DNA of 51,049 nt from an uncultured archaeon (GCA_964590575.1 CAZPWM010000014.1:1-51049); one strand, 5' to 3'; positions 1 to 51,049 are shown, counted from the first letter of the stretch. The notes: generated from the letters alone by a model not told the origin. Program-made: numbers and translations.

Positions 1-951
1 GTCAAGGAGTATATCATGCGAGGTGGAAAGAGACTTCGCCCGGTCCTTGTCGTTCTAGGGTACAAAGCAATTAAGGGCGATACTGTTCCTGAGAATCTTT
101 ACGACGCTGCAATCTGTGTTGAGATTTTACATAACGGTTCACTTCTGCACGATGACCTTATCGACCATGATGAAACTCGCAGGGGAGGAAAAACATTCCA
201 TGCAACCTATCGAAACCTTTACTTTGATAGGATAAAAGACGATCGAGCTGCATTCAATCATGGGATGACAATGGCTATCCTTGGAGGCGATTCTCTCATC
301 AACATGGGTGCGGGGGCAATTACAGCAGCCAACTTAGAACCAGATATATCCGCATACCTTCATGACCTCTATGAGTTCTCATTCCAGAATCTTGTTGATG
401 GTGTTCTACTCGAGATGAACATGATCACAGATGATACAGCAACATCACAAACATATCTGACAATGGTTCGAATGAAAACTGCAGTTCTCTTTGACCGGTC
501 TCTGATGATGGGAGCAGCCATCGCTAGAGCCACTGAATCACAGATCAAGGCACTCGAAGAATTTGGTATCAATGTTGGAAAAGCATTCCAAATACAGGAT
601 GATATTCTTGGGTCCTTTGCAGACGAAGAGAAGCTTGGAAAATCAGTATCCGGAGACATCCGAGAAGGGAAGAAGACCATGCTTGTTTTTGAGGTACACG
701 CAAGGGCAAATACCCACCAGCGAGAAGAATTCGACAGACTTCTTGGCAAGCCTGGTATCACAGATGAGGAAATCAAACGAGTACGTGATTTATTCCGTGA
801 TACAGGAGCTCTTGAATCAACACAAAAGAAAATGGCTGAGCTTCTTGAATCAGGCCAGAAAGCACTTGACAAAGCAGAACCAGCTTTTAACAGCAAGTAC
901 AAGGAGTTTCTGATTGGTCTATCTGATTTCCTAGTGCAGAGAGACTTCTAG
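1..951 (+). CDS. Polyprenyl synthetase (GGPP synthase-like), 5'-truncated by window edge
   Basis: GGKRLRP, FARM LHDDLIDHDETRRG, KTA and SARM FQIQDDIL motifs. The frame is open back to base 1. Confidence 0.92.
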   Translation, partial: VKEYIMRGGKRLRPVLVVLGYKAIKGDTVPENLYDAAICVEILHNGSLLHDDLIDHDETRRGGKTFHATYRNLYFDRIKDDRAAFNHGMTMAILGGDSLINMGAGAITAANLEPDISAYLHDLYEFSFQNLVDGVLLEMNMITDDTATSQTYLTMVRMKTAVLFDRSLMMGAAIARATESQIKALEEFGINVGKAFQIQDDILGSFADEEKLGKSVSGDIREGKKTMLVFEVHARANTHQREEFDRLLGKPGITDEEIKRVRDLFRDTGALESTQKKMAELLESGQKALDKAEPAFNSKYKEFLIGLSDFLVQRDF

Positions 952-1016
952 CTTCTAGTAATTACACAGAGGCTCATAGTTTTATTGAATTGAATTTCCC
1001 CTCGTTAGTGATTCAG

Positions 1017-1937
1017 ATGACCTACAGGGTGCGCGATTATCATTTCGATGAAGACCTCGATAAAGGACGCAGATTCCTTTTTGATATATTCAACCGCACA
1101 GGAGAACACTATACATGGGTACCTACTAGATTGGAAAATGAAAGACATGGGCCTTGCGGGTCTGAGGAAGAACGTGAGGATGACTCAAAGCTCAGAATTT
1201 GGGAATATGTAGATGAACAAGGTCCATCAATTGCTGCTCTAACAATTCTTGAGCCCTACGGATATTTCTGGATAAATGTGCATCCGGACCATCAAGGACT
1301 GGTAAGAAGGATTATTCCTGCTCTTGAAGAACAGAGAAAGCAGACAAGGAAGGGGGATGAAGAAGAGCTAAAGATTGGCACACCGGTCCCAGACAGCTTC
1401 AAGACTCGTATCGAAATTCTTAGAGAATTCGGATATGAAGATGGCGGGTTATGTGAACACAATCGAGTACGACCCCTCGACCTTCCACCTCCAGACTTTC
1501 AACCTCCAGAAGGATATACTGTAAGACATGTCAAGTTGCCTGAGGACTTTGAGCTGTACAGTGAGGTAGTCAATACAGTATTCTCACATTGTGGCATGAC
1601 CGAGAAGCTAGCAATGCTCTATACTGAAGCCGAATTCTATAATGACGAACTCGATCTTGTCGTTGAAGCACCGGATGGGAGCTTTGCAGCGTTTGTCACT
1701 GTCAGGATTGACCCAGAGAGTAGAATGGCTGAACTAGAGCCTGTGGGGACACATCCGGATTTTAGGGGACTTGGTCTTGCAAAGGCAGTCTGTGCTGAAG
1801 GTATTCGACGTGTTCAGAAATACAACCCTTCTTGCATCGTCATTCTTGGAGCAGCATCAACCGAGAGCGCGACCAAACTCTACGACTCGCTCGGGTTCAC
1901 AAAGGAAGATGTTCATATCTGGAAGAAAGTGCTCTAG
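1017..1937 (+). CDS. GNAT family N-acetyltransferase (probably tandem GNAT)
   Basis: Acetyl-CoA motif A in VGTHPDFRGLGLAKA and C-terminal LYDSLGF. ATG at 1017 is preferred to TTG at 990. Confidence 0.85.
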   Translation: MTYRVRDYHFDEDLDKGRRFLFDIFNRTGEHYTWVPTRLENERHGPCGSEEEREDDSKLRIWEYVDEQGPSIAALTILEPYGYFWINVHPDHQGLVRRIIPALEEQRKQTRKGDEEELKIGTPVPDSFKTRIEILREFGYEDGGLCEHNRVRPLDLPPPDFQPPEGYTVRHVKLPEDFELYSEVVNTVFSHCGMTEKLAMLYTEAEFYNDELDLVVEAPDGSFAAFVTVRIDPESRMAELEPVGTHPDFRGLGLAKAVCAEGIRRVQKYNPSCIVILGAASTESATKLYDSLGFTKEDVHIWKKVL

Positions 1938-1946
1938 TATCTTCAA

Positions 1947-2135
1947 TCATTTTTGACGTCTAGGTGCAGGCTTCCTTAATGGTGTACCGCACGCTTCGCA
2001 CTCACCTCGAGGAACAGGGTTCTTATGTTTACAATTTGGACACACGTTGTCACCTATAGGTGAATTGAAGGTTACAGCGTCGAACCGCAAGACGAAACAA
2101 CTCCCATCACTGCTTTGCCCAATTATTTTTCCCAA
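1947..2135 (-). CDS. Small zinc-ribbon protein or fragment
   Basis: CPNC...CEACG double CxxC. The TTG start is uncertain. Confidence 0.5.
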   Translation of the reverse strand: MGKIIGQSSDGSCFVLRFDAVTFNSPIGDNVCPNCKHKNPVPRGECEACGTPLRKPAPRRQK

Positions 2136-2291
2136 TAGAATTTCAACTAATTATCTTGATCACCTATTTTATTCTCATATGGAATCAAGAACTAGTCAAT
2201 ATAGATTCTAGAGAGGCGCGCAAAGTCAAAATGATGCGTATCAATCTTCTGATGTAAAAGTGCTATTCGGAAAAGGTTCTAGTTTCTGTAG

Positions 2292-3767
2292 CTACCTAAG
2301 TGTGAGAAGTTCATCCTTGATTTCGTTTCGAATTGTTTGAACACTCGGAGAATCTAGTATACCAAGTGCCTCTTCAAGGATTTCTCGAGCAACCACATCC
2401 ATCTCCCGTGACTTCAAGAACTTGGCTTTGAGAATTGCCGCTCGCATAGCAATGCCTGGTAGTTTGAATTTCTCTGCATGATGGATCAGTCGAGTCATCC
2501 AAGGACCTGAAACAGTCTCATCTAATTCAATACCGGTTTCAATCGCTTGTTCCATCTCACATTTAGCTAGCTCAAACAGTATCTGGTTAATGAAAAGCAT
2601 CGTTCCTAATTGTTCAAAATAGGAGTGTGCCTCCTCAAAGTAAGACATTGCTTCAGGCCATCTCTGCATTGAAGCCTCAAAGATACCTTGAACGCGTTTG
2701 ACCTGCCCAAGTCCTAGTTCACTACCGGATGCAATTGCCAACTTTTGAGCTTGATCCAAGAGCTCCTCGATTTCATCAAAACGTTTCAAGCGAATTAATA
2801 TTTCTGCCTTGAGAGAATACATCATTGAGAAGCCCTTTCCCCTATGATAATCAAAGGACGTCTTTATCCACTCCAAAGCTTCCAGATAATTCCCCATTTC
2901 AGCATACAATCTAGATATGTTTAAGGATGTCGTATCATCTGGTCCCAAACTAGTTTCATATACTTCTAATGAGGACAAGAACGACTCAAGTGCTAAATCC
3001 AACTCACCGAGGACTAGGCATGTTAGACCAAGTTCATTCCGAACCTCATGCATCCTCTGAGGAACTCCGAGCTTGTTGATGAGTGCGTTAGATTCTTCTA
3101 GATAACCAAAAGCTATAGCAGGATTGAGATTTCTTAACAAATTACCTTGTGCTCGTAGGAAGGACGAGGTGAGATATGGATGATTATACTTTCTGGCAAG
3201 TTCCAAGCCCTTCGTAGCTGAGAGGAGTGCATTCGTGTTATCGCCCTCATTACTATAAGTAACCGACTCTATCAGTTTTTCATTAACTCGAAAGCACTCC
3301 AAGTCTGAATTTCTTTCAATTAGTCGTCCTATCTTCTCGAGAGTTTCAAATGCTTCGCTTGATGGAAGAACTGCGTTGCAAAAGTACGCTCGATGAAGGA
3401 GTAATTTGATTCGGACCCAATCGGGAAGTTCAGCCTTCAGGTCATAGTCAATGATTCTACCTACTTCACCACCAAATTGGTATCTATCACCAAGACTAAT
3501 CGTAGGGTAAGTCAATGCGATGATACCAGGAGATTCACTATATCTTTCTCTGATTTTCATGAGCAAAGGCTGTTCCTGAATACGCCATGCATGAACAGCC
3601 GCGATGAATGCTAACTCATCAGATGATGACACGTTAGTTACGTATTCCCCAAGTTTCAAGGCGAACTCATAGTAGTTAGTAGCACGTTTCATTATAGACT
3701 CAAGGATATCTCTGGTGTCGTTGGTGACGAAAGGATAGTATTTCGTAATCGACCCATCTGCTTCCAT
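2292..3767 (-). CDS. TPR-repeat protein
   Basis: 491 aa with repeated helical units showing LG..Y...G....A....(F/Y) patterns. Confidence 0.8.
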   Translation of the reverse strand: MEADGSITKYYPFVTNDTRDILESIMKRATNYYEFALKLGEYVTNVSSSDELAFIAAVHAWRIQEQPLLMKIRERYSESPGIIALTYPTISLGDRYQFGGEVGRIIDYDLKAELPDWVRIKLLLHRAYFCNAVLPSSEAFETLEKIGRLIERNSDLECFRVNEKLIESVTYSNEGDNTNALLSATKGLELARKYNHPYLTSSFLRAQGNLLRNLNPAIAFGYLEESNALINKLGVPQRMHEVRNELGLTCLVLGELDLALESFLSSLEVYETSLGPDDTTSLNISRLYAEMGNYLEALEWIKTSFDYHRGKGFSMMYSLKAEILIRLKRFDEIEELLDQAQKLAIASGSELGLGQVKRVQGIFEASMQRWPEAMSYFEEAHSYFEQLGTMLFINQILFELAKCEMEQAIETGIELDETVSGPWMTRLIHHAEKFKLPGIAMRAAILKAKFLKSREMDVVAREILEEALGILDSPSVQTIRNEIKDELLTLR

Positions 3768-4017
3768 TTGCTGTTCCCCTGCAACCTCTTGTGATCTGTT
3801 TTCTGAGCGTAACTACTATTTGAGATGTTCGAAATCGATGATGAGAAAGTAGAACCTAATTAATTAGATTCAGAATCTTCAGTTTGATTTCATAACGAAT
3901 TGATGGCACCAAGGGTGAATCAAGAATATATAGATTGTATTCAATGATATCTCCAGCTACCTGAGTCTTTACCCAGATTAATTCTGAAATAGCATTCCGT
4001 GTTTGTCACGGAAACTT

Positions 4018-5694
4018 CTATTCCTCTCTCGGAACTTCTTGTTCTCTCAGCTCCCTTCGCAGCACTTTTCCTACTAGTGTTTCAGGAAGTTCCTTTCTGA
4101 ACTCAATCTCTTTCGGGACTTTATAGGGTGACAAACTTGTCCGGCAAAACTCTCGGACTTCGCCTAGAAGCTCATCACTTGCTTTGTATCCTTCTTTCAA
4201 GACGATATACGCTTTGACGATTTCGTTTCCCATGGTTTTAGGGTCTGGAAGACCAACAACTGCCGCATTTTCAATAGCTTCGTGTTCAAAGAGAACGTCT
4301 TCTACTTCACGAGGATATACCTTAAACCCGCTGATATTGATCATGTCTTTCTTTCTATCCATAATGAAGAAGTATCCATCCTCATCCATTCTACCTATGT
4401 CACCAGTCAAAAGCCATCCGTCTCTAATCTGGTCAGCAGTAGCATCTGGTTTATTCCAATAACCCATCATCCTCTGGGGTCCGTTTATCAGGATTTCACC
4501 CGTTTCTCCGATGGGCAAAATCTTGGTATGGTCCTCGACATCTACGATTCGAACTTGTGTGTCTGGAAGTGGAATCCCAATAGAGCCAACTTTCCGCAAT
4601 CCGCTGACAGGATTGCTATGAGTGACTGGCGAACATTCAGTCAATCCATAACCCTCGATTATGACGCAGCCAGTTCTTTTCTCGAATTCGTGTAAAACTT
4701 CAGGAGGCATGGCCGCTGCACCTGTGTTACAGAACCGTATTGATTTCAAATCCTTTGCATAATCCTCAAGGTCATCGCGCTCTAGGAGCCGCATGTACAT
4801 TGTTGGTACACCAGGAAACATTGCGGGTTTTGTGTCTCGAATTATCTCAAACAGTGATTTCTGATCTCTAGCGTCAGGATTCAATGCAATTCGAGAACCA
4901 TTGTAGATCCACACGTTCATGCACACAGTCATCCCGTATATATGGAATAAGGGGAGGTTGGTAAGTCCTGTGTCCTTTCCTCGCTGCATTTGGGAAGCCA
5001 CTAAGTTGTAGACAGCAATAGCATTTGACACCAAGTTATAATGTGTGAGCATAGCTCCTTTAGGAAGTCCCGATGTTCCTCCTGTGTATTGGAGCACTGC
5101 GACTTGTGTCTTCGGATCGATTTCGAATTTTGGTGGATCTGGTTTTGTTCGATTGATTAGATTAAGAAATTGAATTGTGCCAGCTATTTCAGGAGGGTCT
5201 CTAGGAGCATTTGGAATGTAGTCCATGACACTAGTAATGATTATGTTCCGAAGTCTGGTTCTGTCCTTTATGTTATTGATTTTCTCAAGTTGAGAATCAT
5301 GGACAATGATAGTTTCAGCCCCAGAATCATTTAGCTGGTATGCAATTTCTGGTTCAGTCAATAAGACACTGCAAGCTGTGACTATACCGCCAGCTTTTAG
5401 AATTCCATAGAAGCTAAACAGATACTGAGGAAAATTAGGAATCATAATAGCGACTGTATCACCCTTCTTTACTCCTAAATCCCTCAACGCGGTTGCAAGC
5501 CTATCAGCAATGTCTTTGAATTCATTATAAGAAATCTTCCTTTTCATGAACCAAATTGCAGTTTGTTTGCCAAATTCTTTGGCTGTGTTGTCAAGAAACT
5601 CATATAGATTAATCTCAGGATAATCTATTGTTTCAGGTACACCTTCTTCGTAATGTTTCAACCAAGGTTTAGCAGCATAAGGATCTTCTGACAT
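4018..5694 (-). CDS. fadD: Long-chain fatty-acid--CoA ligase
   Basis: P-loop YTGGTSGLPKG, EGYGLTE, TGDIG, DRKKDMI and C-terminal VGKVLR. Confidence 0.92.
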   Translation of the reverse strand: MSEDPYAAKPWLKHYEEGVPETIDYPEINLYEFLDNTAKEFGKQTAIWFMKRKISYNEFKDIADRLATALRDLGVKKGDTVAIMIPNFPQYLFSFYGILKAGGIVTACSVLLTEPEIAYQLNDSGAETIIVHDSQLEKINNIKDRTRLRNIIITSVMDYIPNAPRDPPEIAGTIQFLNLINRTKPDPPKFEIDPKTQVAVLQYTGGTSGLPKGAMLTHYNLVSNAIAVYNLVASQMQRGKDTGLTNLPLFHIYGMTVCMNVWIYNGSRIALNPDARDQKSLFEIIRDTKPAMFPGVPTMYMRLLERDDLEDYAKDLKSIRFCNTGAAAMPPEVLHEFEKRTGCVIIEGYGLTECSPVTHSNPVSGLRKVGSIGIPLPDTQVRIVDVEDHTKILPIGETGEILINGPQRMMGYWNKPDATADQIRDGWLLTGDIGRMDEDGYFFIMDRKKDMINISGFKVYPREVEDVLFEHEAIENAAVVGLPDPKTMGNEIVKAYIVLKEGYKASDELLGEVREFCRTSLSPYKVPKEIEFRKELPETLVGKVLRRELREQEVPREE

Positions 5695-5714
5695 ATTGAT
5701 TCTTCCTGCGTAGA

Positions 5715-7055
5715 TTATTCTCCACCTATTAAATCGAGTGCCTCTTGGGCTGCCTCAGAAACGTAATCATACTCATCATGGAGCATATTCTCTAAAGCTG
5801 GAATAAGATTGGTATTTGAAACCCCTATTTTCCCCAGAGCTTCTGATGCTCGCCATCTGACATCAGGTTTCTTATCACCCAAGGCCTCTACCAGAGCAGG
5901 GATAGATGCGGAAGCTTCAGGACCTAGTTTTCCAAGACTTAATGCAGCTTCACGACGAACTTCGCTCTTAGTGTCTGCAAAAGCGTCAATTAACGCTTGA
6001 ATAACTAATTCGTCAGGAATTCCTATTTTTCCTAATGCACTAGCAGCCTCTGTTCGTACATCAGTACCTCCGCTTTTTAAAATCTCGATTAGACCTGGGA
6101 TTGCTTCAGTTGCTTCGGAACCAACACCACCAATCGATGAGATGATTATAATTTTCATTTTGTTGTTTGCAAAGTTGTATGAATCAATTAATGCAGGAAT
6201 TGCATCTTTACCAATCATCCGAAGAGCATCAGCTGCTTTTCCTCGGACACTTTCAACTTTATCTTTCAATAATGAAGCAATATCTCCAATTATCTTCTGA
6301 TCAGTAACTCTCATCTCACCCAATGCTTCTATTGCCCCTTTGCGAACGATGGGATTAGTGTGATTCATGACATCCAGAATAGCAGGGATAGCTGGTTCAC
6401 CGATTTCTACTAGAGTGTTTATTGATCTATATCGGACTCTCCAGTCATTGTCTTCCAATGTATTAACTAGAGTTGGAATTGCGTCAACAGAACCCTTACC
6501 TATTCCTTCTATAGCTTGAGCAGCTGCAGTCCTAACAGTCCAAGCCGGGTCTTTCAGACTATCTATCAATCTTGGAATCGCGGCGTGTGAACCCTGTCCC
6601 ATTTTTCCCAAGGTTTTCGCAGCCTCTGTCCGAATCTCTTCATTATCATCATCCAGAGTCGCAATAAGACTTGAAACAGCCACATCTGTTGCGACACCTA
6701 TTTTCCCTAGAGAGATTGCAGCTTCTTTCCTAATTGTTACTTCCTCATCAGTCAATAAGACTGACAATTTGGGTATAGCTTCAACTGCGGCTTCACCAAT
6801 CTTACCAAGTGACTTTGTTGCTTCTCTGCATATACTCCAATCATTATCCTCTAAGCAATCTACTAATTTTGAAACACTGGTAGCTGCTTTTTCACCCAGT
6901 TCTCCTAGAGATAAGGCGGCGTTGAATCGAATTGAGCGAATATCACTATCTAGATGCTCGACAATTTCATTTATGACAGTAGAATCCTTCTCTGCTCTGG
7001 CTACCACAAGTTCAACTTTCGCATCACGTAAAAGGTCTTCTAAAGATGCTGACAT
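5715..7055 (-). CDS. HEAT-repeat (PBS-lyase-like) protein
   Basis: About 13 repeats of AIP.L...L.D....VR..AA..LG.IG. Confidence 0.9.
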   Translation of the reverse strand: MSASLEDLLRDAKVELVVARAEKDSTVINEIVEHLDSDIRSIRFNAALSLGELGEKAATSVSKLVDCLEDNDWSICREATKSLGKIGEAAVEAIPKLSVLLTDEEVTIRKEAAISLGKIGVATDVAVSSLIATLDDDNEEIRTEAAKTLGKMGQGSHAAIPRLIDSLKDPAWTVRTAAAQAIEGIGKGSVDAIPTLVNTLEDNDWRVRYRSINTLVEIGEPAIPAILDVMNHTNPIVRKGAIEALGEMRVTDQKIIGDIASLLKDKVESVRGKAADALRMIGKDAIPALIDSYNFANNKMKIIIISSIGGVGSEATEAIPGLIEILKSGGTDVRTEAASALGKIGIPDELVIQALIDAFADTKSEVRREAALSLGKLGPEASASIPALVEALGDKKPDVRWRASEALGKIGVSNTNLIPALENMLHDEYDYVSEAAQEALDLIGGE

Positions 7056-7066
7056 TATATTACCCC

Positions 7067-7780
7067 CTAGATTCCTAAGTAGACCCTCTTGATTCGAGGC
7101 TCTCGTTCAAGTTCTTCCCGCGTGCCACTCATCTCTATCTTTCCATCTTCAAGGACATGAATGTTATCAGCAACTTCCATAGCTAACATGGCATCCTGCT
7201 CTACTAAGAGTGTGGTAGTTCCTTCGTGTTTTATCAGTTCTATAGATTCAAAGATTTTGTCTTTCACCCTGGGTGCCAACCCCAGAGAAGGTTCGTCGAG
7301 TAGTAGGAGTTTTGGATTTGACATTAGCGACCTTGCAATGGCTAACATTTGTTGTTCACCACCACTAAGTGTACCTGCTCGCTGTTTGGTTCGTTCATGC
7401 AGTCGTGGAAAAGTTTCAAATACAAAGTCTAAGAGTCCTGAATACTTGGACTTGTCCTGCAAAGAATATGCCCCTAGTTCAATATTTTCCATGACTGACA
7501 TATCATAGAACAATCGTCGACGTTCTGGACAATGAGCGATACCTCGTCTGGCAATTTCATGCGCTTCCAGCTCATCAATCCTTTCGCCATTGAAGATGAT
7601 TTTCCCTCTGTCGATTTCCTCAAGGGCTGATATAGCTCGAAGTAGCGTGGACTTCCCCGCTCCATTTGGACCGATGACCGCATCTAATGAACCAGCCTCC
7701 ACTGAGAGATTGATCTCTTCGAGAGCTTTTGCTTTCCCGTAGTAATGATAGACTTTCTTTAGTTCAAGCAAATCCTTCAC
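7067..7780 (-). CDS. livF: LIV-type ABC transporter ATPase
   Basis: GPNGAGKST, LSGGEQQMLAIAR and LLDEPSLGLAP. Confidence 0.92.
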   Translation of the reverse strand: MKDLLELKKVYHYYGKAKALEEINLSVEAGSLDAVIGPNGAGKSTLLRAISALEEIDRGKIIFNGERIDELEAHEIARRGIAHCPERRRLFYDMSVMENIELGAYSLQDKSKYSGLLDFVFETFPRLHERTKQRAGTLSGGEQQMLAIARSLMSNPKLLLLDEPSLGLAPRVKDKIFESIELIKHEGTTTLLVEQDAMLAMEVADNIHVLEDGKIEMSGTREELEREPRIKRVYLGI

Positions 7781-8504
7781 CCCGTCCTAAGTATGCTTCA
7801 AGCACAATCTTGTTGTTTGCAACTTCCTTTGGTGGTCCTTCTGCAATTATTCTTCCTTGATGCATTGCAATAACTCTTGGTACTAATGTCATTAATTCAC
7901 GTAGGACATGGCCAGTCATAAAAATAGTGACTCCTTCATCCATTAGTTGTTGAATCAACTTTGTTATTCCTAATCTTTCTTCATGAGCAAGACCACTAAA
8001 CGGTTCATCAAGAAGAAGTAATTCTGGATTTGTGCCAAGTGCCTTTCCTATCTCTAACTTTCTCAGATCCCCATGAGGTAGAATTACAGGAGGAAGTCGT
8101 GCTTTATCCACAAGGCCAACTGAAGAGAGTATCGAGCTTGCTGCTTCATCTATTCCAGAAGAACCGAATGCTTCCTTTCCCCGAGGTGAGAGGCATGCAA
8201 CAGATATGTTGTCAAGAAGGCTGAGATAACGGAACGACTTGACCAATTGAAACGTCCGAGCCATCCCCAAATTCACGATCTGATAGGGCTTCTTCCCAGT
8301 TATATCCACCCCATCGAAACGGACAGAACCGGAGTTGGGTTTCTCGAAACCAGATATGAGGTTGAAAACTGTAGTCTTTCCAGCTCCATTAGGCCCAATC
8401 AGTCCCAGTATCTCTCCGCGATGCACCTCGAAATTGACATCATTGACCGCAGTAAGTCCGCCAAATTTCTTTGTAAGATTCTTAACTTCTAATATTAGAC
8501 CCAT
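7764..8504 (-). CDS. livG: LIV-type ABC transporter ATPase
   Basis: FGGLTAV, GPNGAGKTT, ARTFQ, LLDEP and C-terminal AYLG. Confidence 0.92.
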   Translation of the reverse strand: MGLILEVKNLTKKFGGLTAVNDVNFEVHRGEILGLIGPNGAGKTTVFNLISGFEKPNSGSVRFDGVDITGKKPYQIVNLGMARTFQLVKSFRYLSLLDNISVACLSPRGKEAFGSSGIDEAASSILSSVGLVDKARLPPVILPHGDLRKLEIGKALGTNPELLLLDEPFSGLAHEERLGITKLIQQLMDEGVTIFMTGHVLRELMTLVPRVIAMHQGRIIAEGPPKEVANNKIVLEAYLGRGEGFA

Positions 8505-8505
8505 T

Positions 8506-9486
8506 TTACTTTCCTCGTATCATATCCCAAAGATCCTGAACTCGCTCCAAGAATGGATTCATAATTCCCTCTTCCGCAAACCGAATAATCACAATCAGAA
8601 GTATGGCAAATATCAATAACGCAGCGTCCGCGAGAGGTCTTAGGAACTCGCTGAGTAATGTGAAAAGGAGTGCTCCAATAACTGACCCATAGATTGTCGC
8701 CATTCCTCCGATTGCGGCCATTATTATTGCATAGAAGGAATAGAGTGTTTGAAAGAAAGCAGGATTTACTGCTGTTGTGTGCAGAATAAAAAGAGCGCCT
8801 GAAATCCCTGCAAAGAATCCGCTTATCATGAATGCGATAAGCTTGTAGGTCGTTGTGTTAATTCCTGAAGCATCGGCACAGGTTTCATCATCTCGAATTG
8901 ACTTCAGGATTGTACCCAGTCTTGAATCAACGATAGCACGCATTATAACTAGTGAAGCAACCATGAAGGCCACCATAATATAGAAGACCGCAAAGATATC
9001 TCCAATCGAGGGCAACCCTGAGATTCCTTCTGTTCCGCCAAGCCATGTTCCAGTCAAAAATAGATTCCAGAGAATGAGAGAAAATGCCAAAGTCCCCAGT
9101 GCTAAATATGGTCCCTTCAATCTTAAACAGGGAATTCCAATTATTAGGCTAAACACTACAGCCCAACCAGCACCGACAAAAATTGCAACAATCCAATGAG
9201 CACCAGCGAATTTGATGAATGCTGCTGCAAAATAACCTGATATTCCAAAAAAAGCGGCATGTCCAAAACTGACTTGTCCAGCAAACCCTGCCAAGAGGTC
9301 CCAGCTCGCAGCAAAGATTGAAAGTATCATTCCGGTGACTAGGACTGTTGTTAAATATTCGTTCCCAGACAATGGTACGAGCAAAAGTCCTACTAGGCAG
9401 AATAGTGTTATACTCCCTCGGAATGTTTGTACCCATACTTTAAAACGTCCAATCAGAGACTGAAAATCGACCTGAATACCCATCAT
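8506..9486 (-). CDS. livM: LIV-type ABC transporter permease
   Basis: GFAGQVSFGHAAFFG and LRLKGPYLALGTLAF. Confidence 0.9.
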   Translation of the reverse strand: MMGIQVDFQSLIGRFKVWVQTFRGSITLFCLVGLLLVPLSGNEYLTTVLVTGMILSIFAASWDLLAGFAGQVSFGHAAFFGISGYFAAAFIKFAGAHWIVAIFVGAGWAVVFSLIIGIPCLRLKGPYLALGTLAFSLILWNLFLTGTWLGGTEGISGLPSIGDIFAVFYIMVAFMVASLVIMRAIVDSRLGTILKSIRDDETCADASGINTTTYKLIAFMISGFFAGISGALFILHTTAVNPAFFQTLYSFYAIIMAAIGGMATIYGSVIGALLFTLLSEFLRPLADAALLIFAILLIVIIRFAEEGIMNPFLERVQDLWDMIRGK

Positions 9487-9489
9487 TTG

Positions 9490-10341
9490 TTATTGCAGCT
9501 CCTTCTTTCCTAGCAATCCTTGCGGTCTGACCAAGAGCATTACAAGTATCACAACAATTGGTATTATCACAGAGAAAGTCGGACTTATCAAAAAGTCTGT
9601 TAATGATGTTGCATACCCCATTACAAACGCTCCAACGATACTCCCTGGAATGCTACCCATGCCTCCAAAGATTGTCACTGAAAACGCAAGTAGCAGATAT
9701 CTCCAGCCTATTCTGGGTGCAATGAAATTTCCTGGAGCGTATAAAACTGCGGCAAATCCGACAAGCAATGCTGATATCATCACAGTTGTCATTAGAACCA
9801 TATCTGTGTTGATTCCAACTAGTTTGGCAGCTTCAAAATCTTGAGATACAGCACGAATCGACTTGCCAATCGTCGATTTATTGATGAATATAGTAACTGA
9901 TGTGACGAGAATCAAGGACCCAACAATCAAAGCGATGAACTGTGCTGGAAAAGTGACTCCAAGGAATGTGACTGTCCCTGGCACAAATGGCACTATGTAG
10001 TGAGTCTTTGGATCTCCTACGAATTTCACAAACTGTTCGAAAAAGAAAGCCAATGCGAATGTCACCAAAACAATACCGATGTGTGATTCCTGCAAAGGCT
10101 TCATTAAGCCCAGATATGTGAAGGCTCCAATTCCCACTACTGTGACCAAACCAATAACCGCGGCCATCCAAAATCCGACGAATGGGATTGTCCAATAAAT
10201 CATATAGGCTGTTATCACGAAGAATGCTCCGTGAGCCAAGTTAAGTATTCCACCTACACCATAAACCAAAGAGAAGCCTAATGCTAGGAGAGCTAAAAGA
10301 GCTCCCTGCACTGTACCGAAGATGAGTATTTCTTCAATCAA
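9490..10341 (-). CDS. livH: LIV-type ABC transporter permease
   Basis: ALGFSLVYGVGGILNLAHG, FGGMGSIPG and RPQGLLG. Confidence 0.9.
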   Translation of the reverse strand: MIEEILIFGTVQGALLALLALGFSLVYGVGGILNLAHGAFFVITAYMIYWTIPFVGFWMAAVIGLVTVVGIGAFTYLGLMKPLQESHIGIVLVTFALAFFFEQFVKFVGDPKTHYIVPFVPGTVTFLGVTFPAQFIALIVGSLILVTSVTIFINKSTIGKSIRAVSQDFEAAKLVGINTDMVLMTTVMISALLVGFAAVLYAPGNFIAPRIGWRYLLLAFSVTIFGGMGSIPGSIVGAFVMGYATSLTDFLISPTFSVIIPIVVILVMLLVRPQGLLGKKELQ

Positions 10342-10382
10342 TATCTACACCCCTTATTACACCAGTTCACTAAAATCGGTTT

Positions 10383-10420
10383 CAAAAAAGAAGAAACAAC
10401 CCCCCTTATAAAAAGGGGGG
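10383..10420 (-). terminator. Hairpin plus U-tract between the substrate-binding gene and the permease
   Basis: CCCCCCTT/AAGGGGGG stem at about 10400-10420, followed on the minus strand by TTTCTTCTTTTTT. Confidence 0.6.
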
Positions 10421-10455
10421 AAGTTCGAACTCAACTGATTTCGTATTTGTGTGAT

Positions 10456-11829
10456 TTACTCGTTTATTCCCCACGGGGGTAGTGTCAATGCTGCAGTCAC
10501 AATGTTTTCTGGATATAGCAGACCTCCAGTTGAAACGGCTTCCTTAACACCATCCGCCTGCCATTGAGTGAATAGCGTAAAGCTATAATTCGGGCCTAGT
10601 AACAGATCATGACTTATTGTGAAAGCATCGTTTCCACCTGAAACTTCAAATGGATTAGCACGGTTCATCAATTCTAAATGTGGTACAATTAGAGTCGAGT
10701 TGAATGACTGTGCTCTGTGAATACCTTCTGCCAAAATGTACATAGCATCATAGCTTCCCACTGCGGTATAAAGTGGCTCTGAATTATAATGGTCGAGAAA
10801 TGCATCCCAGAATGGAATTGTCTTTGAAGTCTTGTTTGTACGAAGTGTTGATTGCAATACGACTTCATACTCGCAGGCACCGCCAGTCTCACCCCAGTAG
10901 GTGTCAAGTTGTGCCATCACATCAATCCCAGCAATAATACATTTTGCTTCAGCTTGAGCATATTGTGTGGTCATCAGGATTCCGCCCTGGGCGGATATGA
11001 TTGGAATCGTAATCTGCGCTCCAGCAGCATCAATCTGCGACCAATACGTAGCAAAGTCTGCAGCCTCAGCTGTGATCGGGTATGCAACCTCTTTCACTAC
11101 TGAGAGACCGTACAAGGGCAGGTACCCATTCAGGAATGCACTCATGCCTTCTGTCCAGTCTAAACCTTCACGGATGATCGCAACCTTTGTTATATTCTCG
11201 CCCGTTACTGCAGTCAGATAGCCATCCAGATACGCTATGTACGTTAACAGCGATCTTGCCAATGATGTTGAGTTAATTGGCATAGTACGGAAGAAGTACT
11301 GGTACCTATCATAATCATCAATCACATTCTGACAGAATACATCAGTAGAAGCGCCCGTTCCAAAGAAGAGCATCTTCTCATCCATTATGAGTTCTTCATA
11401 TGCTAGTACAGATTCGGTTCTGAATCCACCTATAATGTATTGGGCATTATCTTCTGTGATTATTTTCGTTGCAGCCGCAGTCCCTTTAGTTAAATCAAGT
11501 TCAGTGTCACTTTCAGACGTGTCTTCGGAAATAATTCCGAAGTAATACGTTTCGCCACCGACTACAACACCACCAGCGGTGTTAATCTCATCGCAAGCCA
11601 AATAGGATCCGTACCAAGTTCCTTCACCTTGTATTTCGGTCATAGGATCTAAGATTCCTACTATGATAATATGGTCACTTGGAGTTCCAGCAGGAGCGCC
11701 AGGAGTGACTAACTGTCCTACGACTACTGCGCCATATGCGCCTGGTGGTAGAAACATAAAGCCAACAACAGCAATAGCTCCTATTATAATGACGATGATA
11801 ACTACGGCGACAATTTGCTTAGTTTCCAT
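10456..11829 (-). CDS. LivK-like substrate-binding protein with N-terminal membrane anchor
   Basis: Hydrophobic N-terminus, EINTAGGV, IIGGFRTE and YFFR. It is the first gene of the operon, and the METKQ start is preferred. Confidence 0.88.
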   Translation of the reverse strand: METKQIVAVVIIVIIIGAIAVVGFMFLPPGAYGAVVVGQLVTPGAPAGTPSDHIIIVGILDPMTEIQGEGTWYGSYLACDEINTAGGVVVGGETYYFGIISEDTSESDTELDLTKGTAAATKIITEDNAQYIIGGFRTESVLAYEELIMDEKMLFFGTGASTDVFCQNVIDDYDRYQYFFRTMPINSTSLARSLLTYIAYLDGYLTAVTGENITKVAIIREGLDWTEGMSAFLNGYLPLYGLSVVKEVAYPITAEAADFATYWSQIDAAGAQITIPIISAQGGILMTTQYAQAEAKCIIAGIDVMAQLDTYWGETGGACEYEVVLQSTLRTNKTSKTIPFWDAFLDHYNSEPLYTAVGSYDAMYILAEGIHRAQSFNSTLIVPHLELMNRANPFEVSGGNDAFTISHDLLLGPNYSFTLFTQWQADGVKEAVSTGGLLYPENIVTAALTLPPWGINE

Positions 11830-12026
11830 AGATTTCTCTCCTTCATCTCTCCCTACTTTTTGAGATGTGGTCATCATTAACATGTGAGGCGCTATTTAAG
11901 TATTGGTTAAATTCGCTTTACCTTAAAGTACGGAAATTATCAAAACTTAAGCATAACCTTGCCTTTTCGATAGTTTCTTACGTGTATAATTGACCTGCTA
12001 ATGATGAGTGCAATTTCGTTGACAGT

Positions 12027-13460
12027 TTAGTCCTCGCATATACCAGCTAGGTATTTCGCCATCTTCTTTCTCAAATCAATATCATACCCTTTCAAGATGG
12101 CTACGTCCTCCATCGCAGGGCTTCCTCCTCCATGGAGACCTGCAACTGCAGTAACTCCTCCAATGGAAGAACACAACATATCAGAAAGAACTCGATAGAG
12201 CTTGTATATATCTTCGGCTGGAACATCTTCTTTCCGCTTGATATATTTCTGGAGAAGTGGCCCGATTGTTTCATCGTAAAAGTCTGCTTCGTGAGGGAGC
12301 GTTGCAGGGAGTCCACCCGCCAGATCAGCCAGAATTTCGAGTTCATGGTAGTAGTTCTTTCCAGCATGCTTTCGACCGACGTTGCAAAACACAGCATCTG
12401 GAATCATTGTTCCAGAATCATCCTTAGTTGCTTTATACGCGGCTGCAATTCCCGAAGCATAGACAAGCTCACTTACACTAATCAACTCTGCAAGTTTAGA
12501 CTGTACATGTTTTTTATCTTCAATACCACTGTATTCACTGATTAGCGCACCGAAACCTAGTATAAGCTCAGTACTTGCGGGTTTACATCCAGTGTAGCTG
12601 TGCCTATGATAAAGAGCGAATAGGAGTGCAGTCCATCCTCCAAACGCATGTTCACCTTTACCTCCACCAAGAAAGATTCGATCATTAGGAATAAATACAT
12701 CATCAAAGATAACGAAATTCTCCACATCTCCAAAATCGCCAGCGGGACAGGAGAAATGTTCACGCTTATGGCTCGATGCTCGCGTAACGAGCTTGACACC
12801 ATCCCAATCACCGGGAATAGCAAAAGCAACAGCATACTCGTCCTCCTCCGGAGTCAGCATTCGTGTAGGCACCACAATTATCTCCTCCGCAACCGCTGCG
12901 GCTGTAATGTGATTCTTTGCGCCTCGTACAACTATGCCATCATCACGATGCTCTATAACGCGAAGATATAGGTCAGGATCCGCTTGCTCGTGGGGTCTCA
13001 GAGCACGATTTCCCTTGACATCAGTCTGCGCACAGCTACCCACGATATCATTTTCCTGCCAGTATTTCAGATACTTCAAGAATCGCTGGTTATAGGGTTG
13101 ACCAGTCATTGCTTCAGCTCGATGAGTTATGATGGACAATGCATTCATTGCATCGATACCCATGCAACGAAAGACACATCCTCCAGTTAGACGACAAATT
13201 TTTCTAGTAAGTTCCTGCTTCTTCAGAAGATCATCAACACTTTGATGAATGTGTGTGAAGCGATTAATCGTACCAAATTCCTTGGATTCCACATTGAGGA
13301 AATCCTTGAAATCAGGGTCATGAACCTTATCCAGGGTAAGCGCCATTATCTTAGCAACCGCTAGCAATCGTGGATCATCACGACCGACGGTTTTGCCATC
13401 AATGATCACATTGGGTTTCATCTGGAAAATTTTCTGTAGATATTCCTCTCCAGTCTTCAT
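12027..13460 (-). CDS. abfD: 4-hydroxybutyryl-CoA dehydratase/vinylacetyl-CoA isomerase family (HpaB fold)
   Basis: Fe-S ligand motifs CVFRC and HRHSYTGC, plus TDVKGNR, DLYLRV and HGGGSP. Confidence 0.8.
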   Translation of the reverse strand: MKTGEEYLQKIFQMKPNVIIDGKTVGRDDPRLLAVAKIMALTLDKVHDPDFKDFLNVESKEFGTINRFTHIHQSVDDLLKKQELTRKICRLTGGCVFRCMGIDAMNALSIITHRAEAMTGQPYNQRFLKYLKYWQENDIVGSCAQTDVKGNRALRPHEQADPDLYLRVIEHRDDGIVVRGAKNHITAAAVAEEIIVVPTRMLTPEEDEYAVAFAIPGDWDGVKLVTRASSHKREHFSCPAGDFGDVENFVIFDDVFIPNDRIFLGGGKGEHAFGGWTALLFALYHRHSYTGCKPASTELILGFGALISEYSGIEDKKHVQSKLAELISVSELVYASGIAAAYKATKDDSGTMIPDAVFCNVGRKHAGKNYYHELEILADLAGGLPATLPHEADFYDETIGPLLQKYIKRKEDVPAEDIYKLYRVLSDMLCSSIGGVTAVAGLHGGGSPAMEDVAILKGYDIDLRKKMAKYLAGICED

Positions 13461-13774
13461 TATAATCAACCATACTGCACTTGTCTCTCTGATACTTAAC
13501 TCATACGGAGCTAGTGCAGGATCGTAGGTTTAGCTCTAAGTGATGCTATACTGGAAGTGTAGGATTATCATCTTACCTCTCGAATGTTACTGATTTGAGT
13601 TAGGTCTTAACACAGATGAAGGTTTCAAAACTCAACCAGAAGTCGGGTTGTGATCTTTGCGATGCATCAAATGCAGATTAGATGATATTGCTATAGAAAC
13701 AAAGAATGGTCATATGCATTAATGAATGACATGTATGTACCGTAATAGATCGTACAACATGGAAGGTTTCACCT

Positions 13775-14665
13775 GTGGAGAAAGAGGTCACAATATACAA
13801 CTTTTGTCCTTGTTTCAAAGACTTTGAGGGCGAGTTGATTTGTATAAATGATGACAGTCTCATCGACATCGAACACTCAATCTTCGCAGCAGATATCCTC
13901 AACCAAGATGCGACACTCGATTTGGTGAAGCAGTTTGAAATTGGTGACGGGCGAACATGTTACTCTTCTATATACACTTACAATGGCCACACCTACTGCT
14001 CCTCTCAAGGATGGAAGATACGCATCCATAAGGAGGACATCAAGTCGGATATGTTGATGCAGTCAATCAGACTCTACGCAATTGGACCCACTGAGATCAC
14101 AGTTGACTGCGCCTCCTGCATTTATGGAATCCTTCTTGCTCTTGTTCTGTCTCAAGACCAAGCGTCTGTCAAGCGATACCTCGACGAGTTCTCTATGAAG
14201 GTCGCAGTGAAATTCACAGAGTTGGAGCTCGATGAAATTGATGAATCAGTGCCTTATTTCGAGATTGTACAAAAATATCTGGTGAAACTGTTAGAGGATC
14301 AATATTACTGGCAGGATGTTCATAAGAATTTGATTGAGCAGGAAGAACCTGAAGCCTTGATTGAACTTGTCAACAAAATGGAGATTCTTAACAGATTACA
14401 ATTCCTATTTTATAGCCAAGTACTCAACATTCGAAGTATAGATAATTCAAGGATTCTTGTGCGAATGCTATCTCACATCCTTCGCACATCAAGAAATATT
14501 CTTGACCTGAACGGAAATATTCACTCATTGATTGCTTCAGACTCTGTAGGTGGATACGGTGAAGATGAAGTCCTCATTGCAAAGATAGAGGAGTACATGG
14601 AAAAGAGTAGGACCCTGGATCACTTTTTTGGAAACATCGCTGATATCATGAAGGGTGGTTCCTAG
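13775..14665 (+). CDS. Hypothetical protein
   Basis: 296-aa ORF with protein-like composition and no recognised motif. Confidence 0.7.
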   Translation: MEKEVTIYNFCPCFKDFEGELICINDDSLIDIEHSIFAADILNQDATLDLVKQFEIGDGRTCYSSIYTYNGHTYCSSQGWKIRIHKEDIKSDMLMQSIRLYAIGPTEITVDCASCIYGILLALVLSQDQASVKRYLDEFSMKVAVKFTELELDEIDESVPYFEIVQKYLVKLLEDQYYWQDVHKNLIEQEEPEALIELVNKMEILNRLQFLFYSQVLNIRSIDNSRILVRMLSHILRTSRNILDLNGNIHSLIASDSVGGYGEDEVLIAKIEEYMEKSRTLDHFFGNIADIMKGGS

Positions 14666-14762
14666 TATTCTCAACACCACTAGATCAAACTTCATGCTGT
14701 AAACTATCTCCTTATTATTAGAAGTTCTATCAATCCCTCAGGAATCTAGAGGTTGTTGAATA

Positions 14763-15131
14763 TTGATTAGTGAAGAATTAAAGATTCGAGTATTTGTTGA
14801 ATCGGAATCAAGAACAATCCATGCAGCTGATATGGACACCATAGGACATCCAATGTGCTCAAGTACTAATACCTCAGATTGGGGAAATGCCCTAGGAAAG
14901 GCTAGTAGAGCTCTACCCCAAGACCATAGTATTTTGGTGGATGCGGCTTCAAGAGATGCTGAGCGACTAGGACTAAGTCTGGAAATTGTTGATATCTCAA
15001 ACTATAGCTTCTTTCAGAAACGTAAAATGAAAGAACTGATTCCGAGAATTGAGATAGGTGAAGAAACTCTTACAGGACGTCCTACTTCTGATGAGATAGT
15101 TGAACAATTGAAATCATCTATCACTGCTTAG
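14763..15131 (+). CDS. Hypothetical protein, possible thioredoxin-like fold
   Basis: C-terminal LEIVDI...IPRIEIG..LTGRPT resembles the cis-Pro region of glutaredoxins. Only one Cys is present. Confidence 0.55.
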   Translation: MISEELKIRVFVESESRTIHAADMDTIGHPMCSSTNTSDWGNALGKASRALPQDHSILVDAASRDAERLGLSLEIVDISNYSFFQKRKMKELIPRIEIGEETLTGRPTSDEIVEQLKSSITA

Positions 15132-15137
15132 ATTAGA

Positions 15138-15600
15138 TTATTTCGAGGGTTCGACTCTCCGGTATAAGATTGAGATGAATATCAGCAACAATACAGAAAC
15201 ACCTAGAATCTCCAAGTATAGAGAAGGCATTCCAATGTGAAATAATGGCTCGTACACTGAGGGAATGAGCGCAACACCAAAGAAAGATGCTGAGGTCACA
15301 ACACCCGCAAGAACACCTCTTCGTTCAGGGGAAATGATCTGACTATAAGTAATCATCAGAGGAAACAGAATGCCTCCCGCCCATCCAACTAGTACAAGAG
15401 CCAGACCAACCATGGGAAATGCATCAAGTATTGTAATATCTCCAATTAGGAGAAACAAGAAAATAGACGAAAATAGCGGTATAATACCAACTACGATTGA
15501 GAACCCATATCCTCTACTTCGAATTATTGGACCTAGTAGTATTCCAGCTGCTGCTCCAAAAATCCCTGCAAATAGAAGGATGAGTCCAATACTAGACTCT
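15138..15600 (-). pseudogene. C-terminal fragment of an MFS transporter
   Basis: The frame continues upstream of the called ORF (ESSIGLILLFAGIFGAAAGILLGPIIRSRG) to an in-frame TGA at about 15600 with no start codon. SPERRGVLAG is an MFS loop motif. Confidence 0.75.
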
Positions 15601-15852
15601 CACAACACCAGTCAATCCGCGTGATGTCCAAATCATAGTGCCAAGAGCATGTCAAAGAAGAAATCATCAAGGAATTGTTCAAGAACTCTACATTCATGAT
15701 TTATATAGTTCTTTAAGATTCTCATCATCAATCATTTACAATTGGGAAAATTGAATTCAGACATCTAAGGCAGGTTTCACCATGTCGCATAATGTGATAA
15801 TATTGCTATTTTCATTAATATCATGAAAATAAAAGGCAGGTTGTAATTTAGG

Positions 15853-16464
15853 ATGAGAATGAGGAGTAAGAAGCTGATACTTTTCCTTGTTGCGATACTA
15901 GGCTTATCCATGGGGACGATTCTTGCAATCGTTCCAGGAATTGTAGCTTTGAGCATAGGTCTTCCGAATGCTATTGTACTCCTTATTTTTGGAGGTATTA
16001 CATATGCGTGTTCGATACAAATAGCGTTTATAATAAGAGATCAATTTGAGGAAATAAGAGTTGACCCAAAACCAGATGCTGTTGTTAGGGTGATAGCAAT
16101 TGATGATGAAGCAGACATCTTGCAACTTATCCGTATGAAATTGTCCAAAGAAGGGTTCGATGTGTCCACAGCCTCAAATGGTGATGAGGGTATCGAGAAA
16201 GTACTTCGTGACAAACCTGATGTTATGATTGTAGATATACTGATGCCGGGAAAAGACGGATATCAAGTAGTAACTGAAGTGAAGGCAAGACTTCGAGAAG
16301 ACTCTCCTGTTACAATAATGCTAACTTCAAAGACGGAAGATGCAGATATGGTTAAGGGGCTATCCATGGGTGTAGATGATTACATCACGAAACCATTTAG
16401 TCCAAGAGAATTAATTGAGAGAATAAATGTGGCCCTCATAAAAGGCGCTAAGGAGAATAAGTGA
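15853..16464 (+). CDS. Response regulator receiver with two N-terminal transmembrane helices
   Basis: IDDE, VDILMPGKDG (phospho-Asp), LTS and YITKPF. The first ~60 aa are hydrophobic and there is no output domain. Confidence 0.9.
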   Translation: MRMRSKKLILFLVAILGLSMGTILAIVPGIVALSIGLPNAIVLLIFGGITYACSIQIAFIIRDQFEEIRVDPKPDAVVRVIAIDDEADILQLIRMKLSKEGFDVSTASNGDEGIEKVLRDKPDVMIVDILMPGKDGYQVVTEVKARLREDSPVTIMLTSKTEDADMVKGLSMGVDDYITKPFSPRELIERINVALIKGAKENK

Positions 16465-16482
16465 GATAGTGGAGGATTAGGT

Positions 16483-19400
16483 TTGGAAGATGAAATCGAC
16501 GAATCCGACACTGACGTACCAATTGAGGGTGAAACAATGCCCTTAATGGAACCAGTAACACGAATCCATTTTGACCGTGACAGTCTCCCAATAAGATCCG
16601 TACAATATTGGCGAGCTCAATCTTTTGCTTCAAGAATTCATAGAGATTTCACTGAGAGTTTTAAAACTGGAAACATTGCTATGATGAAAGGCTGCTTTTA
16701 TGCCTTGGCGGACTTTTATGAACTAACATTAAAATTAATGAGACATTCGCTTCTTAATGGGAATTCTGAATTAATGGTGTCTTCTCTAAGAAGTCTAATT
16801 GCGCTCAATGCACCACTTCATGAGATGCATAATAAGGCACCAAATACAATACCATTCCCATTGACTTTAGATGAAACTCTATTGAAGTCATTAATATCCG
16901 ACCTCATCATTAAAGCATTTGAGGAATCAGACAGAACCCTCGAGGAATCGAAACTAGTAGAAGATGTAAATCAACATATCTTCGTGCAGGAAATTGCAAC
17001 TTTAGTTATCAAAAAGCAGCTTCTCGAGTTAGTAGAGAAAGGGCACTTAATGAAGACAGACACAAGCTATACAAGAACAAAACGAACATATATACACTCA
17101 AATTTAGATGATACAAGTCTTCAGTCTTTTCTAGGTCCAGAACTCTATAAAGAATTTCAGATGGGGGGTTTTCCAGGTGTTTCTAATATTATAAACCGTA
17201 GAAAATCATTTCATAAATTCTTCGAGAAACTCACTTCATTTGGAGAGTCAATCACGGACATGTTCGTTTCTGCATTGATTGATCTTCTTCTTTCAGAAAC
17301 TATGAAATCAAAATATAGTGCGTGGTCTCACTTTAATCTGATTGGTTCAGCGATTCCACGGCCATATCAACGTGACGCATTCACGATTTTTCGAGGGTAT
17401 GGATATCAAGGGCAGCTAATTGAAGCGCCGACAGGTTCAGGAAAAACACTCATTGGTATGATGGCAATTCAAGATTGGATGACATCAATGTCATCAGGTG
17501 AGTCTATACTAATTCTAGTACCAACAGTTAATTACGAACAACAATGGATTCGAGAATTATGCTATAAATCCATAGGACTCCAACTTCCACCTGATGATGT
17601 ATATGCAGGCACACCGATTGATTATGAATCAAATAAGAAGGAGTTAGACTCCTCTCCACCTATTCTTATCATGACATATCAATCTCTTGCTCAGTTAGGG
17701 TCTTCAAAAGGGAAAGGGGGGTTTGATACCAATTCCATCGAAAAATTCCTTCAGGGTAGCAACATCCGGTATGTGATTTTAGACGAAGTTCATAAGGTTG
17801 TCGCTAATTATGATAGTGTTTCAACAGAGATTACGAAATTATTCCTAGAATGGTTGCATGACGGAAGTATAGATGGGCTCATTGGTTTCACTGGAACAGC
17901 AGTAGCATTCAGGCAACGATTTCAAGATTTAGGATTGCAACTGGTCTATACTCTGTCGTCAGCTGAATTGATAGCATATGGCTTTGTTGCTCCATTTGCT
18001 GAGTTTGGGTTTCCATTTACTCATTCTAATAGAGAAAGAACTATACTCGCTCTTCTTGATGCCTATAAATCGTCAATACGTGAATTCATTGATATTCTAG
18101 GTTCAGTGAATTTGAGAACAGTATTTAGTCAGATACCCTTGGAAAAACAGATTACCATTGGTCGGGATATTTTGGGAATCTATTCAGGAAGAGCGGACCA
18201 AGAGATTGCATTAACAGAGCGCTATCACAGTTGGGAAAGCGGCGAAGATTTGAATTTCTATGAATGGCAGCTGATTAGCATAATTCAGATTGCCGAGAAT
18301 TTATCTGATTCTGATCTTCTTGAGAAAATGATAGTTGATCTCCCAATCAATGAACAATATGAGAGAAAGAGTAGATTCACAGTAATGTTAGATTTGTTGA
18401 TGAAATTGCGGCAAGAATTCGTCAGTCTGTTAATTTCTCCAGATATCACATATCGCCTTGAAATGCAAGATTTTGGAAAAAAGTTAGATACAAAATCACT
18501 ATATAAAATTGCTAGTTCAAAGCGATCAAAGACCAAAATACGAGATAAAATCAGAGATCTTCTATCAACTACAATCCTAGGCCTTTACATATCTCTAAGT
18601 AGTTACCACTATCGAATGGGCGAAGGACTTGTAGAATCAGTGAATTCGATAATTAAAGCAGAAAGAGCTGTAAGAAGGCTAGATGCTGTAATTGTTTTTG
18701 GTAAAAGTAAACGTATTCGATGGGAGGAAGGACCTGCTAATCCAGGATACGCAGGTGTAGCTGGTATTTTTGCTCAATTACTAAACCAACGTGGACTCTA
18801 TCCTATTGCTGTACTTTCAAGTGAAATATATCTTCGTTGGACACAGAAAAATCAGACTCCACAACGAATTGCAGATTACATAAAAGAGGACATTATGAAG
18901 AATGAATTGGGGGATATTCTATTTAGACTCCTGACAACGGGGTTGGATCTTTCTCCAGAGAATAGCAGTGAATTCAAAGAATTGTTTGATTCTGTTTTAA
19001 TGAAATATGCCAATAGACTTACTTCGATAGGAGCAATAAGACCTGCGGAATTTGTAAAAGAAGTTCTTAAGCCACTTCAAAAATCGTTGCCCGGATTAAT
19101 AGAAAAAGATGATATTCCTAAACTTATATCAAGATTGAGTTTAAAAAATCGTCACGTGCAGAAATGGATAACTGATTTCTACAATTATGGAATCATCGCA
19201 TCTCGCTTCGTGAAAGCTCCGACAGCAGAATTGTACCAAGCATCTGGTAAAAAAATGAAATTCTTTGTTGTGAAAATGCCTCAGGGAGAAATGAAGCAAC
19301 TCATGTATGATTTAGCTGGTCGAATAGTTGATGAAGAAAAACTGGGAATCAATGTTATAATTGTATCAAATTGGGCGAGAACTGGATGGAATGTTATTAG

Positions 19401-20091
19401 ACCAAATCTCCTCATAGATACAACAGCAACACGAAATGTAACCGCATGGCAACAACTTCGAGGAAGAGCCATGAGAGCCACGTCTACTTGGGATAAAAAG
19501 TGCTATGAAGCAGTGATGCTTCTAGTAGGTTCAAAAATTGGAGATTTTGTTGAGCAAACTGGTGACTTCAGTGAAGCTGGTGAGGATCAGCATGGTCAAG
19601 AATACAAGCTATTGGACAAGGCTACTATCAACCTATTCTTGCAGATTCATAACGAGGCTAGGCAAATAAGTAACTACAGTCCGAAATACAACCTAACAAG
19701 AAAAATCATGCAAGGGGACTTGAAACAATTCTTGGATGATGAGCGAGAACAACTTGCTATTGAAATGATGGTGGTCCGGAACAAGGTGACACATATTTAT
19801 GAGCTTATCAAGGCATATGGAAGCTCAATCCAAATAAGTCAAAACAGACAAACAAAGGTGTGGAGCAGAATTGATTCAATTGCTGCCAAACATTCCTCTC
19901 AGTATTCTGTCAATCCATTTTCAGGCGAATATTGCAAAGGTGAAGGTCATACACCTCTAGTTTATTGGAAAGATCCGAGAGAGTATTCACCAGAAAAATT
20001 GAAGGTATATTTAACATCAAAACTGAGAGGCTGCGATCCTAGGATTATTCAAGGGTGGTTTGATGCGGTCATCTCAGGAAGAGGAAACTAA
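16483..20091 (+). CDS. Large SF2 DExH helicase/ATPase (Res/XPB-like)
   Basis: PRPYQ, APTGSGKT, LVPT, DEVH, FTGT, ARTGWN (motif V) and QLRGRAMR (motif VI). Confidence 0.88.
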   Translation: MEDEIDESDTDVPIEGETMPLMEPVTRIHFDRDSLPIRSVQYWRAQSFASRIHRDFTESFKTGNIAMMKGCFYALADFYELTLKLMRHSLLNGNSELMVSSLRSLIALNAPLHEMHNKAPNTIPFPLTLDETLLKSLISDLIIKAFEESDRTLEESKLVEDVNQHIFVQEIATLVIKKQLLELVEKGHLMKTDTSYTRTKRTYIHSNLDDTSLQSFLGPELYKEFQMGGFPGVSNIINRRKSFHKFFEKLTSFGESITDMFVSALIDLLLSETMKSKYSAWSHFNLIGSAIPRPYQRDAFTIFRGYGYQGQLIEAPTGSGKTLIGMMAIQDWMTSMSSGESILILVPTVNYEQQWIRELCYKSIGLQLPPDDVYAGTPIDYESNKKELDSSPPILIMTYQSLAQLGSSKGKGGFDTNSIEKFLQGSNIRYVILDEVHKVVANYDSVSTEITKLFLEWLHDGSIDGLIGFTGTAVAFRQRFQDLGLQLVYTLSSAELIAYGFVAPFAEFGFPFTHSNRERTILALLDAYKSSIREFIDILGSVNLRTVFSQIPLEKQITIGRDILGIYSGRADQEIALTERYHSWESGEDLNFYEWQLISIIQIAENLSDSDLLEKMIVDLPINEQYERKSRFTVMLDLLMKLRQEFVSLLISPDITYRLEMQDFGKKLDTKSLYKIASSKRSKTKIRDKIRDLLSTTILGLYISLSSYHYRMGEGLVESVNSIIKAERAVRRLDAVIVFGKSKRIRWEEGPANPGYAGVAGIFAQLLNQRGLYPIAVLSSEIYLRWTQKNQTPQRIADYIKEDIMKNELGDILFRLLTTGLDLSPENSSEFKELFDSVLMKYANRLTSIGAIRPAEFVKEVLKPLQKSLPGLIEKDDIPKLISRLSLKNRHVQKWITDFYNYGIIASRFVKAPTAELYQASGKKMKFFVVKMPQGEMKQLMYDLAGRIVDEEKLGINVIIVSNWARTGWNVIRPNLLIDTTATRNVTAWQQLRGRAMRATSTWDKKCYEAVMLLVGSKIGDFVEQTGDFSEAGEDQHGQEYKLLDKATINLFLQIHNEARQISNYSPKYNLTRKIMQGDLKQFLDDEREQLAIEMMVVRNKVTHIYELIKAYGSSIQISQNRQTKVWSRIDSIAAKHSSQYSVNPFSGEYCKGEGHTPLVYWKDPREYSPEKLKVYLTSKLRGCDPRIIQGWFDAVISGRGN

Positions 20092-20132
20092 TAATTTGAC
20101 ATATTGTATCAGGTATAAGGAAGGGAGAATCT

Positions 20133-21677
20133 TTGACCGAGCTACCAAGTGCTTTTAGAAAAGCAGAATGGGAAAAACTCATAGCTTTAGTTCTAGAGAT
20201 AAATGGTATTTTAGTGGCTGATTCCAGTGGGATCATTATTTGGGTTAATGATGCCTTTACTCATATAACGGGTTACTCTCCCGAAGAAGCAATTGGAAAA
20301 AAAACCAACCTTCTGAAATCCGGATATCATGATTCAAATTTTTACAAGATTCTTTGGGACACGATAACCTCAGGCGAAGTATGGTCTGGGGCAATGACAA
20401 ATAGAAGAAAAGATGGAAGCTACTACAAGGAATTGATGTCAATAGCTCCATTGAAAACAGAAGATGGAAGTATTGCTCGTTACATTGCCATGAAAAAAGA
20501 TGTGAGAGACTTTCATAATTTGGGTGATGCTGAAAGACAACCCAGTGCAGTGTTCGATAGGGTTGTGCCATTGATGACTGAGCTTAATGATGTCACTACT
20601 GCACTAGAACAAGCCAAAAGTGAAACGAATGCCATGCTCAACGCAACAAGTGAGGCAATAATGCTTCTCTCAATTGATGATAGGATGTTGTGGCTTAACA
20701 AGGCCTTTGGTAGATTCTTCTCATTAATTACACAAGATGTAACTGATGATTTCTTTCATAACTTGAAATCTCATTGGGATAGAGTCTTCGAGGACTCATC
20801 GAAAATAATGCACATTGTTAATAGTGCAAAGGAGAATCAAGTTTCTGAGTATCGAGAAGCAGTTTCCCAAATTTGGCCACAGAAACGAGAGCTAGAAGTA
20901 TACTCAGCACCTGTAAAAGATGCTAGTGGAAAATATTTGGGACAGATCTTCGTGTTCCGTGATGTAACACGTGAGCGAGCGGTAGAACGAATGAAATCGG
21001 AATTTGTATCTTTGGTATCTCACGAGTTCCGAACGCCCTTAACGTCCATTTTTGGTTATGCGGAAATGTTGTTAGAAGGAGATGCTGGAGAGCTCACTGA
21101 TGAACAAACAGATTTTCTGAAAACTATTCAAAGAAACGCAAACAATCTTTCTGAAATTATAAACAGTCTTCTGGTTGTTTCTCGACTTGAGGCAGGCGCA
21201 ATAAAACTAAACTTGGGTGAAATTGAGATACATGAAATTGTGGATAACACAGTTGAATTATTACGACCTCAGATTGTTGCTAAAAATTTAAAGCTGAAGG
21301 TAAGTGTTGATCCAGATTTACCAGTAGTGGAAGGTGATAGTCAATGGATTAATCAAGTCATCCTTAATCTTCTGTCAAATGCTTACAAATACACTCATTC
21401 TGGTGGGACAATAACAATTTCAGCAAAAGCAAAAGATGATTTTCTCTATATCAAAATCACGGATTCAGGAATAGGAATGTCAACAGATGAACAAAAGAAG
21501 TTATTTACGAAGTTCTTTCGAGTTGAAAATCCTGAAACCATTAAAGCAGGAGGGACGGGTTTGGGACTTTGGATTTCTCGTTCATTGGTTGAAATGCATG
21601 GGGGAGAAATCATGGTAATCAGCAAACCTAGAAAGGGTTCCACTTTCACGATTAAATTGCCAATCAAAAACAAATAA
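20133..21677 (+). CDS. Soluble PAS-PAS sensor histidine kinase
   Basis: PAS VNDAF..ITGY...RRKDG, H-box SHEFRTPL, N-box NLLSNAYKY, DSGIG and GGTGLGL. Confidence 0.93.
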   Translation: MTELPSAFRKAEWEKLIALVLEINGILVADSSGIIIWVNDAFTHITGYSPEEAIGKKTNLLKSGYHDSNFYKILWDTITSGEVWSGAMTNRRKDGSYYKELMSIAPLKTEDGSIARYIAMKKDVRDFHNLGDAERQPSAVFDRVVPLMTELNDVTTALEQAKSETNAMLNATSEAIMLLSIDDRMLWLNKAFGRFFSLITQDVTDDFFHNLKSHWDRVFEDSSKIMHIVNSAKENQVSEYREAVSQIWPQKRELEVYSAPVKDASGKYLGQIFVFRDVTRERAVERMKSEFVSLVSHEFRTPLTSIFGYAEMLLEGDAGELTDEQTDFLKTIQRNANNLSEIINSLLVVSRLEAGAIKLNLGEIEIHEIVDNTVELLRPQIVAKNLKLKVSVDPDLPVVEGDSQWINQVILNLLSNAYKYTHSGGTITISAKAKDDFLYIKITDSGIGMSTDEQKKLFTKFFRVENPETIKAGGTGLGLWISRSLVEMHGGEIMVISKPRKGSTFTIKLPIKNK

Positions 21678-21962
21678 TCTTGATATCTCTCCTCTGTTAT
21701 GTGAGCATTATTTGAACCTATAATATGTTCAGTAACAATATTGAATTCGGTCGTTGCATTATCCTGTGTTGGCTTATTGAGGTTTATCAATATCGTCACA
21801 AAGTGGTATCAATTGAATGTCATTGATCGTGAACAAGTTATCTGAGAAACTAGACCTATATTCAGTAATATCCGAAAATTCAAGATTCGGAAGACTTCAC
21901 ATGCACGAACATGCTTTTGATAAGTAAATTTTATGAACAATAAAGATAACATTGAAGAGTAT

Positions 21963-22445
21963 CTATGCATTCTCTCCAAAGAACATCAGGTAATCGGTTC
22001 CTGGGACTTCTTGACCCATATGACTAAGAACCATTGCTAATTGACCACGATGGTGAGTTGTGTGCAAGAGATACTGGAGGAAAAAGTTAATGACATCAAT
22101 CTCAAATGGTTCCTCCTTGATGTGTGAAACCATGATTTTGTCCTGGGGAATCTCTTCTATTGCATGACTGAGTCGAGTGTCAAGGACTTCCCATCGTTTG
22201 AAGAGTTCCTGTCTGGGGAGTTTCTTGACTCTATCAAAAACCGATTTGTCCTTTTCATCCTCAATATAGTAGAAGCATGTTTCTAAAGCTAAGACAATGT
22301 GTTGAACAAGTTCGCGAGGGCTTGTCCCCAATACCTCTTCTGAGAATTCTTCAGCATCCAACTCACTAAGAAGCTCTCTCATCTTCCAACCAGCCCAGAG
22401 ATGATAGTCTGCGAGCTCTCTGAATACCAATTCCTTGACCTCCAA
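21963..22445 (-). CDS. DinB family protein
   Basis: YHLWA, HIV, HTTHHRGQL and PGTDY. Confidence 0.85.
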   Translation of the reverse strand: MEVKELVFRELADYHLWAGWKMRELLSELDAEEFSEEVLGTSPRELVQHIVLALETCFYYIEDEKDKSVFDRVKKLPRQELFKRWEVLDTRLSHAIEEIPQDKIMVSHIKEEPFEIDVINFFLQYLLHTTHHRGQLAMVLSHMGQEVPGTDYLMFFGENA

Positions 22446-22482
22446 TCACAATTGACTTACTAACGTATTAGTCTACCGAGTA

Positions 22483-23448
22483 TTATCCAGAAAGTTCATC
22501 AAGAAGTCCCAACATCCACTGATCAATTGGTTTCTTGTTCGTCCACGTTTCCTCATATGGTGTCAAAATCAGGTTTCCATCTACTTCTCCAACCATGCCT
22601 CCATGTTTTCCACTCAAGAGGCACTCAATGGCAAAAGCTCCGAGGCGAGTAGCTAGAATCCTATCAAAATGAGTGGGGTTACCACCCCTTTGAATATATC
22701 CAAGAACTGATACCCTACATGCTTCTCCAATCCTCTCAGAGAGAGCTTTTCCAATCACGGTGGCATTTCCCAGCTCATCTCCTTCAGCAACTACAACAAG
22801 AACACTTGTTTTTGCCTTTTCCTTGGCTGTAATGACTTTCTGAGCTAGTTCTTCAATCGTCGTTTTTGTTTCAGGCATTAAGATTGCTGAAGCGCCAGTA
22901 GCAAAACCCACATGAAATGCAATGAATCCTGCGTGACGTCCCATTACTTCAACGAGAAAAACACGTTGGAAGGATTCAGCAGTATCCCGAATCTTGTCCA
23001 AGGCTTCTAGGGCATTATTGACGGCTGTATCAAACCCTATAGTGTAATCTGTGCCATAAAGATCATTATCAATAGTCCCGGGAAGTCCAATTGACCAACC
23101 ATTCCAATGTTTACTGAGTGCGTCTAATCCATGCATCGTACCATCGCCCCCAATACCAATTAACGCATCAAAACCACGGTCTGTTAGTATTTTCGTGGCT
23201 TTTTTCTGCCCTTCCTCAGTCTTGAACTCCTCAGACCTACCAGTTGTAAGTATTGTTCCACCCCTATGTAATATCCTAGAAACAGATCGAGAGTTCAGCT
23301 CATGGATTTGTTGGTTAAGTATGCCCTGAAATCCACCAAAGACTCCAAAGACCTCGCAATTGCGATGGATTCCGATTCGTGTAATAGCACGAAGGGCTGC
23401 ATTCATAGCAGGGGCGTCTCCACCGCTTGTAAGAACCGCAACTTTCAT
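22483..23448 (-). CDS. pfkA: ATP-dependent 6-phosphofructokinase
   Basis: TSGGDAP, GGDGT, PGTIDND, EVMGR and LGYIQRGG. Confidence 0.95.
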   Translation of the reverse strand: MKVAVLTSGGDAPAMNAALRAITRIGIHRNCEVFGVFGGFQGILNQQIHELNSRSVSRILHRGGTILTTGRSEEFKTEEGQKKATKILTDRGFDALIGIGGDGTMHGLDALSKHWNGWSIGLPGTIDNDLYGTDYTIGFDTAVNNALEALDKIRDTAESFQRVFLVEVMGRHAGFIAFHVGFATGASAILMPETKTTIEELAQKVITAKEKAKTSVLVVVAEGDELGNATVIGKALSERIGEACRVSVLGYIQRGGNPTHFDRILATRLGAFAIECLLSGKHGGMVGEVDGNLILTPYEETWTNKKPIDQWMLGLLDELSG

Positions 23449-23545
23449 GGGTTATCATAGTGACCATCCGGTAAATAAACTCGACTTACGTGACACATGG
23501 GTTATCATAGTGACCATCCGGTAAATAAACTCGACTTACGTGACA
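23446..23545. repeat. Exact 2 x 50-bp tandem duplication covering the pfkA promoter and start codon
   Basis: CATGGGTTATCATAGTGACCATCCGGTAAATAAACTCGACTTACGTGACA occurs at 23446-23495 and 23496-23545. Confidence 0.97.
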
Positions 23546-23657
23546 TTCAGGTCAATAAGAAGAAACGAACATGCCTAAGGGTTTGAAGTCTTGTTTGATC
23601 ACCTAGTTACCACGAGTAATGAAACTCAGTATTGGATACTCGCGCGGAACCACTAGT

Positions 23658-24614
23658 TTAGACGAGACCTTTTGTTCTCAAGAACAATAGGAGAGGTATT
23701 GTGATGAATAAACTGCCAATCATGATCGCACCAAAAGCGAGAGGATCCGTTTGGATTGGTAGATCAACATTCATCCCATAGATGCTAGCAATCAATGTAG
23801 GCACACTGACTAGAAGAGAGATTGAAGTCAGCGTCTTGATGACCCTATTCAGGTTATGACTGACGATGCTGTCGTATGCATTCATTGCATTAGCTATGAG
23901 TTCTCTATAGATTGCACTCAGTTCTACCTGCTGCTGCAGGTCGACCTCCAATTCCTCGAGACGGTCTACATCGAGAATCATTCTACCGACAATATTGAAA
24001 CGCATTAGACGTCTCAGCACCTTCATATTTGCTTTCAATGAAGTTTCTATGAAGATAGCATCACGAGAGAGTTGGAAAAACCATTCGAGCTGCGAAGGAT
24101 AAATCTCGCTCATGATAACATCCTCGGTCTTGTTTATTGTTTCCTCTATCAAGTCGAGTGTGTGTTCAAATGAATGAATAATAAGCTCGAGCCAGCGATA
24201 TATGACCTCAGTTGCTGTAGTACCAAATTGTATTCTCTTTCGTAATCGTTCCTTTCTAATTGGGACTTCATCATTCTGAATGACGATGATATCACGGCCA
24301 TTAGTAAAAACACCTATGGGATTAGTTGAATAGTATCTATCCTGCACTCTCAAATCCACAGGCACACGGAGAACCATCATAGTGAATTTATCTTCTATCT
24401 GTAACCGAGGTCGCTCATCAAGATCCTGGACATCTTGAAGGTCCTCGAGGTCAATCTCAAAATGATGAGATATCTTGGCTAAATCATCAGGTCGTATTCC
24501 AATAATCTCAACGAGCAGCGGTGCATCAGGGGCGTCTTCTAAAGAGGCATACTTGATTCCACTCTCCAATGCCATAATGGAGAAACTTCCATTCTCTACT
24601 TTGTCGCTGCTCAT
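23658..24614 (-). CDS. corA: CorA magnesium transporter
   Basis: YGMN signature between two C-terminal TMs, and ERPR. SD GAGGTG at 24621-24626 precedes ATG at 24614. Confidence 0.92.
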   Translation of the reverse strand: MSSDKVENGSFSIMALESGIKYASLEDAPDAPLLVEIIGIRPDDLAKISHHFEIDLEDLQDVQDLDERPRLQIEDKFTMMVLRVPVDLRVQDRYYSTNPIGVFTNGRDIIVIQNDEVPIRKERLRKRIQFGTTATEVIYRWLELIIHSFEHTLDLIEETINKTEDVIMSEIYPSQLEWFFQLSRDAIFIETSLKANMKVLRRLMRFNIVGRMILDVDRLEELEVDLQQQVELSAIYRELIANAMNAYDSIVSHNLNRVIKTLTSISLLVSVPTLIASIYGMNVDLPIQTDPLAFGAIMIGSLFITIPLLLFLRTKGLV

Positions 24615-24760
24615 ATGATCCACCTCGGTTGGGGGGATGTTCTTCGTCCATCGATGATAGCCTGCCTGGAAGTGGGTTCCTTCTGTGAACCTAGAACACA
24701 GTCAGTCGTTGAACCCTATGGGTCTCATTTGAAAGTGTATCATCTGCCTTTTAGGGTTTT
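24615..24760 (-). promoter_or_regulatory. corA leader with an 8-aa uORF (MRPIGFND) and an anti-SD sequence
   Basis: uORF at 24728-24702 about 21-26 bp after a CCCTAAAA box. CCACTTC (24675-24669) is complementary to the SD GAGGTGG. Confidence 0.45.
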
Positions 24761-24788
24761 GTAATAGCTACATGTTTAGAAGAAAAAG

Positions 24789-26732
24789 CTAAGATGGTTT
24801 AAGATGCTCTTTGAAAAAGTCTACTATCCTATTATAGACTGCTACTTTATTCTTGAACTTGAGAACATCATGACCTTCATCCTCAAACATGAGATATTCT
24901 ACATGTTTACCCGATGCATTCAACCTGTCTACAATATCTTTGGACTCAATCTCAACTACTCTCGGATCGTTCTTCCCTTGGATAATTAGTAATGGTGCAT
25001 TAAGCTGATCCATATAGGTGCTAGGAGACTGTTCCTTCAATATCTCAGCATCTTTCTCTGGGTGGCCAATTGACAGATAGAAATACGATGCCCAAGACTC
25101 TGGAAGCCTTTCTATGAATGTAATGAGATTGTATGGACCAAACATATCGCAAGCAGCTTGCCACAACTCTGGATGACGAGTTGCTAACGTGAGAGTCATG
25201 TAACCTCCATAAGACCGACCAACCACAGCTCGCCTTGTTGAATCAATTCTTTTATCCGTCTCTAAGAACTTTAGACCCTCAACATGGTCAAGCCTGTCTT
25301 TACCACCCCAGTCACGATCCACATGTTTCATGTAAGCTAAACCATAACCGGAACTACCTCTGACATTAGGTACAAACACAGCAAATCCGTTCATGGTCAA
25401 TAATTGTATCAATGGCATGCTGAACCAAGTAAAGTCGGGGCGTTCTTGACCTTGGGGGCCACCATGTACATACAAGACAAGTGGTCTGGGACCATCGAAT
25501 TCGAGCTTAGGCGACGGAAGATACAATCTTGCTGAAATTCTTAAACCATCAAAAGACTCGAAACTAGCATCCTCTCCTGAGGAGAAGACATCTTCTGGTA
25601 TCCCAAGCACTCTTTCGTTAGACAACTGAGTAAACGATACTGCTCCTTTTTCATGAGTGGACAGATAGAGTTGAGATGGTGTTATCGCGTTTGTAAATGA
25701 GATTACATATTCTATAGTCGCGTTCTGTTTGATGTCCAGAGATTTATCCCATTCCACGCCCTGTGATACTCCTTCATTCAGTGGTTTCTCACCAACAATC
25801 ACATGACGAACGTTCATCGTCATCTCTTGAATGTCTAACTCTGCTTCGTATAACCAAGTGCATCCATCAATGTTGTATCCAATAACAAATCGGTTCTTGT
25901 CTATATGCTCAAAATGGTCAAACTCGCCTATTCCTCTATGTCTAAGATTCTTTACTTTTATCTCTTGCAAAGCTTCTGGATTCTTCAAATCCATGAAAGC
26001 AATGCCGCCAAGGTCATCAAAAGTTGTTGTGTAGACAATTGCTTCGTTCTCAATCCAATGGACAGGGGCTGTGTTATACAATTTCGTTTCTTTGGTGGAA
26101 TCTCTCTCATTCAGGGGAGTTCCCAAAACAGTCCTAAGACCATCTACTCCCTCTTCCCATAGTGCAATTACAAAATCCCCTGCAATATACCTCTCAGTAA
26201 GGAAAATCTTCGAATGGTCCTCATTAGGACTAGGCATGAACCCGTGTTCACTGATACCAAGGATTGCTTCTTCCAAAGTTTCAAGGTGTACCCTCATTGC
26301 ATACTGCAGAGCCTTATCTTTTACAGTTCGGTCGTCCCGTCTAAAGTAAGCGATATTCCTCTTTTCGTCAACATGGCTGCAAGTGATTTGTTGACCAAGG
26401 TATTTGTCACCAAAGATAGGTTTAGGTACGCCACCGTCGAGAGGTATGAAACTTGGTTGATACAGCTCATTACCATCTTGGTCGACCATGATGAGAATCT
26501 TATCGAGTTTGGGAAGAACTACATATAGATTCCCTGCCATAAGGTGGGGATTTTGAATAGCAAGCCCAGCAGGAAGTAACCTTTCAGGAAAACTCCCAGT
26601 CTTTTTCATACGATACAAGCTCATCATCCCGCTCATATCACTTACAAAATACACATAATCGCCAGCAAGTTGAGGAGATACTAATTGCCTTGCAGAGAGT
26701 AAAGTTTCAACTGGATACGACATAATGGCCAT
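24789..26732 (-). CDS. S9 family serine peptidase (acylaminoacyl/prolyl oligopeptidase)
   Basis: VHGGP, NVRGSSGYG, nucleophile GRSYGG, QGKNDPRV and DEGH. The start is 26732 or 26723. Confidence 0.92.
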   Translation of the reverse strand: MAIMSYPVETLLSARQLVSPQLAGDYVYFVSDMSGMMSLYRMKKTGSFPERLLPAGLAIQNPHLMAGNLYVVLPKLDKILIMVDQDGNELYQPSFIPLDGGVPKPIFGDKYLGQQITCSHVDEKRNIAYFRRDDRTVKDKALQYAMRVHLETLEEAILGISEHGFMPSPNEDHSKIFLTERYIAGDFVIALWEEGVDGLRTVLGTPLNERDSTKETKLYNTAPVHWIENEAIVYTTTFDDLGGIAFMDLKNPEALQEIKVKNLRHRGIGEFDHFEHIDKNRFVIGYNIDGCTWLYEAELDIQEMTMNVRHVIVGEKPLNEGVSQGVEWDKSLDIKQNATIEYVISFTNAITPSQLYLSTHEKGAVSFTQLSNERVLGIPEDVFSSGEDASFESFDGLRISARLYLPSPKLEFDGPRPLVLYVHGGPQGQERPDFTWFSMPLIQLLTMNGFAVFVPNVRGSSGYGLAYMKHVDRDWGGKDRLDHVEGLKFLETDKRIDSTRRAVVGRSYGGYMTLTLATRHPELWQAACDMFGPYNLITFIERLPESWASYFYLSIGHPEKDAEILKEQSPSTYMDQLNAPLLIIQGKNDPRVVEIESKDIVDRLNASGKHVEYLMFEDEGHDVLKFKNKVAVYNRIVDFFKEHLKPS

Positions 26733-26818
26733 CAATCGGTCACAATAAGGGTGTGTTAAAGTATTTGCCGATTTAAGGCGAGATTGCATAGGAAAAGGAA
26801 TGATGCGAAATAGAGCGG

Positions 26819-28135
26819 CTAGATGATTACACTTTCGATCTCCACATTTCTATCCTTGATACTGAGTGTCTTAGAGGGCAGCCTCTTACCACCAAAGAGC
26901 TCCGCTTCAGTTTCTCCGCGGTAGAGGGCATCTGCAATTCGGCCTAACGCATCAGCCTTCATAATTCCGGAACCACTTGCCCCATTTACAACAAGGACAC
27001 CACATTCGAGATACACAAAGGGAATTCGGTCAGGACTATAGCAGTAACCCCCTGCCCAGCTATTGACTGGTCTTGCACCTTGAAATGCAGGGAAATATTT
27101 AGACAACACTGGATACATACTGTGCTCGTAATAAGCACTTTCAGGAACCATATCCTCATCGGTTTGAATGTATTTGTACTCTCTACCAATTGTATCCCCA
27201 CATCCAATCCAGAAACCTCTCTCTTGGAGTTGTGGTCTGAAGTAAACACCCGCTGATGGAAGAATTGTGAAGGGGATGCAACCTAGTTTGTTGAATCCTT
27301 TCAAGTCTAAAAGATCATGGAGCTCAGGTTTGTCCTCAGCATGAATGACAAAGAGTTGACGTTTCTTACTCTTGGTCAAGCTATCAATACCTATTGGGTC
27401 TAGTAACTTGTTTGTCCACGCACCCGTTGCCAGAACCACGACTTCTGCTCTAAAGGTTCCTTTGTCAGTGACAACTCCGCTTACCTTTTTCTTCTGCCAG
27501 ACATAAGGTTCTCCTGGAAGATCTAGCTTCGGGTCTGCCTCTAGAAGGAGTTTCTCAACTTCCACCCCGAATCTTGCTTTGACGTGAGATATTTTCTTGA
27601 ATTCTTCAAAATAGTACTCAACTAATCTCGTTGGGTCTAAAACTCCACAATCTGCCCCAAAGAGACCGTAGCTCACTTCATGAAGATTCATGAGTTCAGC
27701 TTCTTCATCTCCAGAAAAATCAACATTGAGACTGGGGATCATCGTCTTCAGTTCTTCTTTGTTGTAGACTTTGTAGCTGATTCCTGATTTCTCCATCCGC
27801 TCCATCCAGAGTTTAACACTCTCATGCCTGAACTGTTCTTCACTAAGCAGCCAAAGATATCCTGTCTTTTCGAAGAACAAGTCATAACCAATCTCGTTCT
27901 GAACATACTCAAAATACTTGATCGATGTGTCCGTGAGTAGCTGGTTTGTGGATGATGCAAACATGTTACGAACAGCCGCAGCACTCATTGCAGTATTTGC
28001 TTGGCCTGCAGCCAGAGTTCGATCGATAAGGAGTATCTTCTTGTCAGGACTGCTTTTCTGTATATAATATGCAGTTGCGACACCGAGACAGCCAGCACCC
28101 ACAACAATTACATCAAAGGTTTCTTCGCTACTCAC
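26819..28135 (-). CDS. FAD-dependent oxidoreductase (DAO/sarcosine oxidase beta/proline dehydrogenase-like)
   Basis: VVGAGCLG, LATGAW, WAG.Y...PD and SGSGIM. Confidence 0.88.
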   Translation of the reverse strand: MSSEETFDVIVVGAGCLGVATAYYIQKSSPDKKILLIDRTLAAGQANTAMSAAAVRNMFASSTNQLLTDTSIKYFEYVQNEIGYDLFFEKTGYLWLLSEEQFRHESVKLWMERMEKSGISYKVYNKEELKTMIPSLNVDFSGDEEAELMNLHEVSYGLFGADCGVLDPTRLVEYYFEEFKKISHVKARFGVEVEKLLLEADPKLDLPGEPYVWQKKKVSGVVTDKGTFRAEVVVLATGAWTNKLLDPIGIDSLTKSKKRQLFVIHAEDKPELHDLLDLKGFNKLGCIPFTILPSAGVYFRPQLQERGFWIGCGDTIGREYKYIQTDEDMVPESAYYEHSMYPVLSKYFPAFQGARPVNSWAGGYCYSPDRIPFVYLECGVLVVNGASGSGIMKADALGRIADALYRGETEAELFGGKRLPSKTLSIKDRNVEIESVII

Positions 28136-28287
28136 TATGCATGCCTCCGCGTTTAAGCCGCGTGAAACAAGCCCACCTAAAACGTTTACCCTTCATGGAT
28201 TTGTTACAATAAACATCAGACTTCCTGATTGACACCGTAAGTATCTTAAAGAAACTCTTTGCCAGCCCCGAGCTGGAGAGGAGAAAC

Positions 28288-29016
28288 TTGGCGATCTCTG
28301 AAGAACAAGATATGGAACTGTTCGAAACAACAAGCGAAACCAAACGTGTCGCAGTTGGCGTAATCCTAGCGGCACTCTATGCAGTTCTTGCTCTCCTTCC
28401 ACTGAGTGCGTTCATCGGTGCTGCTAGTATCATAAGCTTTGCAATCTGTATTGCCCCTATCATCGGAATAGTACTTGGTCCAATCAGAGGGTTTGCCTTT
28501 GGATTGATAGGCGGTATTCTAGCAGCCATTTTATTGATGGTCATGCCCTTCAACCTCTACGTGCTCATGCCAACCATCATTCTGGGACCAGCAATTGCAG
28601 GTCTCTTTACTGGTCTTCTAGTCCACAGAACATACAAGATTGGTCCATTACTCACTGCACTGTATTTGCTAGTGATAATCAGCCTCTTTCTGGTTTCACG
28701 ATTTGAGGCGTGGATATTCATGACACCCTACCTACTAGCACTAGTGGTCGCAATAGGTTTACAAATCACGGGTATAGAGTTTGATCTTGATAAAAGAGGA
28801 CTATCAAAATACCTACAGTTTTTACCATTCACATTCTTAGGAGCAATGCTTGACCACTCGATGATGGCTATGGGCTCAGTCTATCTCCTCGGTCTCGATG
28901 CGAGTCTTTTCATAGGAATATTCCCTCTCATGGTTATAGAGAGAACAATCGCCACCATTGTGGGAGCTATCATTGGATTTGTGGTGTTAGTAGTTCTTAG
29001 AAACGAACTCAGCTAA
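28288..29016 (+). CDS. Membrane protein, ECF S-component-like
   Basis: ILAALYAVL first helix, GIVLGP..G pattern and about 7 TMs. Confidence 0.6.
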   Translation: MAISEEQDMELFETTSETKRVAVGVILAALYAVLALLPLSAFIGAASIISFAICIAPIIGIVLGPIRGFAFGLIGGILAAILLMVMPFNLYVLMPTIILGPAIAGLFTGLLVHRTYKIGPLLTALYLLVIISLFLVSRFEAWIFMTPYLLALVVAIGLQITGIEFDLDKRGLSKYLQFLPFTFLGAMLDHSMMAMGSVYLLGLDASLFIGIFPLMVIERTIATIVGAIIGFVVLVVLRNELS

Positions 29017-29617
29017 GATTCTTAATAATAATCTCGAGTGCCTTGACTTGCATATCGAGTGGCATCGTTGCCATTAACATCATGTCTTTCTCAATGGCCT
29101 GAGATGGTAGTGGTGGGAGATGAATTAAGGTAGCTTTTGCATCAAGTGTACTCATCTCTATCATATCCATCACATTGTAGATTAACCAGTTGCAACCAAA
29201 GAGACCTGCGTGATAGCTAACATAAGCAGGAATGCCGCTATCTAGAAGTGCTTGTACCAGTTCGTGTGGATCGAGATTTGTAAAATAGGCTGCAGGACCA
29301 TCATATTCGATAACATCTGATTCAGGAGTGTTCTCATAGTTATCCGGACGTTTGGTTGAGATAGCATTCACAGCGATTCTCTCGATTGAAATAGCTGCTC
29401 GGTTAGCCTGTCCGCAGCAGAGCACATATTCAGGTTTGAATTTCTTAATAGCCACGTGAAGGATTTCGAGGGCATTCGTGTAGTTAAGAGGAAGGACCAA
29501 TCCAACGAGTGAAAATTGATTGATCTTCGTATCATCAAGAGTTTTGACAACCTCTTCAGAAGGGTTAACACTAAATCCATCGAAGGGCTCGAACCCGGTT
29601 ATGAGAATAGTTGGCAC
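29009..29617 (-). CDS. pcp: Pyroglutamyl-peptidase I
   Basis: ILITGFEPF, NPS, ERIAVN, AGLFGCN and IHLP (Glu/Cys/His triad). GTG start follows SD GGTGAT. Confidence 0.92.
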   Translation of the reverse strand: MPTILITGFEPFDGFSVNPSEEVVKTLDDTKINQFSLVGLVLPLNYTNALEILHVAIKKFKPEYVLCCGQANRAAISIERIAVNAISTKRPDNYENTPESDVIEYDGPAAYFTNLDPHELVQALLDSGIPAYVSYHAGLFGCNWLIYNVMDMIEMSTLDAKATLIHLPPLPSQAIEKDMMLMATMPLDMQVKALEIIIKNLS

Positions 29618-29676
29618 AGAATCACCCAGAAGAGAAGAAAATATCCTCCTAATGAGTTCTGCGAAAAATAAGGAAC

Positions 29677-30369
29677 TCAATATCCTCCAAAAAGAAGACC
29701 CGGAAGAGCAAGCACTAAGAAAGAAAATCCCAGCACTACTTGAAATAGACCAATCCCTATATTTAGCAAGTTGAGCCGACCAGCTTTAGATTCAACCTGA
29801 GCTTTTTCACTTCCATATGCTGCCCCAACTGAGAGGAATGCGCCAAAAATGAGGTCAGTTGAAATATGGGTGAAGTAAATCAGTGTTCCAGCAATGAATA
29901 CTGTCCCAATGCTTAGTTGAAGGTCTCCTAGTAGAATACTAATGAAAGAGAGACCTGCCCCGAACCACCATAGTAGAAAATAAGGTGAAAAAATGCTCAC
30001 TAGAGCACCCTGAGTGGTGGCTTCAAGTGCAGTATATACAGACGTTTCTTGTTTTATATCAGCTCTTAAATCAGAATCGTCATGTTTGTAGTCTCGTAAA
30101 GCAAAGAACCCGAACAGAATGATGATTACTCCACCAAATCCCATGAGGATATCGACGATAAAAGGCGTCAGAGTAAGAGCATTCACACTCAAAATGATCG
30201 CTGCGATGATTCCGAGTTCTACTATCGCATGACCGACCATAGGAAAAATCCCATGAAGCCGACCACGTTTGCTGGCTTGCTGAATGACTGCTGCAGATAA
30301 GGGTCCAGGTGCAAGAGCTCCAGTCAAAGAGAGAGCAAACCATGCAACAAGAACCTCCACAACACCCAT
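29677..30369 (-). CDS. LysE family transporter
   Basis: GALAPGP, GHAIVE and SPYFLLWW. Confidence 0.85.
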   Translation of the reverse strand: MGVVEVLVAWFALSLTGALAPGPLSAAVIQQASKRGRLHGIFPMVGHAIVELGIIAAIILSVNALTLTPFIVDILMGFGGVIIILFGFFALRDYKHDDSDLRADIKQETSVYTALEATTQGALVSIFSPYFLLWWFGAGLSFISILLGDLQLSIGTVFIAGTLIYFTHISTDLIFGAFLSVGAAYGSEKAQVESKAGRLNLLNIGIGLFQVVLGFSFLVLALPGLLFGGY

Positions 30370-30542
30370 TCTATTTTCCTCTCTGAGATGCAAGAACAAA
30401 ATCAAAGAAAAGCTTGGTGTTGTATGCGCAAACGATTCAAAAGTGGTATTAATAGTATTACAATTAGTAGAAAAATGCTTTTCCAGAAAGCCTTAAAGCC
30501 ATTCCAATTGAGCTGAAAAACTAACTTGGGAGCTGTGCGTCT

Positions 30543-31676
30543 GTGAAACAGGTGCAAATAACTGTACCCTACGAAAAGACAGAAGCAGTGTATGATTTTG
30601 TCGTAGATACTCTGGGTATTAATAACATCATAAAATTCAACACTGATAATGCTCACATACTGCAATTCAGGATTCCTGATGACCAGGTAAATGAAGCGAT
30701 TGAGAAACTGAAGAGTAGAGGAGTCGGAGTCGAGTATGGATTTATCGATATACTCGATCTGAAGGCAACTCTTCCCCGTGAAGCGGAAGAGGTCAGTGAT
30801 ACAAGGATTCAACGAGATGCAAGTCTGGCGGTTGAAGAGATATATGAGAGTGTTAAGAAGCAAGCTTCATTGAGCTTTGATTTTATCGCGTTTACAATTC
30901 TAGCAGCAGCAATGGCGGGCTTTGGGTTGATACAAAACAATACTACGGTTATTGTTGCTTCAATGCTACTAAGTCCACTTATGGGTCCTATGTTGGGTGT
31001 CGCCTTAGGCTACGTTGTTAGAGACAGAGCCCTCTTTGTGAAAGGTACAAAGAATGAATTGATCTCTTTAGCTCTCTCTTTTACTGTTGGAATTGTCATG
31101 GCATTAATGATATATGCTGCAGGTTCGAGTGGGTTTGTTGCTCTTATCGAAAATGACATGGCAGCGAGCCCGATTATTCTTACGGAGATAACTCGCCGTG
31201 CTGGATTCAATGGATGGGATGTCGGTGTTGCAATAATCTCAGGACCTGCAGTCGCAGTATCTGTGACCAAAGGAGACATGTCTAGCTTGGTTGGTGTTGC
31301 AATATCAGCAGCATTAATGCCACCAGCTGTCAATGCAGCATTGATGATTATGCTGGGAGGAATGAATGCAAGCATTACTCTAATTCAGATAGGTTTCGGT
31401 TCTTTGATGCTGCTTGGAATGAACATCATTCTAATTGACTTGGCGGCTATTGTGATGTTTCGAATCAAGAAATTAACCCCACTTGCAAATCGATCCGCAA
31501 CTTGGACTGCTGTTACTCAATTCACCAAGACCCGGTCTGAGAGTCTGTATCACAAACCCCGAGCAGAACAAACTGAGGCCAAATTCACTCCAGCACCTAC
31601 TACTGGTGGCGGAACATCAGAAATTAAAGAAGAGGAAACTGAAGACAAGCAAGAAGACACAGGAGAGAATGGATAG
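30543..31676 (+). CDS. TIGR00341/DUF389 membrane protein
   Basis: VIVASMLLSPLMGP and LVGVAISAALMPP. Confidence 0.88.
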   Translation: MKQVQITVPYEKTEAVYDFVVDTLGINNIIKFNTDNAHILQFRIPDDQVNEAIEKLKSRGVGVEYGFIDILDLKATLPREAEEVSDTRIQRDASLAVEEIYESVKKQASLSFDFIAFTILAAAMAGFGLIQNNTTVIVASMLLSPLMGPMLGVALGYVVRDRALFVKGTKNELISLALSFTVGIVMALMIYAAGSSGFVALIENDMAASPIILTEITRRAGFNGWDVGVAIISGPAVAVSVTKGDMSSLVGVAISAALMPPAVNAALMIMLGGMNASITLIQIGFGSLMLLGMNIILIDLAAIVMFRIKKLTPLANRSATWTAVTQFTKTRSESLYHKPRAEQTEAKFTPAPTTGGGTSEIKEEETEDKQEDTGENG

Positions 31677-31688
31677 GCTACGAGTCCT

Positions 31689-32075
31689 TTGTCGATGGCC
31701 GCAGATCTGGTGTTTCCTTATTGGATTCATTGGCTAGGAGCGGGAATGCTGCTAGTATCAATCCCCTTCATGTCATGGGTTCACCGAACTCTAGGTGAGC
31801 ATTTTTCATATGCGTTTGAAACCAAAAATGAACAAAAGCTTGTTACCTCTGGGCCTTACAGCCGAGTCCGACATCCCCTCTATTCTGTTCATAACCTCTT
31901 CAATTTGGGAATGGTTCTACTCACAGCAAACATTCCACTCATCATTTTCGCAATAATTGGAGTACCTTTGACCTATGTACGTATGAAAGATGAAGAACGC
32001 ATGATGATTGAGGAATTTGGTTCCGAATATGAAAAATATAGAGAGAGAACAGGACGGATATTTCCAAAGCTATGA
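31689..32075 (+). CDS. Isoprenylcysteine carboxyl methyltransferase-family protein, possibly N-terminally truncated
   Basis: LVTSGPYSRVRHPLY and EERMM...FG..Y..Y. Only 128 aa with a weak start. Confidence 0.75.
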   Translation: MSMAADLVFPYWIHWLGAGMLLVSIPFMSWVHRTLGEHFSYAFETKNEQKLVTSGPYSRVRHPLYSVHNLFNLGMVLLTANIPLIIFAIIGVPLTYVRMKDEERMMIEEFGSEYEKYRERTGRIFPKL

Positions 32076-32168
32076 AACTCACCATTCTCACCTTGGTACT
32101 ACCTAGGTATCACAAGATGATTTAGTACACCTTTGGGTTAGAATGGTTAACTCTTTGGAGGACGAAAT

Positions 32169-32486
32169 ATGGGTGAACTCAAGAATAAACTGTTCAAAGG
32201 ACTCACAGAACACGACATTTTGACTTGGGAAGAGGAAAAGATGCGATACCAACGTAAAATGGGGAGAAAAGTCACAGATCTTGAGTTTTTGCGGTTTCTT
32301 ATGATGAAAGCATCACGACCAGTCATTAAAACAAAAGATGGAGTGTCTACAAGTTTCCTGACTGGACAAGGACCAATCTATGAGAAAGGCGACACACTCC
32401 TTGAACGATACCGAGGTCATGCATCAACTGATCTCGAAGATTCTGCTACGCGAAAACCTCAAGCACGCACAATCAGTGATCGATGA
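32169..32486 (+). CDS. Hypothetical protein
   Basis: 105-aa ORF with GGAGG SD before the ATG. Confidence 0.65.
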   Translation: MGELKNKLFKGLTEHDILTWEEEKMRYQRKMGRKVTDLEFLRFLMMKASRPVIKTKDGVSTSFLTGQGPIYEKGDTLLERYRGHASTDLEDSATRKPQARTISDR

Positions 32487-32801
32487 ATCTATGGTCACGT
32501 GGCAATCCTTAAATGCTAAGATACCAACTGGTATCTTAGATGTGCTAGATTCTATTATTAGTGTTATGTTCAGAATCCGGTATGTCGAAAGTTTATGGAG
32601 AATAAGTATTGGAACTGAATCAACAAAATCAAGAGATATTCCCAGAGTGGGCATCAACTTCAGGTATTGAATTTTGGCAACCTGATGAGCTCTTTATTGA
32701 GTGGATAACATTTCTCTATGGAATCTGGGAAACTGTCGAATACCTCTAATTAATAGTATCTTTGAAACCTCAAAAAGAAACCCATGGAAAGCTGACCCAG
32801 A

Positions 32802-33524
32802 ATGTCACAAGAAGGACCAGATGACCTTGATAGGGTCTTCAAGGCTCTAGGAAATGAAACCCGTAGAAGGATTCTGCAACTGCTTGCGCAGGGGGAGAGG
32901 TATCCCTACGAGTTAAGCAAAGTCTTAGGCTTGACACCGCGTGGCGTGTTCAAACATCTTGAGGCATTACAAGAAGCTGGTCTAGTGGAGCGTGAACATG
33001 GAGAAAGTGAGGTAGGACCAGACAGGGTTTACTACCGCCTCAATGTTCGATTTGGTCTATCTACAACCATCCTTCCTGGATCATTTGCTGTTCGATTAAC
33101 AAGTCATGGAAGACCAGGACACCGTCTTATTGTGCCACAGGGATTCATTATACCTGAAGCCAGACCTGATGTTGCAGCTGTAAAGAGACTTCTTCGAGAG
33201 CTTGGGAAAGTTAACAAGCGACTTGAGAATCTGGACTTGGAAAGGATGCGGTTTGCATCTCTCCGAAGTCAGATCATTAATCAGATAGAGCTCATCATGG
33301 AACGTTCTAATTGGGATGAAGAAAGTCGTCATAAAGTGCGATGCCTGATAGACCCAATCCGCCAAGAAGTTGAAGAAACTGTTGAAGAGCGGGAAGATGC
33401 TTGGGCAAAAACTGTCCAAGAGGCGCTCAAGTTGTTTGAGAGTATGTTAACAGGCAAATCCCATGTTCATGAGAAAGCGGATGACTCTGATGAAGATACT
33501 ACATTTGTTGTTGATCTTGAGTAG
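32802..33524 (+). CDS. ArsR family HTH regulator with C-terminal coiled coil
   Basis: FKALGNETRRRILQLL, KHLEALQEAGLV and RVYYRL. Confidence 0.9.
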   Translation: MSQEGPDDLDRVFKALGNETRRRILQLLAQGERYPYELSKVLGLTPRGVFKHLEALQEAGLVEREHGESEVGPDRVYYRLNVRFGLSTTILPGSFAVRLTSHGRPGHRLIVPQGFIIPEARPDVAAVKRLLRELGKVNKRLENLDLERMRFASLRSQIINQIELIMERSNWDEESRHKVRCLIDPIRQEVEETVEEREDAWAKTVQEALKLFESMLTGKSHVHEKADDSDEDTTFVVDLE

Positions 33525-33633
33525 CATTGCCAGACATCCAGCTAATCTTCCATTCGGACCATTTACGTTAGACATACTGAGAACGTACAATTATTCGACT
33601 TCTGATGTAGTTAGAATCACACCATAATGAGAA

Positions 33634-35223
33634 TTAACCAATTTTTAACACGAATTCCTTGAAATGAGGACATAGTCCCCCCATCCAGTAGAGATTTCCA
33701 AAACACTCCTTACGAAGACCAACACGTTCAACTCTGCATTCGAAACTCTTCTCCCCATCAAAAAACACACATAGATGACTATCACCTACTGGATCATCTA
33801 GTACTTTCTTTCTGACTTCTCGCATCAAATTGAGTTCAGGTGAATCTGACCAATCATCAAGTGGTCCGAGTATTGATCGAATCTTTGCGAGAAGTGTGCT
33901 ATCAGGTTTTTTTCCAGCTGCCCAGACTGCGACAATTTCGCTCACGTCTGCATTGAATCCGTAGAGAAGGTGATCAATCTCAACAGAGACCTTTTTTGCG
34001 GATTTATAGCAAGAGATTGCCTCATCGTATTGTTGTAGGATATAGTTAGCGTCACCAGCTAAAAATAAAGCAAGTATGAGTGTTGATTTCATACCAGCGC
34101 CTTCTGAAAGTGCTATTCCTTCATTGTATAATCGAATTGCCTCTTCAGTGTCACCCTTTCGAAGAGCTACGTCACCGAGATTCACAGTAGATACAACTAT
34201 GCCTCTCATATATTCGGCTTCTTGACTGATCTCCAAAGCCCTGCGGTTGTATGTTTCCATTTGCGGAATCTGGTCAAGTGTTCTATCAATCTCACCGACA
34301 TTGATCAGAGTAGCTGCAAGTCCCACCTGGTTGTTAAGTTGCTGCTGGAGAATGAGTAATTCTTCAAATTGATCCCGAGCTTCCTGTAGTCGTCCCATAT
34401 TGAGATGAATTACTCCGCGTAGGTTCCGTGCGTCAGCAGCTCCCTGAAGATATCCCATCTGTTCGTAAGTTTGAAGCGCACTGGTCACTAGACTCAGAGC
34501 ACGATCATGTTCATAGAACTCTTCTAAAGCTCGACTTCTGTAGAATTTAATATCAGTGAGGGCCAACTGATGGTCAAGGTGTGTAGCGGTATCCTGAGCG
34601 GAATCAAGACGGATTAGTGCTTCTTCACGAGACTCGGAATAAACAGCGATAGAAGCTAATATTATCCGTGCTCTAAGCAGAGCAGCTTGTACCCTGTTCC
34701 GAATCGCAGTGTCCTTTACAGTTGCTTGTGTTACTTTTTCTATGCTTTCCGATGCAACCTCTCTCGCATGGTCCATATATCCTAAATCGATTAGAACAGA
34801 TGCGAGTTGTCCCGATAGCTCGGCAAATGCAATGTAGTCCTTTGCCTGCCATGCTTGATTTGTTATATTCCGGAGATTATTCAGCCACCGGGGATCAAGA
34901 CTTTGGCGACAGTAGGCTGCAGCTGCATATCCTTTTGCTGTAATGTTAGAAGGATCTTTGGCAAGTATTTGGTTGTAACCATACATACCTCTCAGGTAAC
35001 ATGATTTTGCGCACATAGCAAGAAAAGCAGGACTTCGATTTTTCCATTCTCCACTCCCAACATATTCAATTAAAACGTCGGTGAAGAGCATGAAGCGGTT
35101 CTTTGGTGATCGAGAATGAGTTTTGATTCGATTACGTAGCTCGATGATTTCAGTTTCCTCTAATCCAGTTGAGTACATGATGAATTCCGGGATTATTGGG
35201 TTATCTTTCACGTCTTGAATCAC
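33634..35223 (-). CDS. TPR-repeat protein with a Cys-containing C-terminus
   Basis: Repeats of the type NLRGVIH..G..QEA and NVGEI/NLGDV. Four Cys lie in the last ~45 aa. Confidence 0.85.
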   Translation of the reverse strand: MIQDVKDNPIIPEFIMYSTGLEETEIIELRNRIKTHSRSPKNRFMLFTDVLIEYVGSGEWKNRSPAFLAMCAKSCYLRGMYGYNQILAKDPSNITAKGYAAAAYCRQSLDPRWLNNLRNITNQAWQAKDYIAFAELSGQLASVLIDLGYMDHAREVASESIEKVTQATVKDTAIRNRVQAALLRARIILASIAVYSESREEALIRLDSAQDTATHLDHQLALTDIKFYRSRALEEFYEHDRALSLVTSALQTYEQMGYLQGAADARNLRGVIHLNMGRLQEARDQFEELLILQQQLNNQVGLAATLINVGEIDRTLDQIPQMETYNRRALEISQEAEYMRGIVVSTVNLGDVALRKGDTEEAIRLYNEGIALSEGAGMKSTLILALFLAGDANYILQQYDEAISCYKSAKKVSVEIDHLLYGFNADVSEIVAVWAAGKKPDSTLLAKIRSILGPLDDWSDSPELNLMREVRKKVLDDPVGDSHLCVFFDGEKSFECRVERVGLRKECFGNLYWMGGLCPHFKEFVLKIG

Positions 35224-35401
35224 CGAATTAATGGCAAGCCTGCTAGTTCCTGCTCCTCTTTTTGCTCACTATTTATGGCTATCAAAAGGATTCTAGTGGT
35301 TTTCTTCTCGAAGGATAGTGAAAACGTGAAATTAAGGTTTCGAGGATGTATAGGGATTTAGAAATCATCATAATGTGTTTGTAATTTCTAGGAAACTCTG
35401 G

Positions 35402-35779
35402 TCAATAAATGGGTCTTACCTTCCGGACAGTGTCCGTCATATCATACATGCTAAACGGTTTCTGGAGAAAAGCTCTCGCTCCAACAGAGAGCACTGTTTC
35501 GCCCACACCATCTATAGGATCAGAGATGACCACAATTGCAATGATAGGATCAATATCAAGTATGCTTTCAATGAGTCGAACAAGGTCCGCTTGCTCCATG
35601 CTAAAATCAATAAGGACTACTGCTGGTTTTTGGCTCTGACTCATTACAAGAAGACTTTGTGCATCTTCTGCTTCACCAACAACGTCAAATCCGCCATCCT
35701 CGAGAGCCATCTTAAGAAGGACCCTAAGAAGAGGTATCTCTCCTGCAACAATGACACCAGAATGAGGTATTTGTGTCAC
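35402..35779 (-). CDS. Stand-alone receiver domain with atypical acidic pocket
   Basis: VVGEAED, LIDFSM and FLQKPF. The usual DD after beta1 is replaced by AGE. Confidence 0.8.
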   Translation of the reverse strand: MTQIPHSGVIVAGEIPLLRVLLKMALEDGGFDVVGEAEDAQSLLVMSQSQKPAVVLIDFSMEQADLVRLIESILDIDPIIAIVVISDPIDGVGETVLSVGARAFLQKPFSMYDMTDTVRKVRPIY

Positions 35780-35826
35780 TTCAGTCCTCCTCCTAAGGAA
35801 AAGTTTCCTGTAGTCTCAAGATACCA

Positions 35827-36189
35827 TCAGTCAGATACAGCACTCTCAACAAGATCAAGCATATGACGAATGGTCACTGGTTTCAGACCAAAACTTGCAG
35901 CACCGTTACCCATCGCTTGTTCCCTTACGTTTGCATCAGCACTGATGAAAACAATCTTAGCTTCTGGGTCTATCTCAAGGATTTCTTTCATCGTCTGCAT
36001 ACCATCTTTGTTTGGCATCCGATGATCTAAAATAATAACCTCTGGTTTTGGGACGATAACTGCGAACTTTTCAACAGCTTCAGCGCCGTCGTATGCATCA
36101 GCCACAACCTCATGTCCTTTGATACTGAAGACATCCTTATAGAGCCTATGAAGAATTGCCTCATCATCTACAATGAAGATTGTGACCAT
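35827..36189 (-). CDS. Stand-alone CheY-like response regulator
   Basis: IVDDE, ILDHRMPNKDG, ISA and LKPV. Confidence 0.9.
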   Translation of the reverse strand: MVTIFIVDDEAILHRLYKDVFSIKGHEVVADAYDGAEAVEKFAVIVPKPEVIILDHRMPNKDGMQTMKEILEIDPEAKIVFISADANVREQAMGNGAASFGLKPVTIRHMLDLVESAVSD

Positions 36190-37282
36190 ATTTTTCGGCC
36201 TACCTTATGGCTGTGTTTCGCGCTGTACATAGACAAGATCAATGAAGGCAACACTCACGTTAAATGTGCGATACTGCTCTTTGTCCATTGCGATGACTGT
36301 ACTGTACATGTCGATACTGTGATTCGGGATATAAATGATATGTGGTTGAGTATAATCAGATTAAATCATCTAACGATACTTCGTCTGAAAAAATAATGAA
36401 AAATAGCTCTCTCTTCTATGATCTTTTACGTTTTGTTCAAGTGTCGAAAAATCGACACCTATTTTTCCCTGAGTGACGATAAATCGAAAGGTTTAATGTT
36501 TATCATATTTTTATAATATCTCTTATAGTTAATCATTAATATTCCCCTAATATATTCTATTATATACTATATAGCGGAAGTAAGAAGATAAGAATCTAAA
36601 TTTTTTGAATGTGATTAAACTTATTGATCATCGAGGAGAGGTGAAAACAATACTTCATTTTAATTATAGTATAAATCAACCAAAATATACTGTATTTGAA
36701 AATCAAATATAGATACAGTATGATGATGCCGGATATGCATACACTCATACTCAATATGTGTGTACTACTACCTTTTGGCGTAAATAACCCTGCTTCTTTG
36801 GTATCCTTTTCATGTAGTAATCCATATGATACGAAAAATGAGTATAGAGATAAATTGCATCCTGAATAAAAACACGTGCATGTACTGTAGTGCTTGATCA
36901 ATTTTGTGGATTTCGAAAAGATGACATGTTTGTTCAACTGATTGTAATTGTAAATGACTTTCCTCAAAAAACCGTAATATGGTACATGATGTACCAATAA
37001 AGGGAAGCAAGATAATATTAGAAGAATGTAATAATATATAGATAGACGTTATAATTAACTTTCGAAAAATCGTCAGATGTTGAGGGATTTATGCGCTGGA
37101 TAAAAACTATAGTTAATACATATTACGGTGGTTGGACAGATAAATACAAGGCCTTCACAATTAACTAAGGCGATTCTTACAACCAATGAATAGCTTGTCT
37201 ACATACCCTGCCTGCGGAAATCTGTGACACCATTATCAGATCAATTTCCCCTTTTCCCCCAAGTACAGGCTTGGCAAAGCTT
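36190..37282. other. About 1.1-kb AT-rich non-coding region
   Basis: No credible ORF. Very AT-rich core at about 36490-36730, with palindromes GTGTCGA-AAAA-TCGACAC (36441) and GGTACAT-G-ATGTACC (36981). Confidence 0.75.
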
Positions 37283-38389
37283 TTACAGACTATCTTGCTT
37301 CTTTCTTGCTTCAGCTATATTCCTGAATAAATCACTAGTAGTAAGTGGAGGTATTCCAAGCTCCCCTTTGGCTACCAGGGTTATTGCATTTTCAGGACAA
37401 CTAAGTATACAATTGCCGCAGCCTATGCACCTTTCCTGATGCAAATTAGCAAAATCGCCTTCAAGCGTTATTGCTTCCATTTGACATCGCTCAATACAAT
37501 TCCCACAACCACTACATGATTCTTCATCAATCACAGCTTGGTAATTGCTAGAAGTATAATCAGCTGGATTAGGTATGCTCTTCAGACTAATCAAGCCACC
37601 ACAACAGCAGGAGCAACAACTACAGACAAAGATCATCTCTTGTGAATTACTAAGTTGAAAGATCAATCCTTCCTCTTCATTCTGTTTTAAATAGCCAAGA
37701 GCTTCTTCTTTGGATATCTCTCGACCCCATCCGTATTCATTATACATACTAGCCATATCACCAACGGCCATGCATACTTCTCGACGGTCAGTGGCTTTAC
37801 ATGGTTTACCTAGAAGATCATTAGATTGACGACAAATACAATTGACGATTGAAAAAGGACCAGACGATTTATCAAATTGAAGCCTAATATCATCATAATT
37901 GGCAATAGGATTTTGGTGGTCGACCTTTATCCCAATAGGAATGGTGCGTAATTGTCTAATTCCAATATCCTGGTTAGCTGGTCCCCATGCTTCACTTAGA
38001 TATTGGTCAAGGTCCTCTTGGAATTCTTTTGTTAATTTGTTCACCTGGAACTCATATATCCCCACAATAAGCAAGGCATTGGCATAGATTTTCGAACCAT
38101 TCATTGTGCCGCCCATAATTGCTCCTTTGTTGACCATATTGTCCAACAGTTTTTCAACATCATCTAGTGAATAGCCTAAATGATATATGCGGTCATATAT
38201 CGCTTCTAAGGGCTCGTAGGTATCAAATACTCCCGGATATCCACATTTTATGGTTGAGGCTATTTCCGCTTCCTCTGGAGTGAACAATCTCTTTAGCAAA
38301 CGAATTTCTACACCAGATTCAGTCGCTGGAAATCTCAAGGGAAATCCATCAAAATGCTGCTGTAACCGTTTATACACATCTGAACTCAT
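37283..38389 (-). CDS. 4Fe-4S dicluster protein
   Basis: CSGCGNCIERC, CIGCGNCILSCP, CICR and CSCCSCCCG. Confidence 0.88.
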   Translation of the reverse strand: MSSDVYKRLQQHFDGFPLRFPATESGVEIRLLKRLFTPEEAEIASTIKCGYPGVFDTYEPLEAIYDRIYHLGYSLDDVEKLLDNMVNKGAIMGGTMNGSKIYANALLIVGIYEFQVNKLTKEFQEDLDQYLSEAWGPANQDIGIRQLRTIPIGIKVDHQNPIANYDDIRLQFDKSSGPFSIVNCICRQSNDLLGKPCKATDRREVCMAVGDMASMYNEYGWGREISKEEALGYLKQNEEEGLIFQLSNSQEMIFVCSCCSCCCGGLISLKSIPNPADYTSSNYQAVIDEESCSGCGNCIERCQMEAITLEGDFANLHQERCIGCGNCILSCPENAITLVAKGELGIPPLTTSDLFRNIAEARKKQDSL

Positions 38390-38480
38390 TACCTAGCCAC
38401 ACATCCGAAGGTATCCTATTCAGTATATCAATCTATTCTTGAATATACTAACCCAGATATTACAAGGTGCAATATACAAA

Positions 38481-38784
38481 GGTGTACAGTATTGGTGTAC
38501 TGTAAACGCTCTGTTTCATAGTCCTGAAATAGACGCGCGGCATCAGCCAGAGTTAGGAGCTCGCAGTCCGAGTGTGGTTTCATACTCTCTCGAACCTCCC
38601 CTCTCTTCCTCCTCATGATGTACTTACCGGGAATTAACGTGTACGCAATCGGGAATAGCGAGCAAGCGTGTACCAGCCCACAAGACTGCCCCAAGCTGGC
38701 CAGGGGTACACCATAGCCATACATGGATGCGGGTTGGTACACGCAAAATTCATTCTGAAGAATTATTTTTGACTATGCGTTTAC
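38481..38784. repeat. Cluster 1 of the CGTKTAC motif (5 exact copies plus GGTGTAC variants)
   Basis: Copies at 38502(-), 38638, 38667, 38737(-) and 38778. Confidence 0.8.
38559..38770 (+). ncRNA. Candidate structured ncRNA of unknown family
   Basis: GC-rich intergenic segment with nested stems, a CU-rich tract and a downstream T-tract. The strand is uncertain. Confidence 0.35.
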
Positions 38785-38837
38785 CTGTTGTTCGACTAAG
38801 ATTATTAGGACCATCTCATGCCAGAGAACCTAGTACA

Positions 38838-40040
38838 ATGAGAGTAGATACAGATGTAGTAATCATCGGAGCTGGCCCAGCAGGTCTCACAGCTGCAAGA
38901 AGACTCTCAGAACTCGATATTCAGTACACGTTAATTTCACGAGAGGACAAACCCGGAGCATACAAAGCTTGCGGAGGGTATGTCCCTGCTCGAGCGCTTG
39001 AAGAATTCAATTTGCGTAGAATTCCTAATGCACACCGAGTCAAATCAATCAGGATGAAGTTCCCTGGACTCGAAATGAAACGGGTCGACTTCGACCAACC
39101 TGTGGGCGTAAACGTGAGCAGGGCTAATCTTGGAACTGGTCTCCTTGACGTAATAGACAACGACATTGGAGAAGTCTGGCTAGAAACTGAATGTGGTCAG
39201 ATTACGTCAACGAAAGACCATTCAGTTATTCAGTACACTACGGAAAATGAAAGTGGTTCAATCTCAACCAATCTGATCATTGATGCAAGCGGAGCGAACG
39301 CAGTAAGTCTTCGCTTCAATCCAATACGGAATAGACCCATGAACTCTCAGATAGGGTATGGTGTTCAGTACCAGGTGAAAACGAAAAATCCTCTCGAAAT
39401 TGTGAATGATTTCTATTATGGGAGTGAATTCTCACCAAGAGGTTACGCATGGAGCTTTCCACGCGGCCATGAAACAGTCTTGGGCACAGGCGGCATTGTA
39501 GGTACAGTTCGAGAAACTGAGAAGAGGACAACAACCTACCTAGACGACCTTGTCAGGAATACGGAACCAATGGCAACTGAATTGCAAGACGCAGGGTATG
39601 AGATTACACATAGAGAAGCCGCATTAATGCCTCTTGCAGGAATAGTAAGTCCATCATATGGAAAAAGGATCATGCTTGCAGGTGACGCAGCGTGTCATTG
39701 TTCACCCATCACAGGAGAAGGGATTCATTACTCGATGATAAGCGGTCGGAAAGCTGCTGACACTGCGGCTTTTTGTATTCAGAAGAACGACTTCTCCGAC
39801 AAAGCCCTGTCACGATATGAGAACTCATGGACCAATGCATTTGGTTCAGATCTCAAATGGGGTCTCTGGTTACAGAAGAGATTCCTTGAATCAGGATCAA
39901 GCTCGATGGGTTCCTCATTTCTTAATTCAGAAAAATCAATTCGAGTGATTGCAGAGATGCTTGCGGGAGTGCGAACTGTCAGGAGTGCGATTCTTGCAGC
40001 GGCACCAGGATATATGCTTTCCAAATTGAAACGCACCTAA
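38838..40040 (+). CDS. Geranylgeranyl reductase-family FAD oxidoreductase
   Basis: IIGAGPAG, ACGG, GYAWSFP (YxWxFP) and GDAA..P.TGEGI. The MRVDTD start is preferred. Confidence 0.87.
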   Translation: MRVDTDVVIIGAGPAGLTAARRLSELDIQYTLISREDKPGAYKACGGYVPARALEEFNLRRIPNAHRVKSIRMKFPGLEMKRVDFDQPVGVNVSRANLGTGLLDVIDNDIGEVWLETECGQITSTKDHSVIQYTTENESGSISTNLIIDASGANAVSLRFNPIRNRPMNSQIGYGVQYQVKTKNPLEIVNDFYYGSEFSPRGYAWSFPRGHETVLGTGGIVGTVRETEKRTTTYLDDLVRNTEPMATELQDAGYEITHREAALMPLAGIVSPSYGKRIMLAGDAACHCSPITGEGIHYSMISGRKAADTAAFCIQKNDFSDKALSRYENSWTNAFGSDLKWGLWLQKRFLESGSSSMGSSFLNSEKSIRVIAEMLAGVRTVRSAILAAAPGYMLSKLKRT

Positions 40041-40086
40041 TGGGCGTGGTAGTACATATTTTTCTGCCTGGCCCACCTAATGGGTT

Positions 40087-41490
40087 TTACCAATAACTGT
40101 CAGGCCATCTTTCTTCGAAAAGTCGTAGGGCTTTGTTTTCAACAGTGGAATCGGTATCTTGAATCCCTTGACGTATTATACCAACCGCTTGATCCCTTGG
40201 AAGATTGTCACTAGCTTCTAGAACAGCCAGTCGAACTCTTGGGTCATTATCATTCATGAGTCGGCGGAGGTGATCTTCTACGCCAACAATTGTAATTGTG
40301 GAGATTGCCCTCACAGTATCGATTCGAGCGTCAGTGGAAGCAGCACGGGAGAGCTGTTCCAAAGTGGCCATGTATTTTGCAGTCACTTCAGGCTTTGGTG
40401 GAGCAGGAGCAACTGTCTTCCTGGTGAGAGGTAGAGGGGGTTTCTGAGGTTCAAAGTACTTAGAAGACTCAATGGCAGAAATGGCTTTAGCCAAACGTCT
40501 CCTTACAGCTCCTGCAGTTTCAGGAATAAGATTACACAGATAATCAATCTTCGAGTAATCACCAGAAGCTTCAAGCAGATTTATTGCCTTTATTTGCAGG
40601 GGCGCGTTCCCAATTGTAGCAAGGGACACCAGTGCATCATTACAATTCTTGGTTTTCGAAATCTCGACCTCTCTCAGTGCGTTTCTCTGGATTTCCCCAT
40701 CCTCAGAACCAAGTTTTATCATAGCCAAGTATGTCTTGTAAAGCACCCAAAGCTCCGTGGACCACATGTATTCTTGTTCAACTGCTCTAATCTTCCTAGT
40801 AATAACATAAGGCCAGCTTTCTAGTGGTATTTCTACTAGGTTGGATTCAATATCATGACCAAACGAATGAAAAATTTCCCGGAGCTTCAGGAAATCATTT
40901 TCTCCAATAATAGGATATTCAGAATTGAATTTGAAGGCATTTGCCATTTTACGGCCATAGTGTGTTTTCAAGAGATCTGAAAGATTATACCGAATTTTCT
41001 CCTGCCCATCACCCGAAGAAAAAACGGAATAGGAGATTTTACAGGATTTCAGCTCATTGACTCTATCTGAAAGAACATGTGGGGTGAGAACAATGTAGGG
41101 TGTATCCATCAGAGCATCGATTTCAACACAAGAATGGTCGATAGGAGACCCAGAAGTCTGAACCATGTCGAGAACAATTTCGGAGAGGAGGGCTCGAGCT
41201 TCATTTCGATTAGAGGCACCAGTGACCAACCTGAAGATGACGTAGGAAGGTAGATGCAGAGCAAAGTATATGCTTTCAAATCCAAGGTACTCTGCGAAGA
41301 CGTCTCGTATCTTTAGCTGATATTGTGAGAAGCTACCATCCCATTCAATTATCCGTTCCAGCTTGGACGAGAATAGTTCGACTTGATTTGCTGCTAATAC
41401 CCGATCCAAAAATGCAAATGCAGGAACAAGAAGACCACTGTCGACTGAACCCAAAAATGAAGCTATAGACTCGTTCACATTCTGCCCCAT
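40087..41490 (-). CDS. Hypothetical protein with C-terminal HEAT repeats
   Basis: LMNDNDPRVRLAVL, DTDSTVENKAL and a Pro-rich linker. Confidence 0.75.
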   Translation of the reverse strand: MGQNVNESIASFLGSVDSGLLVPAFAFLDRVLAANQVELFSSKLERIIEWDGSFSQYQLKIRDVFAEYLGFESIYFALHLPSYVIFRLVTGASNRNEARALLSEIVLDMVQTSGSPIDHSCVEIDALMDTPYIVLTPHVLSDRVNELKSCKISYSVFSSGDGQEKIRYNLSDLLKTHYGRKMANAFKFNSEYPIIGENDFLKLREIFHSFGHDIESNLVEIPLESWPYVITRKIRAVEQEYMWSTELWVLYKTYLAMIKLGSEDGEIQRNALREVEISKTKNCNDALVSLATIGNAPLQIKAINLLEASGDYSKIDYLCNLIPETAGAVRRRLAKAISAIESSKYFEPQKPPLPLTRKTVAPAPPKPEVTAKYMATLEQLSRAASTDARIDTVRAISTITIVGVEDHLRRLMNDNDPRVRLAVLEASDNLPRDQAVGIIRQGIQDTDSTVENKALRLFEERWPDSYW

Positions 41491-41529
41491 ATTGGATTCC
41501 TTATGTCAATATATGAACCTCTCTCAAAA

Positions 41530-41570
41530 TACAGAAAGGAGGAAAGGCCTAGCTTCTGCAGCGCTAGGCC
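41530..41570 (-). terminator. Hairpin after the small ORF
   Basis: GGCCTAGC/GCTAGGCC 8-bp stem (41546-41570) followed by a pyrimidine tract on the minus strand. Confidence 0.55.
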
Positions 41571-41590
41571 ATAAAAGAGGGTGAGGAGAA

Positions 41591-41860
41591 TTAGGAACCT
41601 GATCCGCGCATCCTATGCACGATAAAACATTTCTCACGATAAGCTTGATCTTCTAAATCATTGATGAAGGTTTCAAGCTTCTTTACCCTGGTGAACTCTT
41701 CTTCAATTCCAAGGTCGCGGACTTGAATCAACGCTTTCTTGTGTTCAATCCGCACATATATTCCGCCCAGTCCCACTCCGTGTTTCATGTATACGGGGTC
41801 GTCCTGGTTCTTGACTCGGTAAAAACCCTGTCTTCTAAGCATTCTACTGAACATCATCAT
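41591..41860 (-). CDS. Small hypothetical protein
   Basis: 89 aa with a GGGAGGG SD, an upstream TTTATAT box and a downstream hairpin. Confidence 0.75.
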   Translation of the reverse strand: MMMFSRMLRRQGFYRVKNQDDPVYMKHGVGLGGIYVRIEHKKALIQVRDLGIEEEFTRVKKLETFINDLEDQAYREKCFIVHRMRGSGS

Positions 41861-41893
41861 AGTGTCTTAGCCCTCCCGGCGGTAGACAAAGAA

Positions 41894-42192
41894 GTACACG
41901 TTATCCTAAATATAAAGGATTAGGGTTTTAATAGGTAAACGCAAGCTTTTCGCGCCATATGCTATTCTATGGAAGCTGCCTTAGACGATACATATGATAG
42001 AAATATGTTCATAATACTGCAAAATAAGCATTTTAGAAGCATAATTCAATAATATTAGTGGTAGTATGCTATTTCTAGCTTCCAAGCATACAGAATGGCG
42101 CGAAATAGCTCAACGTTTACAATTAGGACGGAAATTCGAGTTCAAAATAGTCCACAACGTTTACAGCATTAAGAACTCAACGTGTACAGTAT
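41894..42192. repeat. Cluster 2 of the CGTKTAC motif (5 exact copies)
   Basis: Copies at 41894(-), 41935(-), 42114, 42158 and 42181. The last three read CAACGTKTACA. Confidence 0.8.
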
Positions 42193-42441
42193 GGACGCCT
42201 AGCCCGTATGACCCCAGTATGAGACAAGTCTCATCATATTTAATGAGACGGTTGTCTCAACGTCCAGAGCTTATTTTGAAGAGGAAAAATCCGTTCATCC
42301 ATCGTCCCTCCAGTATACGCCGCATTAGAAACATGGTTTTCATGCGGAATCTTTGGGAATCTTGGAATCTGAAACAGATCTTTGACACAATCCTTTTCTG
42401 GAAGGTTTGCTATTAGAGAAAGAGATGAGGGCACGAACTCC

Positions 42442-42639
42442 ATGACGATTGTGTTGACATATACCACAAAAGAGGGCACTCAGGAGGAAGTTGAGTTTGA
42501 TGATGCTGCTATTGAAATTGACCTTTATATCATAAGCAAGTTCCCGATCTCAGGAGTGAAAATGAGCAATGAGCTGAAGGAAGCCATCTGGTGGATTGCG
42601 AAAAACAAGGGGACATGGTGGGATAGGATACAGGAGTAA
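42442..42639 (+). pseudogene. Probable internally deleted remnant of an LRR-protein gene
   Basis: MTIVLTYTTKEGTQEEVEFD...IEIDL is joined to GVKMSNELKEAIWWIA. These resemble, from memory, the termini of Thorarchaeia LRR proteins. Confidence 0.4.
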
Positions 42640-42657
42640 AGTGGTCTCACACACAAT

Positions 42658-42684
42658 CTATAAAAGTTAGATGTGTCTAACTTT
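42658..42684 (+). promoter_or_regulatory. TATA box overlapped by a 9-bp inverted repeat (operator-like)
   Basis: CTATAAAA overlapping AAAGTTAGA-TGTG-TCTAACTTT, upstream of SD GAGGTG at 42700. Confidence 0.55.
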
Positions 42685-42713
42685 GTTGTGTGCTGATTAG
42701 AGGTGTTCAAAGA

Positions 42714-43283
42714 GTGGAGATAGTGTTCTTTCCCCCACTGGGCATAGGTTGGATTTACGGATGGATTCTGCTTTGTGTTTGGTGGCTTATTCAGGGATTA
42801 TCAGTACTTGCAGTGCCAAAAGATGTGAGAGAAAGACTGTTTGAGTTTGATAGATCCAGTTGGAAAACAAGTCAGAGAGCTTCTTTTGCGGCAGGCAAGC
42901 TAGTCGGATTGGTATTTCTGATCGTAGCTGCACTCACTCAGATCAATTTCGACTCAATCGAATTCCTCATCGGGATGATTGTATTCGCGGGGGGTTTACT
43001 TGGTCTGGTAATAGCTATACACAACTTTCAGAACACCCCTTTAGATAGTCCTGTCGCGATTGGTTTATACAAATACTCACGACACCCTCAGTTAGTGATG
43101 CTTCTGATCATAGGAGTTGGACTGAGTATTACACTAAGCTCATGGTTTCTGTTACTGCTTAGGATCATATCCTTTGGTCTTGAGCACCAAGGCGTAATTG
43201 CAGAGGAGAATGAATGTCTGATGCGTTTTGGTAGCTCCTATAAGGAGTATCTGGAGCGAGTACCTAGATACTTGATAGTCTGA
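42714..43283 (+). CDS. ICMT/PEMT-family membrane methyltransferase
   Basis: GLYKYSRHPQ and EENECLMRFG.SY.EY..RVPRY. Confidence 0.82.
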   Translation: MEIVFFPPLGIGWIYGWILLCVWWLIQGLSVLAVPKDVRERLFEFDRSSWKTSQRASFAAGKLVGLVFLIVAALTQINFDSIEFLIGMIVFAGGLLGLVIAIHNFQNTPLDSPVAIGLYKYSRHPQLVMLLIIGVGLSITLSSWFLLLLRIISFGLEHQGVIAEENECLMRFGSSYKEYLERVPRYLIV

Positions 43284-43354
43284 TAGGATTGGATTGAACA
43301 AAGACAAGCCTTAAAATGAATTCAACCTGCATCGACAGCCAAGGCGAAAGCACA

Positions 43355-43879
43355 ATGCAATTCTTGAATGACCTTTTGCAAGCAATCTCAACGATACCCG
43401 GATCAGCTATTTTCATTACAATAGTATCGATCAGTCTTGCTCTCATGTCAATCTGGGCAACTCGAAGATTCACGAACATGGAGAAGATGCAGGCGGATAT
43501 GGCAGAGGTCAAAGCCTGGCAAGAGCGATTCAATAAAGCAAGGAAGTCAATGGATCCGATTGAACTCCAGCAGGTCATGGATGACCAAGGTAGGATAATG
43601 CGACTCAATACATCAATGATGAGTGCTCGAATGAAGCCTATGTGTGTCTACTATATTCCGTTCCTCATCATCTTTGGTATTTTGAACGTCATCTTTGGAA
43701 ACAGCGTAGTGGCAATACTCCCTTTCAACATTCACAAGGTGCTTCCATTCCTCGTTGGTTACCTTGGTGTTCCAACAGCAGGAGGATTCGGCCTAAGTTT
43801 CTATGGCTTCTATTTCCTCGTTGGTTTGGGACTTGGAAATATCATAAGAAGACCCTTTGGACTCTCTATGACCACATAG
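43355..43879 (+). CDS. EMC3/TMCO1 (DUF106) Oxa1-superfamily membrane insertase
   Basis: TM1, Met-rich coiled coil, MKPM, TM2 and TM3 with a FY motif. Confidence 0.85.
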   Translation: MQFLNDLLQAISTIPGSAIFITIVSISLALMSIWATRRFTNMEKMQADMAEVKAWQERFNKARKSMDPIELQQVMDDQGRIMRLNTSMMSARMKPMCVYYIPFLIIFGILNVIFGNSVVAILPFNIHKVLPFLVGYLGVPTAGGFGLSFYGFYFLVGLGLGNIIRRPFGLSMTT

Positions 43880-44145
43880 ACAGGACCATCTCTTCCTATG
43901 AACGCCATGTTGTGCCGTGTATGACACATAGATTACGCGGTTCAGTTCCCTTTTATTCACAGATTCATCGTAAGATGTTGCGGTTCCCATCTGAGCATTG
44001 CCGAATATCGGCTATGGGGACATGAGAAAGGGTGTAAAGTATACTGATATCATCCCTATGGTCTTTCTTCCAAGTTACATCCTTTCTCTGCACTTCATTA
44101 TTCAATCAGTAACCGTTTTAACTTGACCCACGGAATCTGTAACTT

Positions 44146-45339
44146 ATGAGCGCGGAACCCTCGAAAGTCTACTTTGGATCTGTTAACCTGGGTAACATCG
44201 GAAGAAGGGCTGCTTTTGGAGCCAAAGTGGATGAAGTTGTTAAGAAGCTGAACTTCAAGACTATTGATAAGAAGGATAAAGTTGCAATCAAGATGCATCT
44301 TGGTTTCAATGATGGATATCAAACTGTACCAGTATTCTTTGTCAGAAGAATTGTGAAAGCTGTAAAGGATGCGGGTGGGTATCCATTCGTCACCGACAAC
44401 CCAACTGCGGTATACAATGCAGTTGAGAGAGGGTATACACAGGAAACCTGTGGATGTCCTCTTATCCCTGTTGCAGGTGTAAAGGACGGATACACATATG
44501 ATTTCAATGTTAACTTCCACAATGTCGATACTCTCAGAATTGGAGGTGTCCTCTACGATGCTGATGTTCTGATCGACCTTTCACATGTCAAGGGACATAA
44601 TTCATGTGGTTTTGGTGGTGCAATTAAGAACATCGCTCTTGGAGGGTACCATGGGCCTTCTCATTGGCAAAAGATACATGGCGTCGAGCAGTCAATTCCC
44701 TATTGGGACCCTAATAAATGTACACCGGAACATGCTAAGAAACTGGTAAATGCTTGCAAAGATGATTGTATCAAATACGATGAAAAGAAGCACAAGCTCA
44801 CACTTTCATTTGGTATGTGTCACCAATGCCTAGATTGTGTGAAGGCAGACGAGGGAGTTGGATGTCTTGATTTCAAGCAAGAGAACTTTGCATTATTTCA
44901 GGAACTTATGGCGATTGGAGCAAATGAAATCCTCAAAACTTTTGATGAGGATAAACGGTTCTTCCTGAATTTTCTCCTTGACATAACTCCCTACTGTGAT
45001 TGCTGGGGTATCGGTTTTCCGAATGTAGTAAATGATATCGGAGTATTAGGAAGTAGGGATATCATTGCTATTGAATAAGCTAGTCTTGACCTAATTGCTA
45101 AGGAGGGTCTAATTGAGAGCATGATTCCGCCCTTCTTCAGGGTACACAATGATCCTGGTTTACACCCATTCCAACGGCTTCATGGACCAATGAAAGACCC
45201 GTATCTTACGGTCAACTATGGTGAGAAGCTTGGTATGGGGGTTAGAAACTACAAACTCGTAGAGGTTCTTTCACCGAAAAAGACAGCAAAGCAGAAAGGG
45301 CCTCAGACAGTGAGTGAGCCATCACAATCATTCTTCTAG
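44146..45339 (+). pseudogene. DUF362 Fe-S protein interrupted by an in-frame TAA at 45076-45078
   Basis: SKVYF, VAIKMHLG, SHVKGH..GFGGAIKN, ITPYCDC and DIG. The same frame continues ASLDLI...GEKLGMG.RNY.L. Confidence 0.85.
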
Positions 45340-45438
45340 GAATGGATTCGACGTAGATAATGATTAATAGAATCAAAAACATCCTTTCAGTGGGACCAAT
45401 ATATCTGTTGAATTATATCTAGACCGAGTGATATCAAA

Positions 45439-45963
45439 TTGCCCTACAAACATTCACCAGAAGATAGACTCAAGCGATACAAGGCTAGTCTGGATAAGAT
45501 GGCGGAGGAGGAAGGGAGAAATCTCAAGTCGACGAAACAGGTGCAGAAGACCACTCAACCCAAGAATGAACGTATTGTAAATCCAGTAAAGACAGATGTA
45601 AAAAGGGTCAACCCGGCTGACCCCCAATTCAAGCCACCACAGGTCCTAGTTAGCCCTGCAAAGAAAGAACTTGGAGAATCTATTGCCACAGTACGGAAAG
45701 ATTCGAAAACTCTTAGTGATGCCAAAACCAAAGGGTCAGATGGACGAAATCTGCTAATGCTTAGGGTTCGACTTCGCTCCATTGAGAGCGCATTACGAGA
45801 TATCAAGAAGAGACGAGAAACACTAGAACTCCAACTCAAGAGTAAGTTCATTGACAAGAAAAAATACCAAGAAGAGATGACCGCACTTGTTGAAGAGGGT
45901 CGTTCATTACTCGTTGAGAAGGAACGTGTTGAGAAAGAGACGAAGGAACTGAAACGGGAGTAA
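45439..45963 (+). CDS. Hypothetical basic coiled-coil protein
   Basis: 174 aa, K/E/R-rich with heptads in the C-terminal half. Confidence 0.7.
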   Translation: MPYKHSPEDRLKRYKASLDKMAEEEGRNLKSTKQVQKTTQPKNERIVNPVKTDVKRVNPADPQFKPPQVLVSPAKKELGESIATVRKDSKTLSDAKTKGSDGRNLLMLRVRLRSIESALRDIKKRRETLELQLKSKFIDKKKYQEEMTALVEEGRSLLVEKERVEKETKELKRE

Positions 45964-46031
45964 TAAAAAATACATTGGTCTTATTTTCTATATCATATAT
46001 AATGGTTCAATCTTGCTGAAATCTGAGGAAA

Positions 46032-48554
46032 ATGAATATGACGAGGTTTAAGCACGTCTTAATTCTAATTATTTTAATCCTCCCAATGTTCGTACTTGCT
46101 CCTTCTCTGGTTGCAAGTCCGAATGAAACTCTTGTGAGTCAAGCAAAGGTAGAAACATCTCTGCCTGCTCAATTTATTCAACAGACTCTCAGAGTGGCAG
46201 TATATGCTGAGTCAAACCTGACTCTCCCAGCATATGCTACGGGAGGTGTGTACACAGATAATTATCAGAATGTCATTGATTTGCTAGAGTCTGCAGGTTA
46301 TGCAGTCACTGCATTGTCAACTCAGGACATCCTAGATAGAAAATTGAAAGTCGCTGACTATGATGCCTTTGTCCTGCCTGATCAATTACCAAAGGATAGC
46401 ATAATCAATCATGTCAAAGACTACTGGCTTGGTGGAGGAGGAATCCTTTGTTTTGAATCAGCCGTAGGTTACCTCTTTTATGCTGGGATGATTCATACAG
46501 ATTTTGAAGGGGATTTCATGCTTTGGCCAACAAACCCCGATGGCTTGTGGGCTTATCTTGACTATGATGGCTATGATGGCATAATGACAAATTCAAGACA
46601 TCCTGTCACAAAGAGCTTAGAAGGAGATACCCAGTATCCATTTACTGAAAATGCTGTGTACCTAGGCGGGTTTGATTTGGTTCCACGCTTAGGTGAGCGA
46701 TATATCGAATTAGGAATAGTTACCACTAATCCTTCATGGAGTTCAATGTTCGGAATAGACAATCCAGACAAAGGTGGGAAGATTGTATTCCTTCCTGGTA
46801 ACTGCAGTTCTTTTGAAACGTGGATAGAACCGGTGATTTTTGACGCAATTGATTGGATTGCACCACAGCCAAAGGGAAGAATAGCGATAGATTTCACACA
46901 TGTACCATACTATGGTGTAGATGGTTGGGATGAGAATGTGTCTAACGTTCCAAGGTACACGGAGTTCAGGAATTTTGCAGTGAATCATTCCTACACCTTC
47001 GACAAGATCTTTCCAGACGATTCTGGTGTCCTTACAGATGGGGATATTGCGCCGTATGATGTACTAGTCCTCAATCTTCCATCTATCAACTACACAACAG
47101 CAGAGATGGCAGTCATCAAAGACTGGGTGGAAAATGGTGGAGGATTGTTTGTAATGGCTGATTGGGTCTTGCAACCCGGACAACAAAACCTGAATGAAAT
47201 GATGAGCGATTGGGGACTCGCGATATCACAAGGATATGCGAATCTTGGCACTGTTGTAGTGTCCGATTTCGACGAACATCCAATTTTAGAATCTATAGGA
47301 GGAATATCCTTCCATGGTGGTGAATATCTAAATGTGAGTGGTGCTGCATATCCAGTTGCGTACGATGGACCGAATATTGTACTTGCAGGCTCAGAGCCGG
47401 TAAACGGGCGAGTCATACTAGCGAGTGATATCAATTTCCTTTCCTACGAATATATCGATGAGAATGATAATATTCAGTTTAGCATTAACCTGCTCAACTG
47501 GCTTTCTGCTGCGAAGGCTGATGTTCTAGTTTATACAGATGGGGGCTCCAATATTGATCCAAACTTCAACTATTATAGATCATCAATAGCTAATGCTCTA
47601 AATGGTCTCGGTATTCCGTTCATGATGACAAATGACCGTGATTACTTCAATCTAAGTTTGCAGATTGATACATGGAAACTTGTCATTTCCGATGCTAATA
47701 GTCTGGCACCTGCTACTGCCCATCCTCTTCTAATTGACCATCTAGAGAGTGGTGGCAAACTGATAATGCGGGACTTCATGTTCCGTCTTACAGGCTATCC
47801 TCTCTGGAACTACATTGGATGGGAAGGAAATGGAACCTCTATCACATCAGCACCACCTTCGGTCTATCTATGGGAGTCTGAACACAGCATTTTCAACTTA
47901 CCTGTGAACTATGGAGAAAATACAATCAATTCCAGCACGAACTACTTCAACACAGACTTTACCCATGTAACGCTGTTTGACAATGCGACAGCTCTTGCGG
48001 GAATTACAGTTTCACCCACTGAAAACATGTCAGCAATAGTTCTTGGAGCAGGCGGAAACGCGATCTGTAACATGTTCGGCATTTCAGAATACGACGAGGA
48101 CACAGACGAATCAACATATCCGGATAACTTCGAGTTGTTAACGAATGAGATTGCCTATCTGTACTTTGATAGACCCACAATCAATCATCCAGCTGATGTA
48201 ACCTATATGGAAACTGAAACTGGTAATGAGATTACATGGACTCCAACAGCAGATGCAGGTCCTTGGGAATATGTATTCAGCGTGAATGGAACACCTGTTG
48301 AAGGTGGTCAATGGACTGGAGCACTATTAATATTCAACGTTGATGGTGTCAATGTGTCCATCACTGAGTACGAGCTTACTGTATTTGACAAACTCGGATA
48401 CAGTGCGTCTGATTTGGTCATACTCAATGTGACTGAGTATGTTGAACAACCCGGAATTGGCTTTGATCCAACAATATTACTCATCATTGGAGCAGTAGCA
48501 GCTGGTGTGGTTATCCTTATAGTTGTCATCATGCAACTCAAGAAGAAGAAATAG
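46032..48554 (+). CDS. Secreted, C-terminally anchored cell-surface protein with tandem GATase-like (DUF4350-like) domains
   Basis: Signal peptide, three ...GGG(I/L)-type domains, many NxS/T sequons and a C-terminal TM followed by KKKK. Confidence 0.82.
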   Translation: MNMTRFKHVLILIILILPMFVLAPSLVASPNETLVSQAKVETSLPAQFIQQTLRVAVYAESNLTLPAYATGGVYTDNYQNVIDLLESAGYAVTALSTQDILDRKLKVADYDAFVLPDQLPKDSIINHVKDYWLGGGGILCFESAVGYLFYAGMIHTDFEGDFMLWPTNPDGLWAYLDYDGYDGIMTNSRHPVTKSLEGDTQYPFTENAVYLGGFDLVPRLGERYIELGIVTTNPSWSSMFGIDNPDKGGKIVFLPGNCSSFETWIEPVIFDAIDWIAPQPKGRIAIDFTHVPYYGVDGWDENVSNVPRYTEFRNFAVNHSYTFDKIFPDDSGVLTDGDIAPYDVLVLNLPSINYTTAEMAVIKDWVENGGGLFVMADWVLQPGQQNLNEMMSDWGLAISQGYANLGTVVVSDFDEHPILESIGGISFHGGEYLNVSGAAYPVAYDGPNIVLAGSEPVNGRVILASDINFLSYEYIDENDNIQFSINLLNWLSAAKADVLVYTDGGSNIDPNFNYYRSSIANALNGLGIPFMMTNDRDYFNLSLQIDTWKLVISDANSLAPATAHPLLIDHLESGGKLIMRDFMFRLTGYPLWNYIGWEGNGTSITSAPPSVYLWESEHSIFNLPVNYGENTINSSTNYFNTDFTHVTLFDNATALAGITVSPTENMSAIVLGAGGNAICNMFGISEYDEDTDESTYPDNFELLTNEIAYLYFDRPTINHPADVTYMETETGNEITWTPTADAGPWEYVFSVNGTPVEGGQWTGALLIFNVDGVNVSITEYELTVFDKLGYSASDLVILNVTEYVEQPGIGFDPTILLIIGAVAAGVVILIVVIMQLKKKK

Positions 48555-48562
48555 CATAAACT

Positions 48563-48606
48563 ATGGGAAGCTGTCTTTGGACAGCAACCCATCTCTCTCT
48601 TTTTTT
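48563..48606 (+). terminator. Hairpin plus T-tract terminator
   Basis: GCTGTC-TTTG-GACAGC followed by CTCTCTCTTTTTTT. Confidence 0.6.
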
Positions 48607-48681
48607 GACTAGAGAATACAACAACACAAAAGGCAAATATCCCTCATGGATTCAGAGAGATGAGTCCGGAGGCTGAATGCC

Positions 48682-49584
48682 TTGAGTAAGAAACGTGCAA
48701 CTGCACAACCGAAGCGTCTTGTCTATGTTCACAAGATATGTGAGCTGAGCAAACGTGGAGATATGAATGCAGTTGCAGACTTGATGAAGGGCTATTATTC
48801 GGACAAGAGTGCACACCCCTGGCATAATATCTACAAGGATATAGAAAAATTTTGGACTCGAGAACATCCAAAGAGAGATGTAACAGAAACGCTCATTCTT
48901 CTACGAGATGCTGTTTTTGGAGCGCTTGAGATTCTGTCCCTTAGCATACCACTAAACGTGCCAACAGCAGACTTAGTTGCTATACTCACAAAAGAAACAA
49001 CTTGGAATGAAGGAAGACGACAGGTCAGAAATAGGTGCATCGAGCTTATAGAAGACTTGACAAAGAAAAGGAAGACTCGATACTTGGTTCCTTCAGGACT
49101 TAAGCGAGATGGATTTGGCTTTCTTGTATCAGGAGTAGAAGATGCTGAACTGGAGACCTTCAGAAAGGCTAGACCAGAGATGAAGAAGGTTCTCAAGAAG
49201 AAGAAAGAGATACTAGATTTAACGCCACTGGAAAAAAGTAAGATAGGTAGCAGGTTTCTAAGAGAACAGATGGTCATGGAACCCAAGATAGATGAAGGGG
49301 ATGCACGAATACCTAACATACTCGAGGCGTATGACCATTTCTTGGTAGATTATGAGATAGATATGAGTTCCTCGATTTCTGAACCTGTTCCAACTGAGCA
49401 GGTCACATTAAATGGAACTCCAGTATCAGATGCTACATTGAGGATAACAGCTCCGAGTAGACGAGGTCGAGAAAAAGATGTACAACCACCATTGACAGAT
49501 TTCATAGAGAATAAAGGTTCCGTTAAGAAAAAGAAATCAAAGAAACCCTCAGGGCCAAAGGACAGGAGGGTTAAGAAGAAGTGA
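48682..49584 (+). CDS. Hypothetical protein with a PIP-box-like motif and basic tail
   Basis: QPPLTDFI at 49483-49506 followed by KKKKSKK. Confidence 0.75.
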   Translation: MSKKRATAQPKRLVYVHKICELSKRGDMNAVADLMKGYYSDKSAHPWHNIYKDIEKFWTREHPKRDVTETLILLRDAVFGALEILSLSIPLNVPTADLVAILTKETTWNEGRRQVRNRCIELIEDLTKKRKTRYLVPSGLKRDGFGFLVSGVEDAELETFRKARPEMKKVLKKKKEILDLTPLEKSKIGSRFLREQMVMEPKIDEGDARIPNILEAYDHFLVDYEIDMSSSISEPVPTEQVTLNGTPVSDATLRITAPSRRGREKDVQPPLTDFIENKGSVKKKKSKKPSGPKDRRVKKK

Positions 49585-51049
49585 GCAAGAAGAATAGTGC
49601 TCTAGATTTAGAAGCATTGGAGATGAGGGCACTAAAAGATCTCAAGAAAATATCGTATGATATAGATTCGCCAGACCTCAGCGTCATGTACGACGCTGTT
49701 GGCAGACTCGCTTCACATCCTACAAATAGGTCTCTTCTTCCTAAAGCCATGGAACTCCTCCATACGCAAGATCAAAATGTAAAGCAAGCAGCATTCATAG
49801 TAGCTGGAAGAAATGCATACGGACCTTACACATCTGAAATATTCTCTGTTTTGAAAATATTGAATCCTGTCGAAAGAGCACAAGTGCTTCAAGGGATTCA
49901 GGAGATGTTCTCTCAGACAGGAGGACCTGAGTCACCTAATGAACAAAAAAGCTGGATAGGAGCATTGGAGAACCTTGGAAAGGAGCACCAACCAACAGTT
50001 TTTGGTCTAATGAAGTTTCTTGGAGATCCAGGCCAAAGATGGGTTATCCGTCAAATCCGAGATGATATAGGCAATATGTCTCTTGGAGCAGTACCATCGC
50101 TCAGTGTCTTTTCAAAAGAAACACGTAAAAAAATGGTTAAACTTCTCTCGGATGTTGCATCAAAGAAGAGAAGAGATATGTTACCATATATATGTGGAAT
50201 AGTGGATCAAGCGACCTTTGGTTATCTCGCAGTTTTTCTCAAGGGGAGTAAATGGCAGGAACGGGTTGAGATTGCATCTGCAATATCCAAAGCCGGAATT
50301 ACATCTACAACAGGTTTCATAATGGAGCTAGTTGGTGATTCAAACTGGCAGGTAAAACAGGCACTCCTAGAAAACCTCAACATTGAGAATTCAAAGTTCC
50401 CAGCAATCTCCAAGATTCTCAGTTATTTGGTCAAGGAAACTCATACTCGAGTGAGGGGACAAGCTGAACGGACTCTACTTCTACTTGGTTCAATAGCATG
50501 TCATGACTCAACTCTCAAAGAACAAAGAAAGAAACTAGAAAAACAATACCGAACGCAAATTCTCAAAGCAGCTCTTGCAAACAAGGACCTAGAAGCAAGA
50601 TGGTTGGGTGTTGAGATTGAGAAAGATGATCCGATGCACGAGATCATGAAGAGAGTCACTGAGGAGGATGAGTCTGAGAAATTGGACCAGACAGCTGCTG
50701 AAGAACCTGTAGGAGTATCCCTTCTAGATCTTGCCACTCCTGCTTCTTCGGAAGATGAAGCAGCTTTAGCGGAAGAGGATAAATCAATACTTCTTAGTGC
50801 CCTTCTGGGCGCTCAGAAAAAATCGATAGCGGAACCTGAAGAAACAACTGGGATTGATTCTCAGGACATTCCTCTCGATCCAACAATTCCACCCGCAAGC
50901 AAGTTCCTTTTGCTATTGCAACGAATGGCAAAGGATGTTGGTAAAGATGTTCCAGTAAACGATTTGTTGTCGAAAGCAGAAAAATCTGGGATGAATGAGG
51001 ATGAGTTTGAAGAAGCAATGGATGAATTAGAGAAGCAGGGCATAATCTA
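49581..51049 (+). CDS. HEAT-repeat protein with acidic linker and MCM-type C-terminal winged helix (3'-truncated; absent from the ORF track)
   Basis: My translation from GTG 49581 (GTGA overlap) is open to the window end: DSNWQVKQALL, ETHTRVRGQA, then VPVNDLLSKAEKSGMNEDEFEEAMDELEKQGII. Confidence 0.82.
   Translation, partial: MSKKNSALDLEALEMRALKDLKKISYDIDSPDLSVMYDAVGRLASHPTNRSLLPKAMELLHTQDQNVKQAAFIVAGRNAYGPYTSEIFSVLKILNPVERAQVLQGIQEMFSQTGGPESPNEQKSWIGALENLGKEHQPTVFGLMKFLGDPGQRWVIRQIRDDIGNMSLGAVPSLSVFSKETRKKMVKLLSDVASKKRRDMLPYICGIVDQATFGYLAVFLKGSKWQERVEIASAISKAGITSTTGFIMELVGDSNWQVKQALLENLNIENSKFPAISKILSYLVKETHTRVRGQAERTLLLLGSIACHDSTLKEQRKKLEKQYRTQILKAALANKDLEARWLGVEIEKDDPMHEIMKRVTEEDESEKLDQTAAEEPVGVSLLDLATPASSEDEAALAEEDKSILLSALLGAQKKSIAEPEETTGIDSQDIPLDPTIPPASKFLLLLQRMAKDVGKDVPVNDLLSKAEKSGMNEDEFEEAMDELEKQGII

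Follow-up and report, generated by a model that had tools for sequence, protein, structure and literature searches.

What is a large SF2 helicase doing between the two halves of a phosphorelay? In a 51,049-nucleotide stretch of DNA from an uncultured archaeon (hereafter the window), three co-oriented plus-strand open reading frames, separated by spacers of 18 and 41 bp, encode a receiver, a DEVH helicase and a histidine kinase (Table 1). Our ORF calls reproduce the layout described in an initial annotation of the sequence, which took the helicase to be the effector of the pathway. The reading we favour, as probable though well short of certain, is that the trio is a signalling module, self-contained and horizontally mobile, with an SF2 nucleic-acid motor as its output. 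Its direct supports are domain content, intact catalytic residues, cross-phylum linkage, co-inheritance and the mobility of the cassette.

Table 1 Features of the cassette and its left border in the window
Feature	Position	Strand	Basis
MFS transporter gene remnant; left edge of cassette insertion site	15158..15654	-	blastn against G002
Cassette leader, presumed promoter region (putative), 5' of receiver gene	15689..15852	+	DNA homology limits
Receiver ORF (203 aa)	15853-16464	+	Pfam Response_reg
SF2 DEVH helicase/translocase ORF (1202 aa)	16483-20091	+	Pfam DEAD/ResIII, full-length homologues, AF2 model
Helicase N-terminal domain, residues ~43-280	16609..17322	+	AF2 secondary structure, PDB profile search
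RecA-like domain 1, residues ~294-512	17362..18018	+	Pfam, alignment, AF2
Helical insertion domains and RecA-like domain 2, residues ~516-1015	18028..19527	+	AF2 element order, Hef alignment, invariant columns
Conserved C-terminal domain, residues ~1046-1197	19618..20073	+	Alignment A3
Histidine kinase ORF (514 aa)	20133-21677	+	Pfam PAS, PAS, HisKA, HATPase_c

The AT-rich island of the initial annotation is a modest one (GC 0.355-0.394 over 15-22 kb, against ~0.41-0.46 in the flanks). Its statement that no methylase or evident nuclease gene is present agrees with a scan of ten neighbour ORFs, none of which matched such a family; those with a family match encode a periplasmic binding protein, HpaB, the MFS remnant, a DinB-family protein, PFK, CorA and an S9 peptidase.

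Catalytic residues are intact in all three proteins. The receiver matches Response_reg over residues 80-192 (6e-27) and no other Pfam domain, as expected of the receiver without an output domain that had been described, but that description missed a 75-residue N-terminal extension ahead of the REC domain (76-203). Hydrophobicity analysis places two hydrophobic segments in this extension, and the window receiver is therefore probably membrane-anchored. Two transmembrane segments are likewise predicted in Asgard receivers; at 42 of 51 paired loci the receiver consists of just a soluble REC domain that lacks any hydrophobic segment. The D-D-D-T-K signature is complete, comprising the acidic pair D84/D85, the phospho-acceptor D128 (codon 16234-16236), T158 and K180. 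The kinase is soluble, with PAS domains at residues 24-125 and 169-282 followed by HisKA (287-355; 1e-20) and HATPase_c (401-512; 5e-30), and carries the canonical motifs: H297 in HisKA and, in HATPase_c, the N (416), G1 (444) and G2 (473) boxes.

The helicase, which shares 41-92% identity with its full-length homologues, is recognised by Pfam at residues 292-472 (DEAD/ResIII) and weakly at 919-999 (Helicase_C). Its first RecA-like domain contains motifs Q (RPYQ 293), I (APTGSGKT 315), II (DEVH 434) and III (TGTA, within FTGTA at 469), and motif VI (QQLRGRAMR at 990) lies in the region of the second. APTGSGKT, DEVH and QQLRGRAMR are invariant in alignments and sit on the two RecA-like domains, which identifies an SF2 enzyme. 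An AF2 model (pLDDT 82, pTM 0.72) has a core that resembles Hef, XPB, UvsW and RIG-I-like translocases. Foldseek ranked Hef first (E 5e-7), followed by MDA5, RIG-I, LGP2 and the Dicer helicase, and structural comparison gave Hef a Z score of 17.9 (rmsd 4.7, 348 aligned), XPB 16.9 and UvsW 16.4; Hef is the best match in both searches, with many SF2 families within 2-3 Z units. The Hef alignment covers model residues 272-1128, and the order of AF2 secondary-structure elements suggests a putative helical insertion associated with RecA2. The sole sequence matches to these translocases are to the RecA1 of XPB/Rad25 (E 2e-6). Matches to the NCBIfam XPB/Rad25 models NF045503 and TIGR00603 span RecA1 alone and score 39.1 bits (cut-off 610) and 21.2 bits (cut-off 328.7), which places the protein outside that family.

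Outside the core, the helicase has domains of its own. The N-terminal domain is helical; AF2 shows three helices and then a β-hairpin, and a winged helix is probable in the model around residues 130-200. PDB profiles matched this domain weakly, and every match was a winged-helix protein (cullin WH-B at E 0.0037, Hop2, histone H1, MarR); an Atlas search returned no usable match. The C-terminal domain has a set of invariant residues (N1100, K1101, T1103, H1104, E1107, R1129, K1136, H1137, H1156, D1164, P1165 and R1166). Pfam at E<=10 gave nothing credible for it and the PDB profile search gave no match, so that neither recognised a nuclease fold; Atlas scores were 0.81 or lower, in the range of chance, and the domain modelled alone was poor (AF2 pLDDT 66). 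Short proteins that match the domain, candidates for a free-standing form, mostly have helicase linker ahead of it, and we read them as fragments.

Does the arrangement extend beyond this genome? We fetched 80 loci with a helicase homologue, from Asgard archaea, Bathyarchaeia, Methanomicrobiales, Chloroflexota, Desulfuromonadales and others, and used the 70 with at least 500 bp of upstream sequence as the denominator. The linkage on which the initial annotation staked its reading is present: a receiver of one dedicated clade lies directly upstream of the helicase at 57 of the 70 loci, and an orthologous PAS kinase is adjacent at 31 (20 upstream, 11 downstream), leaving 39 with no adjacent kinase. 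An automatic rule, calling a small co-oriented REC ORF that ends between 116 bp inside and 204 bp upstream of the predicted helicase start, found 54 of these receivers; the REC tree added L055 and L086, missed by the rule, and L071, in which the REC is fused to the C terminus of the kinase. Because the arrangement recurs across phyla it is not due to chance, and chance adjacency of the three genes is ruled out. No other neighbour is conserved; 150 flanking genes spread over 136 Pfam families, the commonest being receivers, META and ABC transporters. Chloroflexota loci have hybrid kinases that each contain two RECs, with no Hpt protein in evidence, which complicates the phosphate route there.

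Among the sampled loci, the receivers themselves are specific to this helicase. In a quick IQ-TREE analysis, all 51 module RECs and 6 others adjoining a helicase formed one clade (57 rows, SH-aLRT 92) that includes the window receiver and, in the sampled loci, adjoins only this helicase. All 41 other RECs, including the internal RECs of hybrid kinases and 3 other RECs of the window genome, fell outside it. Pairwise REC and helicase distances correlate (r 0.79 over 51 pairs, a value reached by none of 999 permutations), which shows co-inheritance only, because related sequences are not independent. In an exploratory per-domain test, the region that REC distances followed most closely was RecA1 (r 0.88, partial 0.67), and then the N-terminal domain (partial 0.25); similar evolutionary rates could explain this pattern. 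Fusion of the two partners was absent, with no REC or kinase match in 88 helicase ORFs and no receiver–helicase fusion among the 150 best representatives. One 246-aa protein (P0201) that joins a truncated REC to a helicase C terminus seems to stem from a deletion or from misassembly.

These data bear on the simplest alternative, that the helicase is a passenger, co-transcribed with a two-component pair that regulates something else, with no mutual action. Some helicases do occur without the pair, and most loci lack an adjacent kinase. Thirteen of the 70 are receiver-less, 8 of them in a divergent helicase clade of ~30% identity; a few main-clade helicases without a receiver lie among housekeeping genes (L082, beside glutamate dehydrogenase, and L092), so the motor can exist without the switch. 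Against a passenger stand the exclusive association of the receiver clade in the sampled loci, an invariable receiver-then-helicase order, in contrast to a kinase that may lie on either side, a linkage that covers archaea and several bacterial phyla, and the travel of the three genes as one sharply bordered cassette (below). We consider a passenger helicase improbable.

Judged by sequence comparison, the helicase-adjacent kinases, upstream or downstream, are orthologous to that of the window, which is 35-48% identical to those of other phyla, at 256 bits or more when full length. Against the 6 other kinase ORFs that the window genome encodes, its identity is 24-32%, and these and non-adjacent kinases score at most 159 bits. 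The phospho-accepting Asp is replaced by Glu or Gly in 7 of 51 RECs, none of which has an adjacent kinase, as compared with 27 of the 44 RECs that keep it. The receiver is thus kept beside the helicase even without kinase input, the behaviour expected of a helicase subunit. It also speaks against a reversed flow of signal, in which the helicase would sense nucleic-acid structure as RIG-I-like receptors do and control the kinase, with the receiver as output, at the membrane in Thorarchaeota: persistence of Asp-less receivers makes no sense for the mere end of a kinase pathway. The RIG-I-like and Dicer matches that follow Hef in Foldseek, and the transmembrane segments of Asgard receivers, which could be an effector feature, fit such a reversal. 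Yet those fold matches are tied with many SF2 families (Z 14-18), and a bare soluble REC, the prevailing form, has no means of acting alone. We give the reversed order little credence.

The ~6-kb cassette is mobile. It is patchy within the genus (3 of 24 genomes), and its DNA is 91% (G003) and 85% (G017) identical between genomes, whereas the flanking PFK gene reaches 73-76%. With G017 the homology runs from 15689 to 21683 and that to G010 begins at 15699, whereas homology to the cassette-free G002 stops at 15654. At this site G002, of the same genus, has an intact 405-aa MFS gene, to whose 3' part the remnant in the window is 68.5% identical (blastn); Pfam MFS_1 matches a 106-aa ORF at 15138-15458. 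There are no terminal direct or inverted repeats at the cassette ends and no integrase among the neighbour ORFs of the window. The module is found from Asgard archaea to Chloroflexota and relatives of Geobacter, with horizontal transfer between domains. The helicase family is rare: a search of 1.84 billion representatives yielded 73 at E<=1e-30.

Patchiness, transfer across domains, a cassette far more alike between genomes than its flanks, and rarity are also what an anti-phage or anti-plasmid cassette would display. In such a cassette, working like Detocs, the kinase would sense infection; foreign or host nucleic acid would then be attacked by the helicase, once the phosphorylated receiver had unleashed it, perhaps with its C-terminal domain as a catalytic part. 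Two-component logic does work as defence in Detocs, as reported (bioRxiv 10.1101/2023.01.24.525353), and the invariant His, Lys, Glu and Arg of the C-terminal domain would suit such a function, although no nuclease fold is recognised there. PADLOC matched PbeA, DinG and Cas3 weakly, but only over ~50-150 residues around Walker A; of the helicase families in PADLOC-DB 2.0.0, the best, PbeA (E 1e-9), was matched at positions 252-392 of 672 and the others over shorter spans. With these matches and no other conserved partner, the helicase does not map to a known system with different partners, an outcome that would have told against the initial annotation. In the 150 flanking genes PADLOC hits are scattered (the commonest family has 3 members and nearly all others 1), giving no defence-island signature; no member of the helicase family was found in IMG/VR viral contigs or PLSDB plasmids, and the sensor is of PAS type rather than the TPR type described for Detocs. 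A dedicated defence cassette is, on balance, unlikely.

We return to the favoured reading, a motor gated by its receiver. Complex prediction for the REC domain and helicase residues 22-515 yielded a median score of 0.40, against 0.00 for the best of 3 controls, with runs sharing at least 86% of contacts and a partner pLDDT of at least 81. Of 80 solved complexes, 58 pass the mark applied, as do 2 of 110 mismatched pairs, but at scores of 0.60 or lower only 7 of those 80 do, along with both mismatches, so the prediction lies in a weak band and lends weak support to a receiver–helicase contact. For the proposal that the helicase is the effector of the phosphorelay, linkage holds up well, and physical gating by the receiver is putative.

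We infer the phosphotransfer, which gene adjacency and orthology support, as well as direct binding, direction of effect and substrate in the following scheme. The cytoplasmic PAS-PAS kinase would sense an intracellular cue, autophosphorylate on H297 and hand the phosphoryl group on to the receiver, a single-domain protein, at D128. Lacking an output domain of its own, the receiver would in this phosphorylated state bind the 1202-aa helicase, most likely at its N-terminal half (winged-helix domain and RecA1), and thereby start or stop the ATP-driven movement of the motor along duplex or branched nucleic acid. In Thorarchaeota and other Asgard archaea, where two helices would tether the receiver to the membrane, the switch may also set where the motor sits. 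The gene linkage is equally compatible with a receiver that acts elsewhere. Overall, the cassette suggests a signalling pathway that ends in a nucleic-acid motor, not a transcription factor. As to cellular role, we lean tentatively towards replication or repair stress; conflict with foreign nucleic acid and transcription or RNA remodelling are each less likely, ranking level, and some other role is less likely again. More speculatively, and probably too broadly, the helicase family might always be run by a small switch encoded just upstream, a His-Asp receiver with a PAS kinase in most lineages and in Heimdall-type archaea maybe a Ras/Arf-like GTPase in an actin-like operon; the motor, with a fold closest to Hef and RIG-I-like receptors, may survey nucleic-acid structures on cellular signals, and in Asgard archaea the membrane-tethered receiver would make this a signalling route from membrane to genome that needs no transcription factor. 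The module is compact (three genes, 6 kb) and conserved, and one methanogen that carries it, Methanosphaerula subterraneus (L049), is in culture and has a complete genome; the hypothesis is therefore directly testable at the bench.

Most archaeal response regulators are bare receivers without known targets; for one clade of receivers, this module points to a specific candidate, the helicase. A 2018 census of archaeal two-component systems reports that most are not in conserved neighbourhoods, so that functions could not be inferred (PMC5847659). A full-text literature search, which covered the body of that census, found no description of a receiver–SF2 helicase module, in keeping with the earlier remark that the architecture was not recognised as described.

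How does the module compare with known systems? Single-domain response regulators of the CheY type work through binding to a target protein, as in CheY-FliM and the CpdR-ClpXP adaptor. The window receiver shares with them the intact D-D-D-T-K set, the lack of an output domain and a presumed protein contact; here the presumed partner is an SF2 helicase whose gene follows directly, and the Asgard receiver is predicted to be membrane-anchored. Within the SF2 superfamily, the RecA1-RecA2 core, here with putative helical insertions, is common to Hef, XPB, UvsW and RIG-I-like enzymes, but the window helicase is about twice as long, has its own N-terminal, inserted and C-terminal domains, and has no Bax1, nuclease or methylase partner. 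It also differs from the Res subunits of type I and III restriction systems, since a methylase partner (Mod/HsdM) is found neither among the window neighbours nor in the 25 most frequent Pfam families of the 150 flanking genes. HEF_HK/Response_reg_2 pairs (PMC8011034), built from the divergent domains PF19191 and PF19192, adjoin restriction-modification genes and are associated with methylases and with paraMORC ATPases. They too are cytoplasmic two-component-like pairs tied to nucleic-acid enzymes; here the domains are canonical (HisKA/HATPase_c and Response_reg) and the enzyme is a helicase with no methylase. Detocs (bioRxiv 10.1101/2023.01.24.525353) is likewise a mobile three-gene unit of kinase, stand-alone receiver and effector. 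Its effector DtcC carries its own receiver, fused to PNP or another domain, and the stand-alone receiver is a proposed buffer; its sensor domain is TPR. The candidate effector here has no receiver (0 of 88 helicase ORFs), unlike DtcC, and the sensor is PAS-PAS.

A further parallel is one of logic. NtrC-type enhancer-binding proteins are REC-gated AAA+ motors with an HTH, and receiver phosphorylation gating an ATP-driven motor with a DNA-binding (w)HTH domain is what we propose here. In this module, however, the motor is SF2 rather than AAA+, the receiver is a separate polypeptide, and no sigma-54 context is seen; with the module, a nucleic-acid motor would join the recognised outputs of two-component signalling.

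The three genes of the module are co-oriented and closely spaced in the window, which is one contig of a 3.4-Mb, 194-contig genome bin of Thorarchaeota type (Asgard). ORF calls and Pfam searches bear out the initial annotation, which had described a receiver, a 1202-aa DEVH helicase and a PAS-PAS kinase separated by gaps of 18 bp and 41 bp; the AT-rich island that it placed around them holds modestly (GC 0.36–0.39 over the genes versus ~0.41–0.46 in their surroundings). Response_reg (residues 80–192) is the sole Pfam domain of the receiver, in keeping with the claimed lack of an output domain; its signature is complete (D84, D85, D128, T158, K180) and two strongly hydrophobic segments lie within residues 1–75. 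The helicase matches DEAD/ResIII (292–472) and, weakly, Helicase_C (919–999), and carries the motifs APTGSGKT, DEVH and QQLRGRAMR. Pfam and residue mapping gave the kinase a PAS-PAS-HisKA-HATPase_c architecture with H297 present and intact N and G boxes. A Pfam scan of 10 neighbouring ORFs brought up no methylase or nuclease family, again as first annotated; the matches it did give were to a periplasmic binding protein, HpaB, an MFS remnant, a DinB-family protein, PFK, CorA and an S9 peptidase.

Features of the window, helicase domain limits and cassette matches in two genomes of the same genus
Feature	Position	Strand	Basis or detail
MFS transporter gene remnant	15158-15654		intact 405-aa copy at the same site in G002
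Receiver	15853-16464	+	ORF call, 203 aa
Helicase	16483-20091	+	ORF call, 1202 aa
Kinase	20133-21677	+	ORF call, 514 aa
Stretch with the DinB-family gene	21963-22480		
Match to genome G003	15847-22480		cassette 91% over 6,635 bp; flank: PFK 76%
Match to genome G017	15689-21683		cassette 85% over 6,002 bp; flank 73%
Helicase N-terminal domain	residues ~43-280		AF2; helical, with helix-helix-helix-hairpin unit
Helicase RecA1	residues ~294-512		AF2
Helicase long helical insertions and RecA2	residues ~516-1015		AF2
Helicase C-terminal domain	residues ~1046-1197		AF2

A search of the whole source genome with the receiver and kinase of the window (phmmer E ≤ 1e-8) gave no more than 4 ORFs with a receiver and 7 kinase ORFs, so that the cassette accounts for a considerable fraction of the two-component genes in this genome. 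Another of its receiver-domain ORFs lies on the minus strand of the window near 36.2 kb (~35800–36200), beside the kilobase of lowest GC (36001–37000, GC 0.336).

Relatives of the helicase form a compact, highly conserved family. Full-length members measure ~1150–1250 aa, are 41–92% identical to that of the window and come from Thor-, Loki- and Bathyarchaeota, Methanomicrobiales, Chloroflexota/Ktedonobacteria, Desulfuromonadales/Geobacter and others; mean column identity is 58% over the entire length in an alignment of 15 diverse helicases. The family is rare, with 227 matches at E ≤ 0.001 and 73 at E ≤ 1e-30 among 1.84 billion representatives, many of them fragments. Carriers available in culture are Methanosphaerula subterraneus (L049) and a Geobacter/Desulfuromonas member. 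From contigs representing one genome per species we retrieved 80 loci with flanks of up to 10 kb, called ORFs, and scored linkage at the 70 whose sequence extends 500 bp or more upstream of the helicase. At 54 of these 70, the helicase is preceded by a small REC ORF in the same orientation, the end of which lies anywhere from 204 bp before the predicted start of the helicase to 116 bp past that start. A quick-search tree with 98 REC domains groups the 51 paired module receivers, without exception, in one clade of 57 rows (SH-aLRT 92), and the 6 extra rows also lie beside the helicase (L055, L068, L079, L086, L094 and the C-terminal REC of the L071 hybrid kinase). The remaining 41 RECs, which include internal RECs of hybrid kinases, other regulators at the loci and three other RECs of the source genome, all fall outside this clade. 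Once L055, L086 and L071 are added, a dedicated receiver is present at 57/70 loci; a PAS kinase adjoins at 31/70, downstream of the helicase at 11 and upstream of the receiver at 20. The linkage to two-component genes that the initial annotation proposed to score among helicase homologues is thus conserved. Among the 13 loci lacking a dedicated receiver, 8 fall in a divergent helicase clade and 5 in the main clade (L082, L085, L092, L098 and L104), with fragmented genes at some of the latter.

Receiver and helicase pairwise distances are correlated (r = 0.79, 51 pairs; 0/999 permutations as high), which demonstrates co-inheritance, across domains of life too, and not contact, related sequences being non-independent. 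We found no further conserved gene beside main-clade helicases in the flanks of the fetched loci: the 150 genes flanking the module at 46 loci were spread over 136 Pfam families, the largest being Response_reg (6), META (4) and ABC_tran (3), and their PADLOC defence-profile matches were scattered, the commonest family having 3 members and nearly all others 1.

Identified carriers of downstream kinases are Asgard archaea and one each of Bathyarchaeota, Patescibacteria, Eubacteriales, Geobacter, Proteobacteria and Desulfobacteraceae; upstream kinases occur in Chloroflexota and one Micrococcales, and are frequently hybrids with two internal RECs. On whichever side they lie, adjacent kinases are 35–48% identical to that of the window, versus 24–32% (a 102-residue fragment excepted) and at most 159 bits for non-adjacent kinases and the 6 other kinase ORFs of the source genome. 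Given the linked receiver clade and these kinase matches, all three genes are therefore orthologous families that travel together. The Chloroflexota hybrids with two internal receivers were seen at L044, L045, L047, L052–L055, L064, L068 and L079; their two RECs form one clade each, and we noticed no Hpt protein close by.

The phospho-acceptor is replaced in 7 of the 51 receivers, by Glu in 5 and Gly in 2 (L059, L060, L062, L065, L066, L069 and L100). These receivers are spread over at least three lineages of the REC tree, and all are linked to the helicase. A kinase adjoins 27 of the 44 receivers with Asp and none of these 7. They look like pseudo-receivers kept at the helicase, and a receiver that is retained there after loss of both Asp and kinase behaves like a helicase subunit.

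Within the genus, a full helicase occurs in 2 of 24 other genomes, and one more has a helicase cut by a contig end; matches in the remaining 21 (E ~1e-5 to 1e-7) are to a different protein of ~570–605 aa. In G003 and G017 the cassette is more similar to that of the window than the flanks are, and in the cassette-free genome G002 the same site holds an intact MFS gene and a 215-aa ORF. We found no terminal repeats at the cassette ends, and no cassette relatives among IMG/VR viral contigs or PLSDB plasmids. Receiver, helicase and kinase together make up exactly the unit that was transferred, and the three-gene system is real, conserved and mobile. The G003 block continues past the cassette through the DinB-family gene, identity falling to 76% at PFK, the next gene, and the segment exchanged between the two lineages may therefore include DinB.

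An AF2 model of helicase residues 11–1202 (57 aligned sequences; mean pLDDT 82, pTM 0.72) suggested, by its element order, the domain limits in the table. Profile matches of the N-terminal domain to PDB are weak and consistently to winged helices (cullin WH-B, E 0.0037; Hop2, H1 and MarR). The C-terminal domain has twelve invariant residues in the alignment (N1100, K1101, T1103, H1104, E1107, R1129, K1136, H1137, H1156, D1164, P1165 and R1166); it had no match in Pfam, PDB profile or Atlas searches, and its model in isolation was poor. In Foldseek, Hef was the top match (E 5e-7), and MDA5, the Dicer helicase, LGP2 and RIG-I came next. VIA-align placed Hef (Z 17.9, rmsd 4.7, 348 aligned) ahead of XPB (16.9) and UvsW (16.4), with many SF2 families at Z 14–16, and sequence profiles reached only the XPB/Rad25 RecA1 (E 2e-6). 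Because of these fold and profile results we call the helicase an SF2 motor, putatively a translocase on duplex or branched nucleic acid, that belongs neither to XPB nor to any PADLOC family and probably not to Hef. With the NCBIfam XPB model it scores 39 bits, short of the cut-off of 610.

Complex prediction with helicase residues 22–515 and the REC domain (43-row alignment for each) returned the outcome 'weak support', with a median score of 0.40 versus 0.00 for the best of 3 controls, contact agreement of at least 86% and partner pLDDT of at least 81. In the benchmark, this mark was reached by 58/80 solved complexes and 2/110 mismatched pairs, counts that are approximate with user-supplied alignments; at scores of 0.60 or below it was reached by 7/80 solved complexes and both mismatches. 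In an exploratory partial correlation, receiver distances followed RecA1 most closely. Both analyses weakly favour the N-terminal half of the helicase as the predicted contact.

The divergent helicases (~1400 aa, 29–34% identity) come from Heimdall-type archaea and one bin labelled Bathyarchaeia (L095:4930-14642; also L088, L090, L091, L093, L096, L097, L099 and L103), and their loci contain neither receiver nor kinase. They lie in a fixed, operon-like row of actin-like protein (ALP_N/MreB-like), 231-aa unknown, 372-aa unknown, GTPase, helicase and RING-finger protein. The small Arf/Ras-like GTPase is immediately upstream of the helicase and the RING-finger protein downstream; the position of the receiver is held by a different molecular switch. 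In a metagenomic protein, P0201 (246 aa), a truncated module receiver is fused in frame with the helicase C-terminal domain; deletion or misassembly is the probable origin.

A plausible mechanism is that the PAS kinase phosphorylates D128 of the receiver, which would then bind the helicase and gate the motor; we lean towards this scheme as a whole, and infer each of phosphotransfer, binding, direction of effect and substrate. In the Asgard version the receiver is probably tethered to the membrane, a feature confined to nine Asgard-type entries (the window, L025–L028, L030, L032 and L041). A conflict system fits the mobile, patchy and rare distribution; a role in stress, repair or remodelling fits as well or better, given a PAS-type sensor, surroundings of housekeeping genes and the absence of any recognised nuclease. 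The module would be a new output class for two-component signalling.

Full-text literature searches gave no description of a receiver–SF2 helicase module, in agreement with the initial view that the architecture was not a described one. CheY-type receivers act on a protein target, as the module receiver is taken to do, and the logic resembles that of NtrC, in which a receiver gates an ATP motor bearing a DNA-binding domain. An archaeal two-component census places bare receivers mostly outside conserved neighbourhoods, and its available text mentions a helicase only where it compares the structure of a Cys-rich output domain with an insert domain in PriA (PMC5847659). Detocs, as described in the accessible part of its report, is the known three-gene two-component system for defence; there the effector itself bears a receiver, and sensing is TPR-based (bioRxiv 10.1101/2023.01.24.525353). 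HEF_HK/Response_reg_2 pairs, in the portion of the source available, differ from the module in having divergent domains and methylases as neighbours (PMC8011034).
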